Of a stretch of DNA of 64,000 nt, positions 1 to 64,000 are shown piece by piece. The stretch is from Candidatus Poribacteria bacterium (GTDB lineage Bacteria > Poribacteria > WGA-4E > WGA-3G). The DNA is taken from positions 1,312,001-1,376,000 of the forward strand of contig CAXXUA010000005.1 in NCBI GenBank assembly GCA_963663765.2, written 5' to 3'. The notes under the pieces are model-generated. The model was given only the letters and a program-made list of their open reading frames with translations, ran no database searches and was not told the origin of the DNA. Each line of letters begins with the position of its first letter. Position 1 is the stretch's first letter. The translations under genes and the position numbers were made by a program.

Positions 1-1
1 G

Positions 2-502
2 TCTCTCGCTGGTGTACCAAAAGGAGAAGTACTCAAAGTGTTCAGGGTCATGCAAAACTTCAAACTTGCAGTTTCAGGTGATACTGTGTACGTCGGAAAA
101 CGGGATGGACACCTACTCGTATCTCATGACAGAGGAAATAATTGGACTGATATCACATCAAGACTACCACATTCTATCATCGCCTTCAAAGATATCAAGT
201 ACTTTGGACCCAAAGTGTATGTAGCAACGGATGCCGGTGTAACTATGTCAAGTAATGGATTACAATGGCAAGCTATCACTGATGCTGCAGGAGAAAATCT
301 CGTTATGGAACACTTAGCTGTTGATGATAAATGGCTTTGTGGAATTACTGAGAAAACAGGTGTTTATCTCTTAGTAAATGGGACATGGGAACAAATTGTA
401 TCCGAAATTCCTGATAAAGTAACTTCTCTTGCTATTGATGGAAATACAGTATACGTCGGCACATGGAAACGTGGTATGCTCCACTATAATCTTTCTGAAT
501 AA
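2..502 (+). CDS. C-terminal part of a beta-propeller (BNR/WD40-YVTN-like) protein, 5'-truncated by the window edge
   Basis: Frame is open from base 2; BNR/Asp-box-like SHDRGNNW and SSNGLQW; repeated blade motifs VYVG/VYVAT/VYVGT. Confidence 0.75.
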   Translation, partial: SLAGVPKGEVLKVFRVMQNFKLAVSGDTVYVGKRDGHLLVSHDRGNNWTDITSRLPHSIIAFKDIKYFGPKVYVATDAGVTMSSNGLQWQAITDAAGENLVMEHLAVDDKWLCGITEKTGVYLLVNGTWEQIVSEIPDKVTSLAIDGNTVYVGTWKRGMLHYNLSE

Positions 503-539
503 AACAACAAACCTTCAAATCAGGGGTGCACTCATACTA

Positions 540-693
540 CCCATTGGTTTCAATTTAAGAAAAAAGTGTTGGTATCTCTTTTGTGGGAGGGGTTTTCAAC
601 CCCGATTTTATGAACATTTCCTCTCAAATCGAGGTTGAAAACCCCTCCCACAAGAGAAACGCCAAAATATAATCCTAAATTGATGCATATGGG
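540..693. repeat. MITE-like shell (TCAATTTAAG...CTAAATTGA) containing a REP doublet GTGGGAGGGGTTTTCAACCCCG...CGAGGTTGAAAACCCCTCCCAC (family A in shell J)
   Basis: Near-identical copies at about 20236-20325, 41783-41909 and 45482-45740. Confidence 0.85.
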
Positions 694-1024
694 ACGGGGT
701 CTCGTCGCACAGAATATGGATGATATTTTCAAGGCTCACAAATCCCCATCTATTTGTAGGACGAGGTCACCGTACCCCCCATTGTTTTCGCACACCAGAT
801 TGGTAAGGTATAGAGACCTGGGAATGCTCTATAGTATTCATACCCGGGGAATGATATACGCGCATTGATACCGTTGATTTCTTGATTTGAAAATCCCTGT
901 TCAGACATCTGTACAGAAACTTTCAATAAATCCAAACAGTCCCTAAACCTATTGGAAATTCCAATAACCTAACACAAAAAACACGCCTATCCTCACCCCC
1001 ACATAATGTATAATAGACTATAGT

Positions 1025-1157
1025 GTACGACTTGTGCCAGTTAACCCATTGTTTTCAAAGTTTTTACATTTATTAGGTTTATAATGCACACATATCGTCC
1101 CTACGGGACTAAAGAGAACAAAAGTTTGTACCTCTGTGCAAAAAACTTTACACACCC
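1025..1157. repeat. Dispersed repeat: family C palindrome (CATATCGTCCCTACGGGACTAAAG) plus right end of shell I (CTTTACACACCC)
   Basis: 1095-1157 nearly identical to 48194-48253; 1025-1104 closely matches the reverse complement of 57462-57540. Confidence 0.8.
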
Positions 1158-1174
1158 GTCGTGTTGTGCTTGTC

Positions 1175-1203
1175 TTGACAACCCTCATCCGTTGTGATAG
1201 AAT
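1175..1203 (+). promoter_or_regulatory. Sigma70-type promoter of lpdA
   Basis: TTGACA-17 nt-TAGAAT with extended TG, about 30 nt upstream of the ATG. Confidence 0.7.
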
Positions 1204-1232
1204 TATATCCATCTCAATAAACAGGAGCGGTT

Positions 1233-2609
1233 ATGGCAACTTATGATGTTGGAATTATCGGTGGAGGTCCAGGTGGGTATGTGGCTGCGATTAGAGCGGC
1301 GCAACTTGGTGGTTCTGTATGCCTTATTGAAAAGGGTGAATGGGGAGGTACTTGTCTAAATAGAGGGTGTATTCCAACGAAGACCCTTTTTTCTATAGCA
1401 CATTTAGCGGAACAGGTTCGTAACACACCCTCACTAAATGTCCAAAGCGCGATTGTTGATTATTCACAAACATTAGAACATAAAACAGTGGTGATCCAAA
1501 AACTAAACGATGGCATAGGAAAGCTACTGAAAGCAAACAAAGTTAATACTATAAACGGCAACGCTGTACTTTCTGATAAGAATACAATAACTATAAGCAA
1601 ATCAGATGGTACAACCGAACAGGTGAAAGCGAATAGTGTCATTATTGCGACTGGGTCTGAACCTGCGAACCCTCCTGTGTTTGAGATTGATGAAACCGAT
1701 GTGTTGACAACAACAGGTATTCTTAACCTCACAGAAATCCCTGAGAGTCTTATTATTGTCGGTGGTGGCATATCGGGATGTGAATTTGCGTCTATATTCA
1801 ATGCTTTCGGTTGTAAAGTGACCGTGTTGGAACTGCTACCTACTATTTTGGCGACTGAAGATGTACAGGTTGTTCGTCATATCCAACTTTTTATGAAGCG
1901 AAAAGGTATCACAATCCATACAGGAGCGAATATCACCAGTGTTGAAAAAACGGATGGAGGAGTCACAGCAGAGCTTGAGTCTGGTGAAAGTCTATCTGCA
2001 GAAAAGATGCTGGTTTCAATCGGTAGACAGTACAATTCAGTGGGGATTGGATTAGAAAAGGTTGGTGTTCATACAGAAAAGGGTAAAATTGTTGTAGATG
2101 ATAAGATGCAGACGAACATCTCCGGTGTCTATGCTGTTGGTGATGTTGCAAGTCGGTATCTGCTTGCACATGTGGCATCTGCTGAAGGAAAGGTTGCTGC
2201 ACAGAACTGTCTCGGTGAAGCGACTGAGATGGATTATCAAGTTATTCCGTGGTGTGTTTTCACACTTCCCGAAATTGGACATGTGGGTATGACTGAAATA
2301 GAAGCCACTGATGAGGGGTATGAGGTTAAGGTAGGTAGGTTTCCTTATGGAGCAAGTGGCATGGCGTTAGGGATGGGTGAGGCAGATGGATTCGTAAAGA
2401 CCGTTACGGATGCGGATAGTGGTGATATTCTGGGGGTTCATATTGTCGGTGTTCATGCGTCAACGTTAATTCATGAGGCGGCAGTTGCGATTCGATTGGG
2501 TGCCTCTGCGATGGATATTGCACATTGTGTGCATGCGCACCCAACGCTTTCGGAGATGGTGATGGAGTCTGCTGAAGCGGCGTATGGTCGTGCGGTGCAT
2601 GTGCTTTAG
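1233..2609 (+). CDS. lpdA: Dihydrolipoyl dehydrogenase
   Basis: GGGPGGY FAD motif, GGTCLNRGCIP redox disulfide, HAHPTLSE; AGGAG RBS. Confidence 0.95.
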   Translation: MATYDVGIIGGGPGGYVAAIRAAQLGGSVCLIEKGEWGGTCLNRGCIPTKTLFSIAHLAEQVRNTPSLNVQSAIVDYSQTLEHKTVVIQKLNDGIGKLLKANKVNTINGNAVLSDKNTITISKSDGTTEQVKANSVIIATGSEPANPPVFEIDETDVLTTTGILNLTEIPESLIIVGGGISGCEFASIFNAFGCKVTVLELLPTILATEDVQVVRHIQLFMKRKGITIHTGANITSVEKTDGGVTAELESGESLSAEKMLVSIGRQYNSVGIGLEKVGVHTEKGKIVVDDKMQTNISGVYAVGDVASRYLLAHVASAEGKVAAQNCLGEATEMDYQVIPWCVFTLPEIGHVGMTEIEATDEGYEVKVGRFPYGASGMALGMGEADGFVKTVTDADSGDILGVHIVGVHASTLIHEAAVAIRLGASAMDIAHCVHAHPTLSEMVMESAEAAYGRAVHVL

Positions 2610-3071
2610 GTTGTATTATATGTCATAATTGTGTTAAAATTGTACTATGGTTTGGACAGTTTTAAGAATTGAACTGCGGATTGGACATCTATTTTCATAT
2701 TTATACTCCTCATGCAGCATGCCATACGTGCATGCTGCCACCGCGGGTGCTTGGTTAATGGGATTCTTGACACTTCTATACACTTGTCGCACCGCTGGTG
2801 CTGCCATTATAGGCGATAAAATTCTTTTTTGTGAGTTTCATAACATTGTTGTAACTCAACGAAAATATATCAAAAATCAAAGTGGTAGTCCCAAAGGGAC
2901 GGAATGTGTATAGATCATTAGCTGTCCCACTCAAGCCGCAGAGGGGCGAAATGTGTTTTAGCACGAGATTCAGAAATGAAAATGAAAGCATCACGACTCA
3001 AAAAACTTTCCAAACTATAGTAAAATTGTAAGGAAATTTATTATATTTTCATTTTATGAGGGGTATGAATA

Positions 3072-4166
3072 ATGACTGCTTACGCATTTTGGAACAACAA
3101 AGGAGGTGTCGGGAAGAGTTTCTTAAGTTTTGTTGCAGCAACTGAATATGCACGTACTTACTCTGATACTGATGTTTATGTAATAGATTTATGTCCACAA
3201 GCGAACATTTCAGAGATGTTAATATTGAATTCCGAAATATTAATTAATACTACCGATCAAGAAACTTTATTTAGTTATGATGTGATACGTGAGAATTTTG
3301 ATGTGATGCATAAATTCTTTAATAAAACACCGCGAGCTACAGTTGCGGGTTATATTGAAGCACGGCTTAATTCTCCTTTTCGTCCCCTTAATGATGTATC
3401 ACCTTATGTCTGCCGGCCGCGTGACTACAATGGAAAACTTCCTACAAATTTACATTTAATATGCGGAGACTATCTGTTAGAAATTCTTTCAGAAGCGATT
3501 CGTCAGACTTCACAACTTGCTATTCCAGTGGATGCTTGGAAACAAGTACTTAGTTGGATTAAGGATCTGACAGTTGCATTGGGAAAACGGAGTGGGGATA
3601 GAGATACCCTTTTTATAATTGATTGTAATCCAAGTTTTGCTATTTATACCCAATTGGCACTTGTAGCAGCCAATAACCTTGTTGTACCCCTTACACCTGA
3701 TGATAGTTCACGTAGGGCGGTAGAAAACGTTGTAGCATTACTTTACGGACATGGTTTTGGAGACCCTAAGATAGAGTCGTACGCAAAAATCAACTTTGCA
3801 AAAAGAGCAAAGGAGATTGGTTTAAATGTACCGAGACTGCATACGTTTATAAGTAATCGCGTGACCATTTATGAGGGGAAAGCAAGCAAAGCATTTGAAG
3901 CTGTGAATGCATCTATTAAAGAAACTTTAAATGGGCTACATCAAAAGTATCGGCAGATATATGCGATCCCAAAAGAATTGCCGAGTGATAGGTTCATAGA
4001 AATACCAGATTATCACAGTGCATGTGTCGTTATGGCAGTTAAAGGTATACCTTTAGATAGTCTTCAACCCGGTCCGAATATGGTTCATGGTAAACGGGTT
4101 CAACTCAACCCTAAACCGTTAGAACGATATCAACAAGCGCTCACTGAATTTGTAAGTTATCTATAA
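3072..4166 (+). CDS. ParA/Soj-family ATPase (long, accessory type)
   Basis: Deviant Walker A WNNKGGVGKS, VIDLCPQAN, IIDCNPS; no parB adjacent. Confidence 0.85.
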   Translation: MTAYAFWNNKGGVGKSFLSFVAATEYARTYSDTDVYVIDLCPQANISEMLILNSEILINTTDQETLFSYDVIRENFDVMHKFFNKTPRATVAGYIEARLNSPFRPLNDVSPYVCRPRDYNGKLPTNLHLICGDYLLEILSEAIRQTSQLAIPVDAWKQVLSWIKDLTVALGKRSGDRDTLFIIDCNPSFAIYTQLALVAANNLVVPLTPDDSSRRAVENVVALLYGHGFGDPKIESYAKINFAKRAKEIGLNVPRLHTFISNRVTIYEGKASKAFEAVNASIKETLNGLHQKYRQIYAIPKELPSDRFIEIPDYHSACVVMAVKGIPLDSLQPGPNMVHGKRVQLNPKPLERYQQALTEFVSYL

Positions 4167-4175
4167 AGGTTACTT

Positions 4176-4733
4176 GTGTCATCACCAGCGGCTTTGAAGT
4201 ACATAAACTCAACAAATCATATACAAACACTTCGCAAGACTGCCACAGATAAGCGCTTGCGCCCTATGCCACGCAAAGAAGTCCAAATCTATTACCATGC
4301 AGCCCTCACGGGAAACGTCGCTGCATGGAATGCTTATATAAGCAATTTGGTGCACGATTTCTATAGTTTAATATCTGAACCATCAAACCAAATTTTTGAT
4401 GCAGTATATACAATTGCACAACAAGCAGCAGATAATGCATTGTTAAGGTTTAATACACCAAACTGGGAGAATACACGCGCTATTCTTGTTCAATATACTG
4501 GTTACGATCCAATCAGCGATTGGGGTGGTTCGCAAATAAATATGAATCTGGAACAAGTTAAACAACGATTGGCAGAAATATTGAAAGTTCGTCACAGTTT
4601 TGCTCACGGTTCTGAAATGCCAGCTTACACCTGGACACAATCACCGAGTGGACAGGTCCGTTTAACAAATAAAGCAATTAAAGGAACTGAGATATTCTTC
4701 AAAAACTTGTTAAAGTCACTGATATTGGGATGA
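4176..4733 (+). CDS. HEPN-domain nuclease (MAE_18760/RiboL-PSP-HEPN-like); C-terminus possibly frameshifted
   Basis: Helical protein with EILKVRHSFAHG (Rx4H motif), 9 nt downstream of the ParA gene. Confidence 0.7.
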   Translation: MSSPAALKYINSTNHIQTLRKTATDKRLRPMPRKEVQIYYHAALTGNVAAWNAYISNLVHDFYSLISEPSNQIFDAVYTIAQQAADNALLRFNTPNWENTRAILVQYTGYDPISDWGGSQINMNLEQVKQRLAEILKVRHSFAHGSEMPAYTWTQSPSGQVRLTNKAIKGTEIFFKNLLKSLILG

Positions 4734-4826
4734 AAACACATATTGAATTGACTTACGGACTTAGTGGTTTTTGGTAAGTATAATATATTTTATTTAGGAA
4801 TACTAAACAATCTGTCATACAACTCA

Positions 4827-5732
4827 TTAAAAGCATGATACTTCCTGAAGTTCCCGATATCGCCCCTCAATCTCGTCAAACTGGACAGATTTTTGCCGAT
4901 TGATGCTGAAGTCCTCAATGTTGAACGAGGCGACAACAGTGCCATACACCATGGCTTTGCGAATTGAACCCTCCGATAAATCACATACAGATGCAAGATA
5001 ACCCATAAAGCCTCCAGCAAAACAATCGCCAGCACCTGTGGGATCTGTTACTTGTGTTAACGGATATGCAGGTGCACTGAAGAATGATGTTGCTGTGATG
5101 CTAATTGCACCGTGCTCACCTTTCTTGATGATAACACGTTTTGGACCATAACGTAGGATTGCCTTTGCTGCTTTCATTAGATTATTTTCACCGGTTAACA
5201 ACCTTGCCTCGCTATCGTTCAGGATTAGGATGTCAACACGTTCTATAGTTTTCTCTAACGCATCCCGTTCTTCATTTATCCAAAAATCCATCGTATCCGA
5301 GACAACAAGTTTTGGGTTTGATGCTTGCTCAATAATGCTCAATTGGAGTTGGGGAGGGTCATTTGCTAAAAAGAGGTAGGGGATATCCTTGTAAGCATCG
5401 GGTAAAACGGGGTGGAAATCTTCAATAACATTCAACTCTGTAAAGAGTGTATCCCGTACGTTGAAGTCTTCAGCGTATTTTCCACCCCATCGGAATGTTT
5501 TTCCGTTTTCAACGCGCGTTAATCCTTCAAGGTCGATGTTGCGTGTTTGAAGAAAGTCAGTGTATGCTATTGGGAAATCAGCACCTACCACTCCGACAAG
5601 ACGAACAGGCATGCCAAAGAAACTTGCAGCAACGGCGGCATAAGTACCAGAACCTCCCAGTACATCTTCAACCCGTTGATGTGGCGTTTCTACAGTATCC
5701 AATGTCACTGTGCCAACTACTAACACTTCCAT
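4827..5732 (-). CDS. PfkB-family carbohydrate/nucleoside kinase (probably adenosine kinase)
   Basis: LGGSGTY and DPTGAGDCFAGG signatures; operonic with ahcY and metK. Confidence 0.85.
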   Translation of the reverse strand: MEVLVVGTVTLDTVETPHQRVEDVLGGSGTYAAVAASFFGMPVRLVGVVGADFPIAYTDFLQTRNIDLEGLTRVENGKTFRWGGKYAEDFNVRDTLFTELNVIEDFHPVLPDAYKDIPYLFLANDPPQLQLSIIEQASNPKLVVSDTMDFWINEERDALEKTIERVDILILNDSEARLLTGENNLMKAAKAILRYGPKRVIIKKGEHGAISITATSFFSAPAYPLTQVTDPTGAGDCFAGGFMGYLASVCDLSEGSIRKAMVYGTVVASFNIEDFSINRQKSVQFDEIEGRYRELQEVSCF

Positions 5733-5749
5733 TCTTTTCTCCATTGGAC

Positions 5750-5983
5750 TTACGAAAACATTCCGGGTCGGTTTTTGTTTTCACGAAAGGCGGCAACGAT
5801 ACGACGTAAGCGGCGTATAAAAATGAAACCGAGTAGAAGTACGAGCGGATATACGGCATAGTCCAGTAAAGTGTTAATTGAAGCGGGGAATTGCACTTTA
5901 CCAGAACGCGCTAACCATAAAGGGAGTAAAATCAGCGCAGCAATAAGTAATAGTATACCTTCCCAGATCTCAGTTTTCTTCAT
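5750..5983 (-). CDS. Small two-TM membrane protein
   Basis: Two hydrophobic helices and a basic tail; tightly packed in the operon. Confidence 0.65.
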   Translation of the reverse strand: MKKTEIWEGILLLIAALILLPLWLARSGKVQFPASINTLLDYAVYPLVLLLGFIFIRRLRRIVAAFRENKNRPGMFS

Positions 5984-6011
5984 AGGTTTTCTGAGACTAC
6001 AATAACAATAC

Positions 6012-7280
6012 TTATGTCCCCATCTCCCATGAGTTTAGGTATTTCTCTTGCTCTGGTGTGAGTGTGTCAATCTCAATTCCGAAGGAAGCTAACTTTAGAC
6101 TTGCGATTTCCTCGTCGATAGATGCGGGGACATCATATACCCGATTTTCAAGTTTTTTCTGATTTTTTGCGATATACTCAAGGGACAATGCTTGATTAGC
6201 AAAACTCATGTCCATAACGCTTGCGGGATGTCCCTCAGCAGTTGCTAAGTTGACTAAACGTCCTTCGCCGATGAGAAAAAGGGTTCTACCATCAGCAATT
6301 GTATAGGCTTCAACAAATTTACGTGCATTGGATTTTTCAACAGCAAGTTCTTCAAGTGCGGGTATATCAATCTCAACATTAAAATGCCCTGAATTAGCGA
6401 TGATTGCACCATCCTTCATCGCTTCAAAATGTTCTTTTCGAAGGACATGAATATCACCTGTTAGCGTTATGACGAGATCTGCTTCCTGAACTGCATTCTG
6501 CATTGGCATCACTCTGAATCCGTCCATGACTGCTTCTAATGCTTTTAGTGCGGTTACTTCGGTAACAATTACATTTGCACCTAATCCACGCGCTCGGTTT
6601 GCGACCCCTCTACCACACCATCCATAACCTGCGATGACGACAGTTGTTCCTGCGATGAGAAGGTTTGTTGCACGGATAATACCGTCTAAAGTGCTTTGTC
6701 CTGTGCCGTATCTATTATCAAAGAAGTGTTTTGTATCTGCGTCATTGACAGCGATAATGGGATATTTCAACACACCTTCAGCGGCCATGCTTTTTAGTCT
6801 GATAACACCGGTTGTTGTTTCTTCAGTTCCTGCGATTACATTTTCAACATAAGCGGGATTTGTTTCTTCGGAGTGTAGTAGCGACACCAAGTCAGCACCA
6901 TCATCCATTGTGATGTTTGGTTGCGTGTCAAGTGTAGAATTGATATGTTGATAGTAAGTTTTTGTGTTTTCTCCGTTGATAGCGAAAACTGAGATGTTGT
7001 CATTTTTGACAAGAGAAGCGGCGACATCATCTTGTGTGCTTAGCGGGTTTGATGCGCACAAAGCCAATTCCGCCCCACCAACTTTTAGCGTTTGCATAAG
7101 GTTTGCTGTTTCAGTTGTGACATGTAGACACGCGGCAACTGTAAGACCTTGCAGTGGCTGTTCTTTTTTAAAACGTTCACGGATAGATGTCAGAACAGGC
7201 ATAAATCGGTTTGCCCAGTCAATTCGTTGTTTTCCATCATCTGCGAGTTCTTTTGTTTTGATATCGTAGTCCATTGTCAT
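6012..7280 (-). CDS. ahcY: Adenosylhomocysteinase
   Basis: [55 protein letters not shown]. Confidence 0.97.
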
Positions 7281-7283
7281 CCT

Positions 7284-8411
7284 TTATTTCTTTAGTTTTT
7301 CAACATAATCATTTTTTTCCCACGTGAACCCTGGTTCTGTGCGTCCGAAGTGCCCGTAAGCTGCAGTATTTCTGTAAATCGGTTCGCGTAGTTTCATTCT
7401 ATCTATAATTCCTTCTGGAGTTAGGTCGAAATGCTGGTTGACTAACTTTGCTGCTATTTCATCATCTCCTGTTCCGAAAGTATCAACCATAACTGAGACA
7501 GGAGCTTTACATCCTATTGCATAAGCGATTTGTATTTCACAGCGTTCTGCTAAACCAGCAGCAACGAGATTTTTCGCTGCGTGTCGCGCGGCGTAAGCTG
7601 CACTTCTGTCAACTTTTGTTGGGTCTTTACCAGATAGTGCCCCTCCACCGTGTCTACCCATTCCACCGTAAGTATCCACGATGATTTTTCTCCCAGTTAA
7701 TCCTGCGTCTCCGTGAGGACCACCTGTCACGAAACGCCCTGTTGGGTTAATGTGATATACGACATCTGGACTCAGTAGCTCTTCTGGGATAACTTTTTTA
7801 ATAACCTCTTCAATTATTCCTTCTCTCAGGTCAGAATCTGATACATCGGGATGATGCTGTGATGAGACAACAACAGTCGTTACAAGTGCGGGTTTATTAT
7901 CAACATATTCAACGGTTACTTGTGATTTTCCATCAGGTCGGATGAAATTGAGTATTCCTTCTTTACGTACTTGTGCTAAGCGGTGTGTCAGTTGGTGTGC
8001 TAATGTGATGGGTAAAGGCATTAGTTCGGGTGTATCGGAGCAGGCGTAACCGAACATTATACCTTGGTCACCTGCGCCGCCAGGGTTGACTCCCATTGCG
8101 ATGTCAGGTGATTGTTTGTCTATAGTTACTAATACTGCGCTGTGTTCCGAATCAAAACCGTAGTTGGCATCAGTATATCCGATGTCAGCGATAACTTCGC
8201 GTGCAATTTCTTGTAGGTTTGGGGTGGTTGTAGATGTGATTTCACCTGCGATAATGACTAGTCCGGTTGTTACGAGTGTTTCGCATGCTACTCGTCCTAA
8301 CGGGTCATCTGTTAGAATAGCGTCAAGGATCGCATCTGAAATCTGGTCAGCGATTTTGTCCGGGTGTCCTTCAGTGACAGATTCGGACGTAAACAAAAAA
8401 TTTCGACTCAA
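7284..8411 (-). CDS. metK: S-adenosylmethionine synthetase
   Basis: [44 protein letters not shown]; TTG start. Confidence 0.97.
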
Positions 8412-8878
8412 TTCGGTACTCCTGTCAACATATTTTCTTCATTTTTTATACCATTTCTGTTTTCTTATACCCAAATAAAGTGATTTGTCCTGCTAAGTGA
8501 GCGGTTAGGAAATCTCACCTACCGCCAAAAAAAGATAAATCCTGTTAATTTGGAATTATAACATTTCAAAAAAATTGATGTCGTATTACAAGTTTTTGTG
8601 AGGTATAATCTAATGTGGCACAAACTAACAGTTTGTGCCACATAGAAGAGACACTATATATTAACAATGGTATTAGATGTCATTCGTGATTGATACCCAT
8701 TATGTAACACTATTTTTGTATGTACACAGAAACTCGTCTTACAATAGTACAGCATATCTCATAAATGTGATCTTGTTGAAATTCACAAAATCATGTGTCT
8801 GGTAAATCGGGTTTAGAAACCCCTCCTACCATTTATGAGATAAGTTGAAATTGAAATTGAAATATGGATAATGAATAA

Positions 8879-11644
8879 TCAATTTTCAGATTTTTCTTCA
8901 GACACTTCAGGAGTATCATTGGTTTCCGTGTCTTCAGAACTTTCAGTTTCTTCTTCAGAGGGTTCTGTTTCCGTATCTTCAGAACTTTCAGTTTCTTCTT
9001 CAGAGGGTTCTGTTTCCGTATCTTCAGAACTTTCAGTTTCTTCTTCAGAGGGTTCTGTTTCCGTATCTTCAGAACTTTCAATTTCTTCTTCAGATGTCTC
9101 GGGTTCATCGGTACTGTCAACAACCTGAGTAACTTCAGTTTCTTGTGAAACATCGTTGTTTTCAGTATCGTCTGCAACCTCAGTGGTTGTGGCAGCATCT
9201 TCAGAAACTTCTGTTTCTTGAGTGTTTTCAGTAGTTTCTTGACTTTCAGCATCCTGAGCATTAATTAGATTTTCAACATTGTTTTTTCCCATTTCCTGTT
9301 TGAGCAGAGCCCCCATAATGGTTTCCTCTTGTTCAACAGGTTTGGGTTGTCTCTGTTCGCGTTTTCGAACAGGCCGTTCACGTTGTTGTTGTCGTTGTCG
9401 TTCTTGTTGGTCCTGATTTGGGGTTGTTGCGCGTTCTTGGTCTGCGATAGCAGCTTTCAAACTTAAACCTATACGTCTACCCTTTGGATCAAGATTTATG
9501 ACTTTGACATCCAATTCATCTCCTACAGAAACGACCTCTTCTGGTCTTTCAATTCGTCTGTCTGCAATTTCAGAGATATGTATGAGTCCATCAATGCCTT
9601 CTTCAAGTTTTGTGAATGCGCCGAAACTAGTTAAATTGACGATCTTTCCACGAACGACAGACCCAACTTTATATTTTTCTGGTACTGTGTCCCATGGATC
9701 CGGTTGTGTTTGCTTTAGTCCTAATGAAACGCGTCGTTCTGAAGCATCAATTTGTAGGACAACGACTTCAACTTCATCGCCTTCTTTCAGCATTTCTTGT
9801 GGGTTACTGCCACGGTCAGTCCAAGATAGGTCTGAAGTATGAATGAGTCCATCAATTCCTTCTTCAATTTCAACAAATGCCCCAAAGTTGGTAAGGTTGC
9901 GAATACGTCCGGCAATCTTTGTTCCAACAGGATATTTTTGTTCTAATAGTTCCCATGGGTTTGGTTGTAATTGTTTAATTCCTAACGAAATCCGTTTATC
10001 CTCTTTTGAGATTTCAAGGACAATTGCTTCAATTTCATCACCTTTGCTTACGATTCGGGAGGGGGCAACGTTGCGACGGGTCCACGCCATTTCAGATACG
10101 TGGATCAATCCTTCAACAGCTTCTTCAAGTTGAACGAAGACACCGTAATTGACGATATTTACGACAGTTCCGCTAACTTGTGAGCCGATTGCGTATTTTT
10201 CTTCAACATTTTCCCAAGGATCATCTGTCTTTTGCTTCAAGCCTAAGGAGATTTTCTCGGTCTCTTTACCGATAGCGATGACTTGAACTTCAATTTCTTG
10301 ATCAATTTCAACAATTTCGGAGGGATGGTGTATACGTTTCCACGCCATATCGGTTTTATGTAATAACCCATCAACACCACCGAGGTCAACGAATGCTCCG
10401 AATGCGGTGATATTTTTGACGGTACCGGTTATGAGTTGACCGACTTCAAGCGTTCTCAGGACTTCTTCTTTTTTCTCTGCCATTTCAGCTTCTAACCATG
10501 CGCGGCGAGACAAAACGATGTTATGTCTGCGTTTGTTCATGCTGATGATCTTCATCTGAAACGTTTCACCGATGTACTGGTCAAGATTTTGTATAGGTCG
10601 TAATTCTACTTGTGATGCGGGTAAGAAACCTCGCAAAGTACCTATATAAACACGAAGTCCGCCTTTAATTCGTTCAGTTACCTCACCTTCAACGGGTGAA
10701 CCACTATCAAAAGCTTGGGATATCTCGTCCCAGATCAGTGTTTGATCCGCTATTTTCTTAGACAGGTTAATTTGTCCTTCTGAGTCTTCCCTATTTACGA
10801 TGAATACGTCAATTTCATCACCGACTTTTACTGTTGGCAAATCATTTTCATCTTTTTCAAACTCAGATGCGTGAATATACCCTTCAGATTTGAATCCGAT
10901 GTCAATCATGACTTCATCGCGGCTTACATCTACGACTGTTCCTTTGACGATTTCTCCATCAGTGAAGGCTTTGAGTGAATTGTCATAAGCTTCTTCAAGC
11001 GATTCTTGGCTCATGGTAGCATCTTGTTCATCAGAAGTTTCACCTTGTATTTCGGTAGTCTGAGGTGTTTCTTCAGATGTAACATCGGGTGTATCTGTAT
11101 CGACTGTTTGCTGTATTTCTTCAGAAGTGACATCGGGTGTGTCGGTTTCAGTTACTGATGATGGGGTATCTTCTTCGGATTCTGATGATGGGGTATCTTC
11201 TTCGGATTCAGTATCTGTTGTATCATTTTCGTTTGTAACAACTTCAACTGTTTCTTCAGATTCAGACTCAGATGTTTCGGTTTGGACCTCAACAGGATGG
11301 TTACTTTCCTCAGACTCAGCAGATTGGACAACTTCATCTGTTATTTCTGTCTGTACTACTTCTTCAGCTGCTTGTATCTCCTGTTCTGCATCGGTTTCTT
11401 GAGGAGATGATTCAGCTTCATTGCTTTCACCTTCTGTTTCCTGTTCTGCATCGGTTTCATGAGGAGATGATTCAGCTTCATTGCTTTCACCTTCTGTTTC
11501 CTCAGTGGGATCTTGGTCTTCGTGTGCTGATGTTCCTTGTTCGGTGACTTCTTCGTTTGCGACTTCAGTCGAATCCTCAACTTGTTGTTTTTCTTCTTCC
11601 ACTTCAACGGTGGAATCGTCTGTATGGGTATGTACGTTGATCAT
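8879..11644 (-). CDS. rpsA: 30S ribosomal protein S1 with long acidic N- and C-terminal extensions
   Basis: Six S1 domains (DIGFKSEG, FLPASQV, FGAFVDLGGVDGLLH, RISLGIKQL and so on) at about aa 225-735. Confidence 0.93.
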   Translation of the reverse strand: MINVHTHTDDSTVEVEEEKQQVEDSTEVANEEVTEQGTSAHEDQDPTEETEGESNEAESSPHETDAEQETEGESNEAESSPQETDAEQEIQAAEEVVQTEITDEVVQSAESEESNHPVEVQTETSESESEETVEVVTNENDTTDTESEEDTPSSESEEDTPSSVTETDTPDVTSEEIQQTVDTDTPDVTSEETPQTTEIQGETSDEQDATMSQESLEEAYDNSLKAFTDGEIVKGTVVDVSRDEVMIDIGFKSEGYIHASEFEKDENDLPTVKVGDEIDVFIVNREDSEGQINLSKKIADQTLIWDEISQAFDSGSPVEGEVTERIKGGLRVYIGTLRGFLPASQVELRPIQNLDQYIGETFQMKIISMNKRRHNIVLSRRAWLEAEMAEKKEEVLRTLEVGQLITGTVKNITAFGAFVDLGGVDGLLHKTDMAWKRIHHPSEIVEIDQEIEVQVIAIGKETEKISLGLKQKTDDPWENVEEKYAIGSQVSGTVVNIVNYGVFVQLEEAVEGLIHVSEMAWTRRNVAPSRIVSKGDEIEAIVLEISKEDKRISLGIKQLQPNPWELLEQKYPVGTKIAGRIRNLTNFGAFVEIEEGIDGLIHTSDLSWTDRGSNPQEMLKEGDEVEVVVLQIDASERRVSLGLKQTQPDPWDTVPEKYKVGSVVRGKIVNLTSFGAFTKLEEGIDGLIHISEIADRRIERPEEVVSVGDELDVKVINLDPKGRRIGLSLKAAIADQERATTPNQDQQERQRQQQRERPVRKREQRQPKPVEQEETIMGALLKQEMGKNNVENLINAQDAESQETTENTQETEVSEDAATTTEVADDTENNDVSQETEVTQVVDSTDEPETSEEEIESSEDTETEPSEEETESSEDTETEPSEEETESSEDTETEPSEEETESSEDTETNDTPEVSEEKSEN

Positions 11645-11743
11645 TAAGATGCCTGGTTCTGTTCAAAACGCAAAACAGCGTAATGTCCGCCAGTTCCTCC
11701 TTGTTGGACAGTGCTTCTGACACTTTCAAATCGGTTACTTAAT

Positions 11744-11772
11744 AGTATATCACAATATAAGTTGAAATGCAA
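11744..11772 (-). promoter_or_regulatory. Sigma70-type promoter of rpsA
   Basis: Minus strand TTGCAT-17 nt-TATACT with extended TG. Confidence 0.6.
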
Positions 11773-11864
11773 CTATAATCTTTTTAGGGAGGATTATTCA
11801 GTATTAGGTATTTTAGCTGTTTCCTGAGAAAATCGGGGCAGGGAAATCAAGTAATCAAAGGAAT

Positions 11865-12528
11865 GATGAAGATTCATTTATTAATTGGGTTATATATATT
11901 TTTCCACCGGTAGGCGTGCTTTGTAAGCGCGCTCTTGGGACCTGATGTGCCATTTATTAATTGGGTTATATATATTTTTCCACCGGTAGGCGTGCTTTGT
12001 AAGCGCGCTCTTGGGACCTGATGTGCCATTTATTAATTGGTTTATAAACATTTTTCCACCGGTAGGCGTGCTTTGTAAGCGCGCTCTTGGGACCTGATGT
12101 GCCATTTATTAATTGGGTTATATACATTTTTCCACCGGTAGGCGTGCTTTGTAAGCGCGCTCTTGGGACCTGATGTGCCAGCGCGCATACAAAGCACCAA
12201 ATCAAGTAATCAACGGTATGAATCATGGAGCATGCCACACGCGCATGCTGCTTAAGGTATTCCCCGCCTACCGTGGCTGGATTAGGAGAATTACACTAAG
12301 TATTTTTTATATTCATAATGCCTTTTGGTATTCTTCGGGTTGTTCCTACCGCGGGGTTTCTTTTTTTCAGAACATTAGGAAAACTAAATTACCTGGGATT
12401 TCTCACAATGTTTTTTATGAAGCGGGATTTACGCAGTTTTCTTGATTTAATCAAGTTGTAGGGTTATTTCTTTAAAATCACACCTAAGGGAAATATAAGA
12501 TTACCGAATTAGTAAATTAATCTTCATA
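11865..12528. mobile_element. Composite MITE-like element (shell K, TGAAGATT...AATCTTCA) carrying a 4 x 76 bp tandem array
   Basis: Terminal inverted repeats shared with 42270-42567 and 63843; internal family B palindrome. Confidence 0.65.
11875..12178. repeat. Tandem array, 4 x 76 bp
   Basis: Units start at 11875, 11951, 12027 and 12103; each contains GGTAGGCGTGCTTTGTAAGCGCGC and they differ by only a few nt. Confidence 0.95.
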
Positions 12529-12672
12529 CAGTTTGATGCTCAAAATGTCCAAATAATTATATGCTTTACTAACAATCAAAACAAGCAATGCTAAGAGTGG
12601 TAGGAGTCTTATCCATTTAATCAGTATAATCTGTGATTCTAACAATTGAAAACCTCTGCATCAGAAATTGCG

Positions 12673-12701
12673 TTGACATGAGAGTGAACTTATAATAGAA
12701 T
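12673..12701 (+). promoter_or_regulatory. Sigma70-type promoter
   Basis: TTGACA-17 nt-TAGAAT, 30 nt before the ATG at 12731. Confidence 0.7.
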
Positions 12702-12730
12702 ACCGCATAAATACTTTCAGGATATTCATT

Positions 12731-13603
12731 ATGGAACACTATTTAAAAATCCAAAAACCTGAACTGGGATACACTTACAAGTTTGAAATTGATCAACTTT
12801 CTGACATGTCTAAATGTTTAGAGGCGCATGGTTTTGCGATTATCAAAGACGTGCTACCTGATGAATTGGTCGAGAGCCTAAAACAAGCGGTTTTCAATGG
12901 CACAGACCCAAACAGAGAATTAGGGCATGGGCAGAGTCGCACCCGACACGCTTGGATAGAATCTGGTTCGGGAGCATGGCAACTACTGGAGTATGAGCGG
13001 TTCATGAAAATCCATAGGCACTTGATTGGCACTGATGCACTCACTGTACACCGTTCCGCTGCAATCATTCGGATGCCAGGGTCACATCCTGTTGCATGGC
13101 ATACCGATTGGTGTGGATTTTCGACAGACGCACCGAAAAATTCCGGTGATGTGCTGAACCGTGGCATGTGGCCATCAGGCAAATGGTTTTACATAACAGG
13201 TTCGCGTCCGGAACACGGTGGTTTATGTGTGATTGCGGATTCTCACGTTGAAAATTGGGAGGGTCCGGAAGGGTTTAACCTGACAGCAGACAAACGCTCA
13301 TTCTACAAAGTGGGTGGAGATGTGAAGGCATACACAGATTTTGATGTTCCTGGGTGTGTACCACTCTTTACGAATCCTGGTGATATGATTGTGTTTGCGC
13401 ACCGCACATATCATGCTGCATTTCCAAACCAGATTGATGAAATTCGGTTGTCGTGCGCTATCGGTTTTCGACGTCGAGATCACCACATTGAAATTCCGTG
13501 GGAAATACCGGACGTAGGTAAGCAGTTTTTAACGGATTTACCACCGCATCTGCACAAATATACATACGGATATACCAGTATTGATACGGCTTGGCGTGGA
13601 TAA
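12731..13603 (+). CDS. Phytanoyl-CoA dioxygenase (PhyH) family Fe(II)/2OG dioxygenase
   Basis: HGFAIIKDVL, WHTD (HxD), GGLCVI..SH, PGDMIVF..TYH..PN, distal Arg. Confidence 0.85.
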   Translation: MEHYLKIQKPELGYTYKFEIDQLSDMSKCLEAHGFAIIKDVLPDELVESLKQAVFNGTDPNRELGHGQSRTRHAWIESGSGAWQLLEYERFMKIHRHLIGTDALTVHRSAAIIRMPGSHPVAWHTDWCGFSTDAPKNSGDVLNRGMWPSGKWFYITGSRPEHGGLCVIADSHVENWEGPEGFNLTADKRSFYKVGGDVKAYTDFDVPGCVPLFTNPGDMIVFAHRTYHAAFPNQIDEIRLSCAIGFRRRDHHIEIPWEIPDVGKQFLTDLPPHLHKYTYGYTSIDTAWRG

Positions 13604-13609
13604 GTGTGT

Positions 13610-14155
13610 TTATTGTGTGGGATATGCAAAGAGTTGGCGATGTGCTTCATTTGGCGCGCCACTTTTGAGCCAAGAGATTGGTTGTTCTTCTGCTGTCTTA
13701 TCGGGATTAACCCAGACGATATTCTTTATTTCACTAACTTGTTTAGAAGTTAGTGCGAAAAGTGATCTAACGGTTTCGTCAAGTGAAACCACAGTTCTAT
13801 CAGATGCCAATGCTGCTGCCAGTAAGTGAAAGTCTTTGTTCATTGCGTCACTTGTATCATCTTTATCGGTTGTGTTTGTTATCTTGTTTTGAATTTCATT
13901 GAAATTTGGTGGAACAATACGTTCTACTTTTCGACGTGCATCCATTGACAATCTCCATCTACGAGCAAAGCTGGATTGATGTTTTTTCCATTCATCACTG
14001 ATTTTTTCTGTCATTACCACTTTATGGTTTTGTTCCCTCATGGTTTTTAGAAAATCACGACAGTTGATTGCACGGCTATCAGTTGCAGTGTCACTTCCAG
14101 AAGATTGGGCTACGTCAGCATCTATCACCAACCTTTTCGGATCTCTTTTTCTCAC
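13610..14155 (-). CDS. PIN-like domain protein (putative RNase)
   Basis: LVIDADV at the N-terminus, EW in the first helix, KDFHLLAAALASDRTVVSLDE: PIN acidic-residue pattern. Confidence 0.6.
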   Translation of the reverse strand: MRKRDPKRLVIDADVAQSSGSDTATDSRAINCRDFLKTMREQNHKVVMTEKISDEWKKHQSSFARRWRLSMDARRKVERIVPPNFNEIQNKITNTTDKDDTSDAMNKDFHLLAAALASDRTVVSLDETVRSLFALTSKQVSEIKNIVWVNPDKTAEEQPISWLKSGAPNEAHRQLFAYPTQ

Positions 14156-14160
14156 TAATG

Positions 14161-15456
14161 TTACTCTTTTCCAAATCTAAGTTTGTCTACAGCATCAAGA
14201 TAACGACTTTGTGTATTTAGGTCAACATCATCAAAATCTTCAGGCCAATTTCCGTAAGCACCTGCATCATCTAAGTCGGTACTGCTTACTAGTGTAATAC
14301 CATTTTTGTCCCGTGAAAACCAGTGCAGCTTGACCAATTCTGGCGAGAGTTTTCCTTCTGCTACGAGAGTTTGAACACCTAATAGCAGTAGTGAACTATG
14401 CGTTTCAGCGACGACGCGTACACCGCGTTTTGCTGCATCGGCTAACACTTGTGCCAAAGCGACTTGTGCGCGAGGGTGAAGGTGGAGTTCTGGCTGTTCA
14501 AGATAGACTAACTGACCTGGTTTAGCTGCTATTAGTGCTACTAAAACAGGTAAAACTTGAGATACACCAAATCCTACATCTGCGATATTGACCATGTCCG
14601 TTTCGTTGGTGCTGGAAAGAGGTAAACGTCCAACCTGAACTTCAATACCGAAATCACCTATTTTTTGGGTTGATATTTTACTTGTTAATTCCAAAGTCTG
14701 AAGAGAATCGGTAACCTTTTTCAATCGTTTTTCATTAAATGATTGCCATTTGTGGATGAGGCTTGCCGCGTAATTTTCAAACGTACCAGGATACTTTGAT
14801 TCAGTGCTACTACTAGGATAAATGCGCTCAGGAATGTCATGTAATCCAGGGATGTGAATGGTGTCTAATATAAACTGCGCAAAACCAGAAGTAGTTTCGT
14901 AGAATTTACTGCTATTTCGCGATCCCAAATACAAAAAACAACGTGAACGCTTCACTACATCGATATCACTGAAAGACGAATCTTGAAAAGCCAACGATTT
15001 GATCTCTTCAGGTGGCATCCCTGTATACAAGGTAAAATTCTGAGGAGAAGATGGTTGATCAATCTCAAAATTTGTTTTTCTGGTCATTTCAACAATTTCA
15101 ATATCGTTTTTTCGTTTTCTGAAAGTTGTTCCTACAGAGATAAACATATCAGATAAACGGGTCTCAATCTTTACTTGAAAACGATCTGTGAGTACTTCAG
15201 TGTTTAATTTTGAGAGAAATTGCGCTGCTTCAGTAAATTTCACATTCGGTCCATCAATCTTTAACGGTCCTGGATCGTACGGTGCTTCCAAAGTCTGCTT
15301 CAACATCAAGAGTGGCTGCATGATGCTGGATTTCCCAGAACTGTTCGTACCAGCAAGGATTGTCAACGGACGTATATCAATCTCACACTCCTCCGCTATT
15401 GATTTGAAGCCTTTTACAGCAATCTTGGTAATACCTTTTATATTTTCTTTCGCCAT
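14161..15456 (-). CDS. ABC-type ATPase (AAA_15/AAA_21 plus DUF3696-like C-terminus)
   Basis: KGFKS, Walker A GTNSSGKSS, DVGFGVSQVLP signature, LEQPELHLHP, ETHS, WPEDFDD. Confidence 0.85.
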   Translation of the reverse strand: MAKENIKGITKIAVKGFKSIAEECEIDIRPLTILAGTNSSGKSSIMQPLLMLKQTLEAPYDPGPLKIDGPNVKFTEAAQFLSKLNTEVLTDRFQVKIETRLSDMFISVGTTFRKRKNDIEIVEMTRKTNFEIDQPSSPQNFTLYTGMPPEEIKSLAFQDSSFSDIDVVKRSRCFLYLGSRNSSKFYETTSGFAQFILDTIHIPGLHDIPERIYPSSSTESKYPGTFENYAASLIHKWQSFNEKRLKKVTDSLQTLELTSKISTQKIGDFGIEVQVGRLPLSSTNETDMVNIADVGFGVSQVLPVLVALIAAKPGQLVYLEQPELHLHPRAQVALAQVLADAAKRGVRVVAETHSSLLLLGVQTLVAEGKLSPELVKLHWFSRDKNGITLVSSTDLDDAGAYGNWPEDFDDVDLNTQSRYLDAVDKLRFGKE

Positions 15457-15477
15457 GTGGTTTTGCTCCGGTTAATC

Positions 15478-16455
15478 CTATGAAACACCACCTGGATGTA
15501 GCACACCGTAAGGTAACCGTTCTCCCTTCAATCCAGCAAACAGGTTTTCCATTGCCATGGTAGCCATTTTCATACGGGTTTGAATAGTCGCACTTCCGAG
15601 ATGTGGTGCAATGAGTAGGTTATCCAACCCGAGTAGTGGGTGGTCGGTGTTAATTGGCTCAGGTTCTGTTACGTCAAGTGCAGCACCTGCAATCTGTCCA
15701 TCTTTGAGAGCGTGATACAGTGCGTCGTGGTCAACAACGGGACCTCTTGCGATATTGACAAGAATAGCGGTGGGTTTCATCATTTCAAATTCTGCTTTGC
15801 TGATCATATGTGATGTCTCATCTGTTAACGGGACATGCAATGTCACAAAGTCAGAAACCTTGAGCAGATGTTCTAACTCAGCGAATTCAATTCCAAGTTC
15901 TTCTTCCCAATCCGGTCTACGATTACGTTTGTTGTAAAGGACTTTCATATCAAAACCCAAAGCGCGTTTTGCGACTGCATAACCGATTCGTCCCATACCG
16001 ACGATACCAATGGTAGTGTGGTGTACATCGTACCCCCAAAGGATGTTCGGGTCGTAGTAGTGCCACTGCTTGTCAACTTGAACATGGTTGTATGCTGGGA
16101 CAACGTTGCGTGCTGCAGCCAGTAGTAGTGTCCATGTCATATCAGCGGTTGTGTCACTGAGAACTCCGGGTGTATGTCCGAGTGCGATACCGCGTTCTCG
16201 TGCTGCATCTACGTCCACATGGTCATAACCAACACCGACCACAGAGACAACTTTTAGGTTAGGTGAGGTGTCAAACATCTCGTCTGTGACAGGTTCGTGT
16301 CCGTAGGTCATTAACCCATCAAGAGGTGGAATCTTTTCAGCAATTGGCGGTAGAATTGCGCTTGTATGCCACATCTCAACGTCACATTCAGCTTGAATTT
16401 GGCCGAGAACTGCCTTAGGAATGGGTCGGGTGATAAAGATTTTTGGAATTGCCAT
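15478..16455 (-). CDS. D-glycerate dehydrogenase / glyoxylate reductase (D-2-hydroxyacid dehydrogenase)
   Basis: GVGYDHVD, TPGVL, GMGRIG, NIARG, LDVTEPEP, PHLGSAT. Confidence 0.9.
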   Translation of the reverse strand: MAIPKIFITRPIPKAVLGQIQAECDVEMWHTSAILPPIAEKIPPLDGLMTYGHEPVTDEMFDTSPNLKVVSVVGVGYDHVDVDAARERGIALGHTPGVLSDTTADMTWTLLLAAARNVVPAYNHVQVDKQWHYYDPNILWGYDVHHTTIGIVGMGRIGYAVAKRALGFDMKVLYNKRNRRPDWEEELGIEFAELEHLLKVSDFVTLHVPLTDETSHMISKAEFEMMKPTAILVNIARGPVVDHDALYHALKDGQIAGAALDVTEPEPINTDHPLLGLDNLLIAPHLGSATIQTRMKMATMAMENLFAGLKGERLPYGVLHPGGVS

Positions 16456-16486
16456 GGACGACCTCAGTGAAAAGGTTGCGGTATGG

Positions 16487-17833
16487 TTAGTTTCTTCTAT
16501 AGAATATACGGATGGGTGTTCCGTTAAACCCAAAAACACTACGTATATTATTTACCAGATACGCGGTATATGGTGGACGTATCCTATGTGTATTGCGTCC
16601 GAAAATCAGGAAAGTTGGTGGTTTTGACTCTACCTGAGTTATATATTTCAGAGCAGGACGCGTGCCTTTTACCCGTGGGGGTGGGTGTGCATTTCGCAAT
16701 TCCAACAGCAGATCGTTGAGTGCGGGGGTTGGAATACGGGTGCAATACTCGCGGTAGACCTCAAGTGCTACATCCAGTATTTTTGTGATACGTTGACCAG
16801 TGATAGCAGATACGAATATTTTGGGAACATAGTCTAATTGTGGGACTTGAGCTTGTATTTGGTGTACAAATTCACCGTATGTAGAGTTGTCCTTATCCAC
16901 TAAATCCCATTTATTTAGGACCATTACAGATGCTTTTCCGTTACGCGCAATGAAATTTGCGATTGTCTTATCTTGCGATGCTACTTCCTGGTTAACATCT
17001 AACACTAACGCAGCGATGTCACTTTGTCTGATACTATGGATTGCGCTTTGGACAGTTGCGGATTCAAGTTTATCCTTAATTGCCGATTTTCTTCGCATTC
17101 CAGCAGTGTCAACAAGTTCAAAAGTGATATTTTGATATTCAAATCTTATGTTGATAGCGTCCCGTGTTGTGCCGGGACGGTTGTCAACAATCATCCGTTC
17201 TTCACCGAGTAGGTTGTTTAGTAGCGATGATTTTCCAACGTTTGGACGACCCACAATAGCGATTTTGATTGGTGCGGAGGACGTTTCTTCAGACTCATCG
17301 GTTTCAGGGAGAATCTCTGCCACTTGGTCAAGGAGTTGGTGGATACCTAAATTCTGAACACATGAGGTCAAGACCGGTGCTTCCAATCCGAGTGCAAAGA
17401 AATCAGCAGTGTCCATCTCAATTTTTACACTGTCGGCTTTATTTGCTACAAGTAGGATCTGTTTTCCTGATGCGCGGAGTTTGTCTGCCACAACGTTATC
17501 GTGTGGCATAATGCCGGTGCGGGAATCGACTACAAACAGAATAAGTGATGACTCTGTTAATGCTTGGTCAACCTGCAACTGAACGTTATCAATGAGAGGA
17601 TCATCAGGGTCAACGTCAATGCCACCTGTATCTACGATTGTAAAGTTTTTATCGTTCCACTCGACATTTGCATAGTTTCGATCTCGTGTTACACCGGGAG
17701 TATCGTTGACAACTGCAAATTGTTTGCGGTGTGTTGAATTTGGTCGTGCGTCTGTGGCGATGCGGTTGAAGATTGAGGATTTTCCGACATTGGGTCTGCC
17801 GACAATAGCGACAATAGGAGGTTGGATTTGCAT
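16487..17833 (-). CDS. der: Ribosome biogenesis GTPase Der (EngA)
   Basis: Two GRPNVGKSS G-domains, PGVTRDR/PGTTRD, NKAD/NKWD, KH-like C-terminus. Confidence 0.96.
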   Translation of the reverse strand: MQIQPPIVAIVGRPNVGKSSIFNRIATDARPNSTHRKQFAVVNDTPGVTRDRNYANVEWNDKNFTIVDTGGIDVDPDDPLIDNVQLQVDQALTESSLILFVVDSRTGIMPHDNVVADKLRASGKQILLVANKADSVKIEMDTADFFALGLEAPVLTSCVQNLGIHQLLDQVAEILPETDESEETSSAPIKIAIVGRPNVGKSSLLNNLLGEERMIVDNRPGTTRDAINIRFEYQNITFELVDTAGMRRKSAIKDKLESATVQSAIHSIRQSDIAALVLDVNQEVASQDKTIANFIARNGKASVMVLNKWDLVDKDNSTYGEFVHQIQAQVPQLDYVPKIFVSAITGQRITKILDVALEVYREYCTRIPTPALNDLLLELRNAHPPPRVKGTRPALKYITQVESKPPTFLIFGRNTHRIRPPYTAYLVNNIRSVFGFNGTPIRIFYRRN

Positions 17834-17838
17834 CAGGG

Positions 17839-20091
17839 TTACTCCTGTGTAACTGGTGATTCCGACTCATTGAATTTAGAACGAGAAACAGCGATGATAG
17901 ATTTTATCACAACAATGATCGGAATAGCAAGTAGTACGCCCCAGAAACCAAGGATTGAAGCACCGATGATCACGGAGAACATAATCAGCAGTGGGTCAAC
18001 ATCAACAGCATTACTCATCACTTTTGGAGAAATGAGGGAGTTGTCAATTGCTTGAATGCCGAGTACGGCACCTAAAACGAATATACACCGGATGAGAAAA
18101 CTGAGAGTGCTGCTGAAATCACCTGCAGCCAGTCCCATCAACATTGCAATGTATGCGAATCCACCACCGATAAAAGGACCGAAAGTCGGTATTGCATTAC
18201 AGAATCCTGCTAAAATACCGACGAGAAGTGCGAAAGGCACGCCGATGAGCCGATAAACGATACAGGAGATGATAGAGACGATAACAATTACGGTGAATTG
18301 TCCTTTGAGAAATTGGTGCATATTCGTATCAATCTCACGTAAATATGCCATTGTCGTATCACGATGTTTTTCAGGAACTAAGTTTATGAAACTACGGATA
18401 TACCTTTCAAACCCTTGGCTTGCATAGACAAAAACGATAAAAGCAAGAAATATAGTTGCAAGAAACCCGCCGAACTGAAAAGCGATAGTGCCAGCTAACC
18501 CAGACAACCATTGTACAAAAGCACCACCGCTTGCAGTCCAACCGGGAATTTTTTCTGTTAGATAATCTTGAAACTGTTGTATAAAGGGTTGATCTCTTAG
18601 TCTTAGTAAACCCTCTTGGGGAACAATAAAACGTTTCCATGTGGATGCGTCTTTGCTCTGTAAATGGATGATATTTTTGCCACCGGCATACAGACCATCG
18701 TTAGTGGAAACTAATAGAGAGATTGATTGTGGGAGTAAGTCTGAATCCCTCATTCGCACCCAATCACCTAAAATTGGATTTCTCTTTTCAAAAAGACCAT
18801 TCGTTGTTCCTACAAACATTTGAAACTGATTGTCTGTAGTTGCTTTATCCGTTGCAACAAACGCTTGAATATTACGTTTAGATTCATCTTTAGAATCCAG
18901 CATAGTCCATTTGTTGATACTATTCAGTTGCCGCCAGTGTATTTCAGTAGGAATTTCCTCTTGTGTGGTTAGCTCCGTATTAATGTTTGTTCCATCTATC
19001 AGTCCATTCGTTGAGTCAGTGCTAACAACATAAATATATCTTTTTTTGCGAGTTACATCAATTATTTCCCTTCGTTCTTCAGATCTCTCAATTGTGTCAA
19101 TTTTGAGAATAGATATATCTTTAGTATTGTCAATTTTCTCTTCAGTCCAATTATCACCTGCATCATTACTTCGATGAAGTCCATTAGTAGTTCCAACATA
19201 GATCAAGTTGGGATCCCAAGCGGGGGCATGGAATGTCAGTAGCGTATGATTTTCAAAATATGTGGTTCTTAATTTACGCCATTCCAATTCTTCGGGAGGA
19301 GCGATCAAAGATTTTTTAGTCTTACCTGCAGCCGTGGGTATAACAGTCTTGCTACAGCGATAGATTTCATTTTCTGCGATTGCATAGATGTATTTATTAC
19401 CGACGGTAATCTGATCAATCGGTTTTCCGACCAGTTCACCGTTTGTGATACCAATTTGAGTTGGTTCAGTATCCTTACTTTTCTTTTCATTCTTCAAGAA
19501 ATAGATCCCGTGTTTCGTGCCGAGAATGAGTGTTTCAGTGTCACCGGTTTGATCAACTGCAAAAGCCGTATACTCATCCCCTTCAACTAAAGGGAGTAAC
19601 CTTTCATGATAGAATTTCTGCAATCCTTTTGCCATTTGTCCAATTTGATCTCCGACTCGGAATCCTGTATAGGTTAACCCGACACCGCAAATAACCACAA
19701 TCAGAGCAGTAGCGATTGCGCGCTGGTAATATTTCTCAAATGGTAGTGCGCGCCAAAGGAATCTAAAGAGATATGCAAATCCAAAACCGAGAATGAAGGG
19801 CATGAAAACACCAAGTATTCTGACAAATAACCAGAGACCAATCATGATGATTTCAAGATGAACGATAAACTTGATCCCGACCCATTTGTATATCCGGATC
19901 AGCATCGCAATGAGTGCAATCGGTACTAGTGGGTGTAATAAGAGTATCCGATTCCCATTCACCTCAGAAATTGCACCGTGGTAGAAGGCAAATGCGATCC
20001 ATAATGCGGCTAATGCAACACTAATGATTGCCAGTGAAGTTTCACCAGTTATACCAGATTGTTGAGGGGTTGTTTCGTTTTGAGAGTTCAT
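17839..20091 (-). CDS. AI-2E family transporter with an inserted beta-propeller
   Basis: C-terminal FLKGQF, NAIPTFGPFIG, QAIDNSLISPKVM, GVLLAIP; central hydrophilic BNR region (RSNDAGDNW). Confidence 0.8.
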   Translation of the reverse strand: MNSQNETTPQQSGITGETSLAIISVALAALWIAFAFYHGAISEVNGNRILLLHPLVPIALIAMLIRIYKWVGIKFIVHLEIIMIGLWLFVRILGVFMPFILGFGFAYLFRFLWRALPFEKYYQRAIATALIVVICGVGLTYTGFRVGDQIGQMAKGLQKFYHERLLPLVEGDEYTAFAVDQTGDTETLILGTKHGIYFLKNEKKSKDTEPTQIGITNGELVGKPIDQITVGNKYIYAIAENEIYRCSKTVIPTAAGKTKKSLIAPPEELEWRKLRTTYFENHTLLTFHAPAWDPNLIYVGTTNGLHRSNDAGDNWTEEKIDNTKDISILKIDTIERSEERREIIDVTRKKRYIYVVSTDSTNGLIDGTNINTELTTQEEIPTEIHWRQLNSINKWTMLDSKDESKRNIQAFVATDKATTDNQFQMFVGTTNGLFEKRNPILGDWVRMRDSDLLPQSISLLVSTNDGLYAGGKNIIHLQSKDASTWKRFIVPQEGLLRLRDQPFIQQFQDYLTEKIPGWTASGGAFVQWLSGLAGTIAFQFGGFLATIFLAFIVFVYASQGFERYIRSFINLVPEKHRDTTMAYLREIDTNMHQFLKGQFTVIVIVSIISCIVYRLIGVPFALLVGILAGFCNAIPTFGPFIGGGFAYIAMLMGLAAGDFSSTLSFLIRCIFVLGAVLGIQAIDNSLISPKVMSNAVDVDPLLIMFSVIIGASILGFWGVLLAIPIIVVIKSIIAVSRSKFNESESPVTQE

Positions 20092-20209
20092 ATTTTGTTC
20101 GGAGAGATCAATTTCTTCTCTGAAGAATCACTTTTTGAAATGGTGAGTGAATATGTTGACAAAAAACACTTGTGAATCTATGTTAATAGATACGTATAAG
20201 GTATTGGTT

Positions 20210-20352
20210 GGGTTTCGCAACGTTAAACCTATAGGTGTCAATTTAAGGATTTTGACCTCTTGTGGGAGGGGTTGAAAACCCCTCCCACAAGAGAAAATGC
20301 AAACAATATTTTCTTAAGTTGCCACCTATAGGTTTCGCAACGTTAAACCCAT
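20210..20352. repeat. Shell J with collapsed family A hairpin, flanked by a direct repeat GGTTTCGCAACGTTAAACC
   Basis: Direct repeats at 20211-20229 and 20331-20349; CCTATAGG at both junctions. Confidence 0.8.
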
Positions 20353-20397
20353 AATTCATCGTTATGAATGCCATACACGCATTCATAACGATGAATT
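20353..20397. terminator. Perfect 19-bp-arm hairpin just downstream of the DAACS gene
   Basis: AATTCATCGTTATGAATGC-7 nt-GCATTCATAACGATGAATT; no clear U-tract, so it could be a REP-type hairpin. Confidence 0.45.
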
Positions 20398-20414
20398 TAC
20401 CCAACAATAGGGGA

Positions 20415-22007
20415 CTAAGTTGCTGGAGCTTCAACGGAATCTTTTGTCTCAAAAGTTTCAATGATGCCAGCACCGACACTGTCACCCCAAACGTTGACGG
20501 TTGTTCGGAATCTGTCAAGTAGCCAGTCAATTGAAAGTATCAATGCGACACCTTCAATGGGTAGTCCGACTGCCTTTAGGACGATCACCATCGTAACGAG
20601 TCCTGCTTCAGGTATTCCCGCAGCACCTATTGCAGCGAGTGTCGCAGTCAGGACGATTATGAGTTGTTCTGCGGGTCCCATTGTAATTCCATACACTTGT
20701 GCGATGAACATTACAGCGACAGCCTCATAAAGTGCAGTACCATCCATATTAATAGTAGCCCCTAACGGCAACACAAAACTTGCTGTACGATTAGAGATCC
20801 CATTTTGTTCCTCAACATTCTCCATAGTTAGCGGTAATGTAGCACTTGAACTTGCAGTAGAGAAAGCGTTAAGTAATGCTGTTCCCATTCCTTGTGCATA
20901 TCCGATCGGGTTCCGTCGTCCGAATATGAATAGTAATGTTGGTAGGATAACGAACCCATGGAAACCAAGGGCTAATATCACTGTCATACTGTATTTGCCG
21001 ACAGCAGCTAATTCTGGTAAGAATTCAGCGAAACCTCCTGCTTCCCCTATTCTACCTGCAATTAAACCGAAAATACCTACAGGTGCAATGATCATAATCC
21101 AGTTGACAATCTGCATTACAGCTTCATTAAAGGCGTTAAAGATGGCAATCGCTGGTTTCCCTACATCCCCAATAACTGACAAAGCAGCACCAATGAAAAG
21201 TGAGAAAAAGATAAGCGGCAGGATATCCATATTTGCCATCGCCATAAAGATGTTCTCTGGAATCATGCCCTGTTTACCAGTGTTTTTGTTACCTAAGAAC
21301 ACTTCCATAATGGTCTGCCCCATCGTGCGATCTTCTTGCCTTTTTACATCGGAAATTTTGGGTAGCGCGATTTCAATACCGGCGCCAGATTGATCAACCT
21401 TTAGATCGGTAAATTGGTTTTTAGCAATCAGCAACGTTTTGCCATTCTCTGTTATTATGTAATCAATTTCACCAGACAAGTCTTGCCAATTTTCTACAGT
21501 TACTTCGTTGTCTTTAATAGATTTGATTTCACCAACCAAATTTTGATCAACGAGTGTGATTATAAATTTGTTGGAATATTCTTTTTCAATTTCACCCTCG
21601 GATAATGTTAAAGTGAGGTTATTCTCTCCACTCAAGGTATAAGAGAGATCAGGGTATAGGTCACCTTCTTCTGAGAGTTCTATTCCTTTTCCAGGAGCGA
21701 TAATGTTAACGAGAATCATCCCAACGATAACTGAGATTGCAGTCGTTGCCATATAATAAAGGACGGTGCGTCCGCCGATGGAACCGAGGTTGCGTATATC
21801 ACCAAGGTTTGTAATTCCTACGACCATAGAAAAGATCACAAGAGGTACAACAACCATCTTCAGTAAAGTCAAGAATATTTCACCTAATATTTCGGTATGT
21901 TTAGCAAACCCTGGCGCATACCCGCCAACAAGTGTCCCGAGAATAATAGCGATGACTATACCAATTAGAAGTCCAAAATTACTTTCGGAATTTCCGTTAT
22001 TGCTCAT
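20415..22007 (-). CDS. Dicarboxylate/amino acid:cation symporter (DAACS) with a large loop insert
   Basis: LLKMVVVPLV, AFSTASSSATLP, LPLGATINMDGTALYE, DWLLDRFRTTVNVWGD. Confidence 0.93.
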   Translation of the reverse strand: MSNNGNSESNFGLLIGIVIAIILGTLVGGYAPGFAKHTEILGEIFLTLLKMVVVPLVIFSMVVGITNLGDIRNLGSIGGRTVLYYMATTAISVIVGMILVNIIAPGKGIELSEEGDLYPDLSYTLSGENNLTLTLSEGEIEKEYSNKFIITLVDQNLVGEIKSIKDNEVTVENWQDLSGEIDYIITENGKTLLIAKNQFTDLKVDQSGAGIEIALPKISDVKRQEDRTMGQTIMEVFLGNKNTGKQGMIPENIFMAMANMDILPLIFFSLFIGAALSVIGDVGKPAIAIFNAFNEAVMQIVNWIMIIAPVGIFGLIAGRIGEAGGFAEFLPELAAVGKYSMTVILALGFHGFVILPTLLFIFGRRNPIGYAQGMGTALLNAFSTASSSATLPLTMENVEEQNGISNRTASFVLPLGATINMDGTALYEAVAVMFIAQVYGITMGPAEQLIIVLTATLAAIGAAGIPEAGLVTMVIVLKAVGLPIEGVALILSIDWLLDRFRTTVNVWGDSVGAGIIETFETKDSVEAPAT

Positions 22008-22059
22008 AGTTTATTTCCTTTTATAAGTGGTGTTTAACCACAATATATTAAATGTTTTA

Positions 22060-24072
22060 TTATTCATTTACATCCACGCGAATTGACAGTTCTTCTAATT
22101 GTTCTTCAGATACATTTGATGGTGCATGAGTTAGCAGACACATACCTTGCTGTGATTTCGGAAATGCGATTACCTCGCGGATGTTATCTTCATTCCGCAT
22201 TAACATCACAATTCGGTCAAGTCCGGGTGCGATTCCAGCATGTGGTGGTGTGCCGTATTCTAAAGCGTCAATGAAGTACCCGAAACGTTCTTTGACTTCT
22301 TCAGGTTTGATTTTCAGTATATCAAATATCTTCTGTTGAATATCCCATTGATGAATTCTGACACTACCGCTACATATTTCTGATCCGTTACACACCAGAT
22401 CATAGTGTTGGCTTTGAACTTTACCTGGGTCCGTGTCTAACAGAGCTAGAGTCTCCTCTGTAGCACCGGTGAATAAGTGATGGAAAGGTTCGTAACGATT
22501 TTCATCTTCGTTCCATTCAAACAGTGGATAATCCACAATCCACAAGAAGTTGTACTTTGTTTCGTCTATTAGGTTCAGTTTGCGACCGAGATGTAGACGT
22601 AGGTTACCGAGTGCGTCTGCGACGACCTTTTGTCTGTCAGCGACGAAGAACATGATGTCCCCTTCGTTTGCACCCATCCGTTCTTGTGCTGTTTCAAGTT
22701 GTTCTGTTTTGAAAAACTTGACGATTCCTGACGAAAAACCATCTGAAGTAACCTTAACCCAAGCTAACCCCTTTGCACGATAGGTAGCGACAAAATCTGT
22801 CAAATCTTCAATATCTTTCCGAGAAAAGTCTGCACCACCGGGAACAGCGATACCTTTTACCTGTCCACCAGAAGACAGTGCACGAGTAAAAACCTGAAAA
22901 TCGCAATCAGCCATAACATCTGAAAGGTCTGTGAGTTCCATACCAAATCGTGTGTCCGGTTTGTCATTCCCAAACCGTGCCATAGATTCATAGTAAGGAA
23001 GACGTAAGAAAGGTGTTTGAACGGGGATACCACCTGCGTCTTCAAATATCCGCTTCATCAGTCCTTCGGTGACATCAAGCACGTCGTCAACACCTGCAAA
23101 GGACATCTCAATATCAATTTGTGTGAACTCAAGTTGTCTATCTGCCCGTGTGTCTTCATCTCGGAAACAACGCGCAATCTGAAAATAACGATCAACCCCG
23201 CTCATCATCAGGATCTGTTTAAACTGCTGCGGAGATTGTGGGAGTGCGTAGAATTTGCCCGGATAATACCGACTCGGTACCAGAACGTCACGTGCACCTT
23301 CCGGTGTGCTATTCATTAAAATGGGAGTCTCAATTTCAAGGAACCCATTTTCATTCATATAGTTTCGTGCAGCGAGTGAGGCTTTATGACGCATTTCAAG
23401 CGTTTTCTGCATCTCTGGCCGACGCAAATCAATGAACCTATACCGCATACGTATATCTTCTGCTACATCAATATCGTCTTCAACTGGGAACGGTGGCGTT
23501 TTCGCAGTATTGAGTATCTGCAACGAATCAACCGCTACTTCTATTTCGCCTGTTGCAAGTTCTGGATTGACAGTGCCTTGATGTATACACAGTTTGTCCG
23601 TTTCAAGTAAGATGTCATACGTTCTGTTGTTTTCAATATCAGTGAGAAGCCAATGTTTGTCATTTTCACGAACACTCACGTTAATCTCATCCGATAGAGT
23701 ATACTTCGTATCTACATCTGAAAAGAGGGAACGAAATTCGGATGATAACGATGGGTCGTCGGAGAGTTCATTTTGAAACGATACGTTAGCTGTGAAGAGC
23801 AATTCACCAGGGGCACGTTCTCGGACTGTACCGCTTACGTTTAGCACAAACTCACTTCTGACAGCATCAGCAAGTTCGTGTGCTTTCTCGTCAATCTGTG
23901 GGTCAAAGACAACCTGTGTGATTCCCGTTCTATCACGTAAATCAACAAATATTACGCCACCGTGGTCGCGCCGTCTTCTGACCCAACCATTGAGATGTGC
24001 AGTGGTGCCAGCATCATTCAATCGCAGGTCACCACAATAATGTGTCCGTTCTAAAGAAGTTTCTTGGGACAT
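22060..24072 (-). CDS. aspS: Aspartate-tRNA(Asp/Asn) ligase
   Basis: RRRDHGGVIFVDLRD, LPQSPQQFKQ, YFQIARCFRDED, PPHAGIAPGLDR, GAD domain. Confidence 0.96.
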   Translation of the reverse strand: MSQETSLERTHYCGDLRLNDAGTTAHLNGWVRRRRDHGGVIFVDLRDRTGITQVVFDPQIDEKAHELADAVRSEFVLNVSGTVRERAPGELLFTANVSFQNELSDDPSLSSEFRSLFSDVDTKYTLSDEINVSVRENDKHWLLTDIENNRTYDILLETDKLCIHQGTVNPELATGEIEVAVDSLQILNTAKTPPFPVEDDIDVAEDIRMRYRFIDLRRPEMQKTLEMRHKASLAARNYMNENGFLEIETPILMNSTPEGARDVLVPSRYYPGKFYALPQSPQQFKQILMMSGVDRYFQIARCFRDEDTRADRQLEFTQIDIEMSFAGVDDVLDVTEGLMKRIFEDAGGIPVQTPFLRLPYYESMARFGNDKPDTRFGMELTDLSDVMADCDFQVFTRALSSGGQVKGIAVPGGADFSRKDIEDLTDFVATYRAKGLAWVKVTSDGFSSGIVKFFKTEQLETAQERMGANEGDIMFFVADRQKVVADALGNLRLHLGRKLNLIDETKYNFLWIVDYPLFEWNEDENRYEPFHHLFTGATEETLALLDTDPGKVQSQHYDLVCNGSEICSGSVRIHQWDIQQKIFDILKIKPEEVKERFGYFIDALEYGTPPHAGIAPGLDRIVMLMRNEDNIREVIAFPKSQQGMCLLTHAPSNVSEEQLEELSIRVDVNE

Positions 24073-24092
24073 AATGGGTCTGTGTTTTCCTC

Positions 24093-27000
24093 CTATTTTT
24101 GTATCTCTTTCAGTTCGTTTTGGATCTGTTCTTTGTCGTATAGTAAATTACTTGGATCTGATGAAAGTGGTATTTCTGCTTCTATGACTTTCAAGGCACT
24201 TGTATAGTGTTCAACCTGTTTATCGGATTGATTCATTGCGTGGTAGACTTTACCAAGTATATGATGTGAACGCCATGAATTTGAATCTCTATTTAATCCT
24301 TTTTGTGCGTACTCTTTTGCCGCGTCAATGTTTTCCAGTTCTAAATGGAGTGTTGCCATCGCAGCAAAAATGGGTGCGGGTAATTTCGCATCTCGTCTTT
24401 CAAGTCGTTCATAAGTCCGTAGCGCGTCTTTGTAACGTCCTTGTCGTTGATATAAAGGACCTAAAATAACATATACGTCTAACCTATTCGGGGTTCGCTT
24501 GAGTAATTCCTCAAGTTGTGTCGAAGCTTTAGCAAGTTCTTTTCTCGCTTTTTCGTATTCACCATTTCTCTCATAATCTGTAGCTAAATTCTCATAAACT
24601 ATTGCCAAATTAAGATATTCTTGAATTGCATTCGGATTTTGTCGTAGACTATTTTTCGTTTTTTCTTCAAAATCGGTAAGTTCCTTTTGTTGGTCCTCTC
24701 TAATTATACCTGAGACAACACCGAAGTTATATCGGATTGTTTCGTCATTAGGATTCTGACTTACTGCTTGGTTCATTAGAGTCATCGCAGTTTCAAGTTC
24801 ATCATTAGGATTTGCAATCTGTGCTTTAGCATAAGCAATCTGACCAAGAATTAGTAACTGTGTAGCATTAAAGTAGGTATTCAGTTTTGTTTCAATTGCT
24901 TTTTTCTCCTCCAACGTCGTCCAGTAGTTACTCAAGAGTTGTGTGACACGTTCTCGATATTCTTTCATTCCGATTATATTCTGTGCTGTAGAGTTGACCA
25001 AATCTGTACCTTTGAAGAACTCTAATCTGGGTCTGTCATCAGTGTGGATAGGTTCATCCCGTTCATCCTCAACATACTTCCGTACTGCTTCAGGTCCCAT
25101 CATAAATGAATCCAGCAACGACATACCGTCCAGATCGTCAGCGGCAAGTCCTTCGCGAATACCCGATGACTGGCTACGTCGTATGAAGTCTTTGTAATTT
25201 ATCATAAGCGGTTTCAGTGTACCAATCAGAATAACAAAGTCTGGTGTGTATTTGTACCAAACCGTAGTCTCTGGAAATACTTTGATAAATGTTCGGACAA
25301 TCATCTTATAGTGCTTTTCTGGCAACCGATGTAACGGCACCCACTGACACATCACACCATCTTCAGTGAGGATTCTTTTGCATAAACGGTAAAAATCTGC
25401 TGTATATATATTTGAACTACCTGCACTCACAAGTGGATGGATGATGCCTGTAGAAATCATATCATATTTTTTCTCTGTCATCAAGATATGATTGCGACCA
25501 TCATTTAATTTATAGTTGAATAAACGATTTTCAAAGATATTGCCATTCACATGTTTGAAATGTTTTTGTGCAGCATCAAGCACTCCTTTGGATAACTCAA
25601 TCGCATCTACTTGCACCCCGTGCTGTGTGATTGAATGTGAGGTTAAACCCATGCCGAATCCCACGACGAGAGCACGTTTTGGGTTCGGATGAAGTAATAA
25701 CGGCAGATGTGCAATAACACGATGTGAGGGTGAGTCCCACCGTGAAGCATCAGCAGCTTGATTCGCATCTACATAGAGACGATAGACACCTTCATCATCT
25801 TTCAATGTTGTTACCGTCGCATCTATCTCCTCCTTGTAATCAACGACTTCATCTCCCGGACGTTGCGTCTTGAATATTGTGCTTTTCAAGAAAAGTGGTT
25901 GATTTAAGGTGAGTAAGACAATTACTGCTAACCCAATATTAAGAACTGGCATACCGATGCCTATTCCTTGAAAAACTTGTTTAGCACCGCCTTCTTCTCC
26001 TGTTTTAGTTGCACGCCATCCTGCCAATACCAGTAGACATCCGATACCCGTATTCAATGCGACCGTCAACACGATGCTGGGTCGGATATTCAAGAGTGGA
26101 ATTAGGATAAACCCAGCAAAGAACGCACCTAATATACTACCAACAGTGTTGATAGCATATACGTTGCCGATACTTCTACCGAGTTGACGTGCATTGCCGG
26201 TATAGATTTTTGTCACTAACGGAAAACTTGCTCCCATCAGAAACGTTGGCAGACTCATCACAAGGAAACAGGAAAAGAACGTCCAAAATCGACTTGCACC
26301 AAAGGTGGATTGCAGCGCGTAGGTCATCCCATATAACCGTTCAAACGCAGGTAGGAGTATTAATGCGAATAGACCAATACAGAGTTGGAAAACACCGAAT
26401 GTAATAACAGGTTGTTTGATACGGTCAACCCATCGTGCTAAGATCATACTGCCAAGTGCAATGCCGAATAGGAACGCAGCCAGCATCGTTGCAAACGCAT
26501 AGGACGTACTACCCAAAAAGAAAACCAAAATACGTGTCCACAGGACTTCATAAGCCAAAGCACAGAAACCCGATACACCTATTGCCCACAATACCAATTG
26601 ATGTTCCCTTATCTGCAATCCTCCGTTAGCAGGTTGTAGTGGTTTTGCATTCTGTTGATCCGCGTTGATATTCTCCTGTTCTACCATTTCATCGTCTTCA
26701 TCAGTTTCTATCTTGTGTGCGTGTCGTGACAAAACCAGCGCAACTATAGCAACACCAAGATTGATTGCAATCGCTACTCGGAGTGACCAAGTGATACCGA
26801 ATGCTTCAATTAAGAAAAAACCTGCTGCGACAGTGCCTATCACTGCCCCAAACGTATTCAACGCATATAATATACCGATGTTTGTTCCTAATTGTTCCAA
26901 TCTCTTGACGAAAAACCTTGTCAGGACAGGTAGCGTGCCACCCATCAATGTTGATGGAATGAGTAAGATACCAAATGTTAGGACAAATCGGATAAGTGAA

Positions 27001-27338
27001 AGGGTATAGAATTCGGATGTTATGTGCCGGTTGATAAGGACATAGATTGCAGTTAAGACGGTAAGCAGTAGTGGCCAGATAAGACAAAACCCACCAATAC
27101 CTGCTTCAAGGATGGCATAAAGTTTTAGCGGTGACATTCTGCTTTCGTCAATCTTTCTACCGAAGTAGAAGCTGCCAAGGGCAAGTCCTGCCATGAATGC
27201 TGTGAGAACGGTGCTTGTCGCAAAAACAGTGCTGCCGAAAACGAGCGTCAGTTGCCGCATCCATATTACCTCATAGATGAGGGCACTTGCACCTGATAGG
27301 ATAAAGATGAGCCAAACGAGGAGTTTTATGTGTCGCAT
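24093..27338 (-). CDS. Fused MFS/spermidine synthase-like membrane protein with C-terminal TPRs
   Basis: SGASALIYEVIW, LMGGTLP, LYALNTFG repeated twice; LVVGFGMG, DGRN, QWVP; TPR-like tail. Confidence 0.85.
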   Translation of the reverse strand: MRHIKLLVWLIFILSGASALIYEVIWMRQLTLVFGSTVFATSTVLTAFMAGLALGSFYFGRKIDESRMSPLKLYAILEAGIGGFCLIWPLLLTVLTAIYVLINRHITSEFYTLSLIRFVLTFGILLIPSTLMGGTLPVLTRFFVKRLEQLGTNIGILYALNTFGAVIGTVAAGFFLIEAFGITWSLRVAIAINLGVAIVALVLSRHAHKIETDEDDEMVEQENINADQQNAKPLQPANGGLQIREHQLVLWAIGVSGFCALAYEVLWTRILVFFLGSTSYAFATMLAAFLFGIALGSMILARWVDRIKQPVITFGVFQLCIGLFALILLPAFERLYGMTYALQSTFGASRFWTFFSCFLVMSLPTFLMGASFPLVTKIYTGNARQLGRSIGNVYAINTVGSILGAFFAGFILIPLLNIRPSIVLTVALNTGIGCLLVLAGWRATKTGEEGGAKQVFQGIGIGMPVLNIGLAVIVLLTLNQPLFLKSTIFKTQRPGDEVVDYKEEIDATVTTLKDDEGVYRLYVDANQAADASRWDSPSHRVIAHLPLLLHPNPKRALVVGFGMGLTSHSITQHGVQVDAIELSKGVLDAAQKHFKHVNGNIFENRLFNYKLNDGRNHILMTEKKYDMISTGIIHPLVSAGSSNIYTADFYRLCKRILTEDGVMCQWVPLHRLPEKHYKMIVRTFIKVFPETTVWYKYTPDFVILIGTLKPLMINYKDFIRRSQSSGIREGLAADDLDGMSLLDSFMMGPEAVRKYVEDERDEPIHTDDRPRLEFFKGTDLVNSTAQNIIGMKEYRERVTQLLSNYWTTLEEKKAIETKLNTYFNATQLLILGQIAYAKAQIANPNDELETAMTLMNQAVSQNPNDETIRYNFGVVSGIIREDQQKELTDFEEKTKNSLRQNPNAIQEYLNLAIVYENLATDYERNGEYEKARKELAKASTQLEELLKRTPNRLDVYVILGPLYQRQGRYKDALRTYERLERRDAKLPAPIFAAMATLHLELENIDAAKEYAQKGLNRDSNSWRSHHILGKVYHAMNQSDKQVEHYTSALKVIEAEIPLSSDPSNLLYDKEQIQNELKEIQK

Positions 27339-27415
27339 TTTTGATTATGCCCAACAAGGATATGTATATATGATATGTCAGTATCCTCAAAATTACAAGC
27401 AGAATCTTCTAAATT

Positions 27416-27600
27416 GGTGTGTAAAGCTTTTTGCGTACAGAATCGCGGATTACGCGGATTATGCGGTTAAAATGTCCGCATGAGAATTTATCGCAGAGAA
27501 TAAGCGTTTTCTAAGCAACACGCTCAATTGCAGATGTATAATCCGTGTAATCCGTGTAATCCGTGATTCTGACAACACCATGCCAAGAACTTTACACACC
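27416..27600. mobile_element. MITE-like shell I (GGTGTGTAAAG...CTTTACACACC) enclosing inverted 9-bp repeat tracts
   Basis: CGCGGATTA repeats on the left and ATCCGTGTA repeats on the right; sister copy at 48261-48511. Confidence 0.75.
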
Positions 27601-27615
27601 CTCCCAAAATTTCTA

Positions 27616-27670
27616 TTGAAAAACAAAGATCAAATCTGTTATAATGTGCAAAAATTAGGACTTATTGCAC
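27616..27670 (+). promoter_or_regulatory. Promoter plus putative operator for the HTH-IrrE/MazF operon
   Basis: TTGAAA-18 nt-TATAAT (extended TG), immediately followed by the inverted repeat GTGCAA-N13-TTGCAC. Confidence 0.6.
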
Positions 27671-27695
27671 TCTACCCTTTCAAAAGGATTTTAGC

Positions 27696-28880
27696 ATGTT
27701 AGGTGAACGATTGAAAAGATTTAGAATCGCTCGTGGTATGTCTCTTGTTGACCTTGAAACTGCTATTGATCGTTTAGTTAGCAGCTCAACTTTGTCAAAA
27801 TATGAAAAGGGAACCTTACAACCATCAGCAAAGACACTTAATCAAATTGCTGCTGCACTCGGCATTAAGTCGGCACAATTGTGGGGTGAACCGCCTTGTG
27901 ATGTTGAACCGATTGCTTTCCGAATGCGTACTAAATTGGGTAAAAAGGAACAAGAACGAATAAAAGCTTTTGTAGCGGAAGAGGTCGAAAAACGGGTCTG
28001 GCTGCAGCAACAAATATCTGAACAGAACACGCTTGAACTTCCAATTTTGGGCATCTCAGTCCAAAACCTTGATGGTGCTGAAGAAGCCGCATATACCCTA
28101 CGAAACATACTGAACTTGGGAATTGACCCAATCGAAAACCTTATGGGTGTGCTTGAAGATCATGGTATTTACATTATTGTGGTCAATGCAAGCGAAAGTT
28201 TTGATGGTATTTCTTTTGTAGCACGAGATGAACACGATAATGTCATCGCAGCTGCGATCGCAATCCGTAGCGATGTTCCAGGTGACCGCCAACGCCTTAA
28301 CATCAGCCATGAACTTGGACATCTCATCTTAGATATAAACAAAAACCTTGATCCAGAAAAAGCCGCTTTTCGATTCGGTGCTGCTTTTCTTGCACCTGCT
28401 GAGCAGTTGCGTAAGGATGTTGGTCAAAATAGAAAACGTTTTGATAAAAAACAACTTTTCGACCTCAAAAATCGCTACGGTATGAGTATTCAAGCAATAC
28501 TCTATCGACTCAAAGATTTGGAGATTATTACTGACGCCTACTATAAGAAATGGTGTGTTGACATCAACAAATTGGGTTGGAAAAAGATCGAACCGATAGA
28601 CATATTGCCTGAAAAACCAGAGCGATTTTGCCAACAGGTCCAGCATGCCCTCTCCAATGGATTGATAACCGAAAAGGATGTAGAACGCCTCCTTAATCAA
28701 ACGGGACAGACAACTCCTGATAAGCCACTGAGCGAACGTCGTCAATTCTTAGCACTTCCAAAGAAAGAGAGACACCGTATCCTAAGCGAACAAGCAAAGG
28801 AGATGGCAAATTTCTACGAAAATGATAAAGAGTGGCAGGAATGGGAAGGAGGTCCCGTTGTTGAGCACCCTTATACATAA
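27696..28880 (+). CDS. XRE-HTH plus ImmA/IrrE-family metallopeptidase with a C-terminal extension
   Basis: LGERLKRFRIARGMS...LSKYEKG HTH; RQRLNISHELGH (HExxH), EKAAFRFGAAFLAP, YGMSIQAILYRL. Confidence 0.9.
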   Translation: MLGERLKRFRIARGMSLVDLETAIDRLVSSSTLSKYEKGTLQPSAKTLNQIAAALGIKSAQLWGEPPCDVEPIAFRMRTKLGKKEQERIKAFVAEEVEKRVWLQQQISEQNTLELPILGISVQNLDGAEEAAYTLRNILNLGIDPIENLMGVLEDHGIYIIVVNASESFDGISFVARDEHDNVIAAAIAIRSDVPGDRQRLNISHELGHLILDINKNLDPEKAAFRFGAAFLAPAEQLRKDVGQNRKRFDKKQLFDLKNRYGMSIQAILYRLKDLEIITDAYYKKWCVDINKLGWKKIEPIDILPEKPERFCQQVQHALSNGLITEKDVERLLNQTGQTTPDKPLSERRQFLALPKKERHRILSEQAKEMANFYENDKEWQEWEGGPVVEHPYT

Positions 28881-29223
28881 TCCAAGAAGGGGAGAAGTTT
28901 GGGATGTAGACTTCAGAGGATACATCGGGACAGAGATTCAAAAAACACGTCCTGCCGTGGTAGTAAATGTCAATAGTATTAAACATCTGAAAATAAGATT
29001 AATTGCTCCTATCACAAGTTGGAATGAAAAATATTCAATAAAAATTTGGTTCATAAACATTAAACCCAATGATTTCAATGGCTTGAGTTGGGAATCAGCA
29101 GTTGATACCATGCAAATCAAGGGAGCAGATGTTCAACGTTTTGTTGAAAAACGTGGTAAACTCACCGCAGCACAGATGGATGATATTACCGCAGCAATTG
29201 CAGCAATTATTGATTTTCAATAA
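28858..29223 (+). CDS. MazF/PemK-family endoribonuclease toxin
   Basis: RRGEVWDVDF, GTEIQKTRPAVVV, APITS, SAVD..QI..D..RF; GGAGG RBS at 28848 before a TTG start overlapping the upstream gene. Confidence 0.9.
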   Translation: MLSTLIHNPRRGEVWDVDFRGYIGTEIQKTRPAVVVNVNSIKHLKIRLIAPITSWNEKYSIKIWFINIKPNDFNGLSWESAVDTMQIKGADVQRFVEKRGKLTAAQMDDITAAIAAIIDFQ

Positions 29224-29384
29224 TTACGAATCGTGTTAAATAACTTTTTTCAACAATGTTTTACAATAAAAGTTTCTTCCAGTACAATGAACAAAAACGA
29301 CATAATAACCTTATTCTTTTTCCAACCGTACATTATACCGATAGGTTGTAGAAAAGATTCTGTCATCCGTATATTTTCCTAAAC

Positions 29385-30980
29385 CTAAGTCCGATGTGAA
29401 GGTACTTCCTGTACCACAGGAATGACATAAGACCTTATAGTCACCTCATCTATCGTCTCTGTTTGGACGCGTGGTTCCGGTTCGGCACGATGATCAAAAA
29501 CGACGTAATATCCTTCGCGCACACGTTCTAATTGGAGATACGCGGACAGTTGTTTCTTACCTGCATCATAGAACCGTTCTCCCTCCCAAATCTTTGTTTC
29601 AACGATGTATTTATTACCACCGTGAACGATAATCATGTCCATCCTGCCACGTCCCGTTTGTGTTTCAAGGAACATTGCACCCCGAATCAGACTGACAAAC
29701 TGGTCAAGATAGGCGTATAAAAGGTCTTGACCAACAAATTCTTTCGGAGTTTCTGGTACTTGGAGTATCCGAAACCCTACGCGGGCAATGAAATTCTGGA
29801 AGTTGTCAAGAAGCAGTTCCATATTGATTTGCCCCGTCGGTGTGAGATAGTCCATAAAATCGGTGTCTTCAGGTAGGTAGTCCTGCTCAAGTCCATTTAT
29901 CTCAGGTTTGAATGCCTGTAGAATGCAGTACTGGTAAATTGGATTTACTATTTGACACATCCCATCCTGTGCTTTACCAATCACACCGAGTGTAGTCAGT
30001 TCACTGATGATGTCTCTGCGTGGGTTGAAGCGTACACCCCTTTCATAAGAAACGATTTGCATCAGGATTTGTTTAAAACGATGGTCTCTACGGATATTTG
30101 TCATCAGATGTGTGAGATTGGTGTTATCTTCTTCGCATATATCTATGTGTGCCCGTGAAAAGTGCGTCATCGTGATTGGTTCATTTTTCGGAATGTCCAT
30201 CTCTTCTGTGAGTATCTGAGCGAATCGGTTGACGAGGAAGGGTTGTCCAGCAGTCTGTCTGTGGATATTTTCAATTACGTCTGGATCAATAGTTTGACCA
30301 ACTTCATCTGTCCACTGTGTGAGTAATTCACGCACCTGATCCAAAGTGAAGTTCGACAATATGAATTCGTCCTGTATATTGAAAGGTGAAATAGAGCGGT
30401 CAAGATTAAGTTGTGTAATGCTTTTAACACCTACAATACTGACGCTGAAGGGACATTCACGCATAGAACGTTGGACATAGATAGTACGGAGTGCATGCAA
30501 GAAACCACTGACTGCATCACTGGGAATACCGTCAAATTCGTCTATGATTAGCACTAATTTCTCAATGTCAAGAAAACTGTCAAAATGTTGAAAGAATTCA
30601 AGCATTTTAGCGTGATCAGTTATTTTTGTGTTTTCCAAGAATTCGGTTAAATCTTCAGAAGGGACAGCACCACGTTTCTGAAAAACGCGATCTATCTGTT
30701 CATAAATTCTTTTATTAAGGGAGGTATAGAAATCGGACGCGCTAAAGTTGACATACATCTCAAAATTTAGTTCAATTGGGAAGTATGTTTCTGTCCGATC
30801 GGCTGTGAGTACATCAAGTGCCCATTGGAAGAATGTCGTTTTGCCTGTCTGTCGAGGGGCAAATATGACGATATAACGACCTTGCTTGACGCGGCTGATA
30901 AAATCATTGAGTTCTGTCTTACGTGAGACAACGTAATGATCTTCAGGATTCACGGGACCGTAGGTGCTGAATGTCTTCAT
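29385..30980 (-). CDS. AAA-like ATPase (AAA_35-type) fused to a C-terminal PD-(D/E)XK nuclease-like domain
   Basis: APRQTGKTT, LIIDEFD, SPFNI, TAGQPFLV; GRMDMII...IVETKIW. Confidence 0.8.
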   Translation of the reverse strand: MKTFSTYGPVNPEDHYVVSRKTELNDFISRVKQGRYIVIFAPRQTGKTTFFQWALDVLTADRTETYFPIELNFEMYVNFSASDFYTSLNKRIYEQIDRVFQKRGAVPSEDLTEFLENTKITDHAKMLEFFQHFDSFLDIEKLVLIIDEFDGIPSDAVSGFLHALRTIYVQRSMRECPFSVSIVGVKSITQLNLDRSISPFNIQDEFILSNFTLDQVRELLTQWTDEVGQTIDPDVIENIHRQTAGQPFLVNRFAQILTEEMDIPKNEPITMTHFSRAHIDICEEDNTNLTHLMTNIRRDHRFKQILMQIVSYERGVRFNPRRDIISELTTLGVIGKAQDGMCQIVNPIYQYCILQAFKPEINGLEQDYLPEDTDFMDYLTPTGQINMELLLDNFQNFIARVGFRILQVPETPKEFVGQDLLYAYLDQFVSLIRGAMFLETQTGRGRMDMIIVHGGNKYIVETKIWEGERFYDAGKKQLSAYLQLERVREGYYVVFDHRAEPEPRVQTETIDEVTIRSYVIPVVQEVPSHRT

Positions 30981-31027
30981 TTTTTACTCCATAACGACAC
31001 AGGGAGATATTTTGATGCGTGTGTCTG

Positions 31028-31852
31028 CTAATTTTGTGTTGTTCCTAATTCTTCCTCTAATCGCACAATATGCCGATAGGTCGTAGAGAAGATTATATCA
31101 AGCGTTGCAATGTCTCTCGCCTCAAGTGGCGCGCGTGAAAACACACGTCGCAACGATTTCAGATACGTCTCCCACTCCTCATTATATGGAGTCATACCCA
31201 CCCTATCTAACAAACGTGTGACACGTCCATAAAACTCCTCCAAAGCGTTAACTTCGGCATAGTCAATTTCTGTGAGGGGGTGTTCCTCTAAGCTTGCAGT
31301 AAAGACTTCATAAGCAAATATCTGCACAGCTTGTGCCAAGTTCAGAGACGGATTTTTGGTCGCCATCGGCACACTTGCAGTTAACTGACAGAGACTCATC
31401 TGATCTGTAGATAAACCGAAGTCTTCACGACCAAAAAGTAAGGCGACCTGCTTATCCTGTGAGATGGAAGCGATTGTTTCTGCTGCTTGTCGAGCAGTTA
31501 CAGGCGGTGGCAATCGCATATCGCGCCGACGGTGCGTCGTACCGACAAGGTACTGAACACCCTCCAGTGCATCTTTTAGTTCAGGGATAATAATTGCATT
31601 TTCCAGCACGTCCTTTGCTCCGTGTGCCATATACCACGCAGCGTCTACATTTTGAAACGGAACAGGATTGACGAGGTAAAGTTGAGGTAGTCCCATCCCT
31701 TTTACAACTCTGGCAACAGAGCCGATGTTTCCCGGTTCGCGTGGTTCAAAAAGGATAATCCGTATGTTCGTAAGATTATCTGGTGTTTCTACGGGTAATG
31801 CACGAAAACTCTCTGCGGGTTGGTTTGGTTTTGTGGAGGTGTCGTTTGGCAT
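31028..31852 (-). CDS. TrmJ/LasT-family SPOUT RNA methyltransferase
   Basis: PGNIGSVAR, LLFGREDFGL, PSLNLAQAV. Confidence 0.9.
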   Translation of the reverse strand: MPNDTSTKPNQPAESFRALPVETPDNLTNIRIILFEPREPGNIGSVARVVKGMGLPQLYLVNPVPFQNVDAAWYMAHGAKDVLENAIIIPELKDALEGVQYLVGTTHRRRDMRLPPPVTARQAAETIASISQDKQVALLFGREDFGLSTDQMSLCQLTASVPMATKNPSLNLAQAVQIFAYEVFTASLEEHPLTEIDYAEVNALEEFYGRVTRLLDRVGMTPYNEEWETYLKSLRRVFSRAPLEARDIATLDIIFSTTYRHIVRLEEELGTTQN

Positions 31853-31875
31853 AATAATTGTACAGGATTTTCAGG

Positions 31876-32676
31876 TTAACCTTGGGTATCGTCAATGACT
31901 AAATACACCAAAGACGTTCCCTCAATATGTTGGATATTTTTGAATTCCTTTCCCGCTGCATACATCTCATTTAATGCAGTAGTCAATCCCGGCCACCACT
32001 GTTTGCCGTAGTCGTGCCATAAAATCACACCCTGTCCGTTGCGCAATAGGTTCAGTGCTTGTTTAGAATCATGCAACACATAATGGTATGAATGGGAACC
32101 GTCTATGAATATGAAATCTACCGTGTTGTAAAATGAGGAGAAATCATAGGTCGCGGAATCACCGTACAATTGGGTAATCTTCTGCTGACAATCGGATTCC
32201 AAGAATCTTGCTCCCGATGTCTCCTTATCAATATATTTTTCTTCTCCAACTTCTAATGGCAAGTCTGTCTTGAAAAGTTTATCCTTAGGTAGGTCAAGGG
32301 TGAAGACTTCGGCATCGGTTGAAGCGTTTGCTGCCAAATTCAGTGTTGTGCGTCCATCAAACGTACCGATCTCAAAAAGCCTTTTCGGGTTATACCGTTT
32401 CACCAATTTGGACAAAACAGTGATTTCTGCAAGGGAGATGTTGCCATCAATGTCAACAAGTTCACGAATCTGGATGGGAACACCTTCTGAGACAACCTCT
32501 GTCAAATCAATCGTTGGGACAATGGGGGTTGGGGTTTTCTTAACATAACCGAAATGAGTACAAATTTGGTTGATAAAGAGACGGTTTTTCTCAAAAAGGA
32601 ACCCGATTATAAACAGATAAAGGCAGGATAATACGGCATATATATACCTTGTTAAGAACGTACTAATTCGCTTCAC
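31876..32676 (-). CDS. Class I SAM-dependent methyltransferase (Methyltransf_24-like) with N-terminal membrane anchor
   Basis: FEIGTFDG, YGDS, FIFIDGSHSY, ILWHDY. Confidence 0.85.
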   Translation of the reverse strand: MKRISTFLTRYIYAVLSCLYLFIIGFLFEKNRLFINQICTHFGYVKKTPTPIVPTIDLTEVVSEGVPIQIRELVDIDGNISLAEITVLSKLVKRYNPKRLFEIGTFDGRTTLNLAANASTDAEVFTLDLPKDKLFKTDLPLEVGEEKYIDKETSGARFLESDCQQKITQLYGDSATYDFSSFYNTVDFIFIDGSHSYHYVLHDSKQALNLLRNGQGVILWHDYGKQWWPGLTTALNEMYAAGKEFKNIQHIEGTSLVYLVIDDTQG

Positions 32677-33294
32677 TGTCTGAATCCTTTCATACTCCTT
32701 CCCAATTTTTCGTTACTAACGATTTGAGCAGATTGTACGCAAACCACTGCATTGTTCTGCTTGATACAAAGTGTTTAAATCATACCACGACACACCGATA
32801 AAATCAAGAGATATGTTGGGGAATTGGGGAACTTGGGGAAGGCCGTGTAAAGTTTTTGTCACCCGTTATGTCAAAATCTGGGTAATCCGCGTCCTCCGTG
32901 ATTCCGCACACAACCCACGAAATCCGCGTCCGCCAGGATTCCGCAATAGAATCCCAATAGATTATACATGATATCTATTGTTCTCAAAACAATAAAAACA
33001 ACATACCCACACCACCATAAGGTATAATTTCACACATACACCCAATGGTATATTAGCTGGAATAAACGACATTCCTCTCTCAAACACAAAAGCAGCTAAC
33101 AAGTCAAAAAAAAGCAAAATACACAACAAAAAACAACTAAAAAATTTTCATGATTACAACACGGTTTACAACCAAATGAATTTCTTCCCTACAGAAGCAG
33201 CTAAAATTGGGATTGAAAACACCTCCCATAAATGCATAGGATTGCTTGTTGGTGACTTATCCGCGTTGTCCGTATCATCCGCGAGTCTAAAGAT

Positions 33295-33452
33295 CAGGAC
33301 TTACGCACCCAACGGTAGGCGCGCTTTGTAGGCGGGGAATGCCAAAAGGCATTCATACCGTTGATTTGGCGCTGGAAACCGAAAAAATGCTGAAAATTAC
33401 ACCATTTTCGTCAAAATTCTTCATCAAATCATGAAAACTGCGTAAGTCCTGA
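33295..33452. mobile_element. MITE-like shell G (CAGGACTTACGCA...TGCGTAAGTCCTG) containing family B interrupted by mini-element F
   Basis: 13-bp TIR; uninterrupted sister copies at 45592-45713 and 49915-50034. Confidence 0.8.
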
Positions 33453-33708
33453 AGATAAAAGTCTCTAAAATATCAAGATAATGTTCAATTATTTAATGTT
33501 CCAAATGTTTATTGTTCAACGTTACATAATGAAGTTAATTGAAGAAAAAAATGGTGCTGAATGTTTTTCATGCCGAGTTTTTTCATGCTTAATTTTCGGT
33601 ATTGATACACTGCTACTTTATTAAAAATAACCTTGCTTAGGATTAATATATTACGCGTATATTTCATAGTTATTTTGATAAATATATGTCAGATAATTCC
33701 GTTTTTGC

Positions 33709-33738
33709 TTGACAGCAGTTTTAAATCTTTGTTACAAT
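33709..33738 (+). promoter_or_regulatory. Sigma70-type promoter of nrdJ
   Basis: TTGACA-18 nt-TACAAT with extended TG, followed by an AGGAGG RBS. Confidence 0.65.
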
Positions 33739-33759
33739 ACACATCAGGAGGTATATTAT

Positions 33760-36700
33760 ATGACTGCCAACAATATCAAAGAAATTGATGAAGCAGTGAA
33801 ACATCCGATAGATGGCGATGGGACGGGACTCTCGTTCGGTCGATACTTTACAAAATCAGGTGTTCATCCTTATGACGAACTTGAATGGGAACGTCGTGAT
33901 TCTGCCATCTATAACGAAAAAGGCGATGTTATTTTCAAGCAGGATCAGGTTGAAGTGCCTGTGTCTTGGACGCAACTCGCAACGGATATTGCTGCCTCAA
34001 AATATTTCAGAAAGGCTGGTGTTCCGGATGTAGAATCAGAAACAAGTGCACGTGAATTAGTTACCCGCGTTGCCCGGACTCTACGTAGGGCTGGTGAAGA
34101 AATCGGCGGTTATTTTGCTACATCAGAAGATGCCGATACATTTGAAATGGAATTGACACATATTCTTATCACGCAACGGGGCGCATTCAACTCACCCGTT
34201 TGGTTCAACTGTGGTTTATGGCATGAGTACGGAATTAAAGGTGGTGGCGGAAATTACTATTGGGACAGAGACGCACAAAAAGTTAGTATTACTGAAAACG
34301 CATATCAATATCCACAAAACTCTGCATGTTTTATACAGAGTGTGGAAGATTCTTTAGACTCAATGCTTGAGCTGCAAAAAGCAGAAGTCAGACTTTTTAA
34401 ATACGGTAGTGGAACTGGATCGAACTTCAGTAAAGTAAGGGCAAAAGGCGAACATCTCTCCAGTGGAGGTGAGAGTTCAGGTGTGCTTTCGTTCCTTGAA
34501 GGATTTGACCGTTGGGCTGGTAGTATAAAGTCTGGTGGCACGACACGTCGCGCTGCCAAGATGGTCATTTTGGACATGGACCATCCAGAAATTGTTGATT
34601 ACATTGACTGGAAAATGAAGGAAGAGGAAAAGGCGAAAGCACTCATCGCATCGGGTTATCCCGCAGACTTTAACGGTGAGGCTTACGGTACAGTGAGTGG
34701 GCAAAACAGCAACAATTCTGTAAGGATTCCAGATATTTTTATGGATGCTTTCCTTCATGCCAAACAGTGGCAAACAACTTATCGTACTAGTGGTGAAGTT
34801 GCAGCGGAATATGAAGCGAAAATGCTGATGGATAAAATCGCTGAAGCTGCGTGGGCATGTGCTGACCCCGGTGTTCAATTTGATGATACAATACAAAAAT
34901 GGCATACATGTAAAAATACTGGCAGAATTAACGCAAGTAATCCTTGTAGTGAATATCTCTTCTTAGATGATTCCGCATGCAACCTTGCAAGTATCAATCT
35001 TGTCAAATTCCTTAAAGATGATGACACATTTGATATTGACGGTTTCAGGGCAACAGTACGTGTCTTTATCACTGCAATGGAAATCATTGTGAGCCTGTCT
35101 TCGTACCCGACTCCAAGAATCGCGAGACGTTCTCACGAATATCGTCCACTCGGACTTGGATATGCAAACTTAGGCGCAATGTTGATGCGGTTAGGTATTC
35201 CCTATGATAGCGCAGAAGCATGCAGTTACGCTGGAGCTATTACGGCTATCCTGAGTGGACATGGTTACGCCACAAGCGCGGAGATCGCCAAGAGTATCGG
35301 AACGTTTGCGGGTTATCCCAAAAACCGTGAATCCATGTTGGATGTTATCAATATGCATCGTGATGTGGCTTACAAACTTGATGCGACAACATGCCCTTCC
35401 GACCTTTTAGATGCAGCACAAAAAGATTGGGATCTCTGTCAACAAAAGGGAGAGACTTGGGGTTATCGTAATTCGCAAATAAGCGTTATTGCACCGACAG
35501 GAACCATTGCACTTCTGATGGATTGTGATACAACAGGAATTGAGCCTGAATTTGCGTTAGTCAAGTTCAAGAAGTTAGCGGGTGGTGGTTATATCAAGAT
35601 TGTGAACCAAAGTGTTCGTGATGCATTGAAAAAACTCGGTTATATACCCCAACACATTGAGACGATTGTAACGCATATCGTTGGAACAGGTACACTTGAA
35701 GGGACTCCATATATCAACCCGGAATCCTTGAAATACAAGGGTTTTACTGAAGAGGATATTGCGAAGGTTGAAGAGATGTTACCGAGTTCATTTGACCTTA
35801 ACCTTGCTTTTGCTCCCGGTTTCCTTGGTGAAGAATGTCTTGAAAGATTAGGTATCACAGCGGAAAAAGCTGCGGACCCAGATTTCAATCTACTAACATA
35901 TCTTGGTTTCAATCCGAGTGAAATTGCAGGTGCCGAAGAGATTATTTGCGGCACAGGTACGATCGAAGGTGCACCACATCTGTCATCTAAACATTATCCT
36001 ATATTTGATTGCGCTGTTCAATCGGGTAAGCACGGTTCTCGTTTTATTCACCACATGGGGCCCCTGAGATTGATGGCGGCAGTACAGCCTTTTATTTCTG
36101 GTGCTATATCAAAGACAGTCAACGTCCCGCGTGAAGCGACTGTAGATGATATTAAGGAACTTTATGTGGAAGCATGGCGACTTGGTGTGAAATGCCTAGC
36201 TATTTATCGTGATGGCAGCAAAGGCAGCCAGCCGCTTTCAACCAGTAGCCAACAGGATACGCAAGAGAATGCCAGTGGCCTTCCGATCCGTAGACGATTG
36301 TTAGATACGCGGAAAGGGATTATACACAAATTCAGTGTCGGTGGTCATGAAGGTTACATGCAAGTCGGCTTCTTTGAAGATGGCACGCCAGGTGAAGTTT
36401 TCCTGACTATGAGCAAACAGGGATCTACCACCGCAGGACTTATGGACTCAATCGCCATCCTCATCTCACTTGCCTTGCAATATGGTGTGCCGTTAGAATC
36501 GCTGGTCAATAAGTTTAGTCATGTTCGGTTTGAACCATCAGGATTTACACAAGATCCTGATATCCCCATGGCAAAATCCATTGTTGACTATGTTTTCCGT
36601 TGGCTTGGTAAAGAGTTTCTTCCGAAAGATGTACAAGCTAACACAGCAAAGATTCTTGAGTTGGATGACCAGATGGCAATACCTCAAGAAATTCCGCCAA

Positions 36701-36867
36701 CTGAGCATGGTAGAAATGGGGATACAGACCCGTGGGCAGACCGCGAGAAGTTGGTGACTCTCCGATATGGAGATGCACCGCCTTGCCATGAGTGTGGTTC
36801 AATTATGATCCGAAGTGGTATCTGTTATCGATGCACAAACTGCGGTGCAACAAGCGGATGTTCATAA
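33760..36867 (+). CDS. nrdJ: Vitamin B12-dependent (class II) ribonucleotide reductase
   Basis: FNSPVWFN, SACFI, ASNPCSEY, APTGTI, C-terminal TSCPD-type domain and CHECG...CTNCG Zn ribbon; no ATP cone. Confidence 0.95.
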   Translation: MTANNIKEIDEAVKHPIDGDGTGLSFGRYFTKSGVHPYDELEWERRDSAIYNEKGDVIFKQDQVEVPVSWTQLATDIAASKYFRKAGVPDVESETSARELVTRVARTLRRAGEEIGGYFATSEDADTFEMELTHILITQRGAFNSPVWFNCGLWHEYGIKGGGGNYYWDRDAQKVSITENAYQYPQNSACFIQSVEDSLDSMLELQKAEVRLFKYGSGTGSNFSKVRAKGEHLSSGGESSGVLSFLEGFDRWAGSIKSGGTTRRAAKMVILDMDHPEIVDYIDWKMKEEEKAKALIASGYPADFNGEAYGTVSGQNSNNSVRIPDIFMDAFLHAKQWQTTYRTSGEVAAEYEAKMLMDKIAEAAWACADPGVQFDDTIQKWHTCKNTGRINASNPCSEYLFLDDSACNLASINLVKFLKDDDTFDIDGFRATVRVFITAMEIIVSLSSYPTPRIARRSHEYRPLGLGYANLGAMLMRLGIPYDSAEACSYAGAITAILSGHGYATSAEIAKSIGTFAGYPKNRESMLDVINMHRDVAYKLDATTCPSDLLDAAQKDWDLCQQKGETWGYRNSQISVIAPTGTIALLMDCDTTGIEPEFALVKFKKLAGGGYIKIVNQSVRDALKKLGYIPQHIETIVTHIVGTGTLEGTPYINPESLKYKGFTEEDIAKVEEMLPSSFDLNLAFAPGFLGEECLERLGITAEKAADPDFNLLTYLGFNPSEIAGAEEIICGTGTIEGAPHLSSKHYPIFDCAVQSGKHGSRFIHHMGPLRLMAAVQPFISGAISKTVNVPREATVDDIKELYVEAWRLGVKCLAIYRDGSKGSQPLSTSSQQDTQENASGLPIRRRLLDTRKGIIHKFSVGGHEGYMQVGFFEDGTPGEVFLTMSKQGSTTAGLMDSIAILISLALQYGVPLESLVNKFSHVRFEPSGFTQDPDIPMAKSIVDYVFRWLGKEFLPKDVQANTAKILELDDQMAIPQEIPPTEHGRNGDTDPWADREKLVTLRYGDAPPCHECGSIMIRSGICYRCTNCGATSGCS

Positions 36868-37039
36868 ACCTCCAAGTATAATGTGAATAGGACTTATACG
36901 AACTCCGTGAAGGTGATATACCTATTGGGTTTGTGTAAGTCCTATTCTTGTGATTTCTGTTAAAACATGGTATACTATATTACCTCACAAAAATTCAATG
37001 AGGAAAGATTAACCTTATTATCCAACTTAGGAGAAGAAT

Positions 37040-37852
37040 ATGAAAAAGTTATGTTGTATTGTATCAATTATTGTGTTAACAATTGCAAGTTATAGTTTCG
37101 CGCAAGACATTGCAGTCTTATATGATACTGCGATGGAAAACGGTGCGGGTTTAAGCATTCCAGGAGGAGTTGCTGGTGCCAGTGGATTAGCAGACCAAAT
37201 TGTGAGCAAACTTCAAGATGAAAACCTGACTGCGGAAATCGTTGATGGTGAGGGGGTAGCAGCATATATGAATGCAAACCCAAAAGGTATCATAGTCCTT
37301 ACCCAGGGAAATGTCCCAGATACAATATTCCAAAATAAGGGAGCAGACGATCTGATTCATTCTTGGTTAACGGATGGTGGCATCGCTGCAATGATTGGGG
37401 ATTGGCCTTTCTACTATTATTGGAATTATGGTACAAATAGCAGGGTTACCATTATGGGTGGAGGTCAGCAAAGTGTGTTTGGCGTTACCGTAACAAATTC
37501 TGATACTGCCAATGCATCCCCTACCGATTTAGGTAAGCAATATATGCCATCAATCAAACAGTGGACATCAAACAGACCTGTGGATATCAGTGTTTTAGAA
37601 GATAACGATTTTAAGTTTGAAAGTTATGCTGACGATGGTTCAAATGCGGATCCGATTGCCTACAGAACAGATGATATGGATGGATGGTTCATCAACTTCC
37701 ATACATCTTCCAGCATTACCATTCCGCCAAATGACCAAATTGCGACAGAATTAGCTGAATTGATGGTTAATCGTTTTGTTACAGATGCGCAATCTGTAGA
37801 CCCGACAGGTAAGGTCAGTGTCGTTTGGGGTGAGTTAAAATCTTTGCGATAG
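37040..37852 (+). CDS. Secreted hypothetical protein with C-terminal VDPTGKVSVVWGELK motif
   Basis: Signal peptide (MKK...SFA/Q); AGGAG RBS. Confidence 0.8.
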   Translation: MKKLCCIVSIIVLTIASYSFAQDIAVLYDTAMENGAGLSIPGGVAGASGLADQIVSKLQDENLTAEIVDGEGVAAYMNANPKGIIVLTQGNVPDTIFQNKGADDLIHSWLTDGGIAAMIGDWPFYYYWNYGTNSRVTIMGGGQQSVFGVTVTNSDTANASPTDLGKQYMPSIKQWTSNRPVDISVLEDNDFKFESYADDGSNADPIAYRTDDMDGWFINFHTSSSITIPPNDQIATELAELMVNRFVTDAQSVDPTGKVSVVWGELKSLR

Positions 37853-37928
37853 GTAAGCACATAAACCGTAGTTGCAATTTAAGGATTATGACTACGGTAT
37901 AAACCATCAGAATTGTCCAGTATTTTTC

Positions 37929-37957
37929 TTGACATTGCCTGACAAAGGTATTATAAT
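37929..37957 (+). promoter_or_regulatory. Consensus sigma70 promoter of the ilv leader
   Basis: Perfect TTGACA-17 nt-TATAAT. Confidence 0.85.
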
Positions 37958-38043
37958 TAAAGGGAACGAGAGTAGATTTTAGAAACACGCACAATAGTTA
38001 ACAAAAAGGTGTGTATAAAAAAATATATTAGATTACATAAAAT

Positions 38044-38378
38044 GCGTTGAAAGGGAGGAGTAGGTCCTCTGGACTTGTAAGAGAGGGAGACTCATTGGCT
38101 GCAAGGTCTTCTCAAGTTCCTACGACTGAAGGTCGCCCCGGAGCTGCTAACCTGAACGATACATAGACTTTAGTAAGGTTAGACGGTTTGATGTCCGTTA
38201 TTGCATCCCAAAGAGTGCCTTTCCTCGTTTAACGGTGTTTTTATGCACCTATTGTTTGAAAACAAGGATTGGAATTGGAGTGGTACCACGGTAAGGTCGG
38301 TTTCGGTGATTTCAACCGAAACATGCTATAAAAAGCCGCATCCTTCTCGTCTCCAAAGATGGAACGAGAAGGTTTTTT
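38044..38378 (+). ncRNA. T-box riboswitch (transcription antitermination) upstream of ilvBNC
   Basis: GA motif (TGA...GGAGC), AGTA, AGAGA and GCTG boxes, stem II CCTGAA...AGTAAGG, CCGTTA F-box, T-box AATTGGAGTGGTACCACG at 38273-38290 pairing with CGTCTCC. Confidence 0.9.
38342..38378 (+). terminator. Intrinsic terminator of the T-box leader
   Basis: CCTTCTCGT...ACGAGAAGG followed by TTTTTT; overlaps the 3' strand of the antiterminator. Confidence 0.85.
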
Positions 38379-38438
38379 ACTTTCAACAAACTTTGGCACG
38401 AGAGAATGTGCCTACTACCGTCTATAAGGAAACTTGGC

Positions 38439-40115
38439 ATGGAACTTTCAGGAGCACAAACCCTGGTTGACTGTCTCAAGCGTGAAGGTGTCGAATATAT
38501 CTTCGGTGTGAACGGCGGCGCGGCAATGCCGATTTTTGATGCCCTATACGGTGATACAGATTTAGAATTGATTCCGATGCGTCATGAGCAAGGAGCATCT
38601 CATGCCGCTGATGGATACGCCCGCGCCACCGGAAAGGTTGGTGTCGCACTCGCAACCTCTGGACCTGGTGCAACCAATCTCGTTACTGGAATCGCAACCG
38701 CTTATATGGATTCAATTCCAATGGTAGCGATTACTGGACAGGTGATGACACAGTTCATTGGCAGCGATGCCTTCCAAGAATGTGATGTCATCGGTGTTAC
38801 ACGTCCAATCTGTAAACACAGTTATCTAATCAAACAGTCTGAAGAGGTTGCAGATGTTATCGCAGAAGCATTCCATATTGCAAGTACTGGCAAACAGGGA
38901 CCTGTTATTATTGATATTGCTAAGGATGCACAGGTACATAAATCTCTGTTTCAGTATCCAGAAACAGTTGATATTCGCAGTTACAAACCGCAGGTAAATG
39001 GTGATCCAACACAAATAGCAAAAGCAGCAGCAATGATTAAGGAAGCGAAATGTCCAATCCTATATGCAGGTGGTGGAGTCGTTCTTGCGAATGCGAGTGA
39101 AGAACTGCGGGAGTTAACCCTCAAAACACAAATACCGATTACTGTTACATTAATGGGACTCGGTGCGTTTCCTGAAACACATCCGTTAGCGATGGAGATG
39201 CCAGGTATGCACGGTTCTTGTTGTGCTAATTATGCGTTCACGGGTGCTGATCTTGTTGTCGCTATCGGTGCAAGATTTGATGATAGGGTTACCGGTGATC
39301 TTGACAAATTCGCACCTAACGCAAAGAAAATCCATATTGATATTGATGCTTCATGTATTGGAAAAAATGTTCCTGTTGATGTTCCAATTGTTGGCGATGC
39401 AAAGAACGTTCTCACAGAACTAAACAAGTTGGTTGACACCGCAGATATTGACCCGTGGCGTGATCAAATTCAGGAATGGAAACAGAAATATCCATTTGAA
39501 TGGACACAAAAAGGGAACAAAGTGATGCCGCAATATGTCATGGAGCAGATTTATGAACACTATAGTGATGCAATTGTTGTTGCGGATGTTGGTCAGCATC
39601 AGATGTGGGCGGCACAATACTTCAAGTTCACCGAACCGCGTCAATGGCTTAATTCGGGTGGTCTTGGGACAATGGGGTTCAGTCTTCCAGCTGCAATTGG
39701 TGCACAACTCGGATGTCCTGATAAAACTGTTGTCAATATCAACGGTGATGGTTCTTATATCATGACTATTCAAGAGTTAGTGCCAGCGATCACAATGAAA
39801 TTACCACTTAAGATCTTCATTATCAACAATATGTATTTAGGCATGGTGCGGCAATGGCAGGAGTTGTTCTTTGACAAGCGATATTCCGCTGTGGATTACC
39901 ACGACAATCCTGATTTCGCGTTGCTTGCACAAGCATTTGGTGCGACCGGATTGCGTGTTGAGCATCCTGAAGATGTTGAACCTGCATTATTGAAAGCAAA
40001 AGGCATAGACGATGGTCCGGTTGTAATTGATTTTATTGTTGCAGAAGAGGAAAACGTGTTCCCAATGGTCCCCGCTGGTAAAGGTCTTGGTGATGTCATC
40101 CGCGGGTTGTCATAA
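38439..40115 (+). CDS. ilvB: Acetolactate synthase, large subunit
   Basis: RHEQGA, TSGPGATN, GARFDDRVTG, DVGQHQMW, GDGS...NN TPP motif. Confidence 0.95.
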   Translation: MELSGAQTLVDCLKREGVEYIFGVNGGAAMPIFDALYGDTDLELIPMRHEQGASHAADGYARATGKVGVALATSGPGATNLVTGIATAYMDSIPMVAITGQVMTQFIGSDAFQECDVIGVTRPICKHSYLIKQSEEVADVIAEAFHIASTGKQGPVIIDIAKDAQVHKSLFQYPETVDIRSYKPQVNGDPTQIAKAAAMIKEAKCPILYAGGGVVLANASEELRELTLKTQIPITVTLMGLGAFPETHPLAMEMPGMHGSCCANYAFTGADLVVAIGARFDDRVTGDLDKFAPNAKKIHIDIDASCIGKNVPVDVPIVGDAKNVLTELNKLVDTADIDPWRDQIQEWKQKYPFEWTQKGNKVMPQYVMEQIYEHYSDAIVVADVGQHQMWAAQYFKFTEPRQWLNSGGLGTMGFSLPAAIGAQLGCPDKTVVNINGDGSYIMTIQELVPAITMKLPLKIFIINNMYLGMVRQWQELFFDKRYSAVDYHDNPDFALLAQAFGATGLRVEHPEDVEPALLKAKGIDDGPVVIDFIVAEEENVFPMVPAGKGLGDVIRGLS

Positions 40116-40133
40116 ACTTTACACCAAAACAAT

Positions 40134-40634
40134 ATGAATAAAAAAGAAGAAAGACACATTTTTTCGGTTATGGTCGAAAACCGATTTGGCGTTCTCGCAC
40201 GCGTAGCGGGACTTTTTAGCGGACGCGGTTTTAATATTGACAGTCTCAACGTCGCTGAAACTCATGACAAGAGTGTCTCGCAAATTACGCTTGTTACACA
40301 TGGAGATGCTCAAATAATTGATCAAATTTATCAGCATCTTAACAGACTCATTGACGTCATTGAGGTCACAGACCTTACTGCGGGAACACATGTTGAACGA
40401 GAGTTACTCCTATTGAAGATTCGCACTGAAGATCCACGGAAACGCGCTGAGATTCTACAAGTTGGAGATGTCTACCGCGCACGGGTGATTGACACGAAAC
40501 CTGCTTCTCTTGTGCTTGAAATCACCGGTGATGAAGGAAAATTGGAGGCAGCAATTGCAATTTTCAAACCTTATGGGATCCTTGAGTTAGCACGCACCGG
40601 TAAAATAGCGATGGGACGCGGTAATACAAAGTAG
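40134..40634 (+). CDS. ilvN: Acetolactate synthase, small (regulatory) subunit
   Basis: ENRFGVLARVAGLFSGRGFNIDSL ACT domain, ELARTG. Confidence 0.95.
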   Translation: MNKKEERHIFSVMVENRFGVLARVAGLFSGRGFNIDSLNVAETHDKSVSQITLVTHGDAQIIDQIYQHLNRLIDVIEVTDLTAGTHVERELLLLKIRTEDPRKRAEILQVGDVYRARVIDTKPASLVLEITGDEGKLEAAIAIFKPYGILELARTGKIAMGRGNTK

Positions 40635-40681
40635 CACGCATTTGCAGCACATGATGAGATTTATTAGAAAGGACAGATTAT

Positions 40682-41674
40682 ATGGCAACAATTTATTACG
40701 ATAGCGATGCCAATTTTGATTTACTAAAAGAACGTACCGTCGCCATCATTGGTTATGGCGCGCAAGGCAGAGCACAAGCACTCAATTTACAAGATAGCGG
40801 CGCAAATGTGGTCGTTGGATTATATGAAGGCAGCAGCTCAATTGCACGCGCAGAAGCAGAAGGTATTAGCGTCAAGACGGTTGAAGAAGCATCAGCGATG
40901 GCAGATGTTGTGCAGATTCTTATCCCAGACGAAAAGCATTCGGCTGTATACCTTGAACAGATCGCACCGAACATGCAAGAAGGCAACATGCTGATGGTGT
41001 CGCACGGGTTCAGTGTTCATTTCGGTCAGATTGTCCCTGCTGACGATATTGATGTCACTATGATAGCACCGAAGGGACCTGGTTCTCTCGTCCGCGAAGT
41101 ATTTGAAGGCGGTGGTGGCGTGCCGTGCCTTATCGCAATCCATCAAGATACGACTGGTGCTGCACGAGATATTGCACTTGCTTATGCAAGAGGTATCGGC
41201 GGTACACGTGCGGGGGTTATGGAAACCACATTCCGAGAAGAAACAGAAACCGACCTTTTCGGTGAACAAGCTGTCCTGTGTGGTGGCACTGCTGCGCTAA
41301 TTAAAGCAGCCTTTGATACACTCGTTGAAGCGGGATATCAACCTGAAATGGCTTATTTTGAATGCCTACACGAATTGAAACTCATCGTTGACCTACTCTA
41401 TACTGGTGGATTGAGTAAAATGCGGAACGATATTAGTAACACTGCAGAATATGGCGACTTGACACGTGGTCCGCAACTCATTGACGATAGTGTTCGTGAT
41501 AGAATGCGACAGATTTTAAAAGATGTCCAAGGTGGTATCTTTGCCCGAGAATGGGTACTGGAAAATCAAGCGAATCAACCTGTGCTGCGCGCACTACGCA
41601 GACAGGAAGCTGCATTGGAAATTGAAGAGGTTGGCAAGAATCTGCGTAGTATGATGAGTTGGCTTGATGATTAG
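40682..41674 (+). CDS. ilvC: Ketol-acid reductoisomerase
   Basis: [44 protein letters not shown]. Confidence 0.97.
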
Positions 41675-41695
41675 GTGGTTTTTCAGTTTCCTTAG

Positions 41696-41971
41696 TTAAC
41701 GTGAGTTTAGTAAATAAGAATTTTGGAATCGGCAGAATACGCGTATGGTATTCTGCACTGGTTAGGAAACCGAACCATAAACGTCAATTTAAGGATTTTG
41801 ACCTCTTGTGGGAGGGGTTTTCAACCCGATTTTATGTTCATTTGCTCTCAAATCGGGGTTGAAAACCCCTCTCACAAGAGAAATGCCAGCACTTTTTCTT
41901 AAATTGACGCATAAGGTTCGGTTTCCTAACAGCACCTACCGCAAGATTTCCCATTTATCAAACTCACGTTA
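41696..41971. mobile_element. Four-layer nested palindromic element (shell M > family D > shell J > family A)
   Basis: TAACGTGAGTTT/AAACTCACGTTA outermost, then GTTAGGAAACCGAACC/GGTTCGGTTTCCTAAC, then CGTCAATTTAAG/CTTAAATTGACG, then the A doublet. Confidence 0.8.
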
Positions 41972-42257
41972 TATTAAATCGTAGTCCTGAATTATGGTGT
42001 GCAGCGTATTGGGTTACAAAGGCATTGGTCAATCACTTGGTGTCCACATACGAATTGCTGGATGAATGGGTAGGTTGTGTCTTGCGCCCATTCACTTGAA
42101 TACCAAACAAGACGGCAACACTTGCAAAGAAAATAGTGATGTTTCTTTAGTTGATGGCAGTTGATTTTCTCTGTAAATAAATTTCGTTATGTAATGACTT
42201 GTGCTAGTTAACAGCATCTTTTGTTGGTTTTCACATATGTTCGCATTAGTGCTATAA

Positions 42258-42580
42258 ACATATCGTCCTTAATGAAGATTAATTTATTAATTCGGTAATA
42301 AATATTCCTACACGGTAGGCGGGGAATGCCTAAATGGCATTCATACCGTTGATTTCTTGATTTGGTGCTTTGTAAGCGCGCCACCCGATTGTAGTCGTGC
42401 TTTGTAAGCGCGCCACCCGATTGTAGTCGTGCTTTGTAAGCGCGCCACCCGATTGTAGTCGTGCTTTGTAAGCGCGCTATTGGAACTTGATGTGCCAGCG
42501 CGCTTGCAAAGCACGACTACCAGGGTGGGTTAGATAAAATTACCTAATTTATTTATTAATCTTCATACGGGACTAAAGAG
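42258..42580. mobile_element. Shell K inserted into a family C palindrome; carries F and a 3.5 x 32 bp tandem of family B
   Basis: CATATCGTCCT[TAATGAAGATT...AATCTTCAT]ACGGGACTAAAGAG; 32-bp units at 42365, 42397, 42429 and 42461. Confidence 0.8.
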
Positions 42581-42685
42581 TATGTCAATATAAGTGAAAT
42601 CACAATAATACGTTCAGCTTATGTGAAGAAATATATAGCAATTAGTTATTTAGCACAACACGTTAAAATATGGATATTTCAAATG

Positions 42686-42921
42686 TTATATCCGACACTC
42701 CGCACTTCTGATTTGCGTTTTTCGATAATAATTTGATAAACCCGCGTGGAGACTATATTTAGCAAACAATTTCAATTTAAAATGATAAAATAACAAGTTC
42801 GGTTTTGTCTCAAAATATAGAACTCAAAATCACCATTATTTTGTGCGAATCCTTGTGTGATACGGGTTTATCCCAATATTATAAAAATGTATTAAAACAA
42901 GTGCGGAGTGTAGGTTATATA
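42686..42921. mobile_element. MITE-like element with TIR ACACTCCGCACTT/AAGTGCGGAGTGT
   Basis: Imperfect inverted repeats of about 20 bp ending in TATA; internal GATAAACCCG/CGGGTTTATC pair; no ORF. Confidence 0.6.
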
Positions 42922-42934
42922 AATCCTAGCTATA

Positions 42935-43570
42935 CTATTTTCCGAAACGATTACCGATTCTAAAAGTCAGTGAATACTCATTCGCGTTTTCTTCATCAAA
43001 AAAAATACGATGATAATGACCTTCAGCACGAAGCACAATAGCAGAGCCAACTCGCCATTGATACCCTACGCCAAATCCGATATTTGATAGAGTCTCATCA
43101 CTGTCAAATATGAAGGTTTCATCACCACTAAGAATTGTTTGAGAAACATGGCCAAAAAGATAGGGGGAAGATGTTGAGTGTCCCAATATATAAAATGAAA
43201 CACGACCCCCCATATAAATTGAAGTGATGTTTGATGTATTTTCTTCACCCCAAATTTCTTCAGATATAGACACTCTTCCATAACTGAATTCAGGTCCAAT
43301 TGCAAACATATCAGTTGGAAACCATGTAGCATACAGCAAAGTCGGAGTAGTTCCGAAACTCATAATTGCTGATGGAAACTGTGAATAGGTTATACTTGCA
43401 GTGGAATCACCATCGTCTGGTGTGAAACGAGAAATTCCAAATTGCGTTCCAAACTCAAAATCATTAGCAAATGTTAGCGTTATCGGTGAAATTAAAGAAA
43501 CAGTTAAAACTATTAACGTTATATATAATCTTGCTGATATTTTCTTCTGTTTAATGAATATAGTGTTCAT
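42935..43570 (-). CDS. Outer-membrane beta-barrel protein
   Basis: Signal peptide, alternating beta-strands (GFGVGYQW, LRAEGHY), C-terminal IGNRF. Confidence 0.75.
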   Translation of the reverse strand: MNTIFIKQKKISARLYITLIVLTVSLISPITLTFANDFEFGTQFGISRFTPDDGDSTASITYSQFPSAIMSFGTTPTLLYATWFPTDMFAIGPEFSYGRVSISEEIWGEENTSNITSIYMGGRVSFYILGHSTSSPYLFGHVSQTILSGDETFIFDSDETLSNIGFGVGYQWRVGSAIVLRAEGHYHRIFFDEENANEYSLTFRIGNRFGK

Positions 43571-43885
43571 ATTAACCTTCTTGTTTGTATTAGTATTATT
43601 TTAGTTCAAGTTGCTACCTATGTAGCACAATCTGTAACATTACGCATATATCAACTGACAGACTGCAAATTTTTGTTTTTGATGGATAACAATGCATCCT
43701 AATCATAACCATATAATATTATTACATAGTCTTAATATTAATCTGTCTTTATATGATTATATTATTTATCTTATGAAAAAATCAAGTTAAATTTGAGAAA
43801 AAATCGTGAAATATGCTGAAATTGTTTGGACATGGAGGATAAAATTGGACAAATTTGTGTATTTGATTCTGATTACGCTACTGGT

Positions 43886-44329
43886 TTAGTTCAGCAATTC
43901 CTGCAGTTTTTGTGAACGGTATTCAAATATCTTTTCTATATCCGGTCTAACCAAAAGTTTGTTTATTAGTTGTCCACCCAGTACGGCGTATTCCACCTCG
44001 TCCCGTACAAGTGTTCCTTCGTCCGTTTCAACAAATGTGTGTTTATGAATCCAACAACGATAGGGTCCTCTGCGTTGTTCATCAGCGAAGAAATGGGGTG
44101 GATCCCATTCGGTTATTTCACTTTGCCATCTGACAGGGATACCACGAAGTTTTAAACGGTAATCTATTAACGTACCAACCTCCATCTCAATTGGAGGCGG
44201 TGTCAGCACCACAAAATGGAGCCATGGAGGTGTGATTTCTGCCAGGTTGTGTGCGTCAGAGAAGTATGAAAATACGTCATCCCGTGGTTTTTTAATGAGT
44301 TGTTCTGTTGAGATTGAAAAGGTTTTCAC
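43886..44329 (-). CDS. SRPBCC-family protein
   Basis: VFSYFSDAHNLAEITPPW, W.SEITEWDPP..F.DEQRRGPY..W.H.H.F, IFEYR. Confidence 0.85.
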   Translation of the reverse strand: MKTFSISTEQLIKKPRDDVFSYFSDAHNLAEITPPWLHFVVLTPPPIEMEVGTLIDYRLKLRGIPVRWQSEITEWDPPHFFADEQRRGPYRCWIHKHTFVETDEGTLVRDEVEYAVLGGQLINKLLVRPDIEKIFEYRSQKLQELLN

Positions 44330-44341
44330 TGTTTTCCTCCA

Positions 44342-45400
44342 TCATTCTATCAGTATGTTTTCATTGATATATCGTGCAATCCACTCAATTTCTTCCTCTT
44401 CAAGATAGAGCCCCGTATCAATCATACGGTTTATAACCGCAGTTGTTTCCTCTTTAGATGTAGGCGGGTAATCGATGACATCTGTATAGGGATGGCATTG
44501 TGAACACTTGTCCTCAAAGAGATCTTTTGCGTCTGCTTCGTCGTAACTGTCGGCAACAACAGTTGTAGTCTCCTCTGTCATTATGGTCGCTGCAAGTTCG
44601 GCTGCTGCTTTTGCTTCGTTGGTACGCATCTGTTCTTGTCGTTGTTCCTTGACAGCATTTTTTATGTCGGGTGTAATTGCGATTAGATAGGTAGAGACAC
44701 TCCACTCCTCTTCCGTAGTAATCGGTTCCCCGATGATAGGTTTAATCGCCATCCGATTTACGAGTCTGACCCAGTCAGGTGGTGTACGGGGTTTTACAAG
44801 TATTGTCCGCAAATCGTGACAGATCACACATTTACGTTGTAAAACGTGTTGTCCTTCTCGGAGTTTACGTTTGGTAGCAAGTAGGTCAAGCGGTGCATCC
44901 GTTGGCAATCCAGCTGTTTCAATCAATTGTCGTGTCCGTGCCATACCTTCTTCGCTGAATGCCCTTGTTTGTGTCCGCAGCACTGTTTCACGCAATGTGA
45001 AGGGGACAGACAAACCTATCAAGAGATAGGTGCATATCAGTAAAGAAACCCCGATATAGGGCATGGATTCCTCAAAATGTCGGAAAAATCGGAGGATAGC
45101 AACTTTCACAAGTATTAGAACACCGATAGTAATTGCAAGCATTAAATGCGCGACGGTGCGGGGTGGTAATTCAACTTGATAGTTCCATAACCGTGGGACC
45201 ATGTGCCACATCATAAAGACATAGAGTATCGCATACGCATAGCCGAGTCCGCGATGCAACAACATCAATGCGCGTGGTGCTTCGCTTGTGCGTGTTTCTT
45301 TATCAAAAGGATAACCCCACAGTTTGAACATCAAGAAAACAGAGGCATTTGCTAAGCCTAAAAAGACTAATCCGAAAATTGCACTTGTTGAAGATGACAT
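44342..45400 (-). CDS. Membrane-anchored diheme cytochrome c (4 TM plus two CxxCH)
   Basis: CVICH and CSQCH, each followed by an RM segment; N-terminal TM helices containing His. Confidence 0.8.
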   Translation of the reverse strand: MSSSTSAIFGLVFLGLANASVFLMFKLWGYPFDKETRTSEAPRALMLLHRGLGYAYAILYVFMMWHMVPRLWNYQVELPPRTVAHLMLAITIGVLILVKVAILRFFRHFEESMPYIGVSLLICTYLLIGLSVPFTLRETVLRTQTRAFSEEGMARTRQLIETAGLPTDAPLDLLATKRKLREGQHVLQRKCVICHDLRTILVKPRTPPDWVRLVNRMAIKPIIGEPITTEEEWSVSTYLIAITPDIKNAVKEQRQEQMRTNEAKAAAELAATIMTEETTTVVADSYDEADAKDLFEDKCSQCHPYTDVIDYPPTSKEETTAVINRMIDTGLYLEEEEIEWIARYINENILIE

Positions 45401-45457
45401 GAAAGATACTCCTTATGTGGAAAGTAATACCCAATTACGAGACCTGTCTTGCTAAAT

Positions 45458-45771
45458 GTGCAGTTAGGAAATCGCACCATAGACGTCAATTTAAGAAAAA
45501 GTGTTGGTGTTTCTCTTGTGGGAGGGGTTTTCAACCCCGATTTGAGAGGAAAAGCGCATATAATCGGGGTTGAAAACCCCTCCCACAAGAGCAGGACTTA
45601 CGCACCTAACGGTAGGCGCGCTTTGAAAGCGCGCTGGAAACCAAAAAAATGCTGAAAATTACACCATTTTCGTCATAATTCTTCATCAAATCATGAAAAC
45701 TGCGTAAGTCCTGAAGATGTCAAAATCCTTAAATTGACGCTTAGTGTGCGGTTAGGAAACCTTACCTACCG
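45458..45771. mobile_element. Nested element D > J > (A + G > B)
   Basis: D-like ends at 45458 and 45747; J TIRs at about 45484 and 45740; A doublet 45514-45590; G shell 45592-45713. Confidence 0.8.
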
Positions 45772-45816
45772 TTGAAAAAAGATAAATCCCGTTAATTTGA
45801 TATAAGAAAATTCTAT

Positions 45817-46617
45817 TTACGTATCCAAAGTTGGACGGTTCAAACGTGAATGATATGGTGGTTCCATCACAGCGCGTTGTCGTTCATTTGCCCATTCGGG
45901 GATGGGATAAGCGGGGACATAAGCCATATTGCCTGCAGTGTATCGAGTTAGAATTGAACGTCGCGGATGGTCTGCTGTCCACGGGAGTGTTCCGTGTGTA
46001 ACCGCTTCTGTAAAAATGATGACATCGCCAGCATCACACACCAGTTGTCGGATATGTTCCTGATGTTTCTGATACAGACGCATCTCTTGCGGACAAGAGT
46101 AGTTGCTCTTATGACTGCCCGGAATGACAATCAATCCGCCAGCACCGGGTGGAACATCGGTTAGCTGAAATGTGACAACAGTCAAACCGTTGTGCATCCT
46201 GCCATCGCGAAAGATATAATACTGATTCGGATCGAAGCCTGGACCGGATGATCCGTGAAAGGTAAATCCCTCCGCACCTTTATCCATAGAAAGCAGGAAC
46301 ATTTGGTGATCCATGCGAAAACCTTTACCCAATATGACGTTGAGATACGGTACGAGTGTAGGATGTGCAAGCATGTGACGGAAAGGATTGCACCATGGTT
46401 CCTCCCAGCTAAGCATACCTCCGAGTTCGCCTCTACCTTGTTCTCCTTTGAGTTCTTCCGAACCGCCATCAAGTGTCTGTTCACGGGGACGCACACGCAT
46501 TTGGTCGCTGTGCTTGTCAATTGCCTCATTGGCAAATGCAACCTCTTCAGGTGTCAACACATTTTTTATTCTAAGGTAACCGTTCAGGTCAAACAGATAT
46601 TTTTCATCAGCATTCAT
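45817..46617 (-). CDS. PhyH-family dioxygenase-like protein
   Basis: YLFDLNGYL, GGLIVIPGSHK, AGDVIIFTEAVTHGT, RRS. Confidence 0.8.
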   Translation of the reverse strand: MNADEKYLFDLNGYLRIKNVLTPEEVAFANEAIDKHSDQMRVRPREQTLDGGSEELKGEQGRGELGGMLSWEEPWCNPFRHMLAHPTLVPYLNVILGKGFRMDHQMFLLSMDKGAEGFTFHGSSGPGFDPNQYYIFRDGRMHNGLTVVTFQLTDVPPGAGGLIVIPGSHKSNYSCPQEMRLYQKHQEHIRQLVCDAGDVIIFTEAVTHGTLPWTADHPRRSILTRYTAGNMAYVPAYPIPEWANERQRAVMEPPYHSRLNRPTLDT

Positions 46618-46652
46618 TTATCATCTCCTTACAAGATTTTTAGGATGTCGAC

Positions 46653-47780
46653 CTACACTGCATAAGCCACAGAACCATCTTCACGCAAAGGTGTTTTTCC
46701 CGTATTCATTGGTTGAAATGGTGTCTTTTCAATTAGCGTATCGTCAAGTTCAACGCCTAAACCGGGTGCTTCAGGTATCGGAATGTATCCACCTTCCCGT
46801 TGATACGCGACTTTGTAGACAGCGAAACGTTCGGATTCATCAGCTTTTGTATATTCCTGTGTAACAAAGTTTGGAATGCTCGTGTCCAGATGCAGGGAAG
46901 CAGCAGTAATGACTGGACCGAGAAAGTTGTGTGTGACAACCGCACTGTGGTATGCTTCTGCGATTGCAGCGATCTTTTTGCAGTGCGTCAATCCGCCTGC
47001 TAAACCGACATCGGGGCGGACATATTGAGCACCACCGGCTTCCAGTATCTCACGGAACTCCCATATGCTTACATTTCGTTCACCTATAGCGAGTGGGGTT
47101 GTCATCCGTTTTGCTAATTCCGCTTGTGTTGTTATTGTGTCAATCTGTATTGGATCTTCAATGAAATATAGGTTGAAGGGTGCAAGTGCTGATTCAAGGA
47201 CGATGCTGTTCATGGGTGTCAGTTTCCGGTGTACTTCCACGATGAGGTCAAGATCAGGTCCTCCGCCTTCTCTTGCTGCGGCGACGATGTCTCTTGCTGT
47301 TGTCACCAGTCGGTCTACTGCCATATCCTGAAAATTGCCAACCAACGGGTCAAACTTCAACGCAGTAAAACCCTCCGCAGCGGCAGCTTTTGCTGCTTCA
47401 AACATGGTTTCTGGGGTATTTCCACCACCGAGTAGGTGCAGTCGTATTTTGTCTCGGCAGTTGCCACCTAACAACTCCCAGATTGGCACATCAAGATGTT
47501 TACCCTTGATGTCCCACAATGCGATGTCAACAGCACTAACAGCACCACTTAGCGCGGTTCCTCTGAATGGTCCCATCCGATAAAGATATTGCCAATGATG
47601 TTCAATACGTAAAGGATTTTGACCGATTAGATATTTCTCAAAAGTATTCACAATCTTCTCAACTGCTTCAGGATATCCCCAGCATGCTGTTTGTCCGATG
47701 CCGCTGATACCGTTGTCTGTCCAAATGCGAATCACATAACCGTTTCCGATGAAAAACGACTCAATTTTGTCAATCTTCAT
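46653..47780 (-). CDS. Mandelate racemase/enolase-superfamily acid-sugar dehydratase (DgoD-like)
   Basis: SAVDIALWDIKGK, GFTALK, EVH, FIEDP, IGER, THN, PGLGVE; start after a GGAGG RBS. Confidence 0.88.
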   Translation of the reverse strand: MKIDKIESFFIGNGYVIRIWTDNGISGIGQTACWGYPEAVEKIVNTFEKYLIGQNPLRIEHHWQYLYRMGPFRGTALSGAVSAVDIALWDIKGKHLDVPIWELLGGNCRDKIRLHLLGGGNTPETMFEAAKAAAAEGFTALKFDPLVGNFQDMAVDRLVTTARDIVAAAREGGGPDLDLIVEVHRKLTPMNSIVLESALAPFNLYFIEDPIQIDTITTQAELAKRMTTPLAIGERNVSIWEFREILEAGGAQYVRPDVGLAGGLTHCKKIAAIAEAYHSAVVTHNFLGPVITAASLHLDTSIPNFVTQEYTKADESERFAVYKVAYQREGGYIPIPEAPGLGVELDDTLIEKTPFQPMNTGKTPLREDGSVAYAV

Positions 47781-47860
47781 ATAGTCCTCCCAAATGATGT
47801 GGTTTATTTTGCGTATTGTATCATAGGGTTGTCTTAATGACAATAGGGAAGAAGGGAGGA

Positions 47861-48253
47861 GGGTGTGTAAAGTTTTTGCACAAACTGCACATTCTCCATT
47901 GTAGAGCGAAATCAAGAAATCAACGGTATGAATGCCATTTAGGCATTCCCCGGGTCTCTGTGCCCCGCCGCAACTGATTAAATGAGAGATTGCGGGCACA
48001 GAGACCCATAGGTGTCAATATAAGGAAATATTGTTAATATCAACCATACTCTTCAGTCCCGTAGGGACGATATGTTTATAGAAAACAAGTACCCTTCCCA
48101 GTTCTTTAGTCCCGTAGGGACGATATGTTTATTCTTCTATGTCGTTCCTACGGAACTCAAGAGAGGGTGATTACACCTATCTATAAACATTGCGTCCCTA
48201 CGGGACTAAAGAGAACAAAAGTTTGTACCTCTGTGCAAAAACTTTACACACCC
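47861..48253. mobile_element. Shell I element carrying F, a GGGTCTCTGTGCCC doublet and several family C palindromes
   Basis: 22-bp TIR GGGTGTGTAAAGTTTTTGCACA/TGTGCAAAAACTTTACACACCC. Confidence 0.8.
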
Positions 48254-48260
48254 AAGGGAG

Positions 48261-48511
48261 GAGTGTGCAAAGTTTTGGTATACAGAATTGCAGATTTCGC
48301 GGATTACGAGGATTTCGCGGATTAGGCTCGGAATCGCGGATTAAGCGGATTACACGGAATACGCGGAGAAGATACCTGCAATAGATCGTATTGTTTAGTT
48401 AACGTTTATTCTATGCAATACAACCAAATGCAGAAATCTTATCCGCGTATTCCGTGTAATCTGTGCAATCCGTGATTCTGACAACACACATGCCAAATGC
48501 TTTACACACCC
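48261..48511. mobile_element. Shell I element with inverted 9-bp repeat tracts
   Basis: Homologous to 27416-27600, with a longer CGCGGATTA tract. Confidence 0.75.
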
Positions 48512-48604
48512 GAACATATTTTTAAGTTGAATCGTTGGCTAAACTATGTTAAAATATGTTTTTATACAGAATTGTACTCAACAATTATAACAAAGGAAAC
48601 AACG

Positions 48605-49873
48605 TTGAACATTTTGGTTATTGGACAAGGGGGACGTGAACATACGCTTGTCTGGAAAATTGCGCAGAGTCCGTTGGTAGAAAAGATCTATTGTGCGCCG
48701 GGGAATGCAGGTATCGCAGAAATCGCAGAAACGCTTCCGATGCCTGACGATTTTGGTGAACTTGCTGATTGGGCGGAAACTAAATACATTAACCTCACTG
48801 TTGTCGGACCTGAAAACCCTTTAGCAGCAGGCATTGTTGATATATTCCATGAACGTGGTTTAAGCACATTCGGACCGGATAGACAAGCTGCACAACTTGA
48901 AGGGAGTAAAGATTTTGCCAAGCAGTTGATGGTGAAAAACGATATACCCACTGCAGCGTATAAAACCTTTGTTCATGCTGATGAAGCAATAGACTATATC
49001 AAGACTAACAACATACCAGTTTTTGTCAAAGCAGATGGGTTGGCAGCTGGCAAAGGCGTGATACCGGGTCGCACTATCGCTGAGGCAACACAAGCAGTCA
49101 AGACTATTTTAGTTGATAAGGCATTCGGAGATGCGGGGAACAGCGTAGTCATTGAAGAGGAGTTAATTGGAGAAGAAGCCTCATTCACGGTGTTAACCGA
49201 TGGTTCTCACTGTTTACCTTTTGTTAGTTCGCAAGACCATAAGATGTCTCACGATGGAGATAGAGGTAAGAATACAGGTGGCATGGGGGCATATTCACCT
49301 GCACCAGTGATGACATCTGAACTTCATGACTATGTAATGGAAAGAGTCGTTTACCCTACTGTCAAAGGGATGGCAGAGATCGGATGTCCGTTTAATGGTG
49401 TGTTATATGTTGGATTGATGATAACAGAAACAGGTCCAAAGGTTCTGGAGTTCAACTGCCGTTTTGGCGACCCCGAGACACAAGTATTGTTGCCCCGTCT
49501 CAAAAGCGATTTAGTACCGTTGTTGATGGCATGCGTTGATGGCACACTTGACGAAGTTCCTGATGTTGTTTGGCACACTGAAGCAGCGGCTTGTGTTGTG
49601 ATGGCATCTGGTGGGTATCCAAATCCGTATCAGACAGGTAAAGCAATTACTGGATTAGCAGAAGTATCGTCAATTGAGGGTGTAACCGTTTTCCATGCAG
49701 GTACAAAGTTGGATGGTGAAAACGTAGTGACTGCTGGTGGACGCGTTTTGGGTGTTACGGCATTAGCAGACAACCTGAAAGCAGCTATTGAACAGGCATA
49801 TCGTGGTGTCTCTGCGATTCATTTTGATGAGGCACATTGGCGGACAGACATAGGATATCGTGCATTATCGTGA
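48605..49873 (+). CDS. purD: Phosphoribosylamine-glycine ligase
   Basis: GQGGREH, APGNAG, VVGPENPL, KADGLAAGKGV, QDHK, NTGGMGAYSP, EFNCRFGDPE. Confidence 0.96.
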   Translation: MNILVIGQGGREHTLVWKIAQSPLVEKIYCAPGNAGIAEIAETLPMPDDFGELADWAETKYINLTVVGPENPLAAGIVDIFHERGLSTFGPDRQAAQLEGSKDFAKQLMVKNDIPTAAYKTFVHADEAIDYIKTNNIPVFVKADGLAAGKGVIPGRTIAEATQAVKTILVDKAFGDAGNSVVIEEELIGEEASFTVLTDGSHCLPFVSSQDHKMSHDGDRGKNTGGMGAYSPAPVMTSELHDYVMERVVYPTVKGMAEIGCPFNGVLYVGLMITETGPKVLEFNCRFGDPETQVLLPRLKSDLVPLLMACVDGTLDEVPDVVWHTEAAACVVMASGGYPNPYQTGKAITGLAEVSSIEGVTVFHAGTKLDGENVVTAGGRVLGVTALADNLKAAIEQAYRGVSAIHFDEAHWRTDIGYRALS

Positions 49874-49914
49874 AGTTGATTTCTCGTTGTTCTTGACACT
49901 AATGCTTTTTAAGC

Positions 49915-50034
49915 AGGACTTACGCAAAGACGGTAGGCGTGCTTTGTAAGCGCGCTGGAAACCCATAAAAATACTGATAATTACATCATTTTCAGCTTAT
50001 TTCTTGATTAAATCAAGAAAACTGCGTAGTCCTG
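49915..50034. mobile_element. Shell G with family B palindrome
   Basis: CAGGACTTACGCA...TGCGTAGTCCTG. Confidence 0.75.
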
Positions 50035-50077
50035 TTAAGTACACTATTTTTTAGATTTGATGCTGGGAGATAAAGTG

Positions 50078-50758
50078 ATGCAGAAAAAGATACGAGCTGC
50101 GCCTACTATAATCTATCCGGAATCGGATGGGGAACCTATGGCAGAAACAGATATACACCGTGACCTGATGATAGATTTCATTCAGGTATTGAAGCATCAT
50201 TACCGAACTGTGAGTGATGTTTATGTGTCTGGTAACCTATTCTTGTATTATGTAGAGGGGAATCCAAGGAAAGTTATCTCACCAGATGTGTTCGTAGTTT
50301 TTGGAGTTGAGAAGAAACAACGGAGAACCTATCGGACTTGGGAGGAGGAGCGGACTCCCGATTTTGTGTTAGAGGTGGCAAGTCCGAAGACCTTTAAAAA
50401 CGATATTGGCGGAAAAAAGGAACTTTATGCATCAGCGTTAGCGGTGAAAGAGTATTTCATTTACGATCCGTTGGGACAGATTATTCCGAGTTTTATTGGG
50501 TGGCGTCTTGTTGATGGTGTGTATCAAGAGATAGATTTCGTGAATGATCGTTTACCTTCAGAAGTATTAGAGTTAGAGTTAGGTGAAAAGGGTGAAGCGT
50601 TACGTCTGTATGACCCGAATAGATCGGTATGGTTGGAAACTTCTCCTGAACGCGCAGAGAATGCAGAAGCACGCGCGCAAAGTGCTGAAGAAAAACTCGC
50701 TAATGCGATGGCAGAAATAGAACGTTTGCAGAGATTGTCAACTTCACATCTAAGTTAA
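50078..50758 (+). CDS. Uma2-family (DUF820) PD-(D/E)XK endonuclease, copy 1
   Basis: YPESDGEPMAET..H, SPDVFVV, PDFVLEVASP, VKEYFIYDP; coiled-coil tail. Confidence 0.9.
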   Translation: MQKKIRAAPTIIYPESDGEPMAETDIHRDLMIDFIQVLKHHYRTVSDVYVSGNLFLYYVEGNPRKVISPDVFVVFGVEKKQRRTYRTWEEERTPDFVLEVASPKTFKNDIGGKKELYASALAVKEYFIYDPLGQIIPSFIGWRLVDGVYQEIDFVNDRLPSEVLELELGEKGEALRLYDPNRSVWLETSPERAENAEARAQSAEEKLANAMAEIERLQRLSTSHLS

Positions 50759-50841
50759 AATATTTATCGTAATTCTGAGTTTCTAATGTGCCTACTGCTG
50801 GAACGTAATTTGTAAGATATTTGATGCTGGGAGATAAAGTG

Positions 50842-51585
50842 ATGCAGAAAAAGATACGAGATGCGCCTACTATCGTCTATCCGGAATCGGATGGGGAACC
50901 TATGGCAGAAACAGATATACACCGTGACCTGATGATAGATTTCATTCAGGTATTGAAGCATCATTACCGAACTGTGAGTGATGTTTATGTGTCTGGTAAC
51001 CTATTCTTGTATTATGTAGAGGGGAATCCAAGGAAAGTTATCTCACCAGATGTGTTCGTAGTTTTTGGAGTTGAGAAGAAACAACGGAGAACCTATCGGA
51101 CTTGGGAGGAGGAGCGGACTCCCGATTTTGTGTTAGAGGTGGCAAGTCCGAAGACCTTTAAAAACGATATTGGCGGAAAAAAGGAACTTTATGCATCAGC
51201 GTTAGCGGTGAAAGAGTATTTCATTTACGATCCGTTGGGACAAATTATTCCGAGTTTTATTGGTTGGCGGCTTATTGATGGCGTATATCAAGAGATAGGT
51301 TTCGTGAATGATCGTTTACCCTCACAAGTATTAGAGTTAGAGTTAGGTGAAAAGGGTGAAGCGTTACGTCTGTATGACCCGAATAGGTCGGTATGGTTGG
51401 AAACGTCTCCTGAACGCGCAGAGAATGCAGAAGCACGCGCAAAGAGTTCAGAAGCACGTGTAGAACAGGAAGCAAACGCACGTAGAAATGCTGAAACACG
51501 CGCGCAAAGTGCTGAAGAAAAGCTTGCTAATGCGATGGCAGAAATAGAACGTTTGCAGAGATTGTCAACTTCACATCTAAGTTAA
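50842..51585 (+). CDS. Uma2-family endonuclease, copy 2
   Basis: Near-identical to copy 1, plus three extra heptads in the tail. Confidence 0.9.
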   Translation: MQKKIRDAPTIVYPESDGEPMAETDIHRDLMIDFIQVLKHHYRTVSDVYVSGNLFLYYVEGNPRKVISPDVFVVFGVEKKQRRTYRTWEEERTPDFVLEVASPKTFKNDIGGKKELYASALAVKEYFIYDPLGQIIPSFIGWRLIDGVYQEIGFVNDRLPSQVLELELGEKGEALRLYDPNRSVWLETSPERAENAEARAKSSEARVEQEANARRNAETRAQSAEEKLANAMAEIERLQRLSTSHLS

Positions 51586-51668
51586 AATATTTATCGTAAT
51601 TCTGAATTTCTAATGTGCTTACTGATGGAACATAATTTGTAAGATATTTGATGCTGGGAGATAAAGTG

Positions 51669-52400
51669 ATGCAGAAAAAGATACGAGCTGCGCCTACTAT
51701 AATCTATCCGGAATCGGATGGAGAACCTATGGCAGAAACTGATATACACCGTGACCTGATGATAGATTTTATTCAGGTTTTGAAGCATCATTACCGGAAT
51801 GCAAGTGATGTTTATGTGTCTGGCAACCTATTCTTGTATTATGTAGAAGGGAATCCGAGGAAGGTTATCTCACCAGATGTGTTCGTAGTTTTTGGTGTTG
51901 AGAAAAAACAACGGAGGACCTATCGGACTTGGGAGGAGGGATGTACTCCCGATTTTGTGTTGGAGGTGGCAAGTCCAAAGACCTTTAAAAACGATATAGG
52001 CGAAAAAAAGGAACTTTATGCATCAGCGTTAGCGGTGAAAGAGTATTTCATTTACGATCCGTTAGGACAGATTCTTCCGAGTTTTATTGGGTGGCGTCTT
52101 GTTGATGGTGTGTATCAAGAGATAGATTTCGTGAATGATCGTTTACCTTCAGAAGTATTAGAATTAGAGTTAGGTGAAAAGGGTGAAGCGTTACGTCTGT
52201 ATGACCCGAACAGGTCGGTATGGTTGGAAACGTCTCCTGAACGTGCAGAGAATGCTGAAACCCGTGCAAAACAGGAAGCAGTTGCCCGCCGAAGTGCTGA
52301 AGCACGCGTGGAACAAGAAGCAAACGCACGCAGAAATGCTGAAGAAAAACTCGCAAATGCTATAGCAGAAATAGAACGTTTGCAGAGTTTGTCAACTTGA
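51669..52400 (+). CDS. Uma2-family endonuclease, copy 3
   Basis: Near-identical core with a different heptad order. Confidence 0.9.
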   Translation: MQKKIRAAPTIIYPESDGEPMAETDIHRDLMIDFIQVLKHHYRNASDVYVSGNLFLYYVEGNPRKVISPDVFVVFGVEKKQRRTYRTWEEGCTPDFVLEVASPKTFKNDIGEKKELYASALAVKEYFIYDPLGQILPSFIGWRLVDGVYQEIDFVNDRLPSEVLELELGEKGEALRLYDPNRSVWLETSPERAENAETRAKQEAVARRSAEARVEQEANARRNAEEKLANAIAEIERLQSLST

Positions 52401-52461
52401 CATATACGGATTATGCATTTTTGTGCTCAACGAATTGAATATGTCTTTTTAGGTTGCAGGT

Positions 52462-52977
52462 ATGGTAGATGAACTCACATATAAAATTGCACAGTGTTGC
52501 ACACCTGAAGAAGACTATCCGATCATAGGTTATTTCAAGGAAGATGGTACTATCACCGTACACGACACGTCATGTCCTTCAGTTCCCGGTTTGAGAACGG
52601 AAAGATTACTTGAGGTCTCGTGGGACGAGATACACAAGACGAATACACCAGATACTTCAGATGATGTTCCCTCTGAAATGTCAGAATTGGATGAAACCGA
52701 TTACTTCATACTCAAACATCATCAGGAATTTGGGATGGACTATTCAAAAGTTGTTTCAGAAACCTTGAGAATACCACTTGAAGAAGCTCATCAACGTCAT
52801 CGCAAGTTAAGAGAACTCGGTGGTTTAAAACGTGTAGAAGGCAAGATTATACACTATCGAAAAAATATCGTTAAAGGAAAATGGATAAAACATCGTAACC
52901 ACACATATTATGAACTAACGCCTGAAGGCATCCAGTGGATAAATGCCTTTGAAAAACAACCATCAAGCAATGAATAA
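52462..52977 (+). CDS. RelA/SpoT RIS(ZFD)-like domain fused to a DUF2250-like winged helix
   Basis: KIAQCCTP..YPIIGY....ITVH..SCP...ERLLEVSW; ILKH..EFGMDY...HTYYELTPEG. Confidence 0.65.
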   Translation: MVDELTYKIAQCCTPEEDYPIIGYFKEDGTITVHDTSCPSVPGLRTERLLEVSWDEIHKTNTPDTSDDVPSEMSELDETDYFILKHHQEFGMDYSKVVSETLRIPLEEAHQRHRKLRELGGLKRVEGKIIHYRKNIVKGKWIKHRNHTYYELTPEGIQWINAFEKQPSSNE

Positions 52978-53010
52978 CATATATACTAAACTCACTTGGA
53001 GGATTCCAAA

Positions 53011-54195
53011 ATGTTAGATGAAATGACGAACCGGTATACTAAAAAAGAACAGCGCAAAACCCGTATGCGCTCAATAATTTTGCTATCGCTTATTTTTCAC
53101 ATGACAATTGCTATTGTTTACCTTTTCTTACCATTGGGACCTGTTGCGAAAACACAAGACGATGCCCTTGCTTTTGACCTATTTAAGGAAGCAGACCCAC
53201 TGCGTGAACGTAGGTTAAGACCAAAACCTTCTCTTACAGAAAAACGTCTTGACCCGAACCAAAAACTCGCTAAAGACGCTGAACAGAAACGGGTTGATGC
53301 TGCAAAGAATGAACGCGATGAGGTCATCAAATTGAGTGAAAAAATCGTTATTCACGATGTTGAAATTAACGACGCACCCCTAAATGACATAGTGCCAGAC
53401 ATTATGACTGACGCTAAGTTGAAGGAAGCAGAAGCATCCAACCTGCACCGACTTATCTCTCAACCCGGACAAACAGACGGTGTAGGACTTGTTACCGGAC
53501 GTGTGCGCGCACGCGGTGATGGTTCAGGAAAATACCGTGGACTTTCTCAAGGTGGCGGCGGAGATGGACTCCTTGAAGGCGGCGGACGGTCTGGTGGCAA
53601 CGACCCTCTCGGTATTATCAATTTCCTCGGCGGTCTTGACGGTCCACAGGATATCGTCTACTGTCTTGATGTGTCCGCGAGTATGCAAGCGGCAGGACTA
53701 AATAAACTGGAATTAGCACTCAACGCTACTAAGGATTCTGTCCTCATGTTAGGCAGTGAACACACCTTTAATATCGTCCCGTTCTCTACCAAGGCTGATA
53801 TGATGAGCGAAAAACTGATACCCGCTGACGGTACAAGTATAAACCGTGCATTATTGTATCTCAACAGATTCACACCTGAGAGAATTCAATATAATTTAGG
53901 CACGAATATCCTTGGTGCCCTCAATAAAGGTTTCGATCTTGACGCTTCTGTTATCGTTCTGATTACAGATGGACTTCCTGCAAAAGTAAAGGGACACAAT
54001 ATCGAAACCGATCCAGAGAAAATACTTAAAGCTGTGCGATTAAAAAATACTAAAAAAGCACATATCTATGTCGTCGCATTGGAAATTGATCTACAACGTT
54101 CTCCTGGTGCCCATTTACTCAAATCCCTCGCTTATGAACACAAAGGGGAAATCAAGGCTATTGGTGCAAAACAATTGATGGAGATAAACAAATGA
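53011..54195 (+). CDS. Membrane-anchored VWA-domain protein
   Basis: N-terminal TM with SLIFH, Gly-rich linker, MIDAS DVSASM...T...LITDG. Confidence 0.8.
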   Translation: MLDEMTNRYTKKEQRKTRMRSIILLSLIFHMTIAIVYLFLPLGPVAKTQDDALAFDLFKEADPLRERRLRPKPSLTEKRLDPNQKLAKDAEQKRVDAAKNERDEVIKLSEKIVIHDVEINDAPLNDIVPDIMTDAKLKEAEASNLHRLISQPGQTDGVGLVTGRVRARGDGSGKYRGLSQGGGGDGLLEGGGRSGGNDPLGIINFLGGLDGPQDIVYCLDVSASMQAAGLNKLELALNATKDSVLMLGSEHTFNIVPFSTKADMMSEKLIPADGTSINRALLYLNRFTPERIQYNLGTNILGALNKGFDLDASVIVLITDGLPAKVKGHNIETDPEKILKAVRLKNTKKAHIYVVALEIDLQRSPGAHLLKSLAYEHKGEIKAIGAKQLMEINK

Positions 54196-55007
54196 GTTTG
54201 TCCGTTATTTACATGATCATAATGTTTATTCTCGTTGTGATATTTATTGTAAATAGCATTCGACATCGTAATGAAATTCGTAATTATGTAAAATACGGTA
54301 TTTTGTTTACACTCATTCTTTTTGTTTTTGACTTTGCTGTTATCATATTGATTCCGAATGTTTTTGAATTATTGCCTGTTTATCTGTGGTTTATAGTGGC
54401 TGTGATTGCCTATGTGAAAATTGTAATATTTACATGTTTGGGAATATATTACTGTTCTCTATTGGGGATCGTAGAGATACCATTGATAAAAAGGTTCTCT
54501 GGTATTTCTAATAGTTTTGATACGATAAAGCAACAGAACTACATAGCATCTATAGTCGGAGTGGTAGTTGGAGCTATATTATTTACCGTAATCTTGTTTG
54601 AATTGACTTCACCAGATATATCGGATACCTTTAGAAAACTAGTGAAAACAGAGCAAGCTAAATTAGGAATTAGTAATGAACCTTCAGTGTTGATAGCATT
54701 GATTATGGTAGTAGCTGCGTTTGGTGAAGAAATAATCTTTCGTCTTGGTATTCAAAACTATTTGGCGAAGCAATTTAAACTGAATGAAGATATGTATTGG
54801 GTGTCTGTTGTATTAACTTCAGCACTTTGGTCAATTGCCCATGCAAATACTCTTGATCCCGAATGGGTGAAAATCGTGCAGATATTTCCTATGGGAATAG
54901 TATTGGGATTTCTATTCAAAAAATATGGCTTAGAAAGTTGTATACTTGCTCATGGAATTTTCAATCTTTGTATGATGTTTATAGGTCCGCATCTTATTAC
55001 AATGTAG
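54192..55007 (+). CDS. CPBP/Abi-family intramembrane metalloprotease
   Basis: EEIIFR, WSIAH, AHGIFN motifs; multiple TM helices. Confidence 0.88.
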   Translation: MSLSVIYMIIMFILVVIFIVNSIRHRNEIRNYVKYGILFTLILFVFDFAVIILIPNVFELLPVYLWFIVAVIAYVKIVIFTCLGIYYCSLLGIVEIPLIKRFSGISNSFDTIKQQNYIASIVGVVVGAILFTVILFELTSPDISDTFRKLVKTEQAKLGISNEPSVLIALIMVVAAFGEEIIFRLGIQNYLAKQFKLNEDMYWVSVVLTSALWSIAHANTLDPEWVKIVQIFPMGIVLGFLFKKYGLESCILAHGIFNLCMMFIGPHLITM

Positions 55008-55031
55008 GTTACAATACTGGTACAATAAAAA

Positions 55032-55838
55032 ATGAATCAAAAATCCGCTGTAAATACAATTCAGCACTTTCAATTAGATGGCAAGGTAAGTCTTGTAAGT
55101 GGTGCGAGTCGTGGCATTGGTAGAGCAATGGCAGAAGGACTTGCAGGTGCAGGATCAGACCTTGTCATTGCTGGCAGAGAAATATCTACACTTACCCCTA
55201 TTGCTGAGCAGATCACCAAAGAAACCGGTAGTACTGTCCTTCCAATTCAAGCAGATGTCGGTAATCTGCAAGAAATTGAATTGCTCGTTGAGCAAACTGT
55301 CAAAACCTTTGATAGACTTGATGTGTTGGTGAACAACGCAGGTGTAAACGTCCGAAACCCCGCACTGGAATTCACAGAAGAAGATTGGGACTTTGTGACA
55401 GATGTTAATTTGAAGGGTGCGTTCTTTTTGGCAAAAGCCTGTGGAAAAGTCATGGAAAAACAGGGTGGTGGGAAGGTCATCAACACTTTATCATTAACCT
55501 CTGCGATCGGACTGCCGACAAGTGTGGCATACACGGCAGCGAAAGGTGGACTCCTGCAACTCACAAAACTGCTTGCTGTGGAATGGGCAGAACACAACAT
55601 ACAGGTCAATGGGATTGCCCCCGGCTTCATTCGGACGGAGATGACTGCCCCCGCACGCGAAGATAACCGCAACGAATGGATACTCAATCGCACGCCTGCA
55701 TATCGTTGGGGAGAACCTGAAGACCTCGCAGGTCTGACGATTTTCTTCGCATCAAACGCATCCGATTTCGTTACGGGTCAGATGGTATTTGTTGATGGCG
55801 GATTTATGGCGGGTAGCGACTGGAGAAAACGCACATAA
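55032..55838 (+). CDS. SDR oxidoreductase (gluconate 5-dehydrogenase/KduD-like)
   Basis: SGASRGIG, NNAG, YTAAK, NGIAPG, VDGG. Confidence 0.9.
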   Translation: MNQKSAVNTIQHFQLDGKVSLVSGASRGIGRAMAEGLAGAGSDLVIAGREISTLTPIAEQITKETGSTVLPIQADVGNLQEIELLVEQTVKTFDRLDVLVNNAGVNVRNPALEFTEEDWDFVTDVNLKGAFFLAKACGKVMEKQGGGKVINTLSLTSAIGLPTSVAYTAAKGGLLQLTKLLAVEWAEHNIQVNGIAPGFIRTEMTAPAREDNRNEWILNRTPAYRWGEPEDLAGLTIFFASNASDFVTGQMVFVDGGFMAGSDWRKRT

Positions 55839-55839
55839 T

Positions 55840-56067
55840 ATGGATACCCAGCCCTCGCTTTCTGCTTTGGAACAAGCGGAAAAAATCCTTGAAAAGTTCA
55901 ACATTGAAAGTGCTGCCCTATACGATCATAAACCTGTTTTAAGAATACGGGTATCCGATTCTGAGTTTGCACGTGTGCTTGAACTGCGCACTACACTCGT
56001 TGAGGAACTTAAACCCACCGGCTTTCGGTTCATCGCCCTTGATCTTGACTCAAATACGGAAATATAG
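55840..56067 (+). CDS. Small protein resembling the C-terminal domain of LarE
   Basis: AEKIL...H..VLRIRV...F.RVL..R..LVEELK..GFRFIALDL; ATG 1 nt after the SDR stop. Confidence 0.55.
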   Translation: MDTQPSLSALEQAEKILEKFNIESAALYDHKPVLRIRVSDSEFARVLELRTTLVEELKPTGFRFIALDLDSNTEI

Positions 56068-56179
56068 ATTGCATGTAGGTTCCTTCCGATTCCAATAGAT
56101 TCACTTCGCTATCACAACTAAAAAATGATTTGAAATTGTTAATTTAATACGATATAATGAAAATGTCTGATTATCGTCT

Positions 56180-56272
56180 AATACCAAATTAACGTAATTT
56201 ATCTTTTTCCAACGGTAGGTGCGGTTTCCTAACCGCACACTTAGCAAGACGACTCACGTTAATTCGGTATAA
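56180..56272. mobile_element. Short MITE (TAA-TACC...GGTA-TAA) with a family D palindrome, between a promoter and its gene
   Basis: TACCAAATTAACGT/ACGTTAATTCGGTA TIR; GGTAGGTGCGGTTTCCTAACCGCAC core; TTGAAA-17-TATAAT at 56130-56158. Confidence 0.7.
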
Positions 56273-56301
56273 CCATAATATAATTATAAGGAGTCTAAAC
56301 T

Positions 56302-56556
56302 ATGGCTGATACAGTCAAATACATCCCGTTCCAACGCGTAAAAGATTGGAAAGTTGGCGATAGGATTGTTGTAGATGGAAATCCAGGAAAAATTCGTGAT
56401 ATTGTTGAATTCAATAATCCATCGGGAACCGGTGAAACAATCGCATCCATCGGTGTGGTGTATGACAATGAACCCGGCGTAATTAGGCTTGTTGAATTTG
56501 ATTTTCATCAGGTTAAATTAGATCGTGAAAACCAATCTATTAGTCTCTCCAAATAA
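56302..56556 (+). CDS. Hypothetical small beta-rich (SH3/KOW-like) protein
   Basis: Strong AAGGAG RBS; WKVGDRIVV..GKI pattern. Confidence 0.65.
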   Translation: MADTVKYIPFQRVKDWKVGDRIVVDGNPGKIRDIVEFNNPSGTGETIASIGVVYDNEPGVIRLVEFDFHQVKLDRENQSISLSK

Positions 56557-56643
56557 ACAAATTTCCCCACCGTTTTCAATCTGTAAATGTTCTTTCCTAT
56601 ACTAATAGTGTTTCATGCGCAAACGTCTATTACTCATAACAAG

Positions 56644-57117
56644 TAATACCAATTCAAATAAATCTTGTCTCATTAAGGAATTCTACTGTTTACTGGCAGG
56701 GGGTTACTCTCTTCGGTAGGAGCGACCTCCCGGTCGCGACCGTGATGTCGCTCCTACCAGATTTCCGCTGCTAATGAGACATTATCACATGAAAATGGTA
56801 TAATACCAATTCAAATAAATCTTGTCTCATTAAGGAATTCTACTGTTTACTGGCAGGGAGTTACTCTCTTCGGTAGGAGCGACCTCCCGGTCGCGACCGT
56901 GATGTCGCTCCTACCAGATTTCCGCTGCTAATGAGACATTATCACATGAAAATGGTATAATACCAATTCAAATAAATCTTGTCTCATTAAGGAATTCTAC
57001 TGTTTACTGGCAGGGGGTTACTCTCTTCGGTAGGAGCGACCTCCCGGTCGCGACCGTGATGTCGCTCCTACCAGATTTCCGCTGCTAATGAGACATTATC
57101 ACAAGAAAAGGGTATAA
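56644..57117. repeat. Head-to-tail array of 3 x 157 bp MITE-like units
   Basis: Units start at 56644, 56801 and 56958; each has TACCA...TGTCTCATTA/TAATGAGACA...GGTA ends and a GGTAGGAGCGAC...GTCGCTCCTACC core. Confidence 0.95.
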
Positions 57118-57279
57118 TTAGAATTAGTTTACACAGTAGTGATCCGTAGGAAATTTACAGTTAGTAAGATATACTCTTTCAAATATCTATATTAACGAGT
57201 TGTGCTAAATAATTATATGTTAATCATTGTTTCACATAAGCATGACGTTTTGCAGGTGTCCTTCATAGTTTGAAACGAT

Positions 57280-57540
57280 CTTCAGTCCCGACAAATGCCA
57301 TACGGGGAATGCCTAAATGGCATTCATACCGTTGATTTGGCGCATTTGGCGTTGATTTGGTAGGGACGATATGTTTATAGAAAAACGTCATAGTACATCC
57401 TCTTTAGTCCCGCCAAATGCCATACGGGGAATGCCTAAATGGCATTCATACCGTTGATTTGGTAGGGACGATATGTGTGCATTATAAACCTAATATATGT
57501 AAAACTTTGTTAACAATAGGTTAACTGGTACAAGTCGTAT
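57280..57540. repeat. Two family C palindromes, each interrupted by F-type inserts
   Basis: AGTCCCG[insert]TAGGGACGATATG occurs twice; intact form at 48055-48075 and 48108-48128. Confidence 0.8.
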
Positions 57541-57860
57541 TCTTTGTATCACTCCATTTATTTAAAACTTTGTTTGACTATACCAGATGGGTTTTTCCTA
57601 TCGTTGAATACCGACACACAACACATGCAGTCGGTAAACATCGTTTTGTATTGGGAAGTTTATTTTTAGGAGTGTTGGCTAATTTTGTCTATGATCTGAT
57701 AAAAGTAATACTCTAAAAGACTGAAACTTATTGGTTTTTTTGAACTATCTTTTGTAGAATGACCTTGCAAAAAACTTGATTTTCACGGCAAGGTGTGGTA
57801 TACTTTTAAGAGATACATGCCCTTTTTTTGAGCACGGATAGGAAAGAAGCAAGGAGACAC

Positions 57861-58925
57861 ATGCCAACACCTGGGAGCGAACCAGCACCAACGAAAGACC
57901 TCGTCACCGCATATCTCAAGGAAGTTAAAGCAAGAGTAGATGCATGTATCTTTGACTTTCTCCCTACCACCCATGAACACCAAGACGTACATCAATTATA
58001 TCAAATGATGTTAGATTATCCACGTCGCGCTGGAAAAGGATTGAGGCCGGCACTATGTCTACTTATCTGTGAAGCGTTCGGTGGAAATGCGGAACGTGCG
58101 GTAAATACCGCTGCTGCACTTGAACTGCTACAGAATTGGCTATTGATACACGACGATATTGAGGATGGTTCTGAACTCCGACGTGGTAAACCATGCCTTC
58201 ATCAAATGCACGGTATCCCCATGGCGATTAATGTTGGAGACGCACTACATTGCAAGATGTGGGAGATGCTACACAGAAACACCGAAATCCTTGGACACAA
58301 ACTTGCATTCCAGATCCTATCCGAATTCATACAACTAAGCAACCAAGTCGTTGAAGGACAACACATTGAACTCAGTTGGGTTCGCGATAACCAATGGAAC
58401 ATAGACAAAGACGATTACTGGACAATGTGTATTCAAAAAACGGCATGGTATACATGTATCACCCCATGTCGTGTCGGAGCAATCATCGGTGGAGCATCTG
58501 CTGAGGAGACCGATATATTTATTGATATAGGAAAGTCTGTCGGAGTCGCATTCCAAATTCAGGATGATGTACTCAATCTAATTGGTGACCTCGGTAGATA
58601 CGGTAAAGAGATCGCTGGCGACATCAGTGAAGGCAAACGCACACTTGTCCTCATTCATCTGTTTAATGCATGCACAGCAAAAGAGGCACAAAACGTAATT
58701 GACATCATGGCACGCCCCCGTACTGAAAAAACTGAAGCAGAGGTACAAAGTGTCTTGCACCTGATGCATAAATATAACTCTATTCAATACGCACAAAACT
58801 GCTCTAAAAAGTTGCTCAAAGAAGCATCAGAAAAGTTCATTCAGAATTTTGCCCACCTGCCAGATAATAGGGCAAAGCATCTGTTTTTATCCCTAATTCA
58901 CTTTTTCGTTGATCGAGAATATTAG
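57861..58925 (+). CDS. Polyprenyl diphosphate synthase (GGPP synthase-like)
   Basis: GKGLRP, LIHDDIED..ELRRG, EGQ, KTA, FQIQDD, DISEGKRT. Confidence 0.92.
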   Translation: MPTPGSEPAPTKDLVTAYLKEVKARVDACIFDFLPTTHEHQDVHQLYQMMLDYPRRAGKGLRPALCLLICEAFGGNAERAVNTAAALELLQNWLLIHDDIEDGSELRRGKPCLHQMHGIPMAINVGDALHCKMWEMLHRNTEILGHKLAFQILSEFIQLSNQVVEGQHIELSWVRDNQWNIDKDDYWTMCIQKTAWYTCITPCRVGAIIGGASAEETDIFIDIGKSVGVAFQIQDDVLNLIGDLGRYGKEIAGDISEGKRTLVLIHLFNACTAKEAQNVIDIMARPRTEKTEAEVQSVLHLMHKYNSIQYAQNCSKKLLKEASEKFIQNFAHLPDNRAKHLFLSLIHFFVDREY

Positions 58926-58942
58926 TAAGGAGACGCAATATA

Positions 58943-60013
58943 ATGGCTATAACAGCTATTTCCTCTGGAAAATTACGAGGACTCATGAAACTTGCCGATG
59001 AAAGTGGTCGGTTTAAAATGATGGCGATTGACCAACGCGGGTCTATGGTAACCGCGCTCGCCGAAACCCTCGGTATTGACAAGCCACAAGTAAAATATGA
59101 TCAGGTGGCATCGTTAAAGACGTTAATTACAAGAATACTTTCACCAAATGCGACTGCGGTCCTGACTGACCCTATTTACGGACACCCATTTTCTGTTACA
59201 GAAATTCCACGAGAGGTCGCTCTACTTTTGGCGTATGAAGAATCCGGTTATGTAAGTGAAGGTGTCAGTGAAAATGAAAGGCTTTCTAAACCGATTGCCA
59301 ACTGGACAATTGGGAAGGCACAGCGCGCGGGTGCAGATGCAATTAAGCTGCTCGCTTATTATCATCCTGATGCTTCAGAAGCTACCTTAAAACATCAGCA
59401 GACTTTTGTCCGTCATGTTGGCGATGAATGTGAAAAACATGACCTGCCGTTCCTGCTTGAACTTGTCAGTTATGCTTTTGAAGGTACAACGAAAAGCGTA
59501 GAGTTTGCAAAACAGAAACCGGACTTGGTTATACGTAGCGTTCAAGAATTTACCGACCCGTCCTATAAAGTTGATATTTTAAAGTTAGAATTTCCTGCGG
59601 ATCTAAAATATACCACAGAATATGAGGATCGTGCCTTCTATGCGGGTGAATCTGCATACAACTTGAGCGAAGTTGTAGATGTCTGCAGAAAATTAGATAA
59701 GGCTTCAACATTACCATGGGTCATATTGAGTGCCGGGGTAGATATTGAGGAGTTTATTGAAAATGTCAAACTCGCTACCGCTGCGGGTGCAAGTGGATTC
59801 CTATGTGGACGGGCTATCTGGAAAAATGTATTTCAATCTTATCCAGATTCTGCATCAGTTATACAGTTCCTTGAGAATGAAGCGACAACAAATTTCCACA
59901 ATGCAAACGCCGCTGCAGAAAATGCGCTACCTTGGTTTGAGCATCGTCACTATGGAGGTGCAGAAAATATACAGCTTGAAAAACAATCCGAGAACTGGCA
60001 CCAAGAATATTAA
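58943..60013 (+). CDS. Tagatose-1,6-diphosphate aldolase-like class I aldolase (LacD/YihT family)
   Basis: MAIDQRGS, DILKLEFP, WVILSAGV, SGFLCGRAIW. Confidence 0.88.
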   Translation: MAITAISSGKLRGLMKLADESGRFKMMAIDQRGSMVTALAETLGIDKPQVKYDQVASLKTLITRILSPNATAVLTDPIYGHPFSVTEIPREVALLLAYEESGYVSEGVSENERLSKPIANWTIGKAQRAGADAIKLLAYYHPDASEATLKHQQTFVRHVGDECEKHDLPFLLELVSYAFEGTTKSVEFAKQKPDLVIRSVQEFTDPSYKVDILKLEFPADLKYTTEYEDRAFYAGESAYNLSEVVDVCRKLDKASTLPWVILSAGVDIEEFIENVKLATAAGASGFLCGRAIWKNVFQSYPDSASVIQFLENEATTNFHNANAAAENALPWFEHRHYGGAENIQLEKQSENWHQEY

Positions 60014-60034
60014 GAAACGGAAGTTCAATTTGTC

Positions 60035-60514
60035 TTACTTAAGCACTAAATCTATTTTCTTATGAATTTTGCGTGCAATCTCAAGAGTTGTCTCAACGGG
60101 AACTTGCCCACCAATTTCGGCAACTAACACAACGACGGTCTCTCGAACGAAAAGCCAATTCGCACCCGCATTCCACAGGGAATCTCCGAGTGAAACCTTA
60201 TCTTGAGATACCGGTTGATAAGCAGATTCATGTCCACCGAATTTTGAGATGGTTCGTGCAGACAATCTTAGACGTCCTTCATCTGCTGCAGTATACGCGT
60301 CATCAGATGATTCAAAAAACCAATAATTCAGCACAACTTGTTCGGCAGGGGCATTGTTTAACCACCAACGGTCCCGCCAACCAAAAAGTGCAACCGGTTT
60401 CGCAGGTGCGGTTGGTGAATAGAGTTCTTGTGAAGAACTTAACCAAGCAGAATATGCTGACAAGTCCGTTGCAGTTAACTGTATAGATTCCAATGTAATG
60501 TTCATAATGCACAT
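60035..60514 (-). CDS. Hypothetical protein
   Basis: Fills the gap between the flanking genes; protein-like composition; no motif recognised. Confidence 0.55.
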   Translation of the reverse strand: MCIMNITLESIQLTATDLSAYSAWLSSSQELYSPTAPAKPVALFGWRDRWWLNNAPAEQVVLNYWFFESSDDAYTAADEGRLRLSARTISKFGGHESAYQPVSQDKVSLGDSLWNAGANWLFVRETVVVLVAEIGGQVPVETTLEIARKIHKKIDLVLK

Positions 60515-60642
60515 GATACCATGTGCAAGACAGAATTTCTAATTAAAATCTCATATTTATTAAACATTTTCCACCTAAATAGCAACTAATATGAAAAGTC
60601 TTGGCGTATTCAGAAAAATGCGTTTATTTTATCAGAGTAAAT

Positions 60643-61851
60643 ATGAAAATTCTTTCACGTTATTGTCTTAGAGAATTCATTCCACCATTTTTGATTTCAC
60701 TTATCTGTTTTACATTTATCATCCTTTTTGATGAACTATTTCGTCTTATCAAACTCTTTGTCAAGAAAGGAGTAAGTCCTCTTTATCTCATTGAATCCCT
60801 GTTATATGTGATGCCAGCGACGGTTGTTCTGTCTATTCCAATGGCAGCGTTAGTCGCAATCCTACTGTCTTTAGGACGCCTTTCTACGGATTCAGAGATC
60901 ATGGCAATGCGTGCCCATGGAGTCGGTTTACATCAATTGATGGTTCCTCTCCTGTGTGCCACTGTATTACTCAGTGTTGTTGACTTAGCCATCATTGAAT
61001 ATGTGCTGCCAAAAGCCACACTTGCTTCTGTCTCGCTCAAACGCGATATACAAAAACATAATCCAGCCCTCATTTTGGAAGAAGACACAATCATGAAGGA
61101 ACTTGAGTCTAAAGGCAAACTCTGGATGTTTGAATCCACAGATCCCAAAACAGGTAACCTACAGAATGTGAAAATCTGGGATGAAATTCGACAAGGACAA
61201 CCACGTTTGACGCTTGCAAAATACGCAACACTCGGGTTTGAAAATGGAAATGCAAAGTTGACGCTTTACAATGGACACACCTATGAACCACAAACTGACG
61301 GTTCACACGGTTTTAGAATTACCGAATTTCAGGAACAGCAGCTTGCATTGGATTTCATGCAAGACCTACAACGGGGTGAATATAAATCACAGCATCCACA
61401 AACAATGCGTGTCGTTGAACTAAAAACCCATATTGGTACCTTGCAGACAACACTAAACAAAAGACCGGACACACCATCTGAATACACACTAAACAGGCTC
61501 CGTTATGCTAAAGTGGAATACTATAAGAAGTTTGCTCTCCCATTTGCTTGCATGGCATTTGGAATCATCGGTATACCTCTTGGCTTGATGGTGAAAAAAA
61601 ACGGTAAAATGATCGGTTTTGGTATCGGATTAGCTGTCATACTGTTATACTACCTACTCCTTCAGATCGGACAAAATAGCGGTCTAAACGGCACAGTACA
61701 TCCTGCCTTTGCTATGTGGTTTCCGAATCTTGTCGTTGGTGTCGTGGGAATCGGACTCATGACAAAGATGTTTGGTGAAGGTAGACTAAGGAAATGGCGG
61801 AGTACTGATAGAAAAATAACCATCTTTGTCAATAGAAACGCAGAATCTTAA
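60643..61851 (+). CDS. lptF: LPS export ABC transporter permease, LptF-like
   Basis: ILSRYCLREF..PF, GRLSTDSEIMAMRAHGV, KFALPFAC, W.PN. Confidence 0.8.
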   Translation: MKILSRYCLREFIPPFLISLICFTFIILFDELFRLIKLFVKKGVSPLYLIESLLYVMPATVVLSIPMAALVAILLSLGRLSTDSEIMAMRAHGVGLHQLMVPLLCATVLLSVVDLAIIEYVLPKATLASVSLKRDIQKHNPALILEEDTIMKELESKGKLWMFESTDPKTGNLQNVKIWDEIRQGQPRLTLAKYATLGFENGNAKLTLYNGHTYEPQTDGSHGFRITEFQEQQLALDFMQDLQRGEYKSQHPQTMRVVELKTHIGTLQTTLNKRPDTPSEYTLNRLRYAKVEYYKKFALPFACMAFGIIGIPLGLMVKKNGKMIGFGIGLAVILLYYLLLQIGQNSGLNGTVHPAFAMWFPNLVVGVVGIGLMTKMFGEGRLRKWRSTDRKITIFVNRNAES

Positions 61852-61875
61852 TTTTGGCAACTCAGGAAAACACAC

Positions 61876-62937
61876 TTGAACATATTAGATCGGTATCTAC
61901 TCAAAGAATATATCAAGACTTTTATTGTCGGTTTCATCTTCTTTAGTGCACTCGTTGTCATTGTTCGTTTATTAGATAAAGACATCAAACACTTTGAGGA
62001 AAATATCACCTATCTAACGGCATTAAAAATTGTCCTCTACCAAGCCCCTCGCAGAATCATGGAGATCGTACCTGTATCAGGCTTCGTTGCTATCTTCTTC
62101 GTACTTGGAAAAATGGTACGAAACAACGAATTTATCGCAATGAAAGCCGGAGGGCTTAGTGTCTACCGAATCCTAACACCTGTCCTGATTGTAACACTGT
62201 TAGTTTGTGTATGCTTTGCCTTTTTCTATAACCGAATTGCATCCCCCGCTTATCATCAAGCAAATCTATTACAGAAAAAAGTTGGTTCTAAGTATAGAAG
62301 ACACCTTGTGTTTAAAGGAAAGGGTGAACGGGTTTTTTATTCACATAGTATTAACTTAGAGAAAAAAAACATATATAAAATGACAATATGGGAATCGGAC
62401 GAGATGGGTCAACTCAAACGGATTATCTATGCAAAGAACGCCACCTGGACACCAATACACTGGCAGTTGTCCAACGGAGATATACGTCGCTTTGAAAACG
62501 ACATTGAAGTTTCTTATGAAACCTTTGAAGAGAAGTCATTAGAAAGGTATGAAGACCCGAAACGATTCATCGGCAGTGACAAAGATCCGCGCGCCATGAC
62601 TATTAAGGAACTTAGAGACCAAATCGCCTATAAAAAGGCTGCTGGACAGATTGCGCGTATTGAACATGTGAAATTGCATCACAAAATCGCGTATCCGTTT
62701 GCTGCTGTTGTTGTTGTTTTATTAGGTGCACCAATTGCGATTCGCTTTGGGAAAGCTGGGTTCTTTGCGGGGTTAGTTATTGCTTTCTTCCTCGTCTTCA
62801 TATATTGGGCTCTCTCTTTTGCCACGCTTGAAGGGCTTAGCGAAAATGGAAAACTTCATCCGTTCTTAGCGTGTTGGGGAGCAAACATTCTTTACGGTAT
62901 TATCGGAAGCATCCTTTTATGGCACACGCCTAAATAG
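61876..62937 (+). CDS. lptG: LPS export ABC transporter permease, LptG-like
   Basis: ILDRYLLKE, NNEFIAMKAGGLS..RI..P, KIAYPF; follows lptF. Confidence 0.8.
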   Translation: MNILDRYLLKEYIKTFIVGFIFFSALVVIVRLLDKDIKHFEENITYLTALKIVLYQAPRRIMEIVPVSGFVAIFFVLGKMVRNNEFIAMKAGGLSVYRILTPVLIVTLLVCVCFAFFYNRIASPAYHQANLLQKKVGSKYRRHLVFKGKGERVFYSHSINLEKKNIYKMTIWESDEMGQLKRIIYAKNATWTPIHWQLSNGDIRRFENDIEVSYETFEEKSLERYEDPKRFIGSDKDPRAMTIKELRDQIAYKKAAGQIARIEHVKLHHKIAYPFAAVVVVLLGAPIAIRFGKAGFFAGLVIAFFLVFIYWALSFATLEGLSENGKLHPFLACWGANILYGIIGSILLWHTPK

Positions 62938-62994
62938 TGCTATCTTCATTCATATTTTGTTGATCAGACAAAAAACTACGCGAAGCCTATAATC

Positions 62995-63570
62995 ATGTCC
63001 TCAAAACTTGGAAATTTCTTTTTCAAAATCCGTAGTTTCACCCCTGTACCATTCATTCTTGCGTTACTCTATTATGCAAAACCTATTTTTGAAACCGCAC
63101 TTGTAGGTATTTTATTTGTCGTTATCGGTGAATTTCTGCGTATATGGGCAGTGGGATATGCGGGAGGTGCCACACGTGCGACATCCCTCGGTGCTGCGCG
63201 CGACCTTGTAACAACAGGTCCTTATAGTTATGTCCGTAACCCGTTGTATCTCGGCAACCTTCTGCTGAGTCTCGGAATATGCATTTTCGCAAATGTGCTT
63301 TGGTTAATTCCAATTCTAATCGTTGGCTATCTTATACAGTATCTTCCCATCATCACTGTAGAAGAGGTGTATTTATTAGCATCATGTGGTCCTACTTATC
63401 AGACTTATCAAGAACAGGTTCCGCGTTTCCTCCCTCAAATCCAACCTTACCCAAATCAATCAGATCACGACTTTTCTTGGACACGTGCTATCAATAGTGA
63501 AAAACGCACATTGACAGCGATTGTCTGCGTCATTGCCTTGATTTTCACCCGGCAGCTTATTTCAATTTGA
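62995..63570 (+). CDS. Isoprenylcysteine carboxyl methyltransferase/PEMT-family membrane protein
   Basis: LRIWA, LVTTGPYSYVRNPLYLG, EE..L, Y..Y...VPRFLP. Confidence 0.85.
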   Translation: MSSKLGNFFFKIRSFTPVPFILALLYYAKPIFETALVGILFVVIGEFLRIWAVGYAGGATRATSLGAARDLVTTGPYSYVRNPLYLGNLLLSLGICIFANVLWLIPILIVGYLIQYLPIITVEEVYLLASCGPTYQTYQEQVPRFLPQIQPYPNQSDHDFSWTRAINSEKRTLTAIVCVIALIFTRQLISI

Positions 63571-63827
63571 TGTCCAACGTGTTAGTGATGTAAATAATTT
63601 GAGGGTGTTAACTAATTGGGCAACTTTTCATGATATCCTCCGATAGAAGTGAGTTATTATCATGGAGGATATAGGGTGTCAGCACATAGTCAAAAAAAAC
63701 TAAATTATATCAGGATTATTCAGTTTTGAGAGTTTTCTGTTCTTGAGATTTACTGAAAGTTAATACACGTGTTCGGTTTCCTAACCGAACACTACGCATC
63801 AGTTTTAGATTGTTGAACCATGAACAT

Positions 63828-64000
63828 CGCTCTTTAGTCCCTAATGAAGATTAAAAAATACTTTGGGTAATTCTACTAATCCGTCTACGGTAGGCGGGGA
63901 ATGCCTAAATGGCATTCATACCGTTGATTTGGTGGTTTGTCCGCGCACCCCCCAACTGCAGGCGTGCTTTGTCCGCGCCCCCCCTCCTGTCCCCCACCTG
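63828..64000. mobile_element. Left part of another C > K > B > F composite, cut by the window edge
   Basis: TAGTCCC-TAATGAAGATT, GGTAGGCG[F]TGGTTTGT; same order as 42258-42400. Confidence 0.7.

Follow-up and report, generated by a model that had tools for sequence, protein, structure and literature searches.

The question raised by this locus is which part of a large antitoxin restrains a MazF toxin, and what its peptidase domain contributes. The source bacterium, a member of Candidatus Poribacteria, is a sponge symbiont, and the window analysed here is a stretch of 64,000 nucleotides of contig CAXXUA010000005.1. In this window, a gene for a MazF/PemK RNase follows a gene whose product joins an XRE-type helix-turn-helix (HTH) to a zinc-peptidase of the M78 (ImmA/IrrE) family. 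The pair can be read with considerable confidence as a type II toxin-antitoxin operon in which an RmrA-like antitoxin bears a MazF-specific C-terminal tail, the step in which the peptidase would act as a trigger being supplied by analogy.

Layout of the operon

The antitoxin gene occupies positions 27696-28880 of the forward strand and encodes 394 residues, namely the HTH, the M78 peptidase, a helical domain, a linker and the tail; in the ORF listing mazF comes next, with no ORF in between. The ORF and Pfam domains agree with an earlier note on this DNA, in which an XRE-HTH and HExxH protein of this length was the only upstream partner of mazF. On comparison with homologues, the start of mazF is placed at TTG 28858, which gives a toxin of 121 residues (28858-29223, forward strand; Pfam PF02452, PemK_toxin, E 4.8e-21), an alternative in-frame start being ATG 28822. 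This TTG precedes the stop codon of the antitoxin (28878-28880), and the two genes overlap by 23 nt. The ribosome-binding site of mazF as read from the sequence, GGAAGGAGG (28843-28851, forward strand), lies 6 nt 5' of the TTG within the codons of the WEGG of the tail, so that the end of the tail does overlap the ribosome-binding site and start of the toxin, as had been proposed.

A sigma-70-like promoter is predicted at 27616-27645 on the forward strand, with TTGAAA at 27616-27621, an 18-nt spacer and TATAAT at 27640-27645 (11 of 12 consensus positions), TG standing before the -10 hexamer. Both hexamers are retained in four orthologous loci (L001, L002, L005 and L006), where the -10 reads TATACT. 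Immediately 3' of the -10 is an exact palindrome, GTGCAA-N13-TTGCAC (27646-27670), a weak candidate operator, which is present once in the window against 0.22 copies expected per 64 kb and turns up at least once in 20 of 100 shuffles. Its arms are not conserved in the promoters of the same four orthologues despite their near-identical HTH (L003 and L004, whose upstream regions are rearranged and unalignable, were left out of this comparison), which weakens its case as an operator. The palindrome that the earlier note had seen at the transcription start is real, but its assignment as an operator is weakened. The HTH would most likely repress the promoter of its own operon.

The antitoxin body and its peptidase

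The XRE-type HTH spans residues 6-59 (27711-27872, forward strand; Pfam HTH_3, E 9.3e-11), and its profile matches SinR, DdrO, C proteins and CapH in the PDB. The M78 core spans residues 179-273 (28230-28514, forward strand; Pfam PF06114, Peptidase_M78, E 1.9e-10) and contains the HExxH motif HELGH at residues 205-209 (28308-28322, forward strand). Structural matches of the antitoxin found by Foldseek are IrrE (3dti, E 1.3e-4), PprI (8sln) and CapP (7t5t). The peptidase is most likely catalytically active, since H205, E206, H209 and E221 are invariant among 36 antitoxin sequences down to 39% identity. In the AlphaFold2 model the protein is globular up to residue 333, and a low-confidence linker follows at residues 334-344 (28695-28727, forward strand), which has no secondary structure, falls below pLDDT 50 at residues 336-341, varies in sequence among homologues and is presumably flexible.

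More than 120 homologues of the antitoxin at 62-100% identity were found, nearly all of 389-396 residues, and a search of genome contigs with the whole protein returned no more than six close loci, all from Poribacteria, and one match to the HTH alone. Fourteen RmrA models of PADLOC, for which no curated cut-off is given, match the antitoxin with E values of 2.7e-42 to 1.8e-25 and cover residues 3-340 only. The NCBIfam model NF052239 (spr1629/RipB) matches residues 2-331 with 115.9 bits, far below its curated cut-off of 335, so that the antitoxin is a relative rather than a member of the spr1629/RipB family.

The C-terminal tail

The RmrA and spr1629 models cease to align at antitoxin residues 309-340, before the last 50 residues (345-394; 28728-28877, forward strand), which form the portable tail module predicted to bind and neutralise MazF. 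In the AlphaFold2 model the tail forms helices at residues 345-353, 356-375 and 379-383 and then becomes disordered. The suggestion of an extra tail beyond the usual end of such proteins is borne out by the end points of these models and by the separate helices at 345-383. The RmrA models themselves run 34-52 positions past their aligned part, which suggests that RmrA-type proteins usually carry a C-terminal extension of some sort, but a different one.

The tail has no family match in Pfam or NCBIfam, although four small proteins that carry it match NCBIfam NF050104 faintly (E 0.014-0.15). A search with the tail alone among 1.84 billion proteins gave 155 at E ≤ 1e-3, mostly of 48-160 residues with the match at their C-terminus. 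A Pfam domain was found in 24 of 149 tail-bearing proteins (E ≤ 1e-3), and the domains N-terminal to the tail are of RHH (FitA-RHH), AbrB (MazE/AbrB), Phd (PhdYefM), DUF2283, DUF2281, DUF433, HTH (HTH_3, HTH_17), AF2212-like and RelB-like types, among others; P0197 and P0171 are examples of AbrB and RHH versions with the same tail. The tail occurs in Poribacteria, Cyanobacteriota and Chloroflexota, and probably also in Planctomycetota and Acidobacteriota, to which Atlas leads point. Two tail alignments scanned against viral contigs found no relative there. The tail profile matched no solved MazE chain among PDB sequences, its sole matches being SATB1 CUT domains (E 0.015-0.35), which were considered as relatives and set aside as chance. 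The XF1863 family of MazF antitoxins, described as strand-helix-helix proteins of proteobacteria and Chlorobi in the available part of PMC2701414, was considered from that description as a candidate identity of the tail. Our literature searches gave no description of the tail or of this HTH-M78/MazF pairing. It appears to be a widespread antitoxin module that is unannotated, the entry in genome annotation being 'hypothetical'.

Linkage to MazF and the predicted complex

Metagenome loci were gathered with a narrowed tail alignment (n = 33), and in 29 of them a MazF of the same subfamily, 34-51% identical to this one, lies immediately downstream. Of the other four, three end at a contig edge less than 70 nt past the antitoxin stop codon and one (L040) is an unrelated weak match, so that MazF follows the tail in 29 of 29 informative loci. 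Searching with the tail alone and inspecting its neighbours, a check that the earlier note had proposed, thus ties the tail to MazF in these loci. The stand-alone tail genes upstream of pemK that had been suggested there do exist, since small tail proteins without any peptidase stand directly upstream of MazF in L027, L028, L043, L074, L083 and L085. They are of 89 residues in L027 and L028; in L043, on a Gloeothece plasmid, the antitoxin is a DUF2283 protein and mazF is frameshifted, and in L074, on a Chroococcidiopsis plasmid, a 75-residue antitoxin precedes a toxin annotated as PemK/MazF and 44% identical to the Poribacteria MazF.

A complex of the tail with two copies of MazF, also proposed earlier as a check, was predicted with a score of 0.85, against 0.17 for the best of three controls; of solved complexes 116 in 157 come up to a mark of 0.85, and of mismatched pairs 2 in 215. 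Repeat runs agreed in at least 86% of contacts, partner pLDDT was at least 75, and the predicted contacts include residues 29, 31, 51 and 53 of MazF and residues 2-45 of the tail. Memorised structures of MazE-MazF complexes could help such a prediction to pass, though by sequence the tail profile finds no solved MazE. Because the tail is portable, is linked to MazF and gives a predicted complex that beats its controls, it is very probably the neutralising part of the antitoxin, in line with the earlier description of it as an antitoxin module. Over 15 loci, distances for MazF correlate with those for the HTH (r 0.86), the peptidase body (0.89) and the tail (0.89) without singling out the tail; these correlations are uninformative, because all parts of the antitoxin share one history.

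The toxin, its decay and orphan tails

The best profile matches of the toxin in the PDB are M. tuberculosis MazF9 (8.2e-14), then EndoA and Kid. R31 and T53, which we take to correspond to the catalytic Arg and Thr of the E. coli toxin MazF, do not vary among 21 sequences. The Poribacteria MazF deviates from the family consensus in having RGYIGTE for DPTxGAE and WFI for WHV, and these clade-specific changes are common to L002 and L006 (86-87% identity). It matches no PADLOC model, so that a defence role finds no support in that library.

In seven relatives (L001, L004, L005, L063, L066, L069 and L071) mazF is truncated, frameshifted or gone while the antitoxin frame is open, the decay pattern typical of toxin-antitoxin pairs. 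An HTH-plus-tail form of 137 residues, also an open frame, occurs without an adjacent mazF in 16 genomes of one genus, for which reason the tail may serve beyond a neighbouring toxin. A MazF of the same subfamily lies elsewhere in three of five such genomes that were checked, and in the two loci examined (L083 and L085) it is paired with a small antitoxin of its own. The 137-residue form does not show that the peptidase is dispensable for neutralisation, mazF being kept in none of the 16 loci. The genome under study has a second MazF, whose upstream gene encodes an unrelated protein of 94 residues, and two other HTH-M78 proteins paired with DUF4411 toxins, whose C-termini are unrelated to the tail. 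Elsewhere in this genome there is also a relic of the tail that lacks a start codon.

Proposed mechanism and alternatives

The antitoxin has four parts: an XRE-HTH is followed by an M78 zinc-peptidase that carries a helical extension, and a flexible linker joins this body to the C-terminal module of 50 residues. The tail is predicted to wrap the MazF dimer including its active-site region and would hold the RNase inactive; the same tail has been joined in evolution to at least 12 other N-terminal domains, always, as far as loci were examined, for this MazF subfamily. The peptidase would most likely serve as a trigger. By analogy with ImmA, IrrE/PprI and CapP, we infer that single-stranded DNA, a phage product or a similar cue would prompt it to cut the antitoxin, in its own or a partner chain, which would remove the tail and free MazF. 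The toxin-binding part is here separable from the peptidase body, which sets what neutralises apart from what senses, and the same 50-residue cassette stands alone and on many other scaffolds. This split offers clean constructs (tail only, tail-less and E206Q) for peptidase gating of toxin release.

It could be asked whether the peptidase or the helical body instead neutralises MazF by binding or degradation, the tail serving for dimerisation or DNA binding. NetFlax, in its available text, treats the ImmA-type node as an antitoxin domain as a whole, and the tail is retained in the 16 loci without mazF. This is nevertheless very improbable, for the tail is the only feature common to all tail-bearing neighbours of this MazF subfamily, whose N-terminal domains differ, the peptidase is absent from the six small antitoxins described above, and in the model the tail spans the MazF dimer and its active-site residues. 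That the locus is a decaying or domesticated remnant, with an inactive MazF and a large protein now acting only as a transcription factor, also seems improbable, if less so. Both frames are intact here, the ribosome-binding site is strong and R31 and T53 are retained; mazF decay is frequent among close relatives, however, a startless tail relic lies elsewhere in the genome, and MazF is off-consensus at several otherwise conserved positions (RGYIGTE, WFI). The sharing of these changes with L002 and L006 at 86-87% identity points to selection and speaks against a remnant.

A stronger form of peptidase gating is a single-chain switch, in which DNA damage or phage activates the M78 domain and a self-cut in the linker, or between HTH and peptidase, derepresses the operon and frees MazF at once. 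The catalytic motif invariant in 36 sequences to 39% identity, the closest folds (IrrE, CapP and PprI, whose structure was solved with single-stranded DNA) and the disordered 11-residue linker before the tail are consistent with it, and cleavage of the HTH has been suggested for Rosmer-like antitoxins in the available part of PMC10440598. Moreover, loss of the M78 domain is confined to loci that have also lost mazF (16 of 16 short forms, all of one genus and likely one event). On the other hand, small antitoxins with the same tail have no peptidase, so that gating is unnecessary for the basic toxin-antitoxin function, and the available text on the pneumococcal relative RipB implicates ClpX rather than self-cleavage (10.1101/2025.09.02.673660). 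We regard this switch as a tentative possibility, with rather less than an even chance of being right. Returning to the tail-bearing RmrA-like antitoxin, a general plan of RmrA proteins may be sketched, in which a constant HTH-M78 sensor body carries a swappable toxin-gripping C-terminal cassette, the peptidase here senses single-stranded DNA or phage and cuts the linker or tail in its own chain or in that of a partner, and the orphan HTH-plus-tail forms are trans-acting antidotes to paralogous MazF. Such a plan is speculative and, taken whole, somewhat unlikely; if true, the roles of repressor, sensor, antitoxin and destroyer of the antitoxin would all fall to a single protein.

Comparison with known systems

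In ImmR/ImmA, DdrO/IrrE (PprI) and CapH/CapP, the source of the gating analogy, the peptidase fold and the kind of HTH are the same, whereas repressor and peptidase are separate and the output is gene derepression; here a single chain holds both, and what is controlled would be a bound toxin. Fused COG2856-HTH proteins beside PIN or RelE toxins were described in 2009 (Makarova et al., 2009, PMC2701414), and this architecture is shared by the present antitoxin and by the two pairs with DUF4411 toxins in this genome. MazF is not among the partners named in the available part of that paper, and the C-terminus here differs from those of the DUF4411-paired proteins. RipAB (spr1630/spr1629) of Streptococcus pneumoniae, of the Rosmer family, likewise has an HTH and ImmA-like antitoxin, but the target proposed for its toxin RipA in the available text is the sliding clamp instead of RNA, and the two systems differ in gene order and C-terminus.

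RosmerTA (RmrA/RmrT) and the ImmA-type hub D25 of NetFlax, in the available parts of their descriptions (PMC10440598; 10.1101/2022.05.11.491447), also place an XRE-HTH and ImmA/M78 antitoxin beside varied toxins. The present pair has the traits of RosmerTA, an N-terminal XRE-HTH, an M78 domain with HExxH, matches to RmrA models and an adjacent toxin in a two-gene unit. Its toxin is a MazF/PemK RNase, not recognised as RmrT (no PADLOC match), which weighs little because RmrT toxins are diverse by definition. No RmrA model aligns to the last 50 residues of the antitoxin, which are common to small MazF antitoxins. The words PemK and MazF are absent from the searched part of the supplement of PMC10440598, and a D25-MazF pair may exist in NetFlax; AlphaFold failed to predict the one RosmerTA-type complex attempted there (pDockQ 0.05), as the available text reports. 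The fused repressor-peptidase antitoxin is thus already known, from the RmrA type of RosmerTA (PMC10440598) and from the 2009 COG2856-HTH fusions (PMC2701414), as far as the available parts of both describe it. Of the earlier picture of repressor, peptidase and antitoxin in one chain, the domains and the tail module stand; the fusion itself is not new.

MazEF, PemIK and Kis-Kid also have a PemK-fold toxin, with an antitoxin gene upstream that overlaps the toxin start and an acidic, Trp-bearing antitoxin C-terminus, which in the complex predicted here rests on the toxin dimer. The DNA-binding domain here is XRE-HTH rather than AbrB or RHH, a peptidase and helical region of about 270 residues separates it from the tail, and no sequence similarity could be detected between the tail and solved MazE chains. 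In the modular rule given in the available part of PMC3879964, the toxin and the antitoxin C-terminus form one evolutionary unit.

Gene organization and promoter region

The pair forms one operon-like unit on the + strand of the window. A promoter-like site (TTGAAA-18-TATAAT, 27616-27645, +, matching at 11 of 12 positions) precedes an antitoxin ORF of 394 aa (27696-28880, +), in which Pfam recognizes HTH_3 (residues 6-59) and Peptidase_M78 (residues 179-273, with HELGH at 205-209). The start of the downstream PemK/MazF ORF (+, Pfam match) was set by comparison with 20 homologues at TTG 28858, preceded by GGAAGGAGG at 28843-28851 (+), and it therefore lies within the final codons of the antitoxin gene, with an overlap of 23 nt. 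The exact palindrome GTGCAA-N13-TTGCAC (27646-27670) stands immediately 3' of the -10 hexamer. What the earlier note states about the sequence, including the 394-aa XRE-HTH + HExxH protein, its extra tail overlapping the toxin RBS and start, and the palindrome, is borne out. The HTH presumably represses its own operon. The palindrome is doubtful as the operator, since the orthologous promoters of the relatives' loci L001, L002, L005 and L006 lack conserved arms despite conserved promoter hexamers and HTH domains near-identical to that of the window.

Two 9-bp tandem arrays, near reverse complements of one another and 72 nt apart, lie 5' of the operon promoter (CGCGGATTA, 2.6 copies, 27444-27466; TAATCCGTG, 3 copies, 27539-27565). 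Convergent on mazF is a gene for a 531-aa protein (29385-30980, -) in which an AAA_35 ATPase domain is recognized (E 2.4e-15), along with a weakly NERD/PD-(D/E)XK-like C-terminus; its PADLOC matches are only faint. It adjoins the pair in L001, L006, L048 and L049 and is missing in L002, so that this spot between housekeeping genes is variable.

Antitoxin body

The large 394-aa protein is of a known kind, an RmrA-like antitoxin. Fourteen PADLOC models for the RosmerTA antitoxin RmrA match it (best E 2.7e-42), and so, below its cut-off, does the NCBIfam model of the pneumococcal spr1629/RipB repressor/antitoxin (115.9 vs 335 bits). From 36 sequences AlphaFold2 gave a model (mean pLDDT 85.4, pTM 0.78) whose nearest solved folds are IrrE (3dti, E 1.3e-4), PprI with ssDNA (8sln) and CapP (7t5t); the HTH resembles those of DdrO, SinR and CapH. 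H205, E206, H209 and E221, the last of which we take to be the third metal ligand, are invariant in the 36 sequences at identities down to 39%, and the M78 peptidase is, to judge by its sequence, probably active. Two more HTH + M78 proteins of 397 and 420 aa are encoded in the same genome (L078 955-2849; L079 749-2502), each adjoining a gene for a PIN-like toxin (DUF4411). The two align with one another over their full length, but with the window's antitoxin only weakly and only within about its first 140 residues.

The tail as a portable module

The tail (residues 345-394) is a separate, portable module. The family models (PADLOC RmrA, NCBIfam spr1629) all end at antitoxin residues 309-340, and the fold model is globular to 333, followed by a low-confidence linker (334-344), three helices in the tail (345-353, 356-375, 379-383) and a disordered end. 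Over 120 close homologues, 389-396 aa long, share a conserved tail. When it was searched alone against 1.84 billion representatives, 155 proteins matched at E<=1e-3, eight of them at E<=1e-10; most are 48-160 aa long and are matched at their very C-terminus, and a few are truncated members of the 394-aa family. The tail lies outside all Pfam and NCBIfam families, though four small tail proteins match the MazE model NF050104 faintly (E 0.014-0.15). Of the matches at E<=1e-3, 149 were scanned with Pfam: 24 yielded a domain, three of these hits being apparently spurious (P0217, P0237, P0256), and the remaining 125 yielded none. The domains N-terminal to the tail include HTH_3, DUF2283 (3 proteins), PhdYefM (2), DUF2281 (4, with one additional match at the C-terminal end), FitA-like RHH, HTH_17, AF2212-like, MazE/AbrB, DUF433, RelB-like, DUF6364 and BetR. 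Named sources are Chloroflexota and Microcoleus, plasmid copies occur in Gloeothece and Chroococcidiopsis, and look-alikes in the Atlas are unnamed proteins of 65-66 aa.

The linkage of tail to MazF supposed in the earlier note is upheld by gene neighbours. Among 33 metagenome loci fetched via a tail-bearing alignment, 29 have MazF (34-51% identical to the window's) as the next gene downstream; in three others (L008, L017, L023) the sequence stops less than 70 nt past the antitoxin stop codon, and L040 is a weak match (E 4e-6) to a different kind of protein. In 27 of the 29 the antitoxin is of the HTH-M78-tail form, either complete or truncated at the end of the contig, and in the other two (L027, L028) it is an 89-aa tail protein. 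The statement in the earlier note that similar tails stand alone upstream of pemK genes is verified by small tail genes directly before MazF: besides L027 and L028, these are L043 (DUF2283 + tail, before a frameshift-split mazF), L074 (a 75-aa protein, then an annotated PemK/MazF 44% identical to the window's) and L083 and L085 from Poribacteria. The second MazF of the window's own genome, in contrast, is preceded by an unrelated gene. mazF is broken or shortened in L011, L018, L022 and L033; in L011 (531-2246) its first ~86 residues continue in frame into a 571-aa ORF otherwise unrelated to MazF, which may be a deletion fusion. The own genome also holds a tail-like relic (L042 1501-1620; G000:C3:113367-113486; E 1.3e-6), a 46-aa open frame without a start codon, upstream of an unrelated 202-aa gene and resembling the tails of the L083 and L085 antitoxins.

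The antitoxin role given to the tail in the earlier note agrees with structure prediction. The tail (alignment A2) with two MazF copies (alignment A4) scored 0.85 in all three runs, against 0.17 for the best of 3 controls. In the tool's calibration, 116 of the 157 solved complexes attained the mark passed by the tail and MazF, as did 2 of the 215 mismatched pairs. The runs share at least 86% of contacts, with partner pLDDT of at least 75. In the predicted complex, tail residues 2-45 (protein 346-389) touch both MazF copies, through F351, L352, Y374, W380 and W383 among others, and the contacts on one copy include residues 29, 31, 51 and 53. R31 and T53, presumably the counterparts of the catalytic Arg and Thr of E. 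coli MazF, are invariant. Since MazE-MazF complexes are in the PDB, likeness to them may help the score; the tail profile found no solved MazE in a PDB sequence comparison.

Decay and orphan forms

Of 176 genomes from the phylum Poribacteria, 68 were matched in a search with P0123. In close relatives the antitoxin frame is open and mazF is often damaged: truncated (L001/L071, L066), frameshifted (L004), without a start (L003/L072) or absent (L005, L063, L069). Sixteen genomes of one genus (L044-L059) carry an open 137-aa form, 67-79% identical to P0123, in which residues ~72-325, the peptidase body, are missing and the HTH is joined to linker and tail; this loss was probably one ancestral event. 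mazF adjoins it at none of the 16 loci, with a 41-residue remnant in L048, and in L048 and L049 it still adjoins a homologue of the AAA_35 gene. All that these forms show is that the peptidase was lost where the toxin was lost. That an HTH + tail protein is kept without a neighbouring toxin counts against the tail having no other use. A MazF of the same subfamily is encoded elsewhere in three of five checked genomes with the 137-aa form; of these MazF loci, the two that were examined (L083, L085) also encode a small tail-bearing antitoxin. In L065 and L067 the HTH + tail orphan is broken and contains TGA stops. The open frame around the antitoxin reaches 517-530 aa, vs ~400, in genus g15 (L068, L070 and others), possibly by N-terminal extension; in L070 the extra length precedes the point where the alignment begins, and mazF occupies a different frame.

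Comparison with known systems

A type II pair with the C-terminal cassette as its toxin-cognate part is strongly supported. By analogy, and speculatively, the peptidase, given a cue, might cut the antitoxin and so free MazF. In the literature, HTH + ImmA/COG2856 proteins are described as antitoxins paired with varied toxins, and it is suggested without proof that cleavage of their HTH portion regulates them (PMC10440598; Millman preprint, 10.1101/2022.05.11.491447; PMC2701414); the partners of fused COG2856-HTH proteins are given, in the accessible text of one of these, as PIN and RelE, without MazF (PMC2701414). The RmrA-like/MazF pairing and the shared tail cassette were not found in print; the NetFlax supplement may list such a pair. 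The RmrA-like architecture and the MazF toxin are each well known, and their pairing is useful mainly because its neutralising part splits from the sensor body, so that the two can be told apart.

Follow-up and report, generated by a model that had tools for sequence, protein, structure and literature searches.

The window analysed here, a stretch of 64,000 nucleotides (positions 1312001-1376000 of contig C5) from the genome of a sponge-symbiont Candidatus Poribacteria bacterium (G000; 6.35 Mb in 15 contigs), carries eight copies of F, a 36-base DNA unit that consists of a hairpin and a tail. All eight had been listed in a sequence-only reading of the same DNA, and all were confirmed: the 13-nt tail seed ATACCGTTGATTT is present with 0-1 mismatch at each of the eight places, CG directly precedes every copy (8/8), and the 21-nt hairpin GGGAATGCCTAAATGGCATTC has five exact matches in the window, compared to zero expected. 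The copies and their empty counterparts are compiled in Table 1.

Table 1 F copies, composite elements and empty alleles in the window
Feature	Position in the window	Strand	Host and context
Two-hairpin array	820..888	+	Hairpin module ending ATACCCG (820-846), then F in diverged form with one additional octamer (847-888)
Expanded F, 68 nt	12197..12264	-	Second hairpin AGCATGC...GCATGCT in the loop; host H1 REP, after GGTAGGCG
F, 35 nt, loop AAAA	33335..33369	+	After GTAGGCG in the REP-like hairpin of a 158-nt MITE (33295-33452)
F, 44 nt, one extra CTTGATTT	42322..42365	+	Host H1 REP GGTAGGCG^TGCTTTGTAAGCGCGC
Empty allele, MITE without F	45592..45713	+	Site between 45631 and 45632
F, 42 nt, end GATTT without GG	47909..47950	-	Other palindromic repeat GGGGCACAGAGACCCG^CGCTCTACAATGG
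Empty allele, palindrome AGTCCCGTAGGGACG	48055..48069	+	
Empty allele, H1 REP GGTAGGCGTGCTTTGTAAGCGCGC	49932..49955	+	
E2 with F (57305-57340) in the loop after CATACG	57291..57360	+	E2 splits the palindrome AGTCCCG^TAGGGACG
Left E2 part with F (57427-57462)	57413..57462	+	20-nt right E2 part lost between two identical tails
F, 36 nt	63897..63932	+	H1-like REP, after GGTAGGCG

Structure of F and its sister elements

F is composed of a 7-bp hairpin, a 15-nt tail ending in CGTTGATTTGG and 0-5 extra CTTGATTT octamers. It starts with GGGAAT, the stem arms are GAATGCC and GGCATTC, and a 4-nt spacer (ATAC) sits before the constant tail CGTTGATTTGG; this constant tail, 11 nt long and starting with CGTT, is common to elements with different hairpins. 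The unit has neither a GTAG tag nor a CGTC tag. Folded as single-stranded DNA, F is predicted to form a single 7-bp hairpin that begins 2 nt from the 5' end and has a 4-5-nt loop, with the 3' 15 nt free and unpaired (-7 kcal/mol, z -2.7 to -3.6). The predicted fold also pairs the flanking CG with the first tail CG, across a small bulge. A search of the window against Rfam gave no family match. Readings of F as an integron attC site, an IHF site or a terminator appeared to be poor fits to the sequence.

The same tail is found in sister elements, directly after the self-complementary stems CCAAATGC, TCAGAAGC and CCGAATGC, which differ from the stem of F; these elements also follow (T/C/A)CCG. 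One of them, E2, has the structure CCAAATGC-CATACGC-GCATTTGG plus CGTTGATTTGG, and in its predicted fold the flanking CG and the first tail CG add two pairs to the stem.

Genome-wide, F is present in G000 in approximately 420-590 copies: tail seeds with at most one mismatch number 594, with a hairpin at the standard distance in 428. The number of extra octamers after the tail is zero in 360 cases, one in 172, two in 32 and three to five in 15, and GG follows the tail or the octamers in 398 of 579. In 41 copies a second hairpin is nested in the F loop (43-nt-spacing class), multi-hairpin arrays of the form (hairpin+ATACCCG)n+F are present, and tandem F-F was seen 36 times. At least one extra octamer is carried by 64 of 68 two-hairpin forms versus 102 of 343 one-hairpin forms. 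We considered whether the two-hairpin form is an F inserted into F at an internal CG. This model fits the total length of these forms (72 nt) but not their sequence, as it predicts the junction ACCG/GGG and GG between the tails, whereas ACCCG/GGG and C are observed.

Changes on both sides of the F stem were found at two base pairs (G-C to A-T in 20 copies, C-G to T-A in 28), compared to 12 and about 10 copies with one-sided changes at the same two pairs. The two-sided changes may represent only two inherited events.

Boundaries of the inserted unit

In the window, the filled and empty sites that had been paired by the sequence-only reading were correct for the MITE and the H1 REP. The MITE at 33295-33452 equals 45592-45713 plus the 35 nt of 33335-33369 (compared over 33290-33456 versus 45585-45720), and GGTAGGCG^TGCTTTG contains F at 42322 but not at 49932-49946. 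The third pair had to be revised: AGTCCCG^TAGGGACG is indeed empty at 48055-48069, but at 57284 and 57406 this palindrome is filled by E2, whose loop in turn holds F. In G000, the 20-nt deletion form of E2 was matched for 41 elements. The empty form of the site at 47909..47950 fits offsets of -1 and 0.

For the whole genome, the flanks of each F copy were joined (12+12 or 11+11 nt) and an exact match of the joined sequence was sought in G000. With 24-mer probes, an exact empty site was found for 180 of 424 standard F copies; with 22-mer probes, 218 of the 316 arrays that end in GG had one. This agrees with the earlier claim that F splits other palindromes without target duplication and has empty alleles. 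The removed piece is the 36-nt GGGAAT...GATTTGG or, equally well, G+GGGAAT...GATTTG, with (0,+2)/(-1,+1) as the dominant offsets. The junctions are ambiguous by at most 1 nt, no target is duplicated beyond a possible single G, and F has no terminal inverted repeats. Removal of the hairpin only produced a match in just 2 of 175 cases in G000. Of the 420 arrays, 104 lack the 3' GG; only 26 of these have an empty match, and in these the boundaries shift by 1-2 nt.

CG forms the left flank in 358 of 424 standard copies in G000 (with A at position -5 in 357 of 424) and in 106 of 122 F copies in loci of relatives. The proposal that F inserts after CG describes most copies, but the CG is partly F's own G, because in two REP contexts only a site after C, with an insert beginning with G, fits. 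The flanking dinucleotide did not covary with the tail CG, except for one CA/TG case in a relative. We conclude that F is a separate unit with a fixed orientation whose insertion duplicates nothing, and that it lies 3' of C(G) in hairpin-forming repeats.

Host repeats and nesting

The repeat context of F noted in the window holds across the genome: 412 of 420 F arrays in G000 lie in other repeats, having at least one flanking 11-mer that is present five or more times, and for 339 of the 420 both flanking 11-mers are repeated. At least eight unrelated host contexts occur in G000. Among them are the GTAG REP H1 (GTAGGCG^TGCTTTGTAAGCGCGC) and two more GTAG REPs, an H1-like hairpin of the MITE, heptamer arrays, the loop of E2 and F itself, either in tandem or after ATACCCG. 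In relatives, four additional hosts were found, namely GGGAACTCCG^ATTCCC, another heptamer array, GCAGAATACCATACG^CGTATTCTGC and CGCTGACGAGGCG^...CCTCGTCAGCG. Nesting reaches three levels, from the palindrome through E2 to F, and the palindrome is found in G000 598 times empty, 48 times with E2 and 57 times with E2 and F.

Left halves of the H1 REP are empty in 1047 cases versus 260 filled ones in G000, which has 1352 H1 copies as opposed to 0-13 in four relatives. Composites of the MITE and F number about 14 copies with 96-99% identity over the whole MITE. The F copy number greatly overstates the number of insertion events, because many copies share an amplified composite of host and F; much of this copy number is hitch-hiking on host repeats. 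F had been called a hyperparasite of REPs, and while its nesting in REPs is real, this term is overstated, as independent insertions are far fewer than copies. F is nonetheless interchangeable between hosts and has been gained independently in different lineages.

Distribution and movement between species

F was detected in all 37 sampled genomes of the genus, with 1-466 copies and the highest number in G000. In the sister genus it is present in 18 of 36 genomes, mostly in 1-2 copies and at most in 37, and it was not found in 7 genomes from four further genera of this family, in 16 genomes of other families of the order or in a viral contig collection. Among the matches listed for an F 20-mer in public contigs (at least 84 loci), all are Poribacteria or MAGs. 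F words occur at high depth in four sequencing runs from three studies; together with its presence in 37 of 37 genomes of the genus, this means that F is not an assembly artefact, a possibility raised when it was first noticed. These four runs are short-read contig sets that break at repeats, and none of their contigs spans any F site. A joint in the run data that skips 47909-47951 has short sides and may derive from other copies of the host repeat.

Coding DNA of G000 is only 74-89% identical to that of its nearest relatives, yet near-perfect F copies are present in all 37 genomes of the genus. Each of the relatives compared has perfect copies numbering in the tens to hundreds, with 27-55 in each of G001, G010 and G024. 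Several loops are lineage-specific: TTGAT in G024, TAAAC, TCAAT and CAAAT in G001, and ATTAA and TAAAG in G017. We compared the ortholog of the intergenic region 55838-57828 of the window across eight relatives. Where G000 has E2 with F twice, G015 has F in a GTAG REP and G002 has a two-hairpin F in a heptamer-type repeat that is present but empty in G022. The other five of the eight (G017, G019, G043, G010 and G007) have no F in this ortholog. Near the ortholog of the gene beside 33335, no tail was found in any of the seven relatives examined. Since F is genus-wide, forms lineage-specific subfamilies and occupies non-orthologous sites, we consider it probable that F is mobile now or was so recently. 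It behaves as a mobile element would, and would be among the smallest known.

Search for the mobilizing enzyme

It had been suggested that F is moved by an HUH transposase of the Y1 or RAYT type or by an IS110-type recombinase. G000 has six Y1_Tnp loci, four of them IS200/IS605 elements (TnpA with TnpB) and two RAYT-like genes, and F is at the flanks of none of the six. A RAYT of G000 lies at C4:621598-622074. The ends of the four IS200/IS605 elements and of about 22 TnpB-only copies are unrelated to F, and their targets differ too. One RAYT-like gene is flanked by GTAGGAG... REP arrays, and the other, which is cut by a contig end, by H1 arrays. The RAYT loci of six relatives likewise have their own GTAG REPs at the flanks and no F hairpin.

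A Y1_Tnp match was obtained in 27 of 31 genomes of the genus. The four genomes without a match, G001, G010, G024 and G041, have 96, 109, 131 and 35 F copies, respectively. This absence does not decide the matter, because near-perfect GTAG REPs persist without a RAYT in G024 (153) and G010 (77) as well. The C4-type RAYT is present in 22 of the 31 genomes, unrelated to F abundance. IS110 (PF01548) was not detected in any of five genomes, with positive controls. Y2_Tnp was not detected in five genomes either, but the control search was silent too, so this result is uninformative. A Resolvase match was obtained only in G000 and G001, and was absent in G024, G010 and G017.

The inventory of multi-copy DNA in G000 comprised TnpB-only elements, several DDE insertion sequences and three ORFs without a Pfam match, none of which has F ends. 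One of the Pfam-unmatched families, whose ends were read, has inverted repeats and a target duplication; the resident DDE insertion sequences have inverted repeats and an 8-9-bp duplication, unlike F. The 60 ORFs located between two F tails are ordinary-looking and contain no candidate, and no orphan pair of head and tail around a transposase was found. We conclude that Y1/RAYT or IS110 as the mover of F is not supported.

For IS200/IS605 elements, lagging-strand targeting predicts a strand bias. The orientation of F is regionally coherent in G000. In 50-kb windows a comparison with GC skew gave a Fisher p of 7e-5, but the copies are not independent; in 100-kb windows the weak relation is not significant (Spearman -0.23, p 0.11). 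Orientation does not simply flip at dnaA, and no clear relation to the direction of replication emerged.

Discussion

The sequence-only reading had described F as a tiny non-autonomous unit that is mobilised in trans and lodges in REP hairpins, and the filled/empty pairs, the many hosts and the lineage-specific insertions support this description. The explanation that we tentatively favour, with confidence just short of even, is that F belongs to a family of hairpin-plus-tail nano-elements that insert whole into palindromic repeats and are moved in trans, with an HUH step in this movement. A member of such a family would be a short hairpin with the constant tail CGTTGATTTGG. The unit of about 36 nt would enter DNA whole and in one orientation, immediately 3' of a C(G) that lies in a loop or stem formed by another palindromic repeat, and without duplication of the target, and would afterwards multiply mostly by riding on its host repeat. 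F is too small to encode anything and, if it moves, is therefore moved in trans.

We infer that F could be handled as folded single-stranded DNA by an HUH-type (Y1/RAYT-like) enzyme, which would be guided by the hairpin and would cut and paste or copy and paste the unit, because duplication-free insertion 3' of a short motif is combined here with a constant spacing between the hairpin and the 3' cut. IS200/IS605 elements, and to a degree rolling-circle elements, follow comparable rules: IS200/IS605 elements insert 3' of a short motif without duplication, and a subterminal hairpin precedes their 3' end at a distance of about 10-15 nt. On folding, the CG next to F would pair with the CG at the start of the tail. 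The left junction would then lie at the base of the stem and the right junction 9 nt beyond it, so that one hairpin could present both junctions. On the identity of the mover itself we are more reserved; a Y1/HUH enzyme is a possible candidate, which we would sooner doubt than assert.

The alternative that best withstands the data, although we regard it as unlikely, is that F is mobile but its mover lies outside the known duplication-free transposase families, being either an unrecognised enzyme or a conserved host enzyme that acts on DNA hairpins; the same machinery might be behind the cyanobacterial small dispersed repeats (SDRs). The genomes G024, G001 and G010, in which neither Y1 nor IS110 nor Y2 (with its silent control) was matched, point in this direction, as do the missing Resolvase in G024, G010 and G017, the presence of F throughout the genus whatever the transposase content, and the lack, in G000, of any multi-copy gene with F ends or of any F-bracketed gene that stands out. 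There is a parallel in the CGTC REP superfamily, which the passages of Di Nocera et al. 2013 (PMC3733652) devoted to it present as having no associated transposase. All this is an argument from absence, made on MAGs of 92-97% completeness in which GTAG REPs persist without RAYT just as F does, and the search of G000 and its relatives yielded no candidate gene.

It is also conceivable, but quite improbable, that F is immobile by itself. It would then be a module of a REP/BIME-like mosaic that came into a few hosts through recombination, template switching or the repair of hairpin breaks and later spread only through host amplification, gene conversion and tandem duplication. The almost exclusive location within other repeats agrees with this, and so do the large groups of identical composites (the 57 copies of palindrome, E2 and F, and MITE with F), the 260 F heads in the H1 REP, and the tandem F-F, multi-hairpin and multi-octamer arrays, which point to slippage or recombination. 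Recombination into a few hosts is, however, difficult to reconcile with the same 36-nt boundaries in at least 12 sequence-unrelated hosts across species, with junction microhomology that never exceeds 1 nt and with a 5' C(G) that is consistent in independent genomes. G017, which has 404 F copies versus just 13 H1 REPs, speaks against pure hitch-hiking.

Least probable of all, we think, is that F is a host-selected motif under purifying selection, for example a site that a protein binds or that has a structural role, or a segment of a small RNA, with incidental nesting: near-perfect conservation across the genus, exclusion from ORFs (49 of 652 tails lie inside long ORFs, which make up 77% of G000) and enrichment between divergent genes (173 of 604 intergenic copies, although regions of this type make up only about 12% of all intergenic regions) would suit such a motif, but copy numbers of 1-466 per species, non-orthologous sites, an orientation unrelated to that of neighbouring genes (180 same, 183 opposite) and the lack of an Rfam match in the window speak against it.

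Returning to the nano-element explanation, elements of the size of F are of interest because hardly anything smaller could still be recognised and mobilised as one piece. Rather unlikely, in our opinion, is the further-reaching claim that elements consisting of a hairpin and CGTTGATTTGG are a new class of site-specific mobile DNA of about 34-36 nt whose machinery is outside Y1, Y2, IS110 and the serine and tyrosine recombinases. If it were true, F and the cyanobacterial SDRs together would point to a mode of "nano-transposon" movement that is widespread in bacteria and has gone unrecognised. In any case, the F family is an unusually clean data set, with a constant tail, interchangeable hairpins and hundreds of exact filled/empty pairs. 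Species of a single genus differ in copy number between 1 and 466, and closed genomes exist for several of them; these data make phylogenetic profiling for the mover and oligonucleotide cleavage assays feasible. F also matters for the annotation and assembly of Poribacteria MAGs, as short-read contigs break at F repeats. In the literature on Poribacteria, none of the matches listed describes REP-like or F-like repeats.

Comparison with known systems

REP and REPIN elements are, like F, short intergenic hairpin repeats that occur in hundreds of copies and vary in abundance between related species. GTAG REPs are moreover hosts of F, and their RAYTs are present in G000. F differs from them in that it has no tag, carries a long unpaired tail of 15 nt, flanks no RAYT and inserts within REPs instead of forming a REP doublet. 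The parts of Bertels and Rainey 2011 (PMC3116915) and Di Nocera et al. 2013 (PMC3733652) that deal with GTAG-tagged REP/REPIN elements associate them with RAYT transposases, and the latter source also describes, in the section concerned, REPs nested within other palindromes. As to a dependence on RAYT, F is abundant in three genomes without a Y1 match, and classical GTAG REPs are abundant there too.

IS200/IS605 elements and PATEs share with F the lack of inverted terminal repeats and of target duplication, an oriented insertion and a location 3' of a short motif. At the right end of IS200/IS605, about 10-15 nt lie between a subterminal hairpin and the cleavage site. F, however, has one hairpin in place of separate left-end and right-end hairpins, and G000 contains no autonomous Y1-encoding copy with F ends. 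Rolling-circle elements (IS91, Helitron-type) also make no duplication, use a fixed di- or tetranucleotide target and form tandem or read-through arrays, and their 3' end lies some 10-15 nt past a hairpin; F differs from them in that no 5' end motif is common to F and its sister elements. DDE-derived MITEs have terminal inverted repeats and a target-site duplication, both of which are missing in F. For an IS110-type mechanism, a shared junction core of 2 nt would be expected, whereas F junctions share at most 1 nt. Consequently, F fails the defining tests of REP/RAYT elements, IS200/IS605 derivatives, MITEs and IS110.

The closest precedent of F, judged by descriptions and not by sequences, appears to be the cyanobacterial small dispersed repeats, for example SDR5 inside HIP1. 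SDR1-8 of Nostoc and related cyanobacteria are, like F, very small, dispersed, hairpin-forming and non-coding, and they are nested precisely in repeats or palindromes without duplication. Elhai et al. reportedly found in 2008 that SDRs lie within heptamer arrays and minitransposons and also inside each other, and their length is said to be 21-27 nt. To our knowledge, SDRs and F are also alike in having no known transposase, and we know of no explanation of SDR movement since 2008. F comes from Poribacteria and not from cyanobacteria, is larger (35-44 nt versus 21-27 nt) and, unlike SDRs, combines a constant 11-nt tail on different hairpins with a variable octamer array. In its account of HIP1, Elhai 2015 (PMC4390886) places SDR5 exactly between the third and the fourth base of this palindrome (GCG^ATCGC). 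The insertion of SDR5 after GCG thus has the same palindrome-splitting geometry as that of F in GTAGGCG^. F is, as far as these descriptions allow the likening, a Poribacteria variant of a kind of element that is already known from the SDRs yet is mechanistically unsolved.

A genome-specific burst of H1

With up to two mismatches allowed, the GTAG-type REP H1 (GTAGGCGTGCTTTGTAAGCGCGC), a main host of the ~36-nt element F, is present in 1352 copies in the source genome (G000), compared with 0-13 in four relatives. This abundance is a species-specific REP burst. The enzyme of H1 is presumed to be the RAYT (REP-associated Y1 transposase) encoded at the extreme end of contig C10, where the gene is incomplete because the assembly breaks inside it.

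Derived forms of F and a cluster in a relative

F consists of a hairpin head and a constant 3' tail. Palindromised heads (GGTAGGCGGGGAATGCC-loop-GGCATTCCCCGCCTACC) were found at 8 places in the source genome: each is a long perfect hairpin made by mirroring the 5' half of REP+F, and lacks the tail. Symmetric forms with the tail at either side (CCAAATCAACGGTATGAAT...ATTCATACCGTTGATTTGG) are also present. In G024, a relative of the same genus, 12 perfect F copies lie within 107 kb and carry a private loop variant, TTGAT; Y1, IS110 and resolvase genes were not detected in this closed genome.

Surrounding repeats and insertion sequences

Locations of the features (C-numbers are contigs of G000 unless noted)
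Feature	Location	Remark
H1 examples	window 49932-49955, 11799-12178, 42365-42520	genome-wide in G000
Presumed RAYT gene of H1	C10:25098 to end
Palindromised F heads	e.g. C6:317059, C5:1162767
F cluster	G024:C1:4358269-4464976
Tandem array	window 50055-52400	three copies, 764-827-nt period, 94-99% identical
157-nt tandem repeat	window 56644-57125	3 copies, just upstream of the pair of F and its same-tailed sister E2
45-nt repeat	window 8877-9146	in-frame within coding region
Heptamer arrays	window 27440-27580, 48285-48487	GCGGATTA / AATCCGC type
dnaA	C5:1282439-1282924	~30 kb before the window starts
1.46-kb IS	C2:165876-167335	about 12-19 copies
1.46-kb IS remnants	window near 47960-47990
TnpB-only element	C2:189515-190954	about 21 further places in G000

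The three-copy tandem array, with an ORF of 233-254 aa in every copy, is a recently duplicated gene array. Heptamer arrays of the tabulated type also host F at other places. No clear GC-skew switch was found at dnaA, and GC skew is a poor indicator of replication direction in this genome.

The 1.46-kb IS has inverted repeats beginning GGGTGTGTAAAGTTTTTG, makes a target duplication of 8-9 bp and has a 461-aa product that matches no Pfam family; short derivatives of this IS (tgtgcaaaaactttacacacc) are dispersed and adjoin F copies. Only 4 IS200/IS605 copies in the source genome carry TnpA, whereas ~22 belong to a 1.43-kb IS605-type element with conserved ends (TTATCAAGAATCACGAC...GGGGAGTATGTCAG) that lacks TnpA and encodes only TnpB, with OrfB_IS605 and Cas12f1-like TNB domains.
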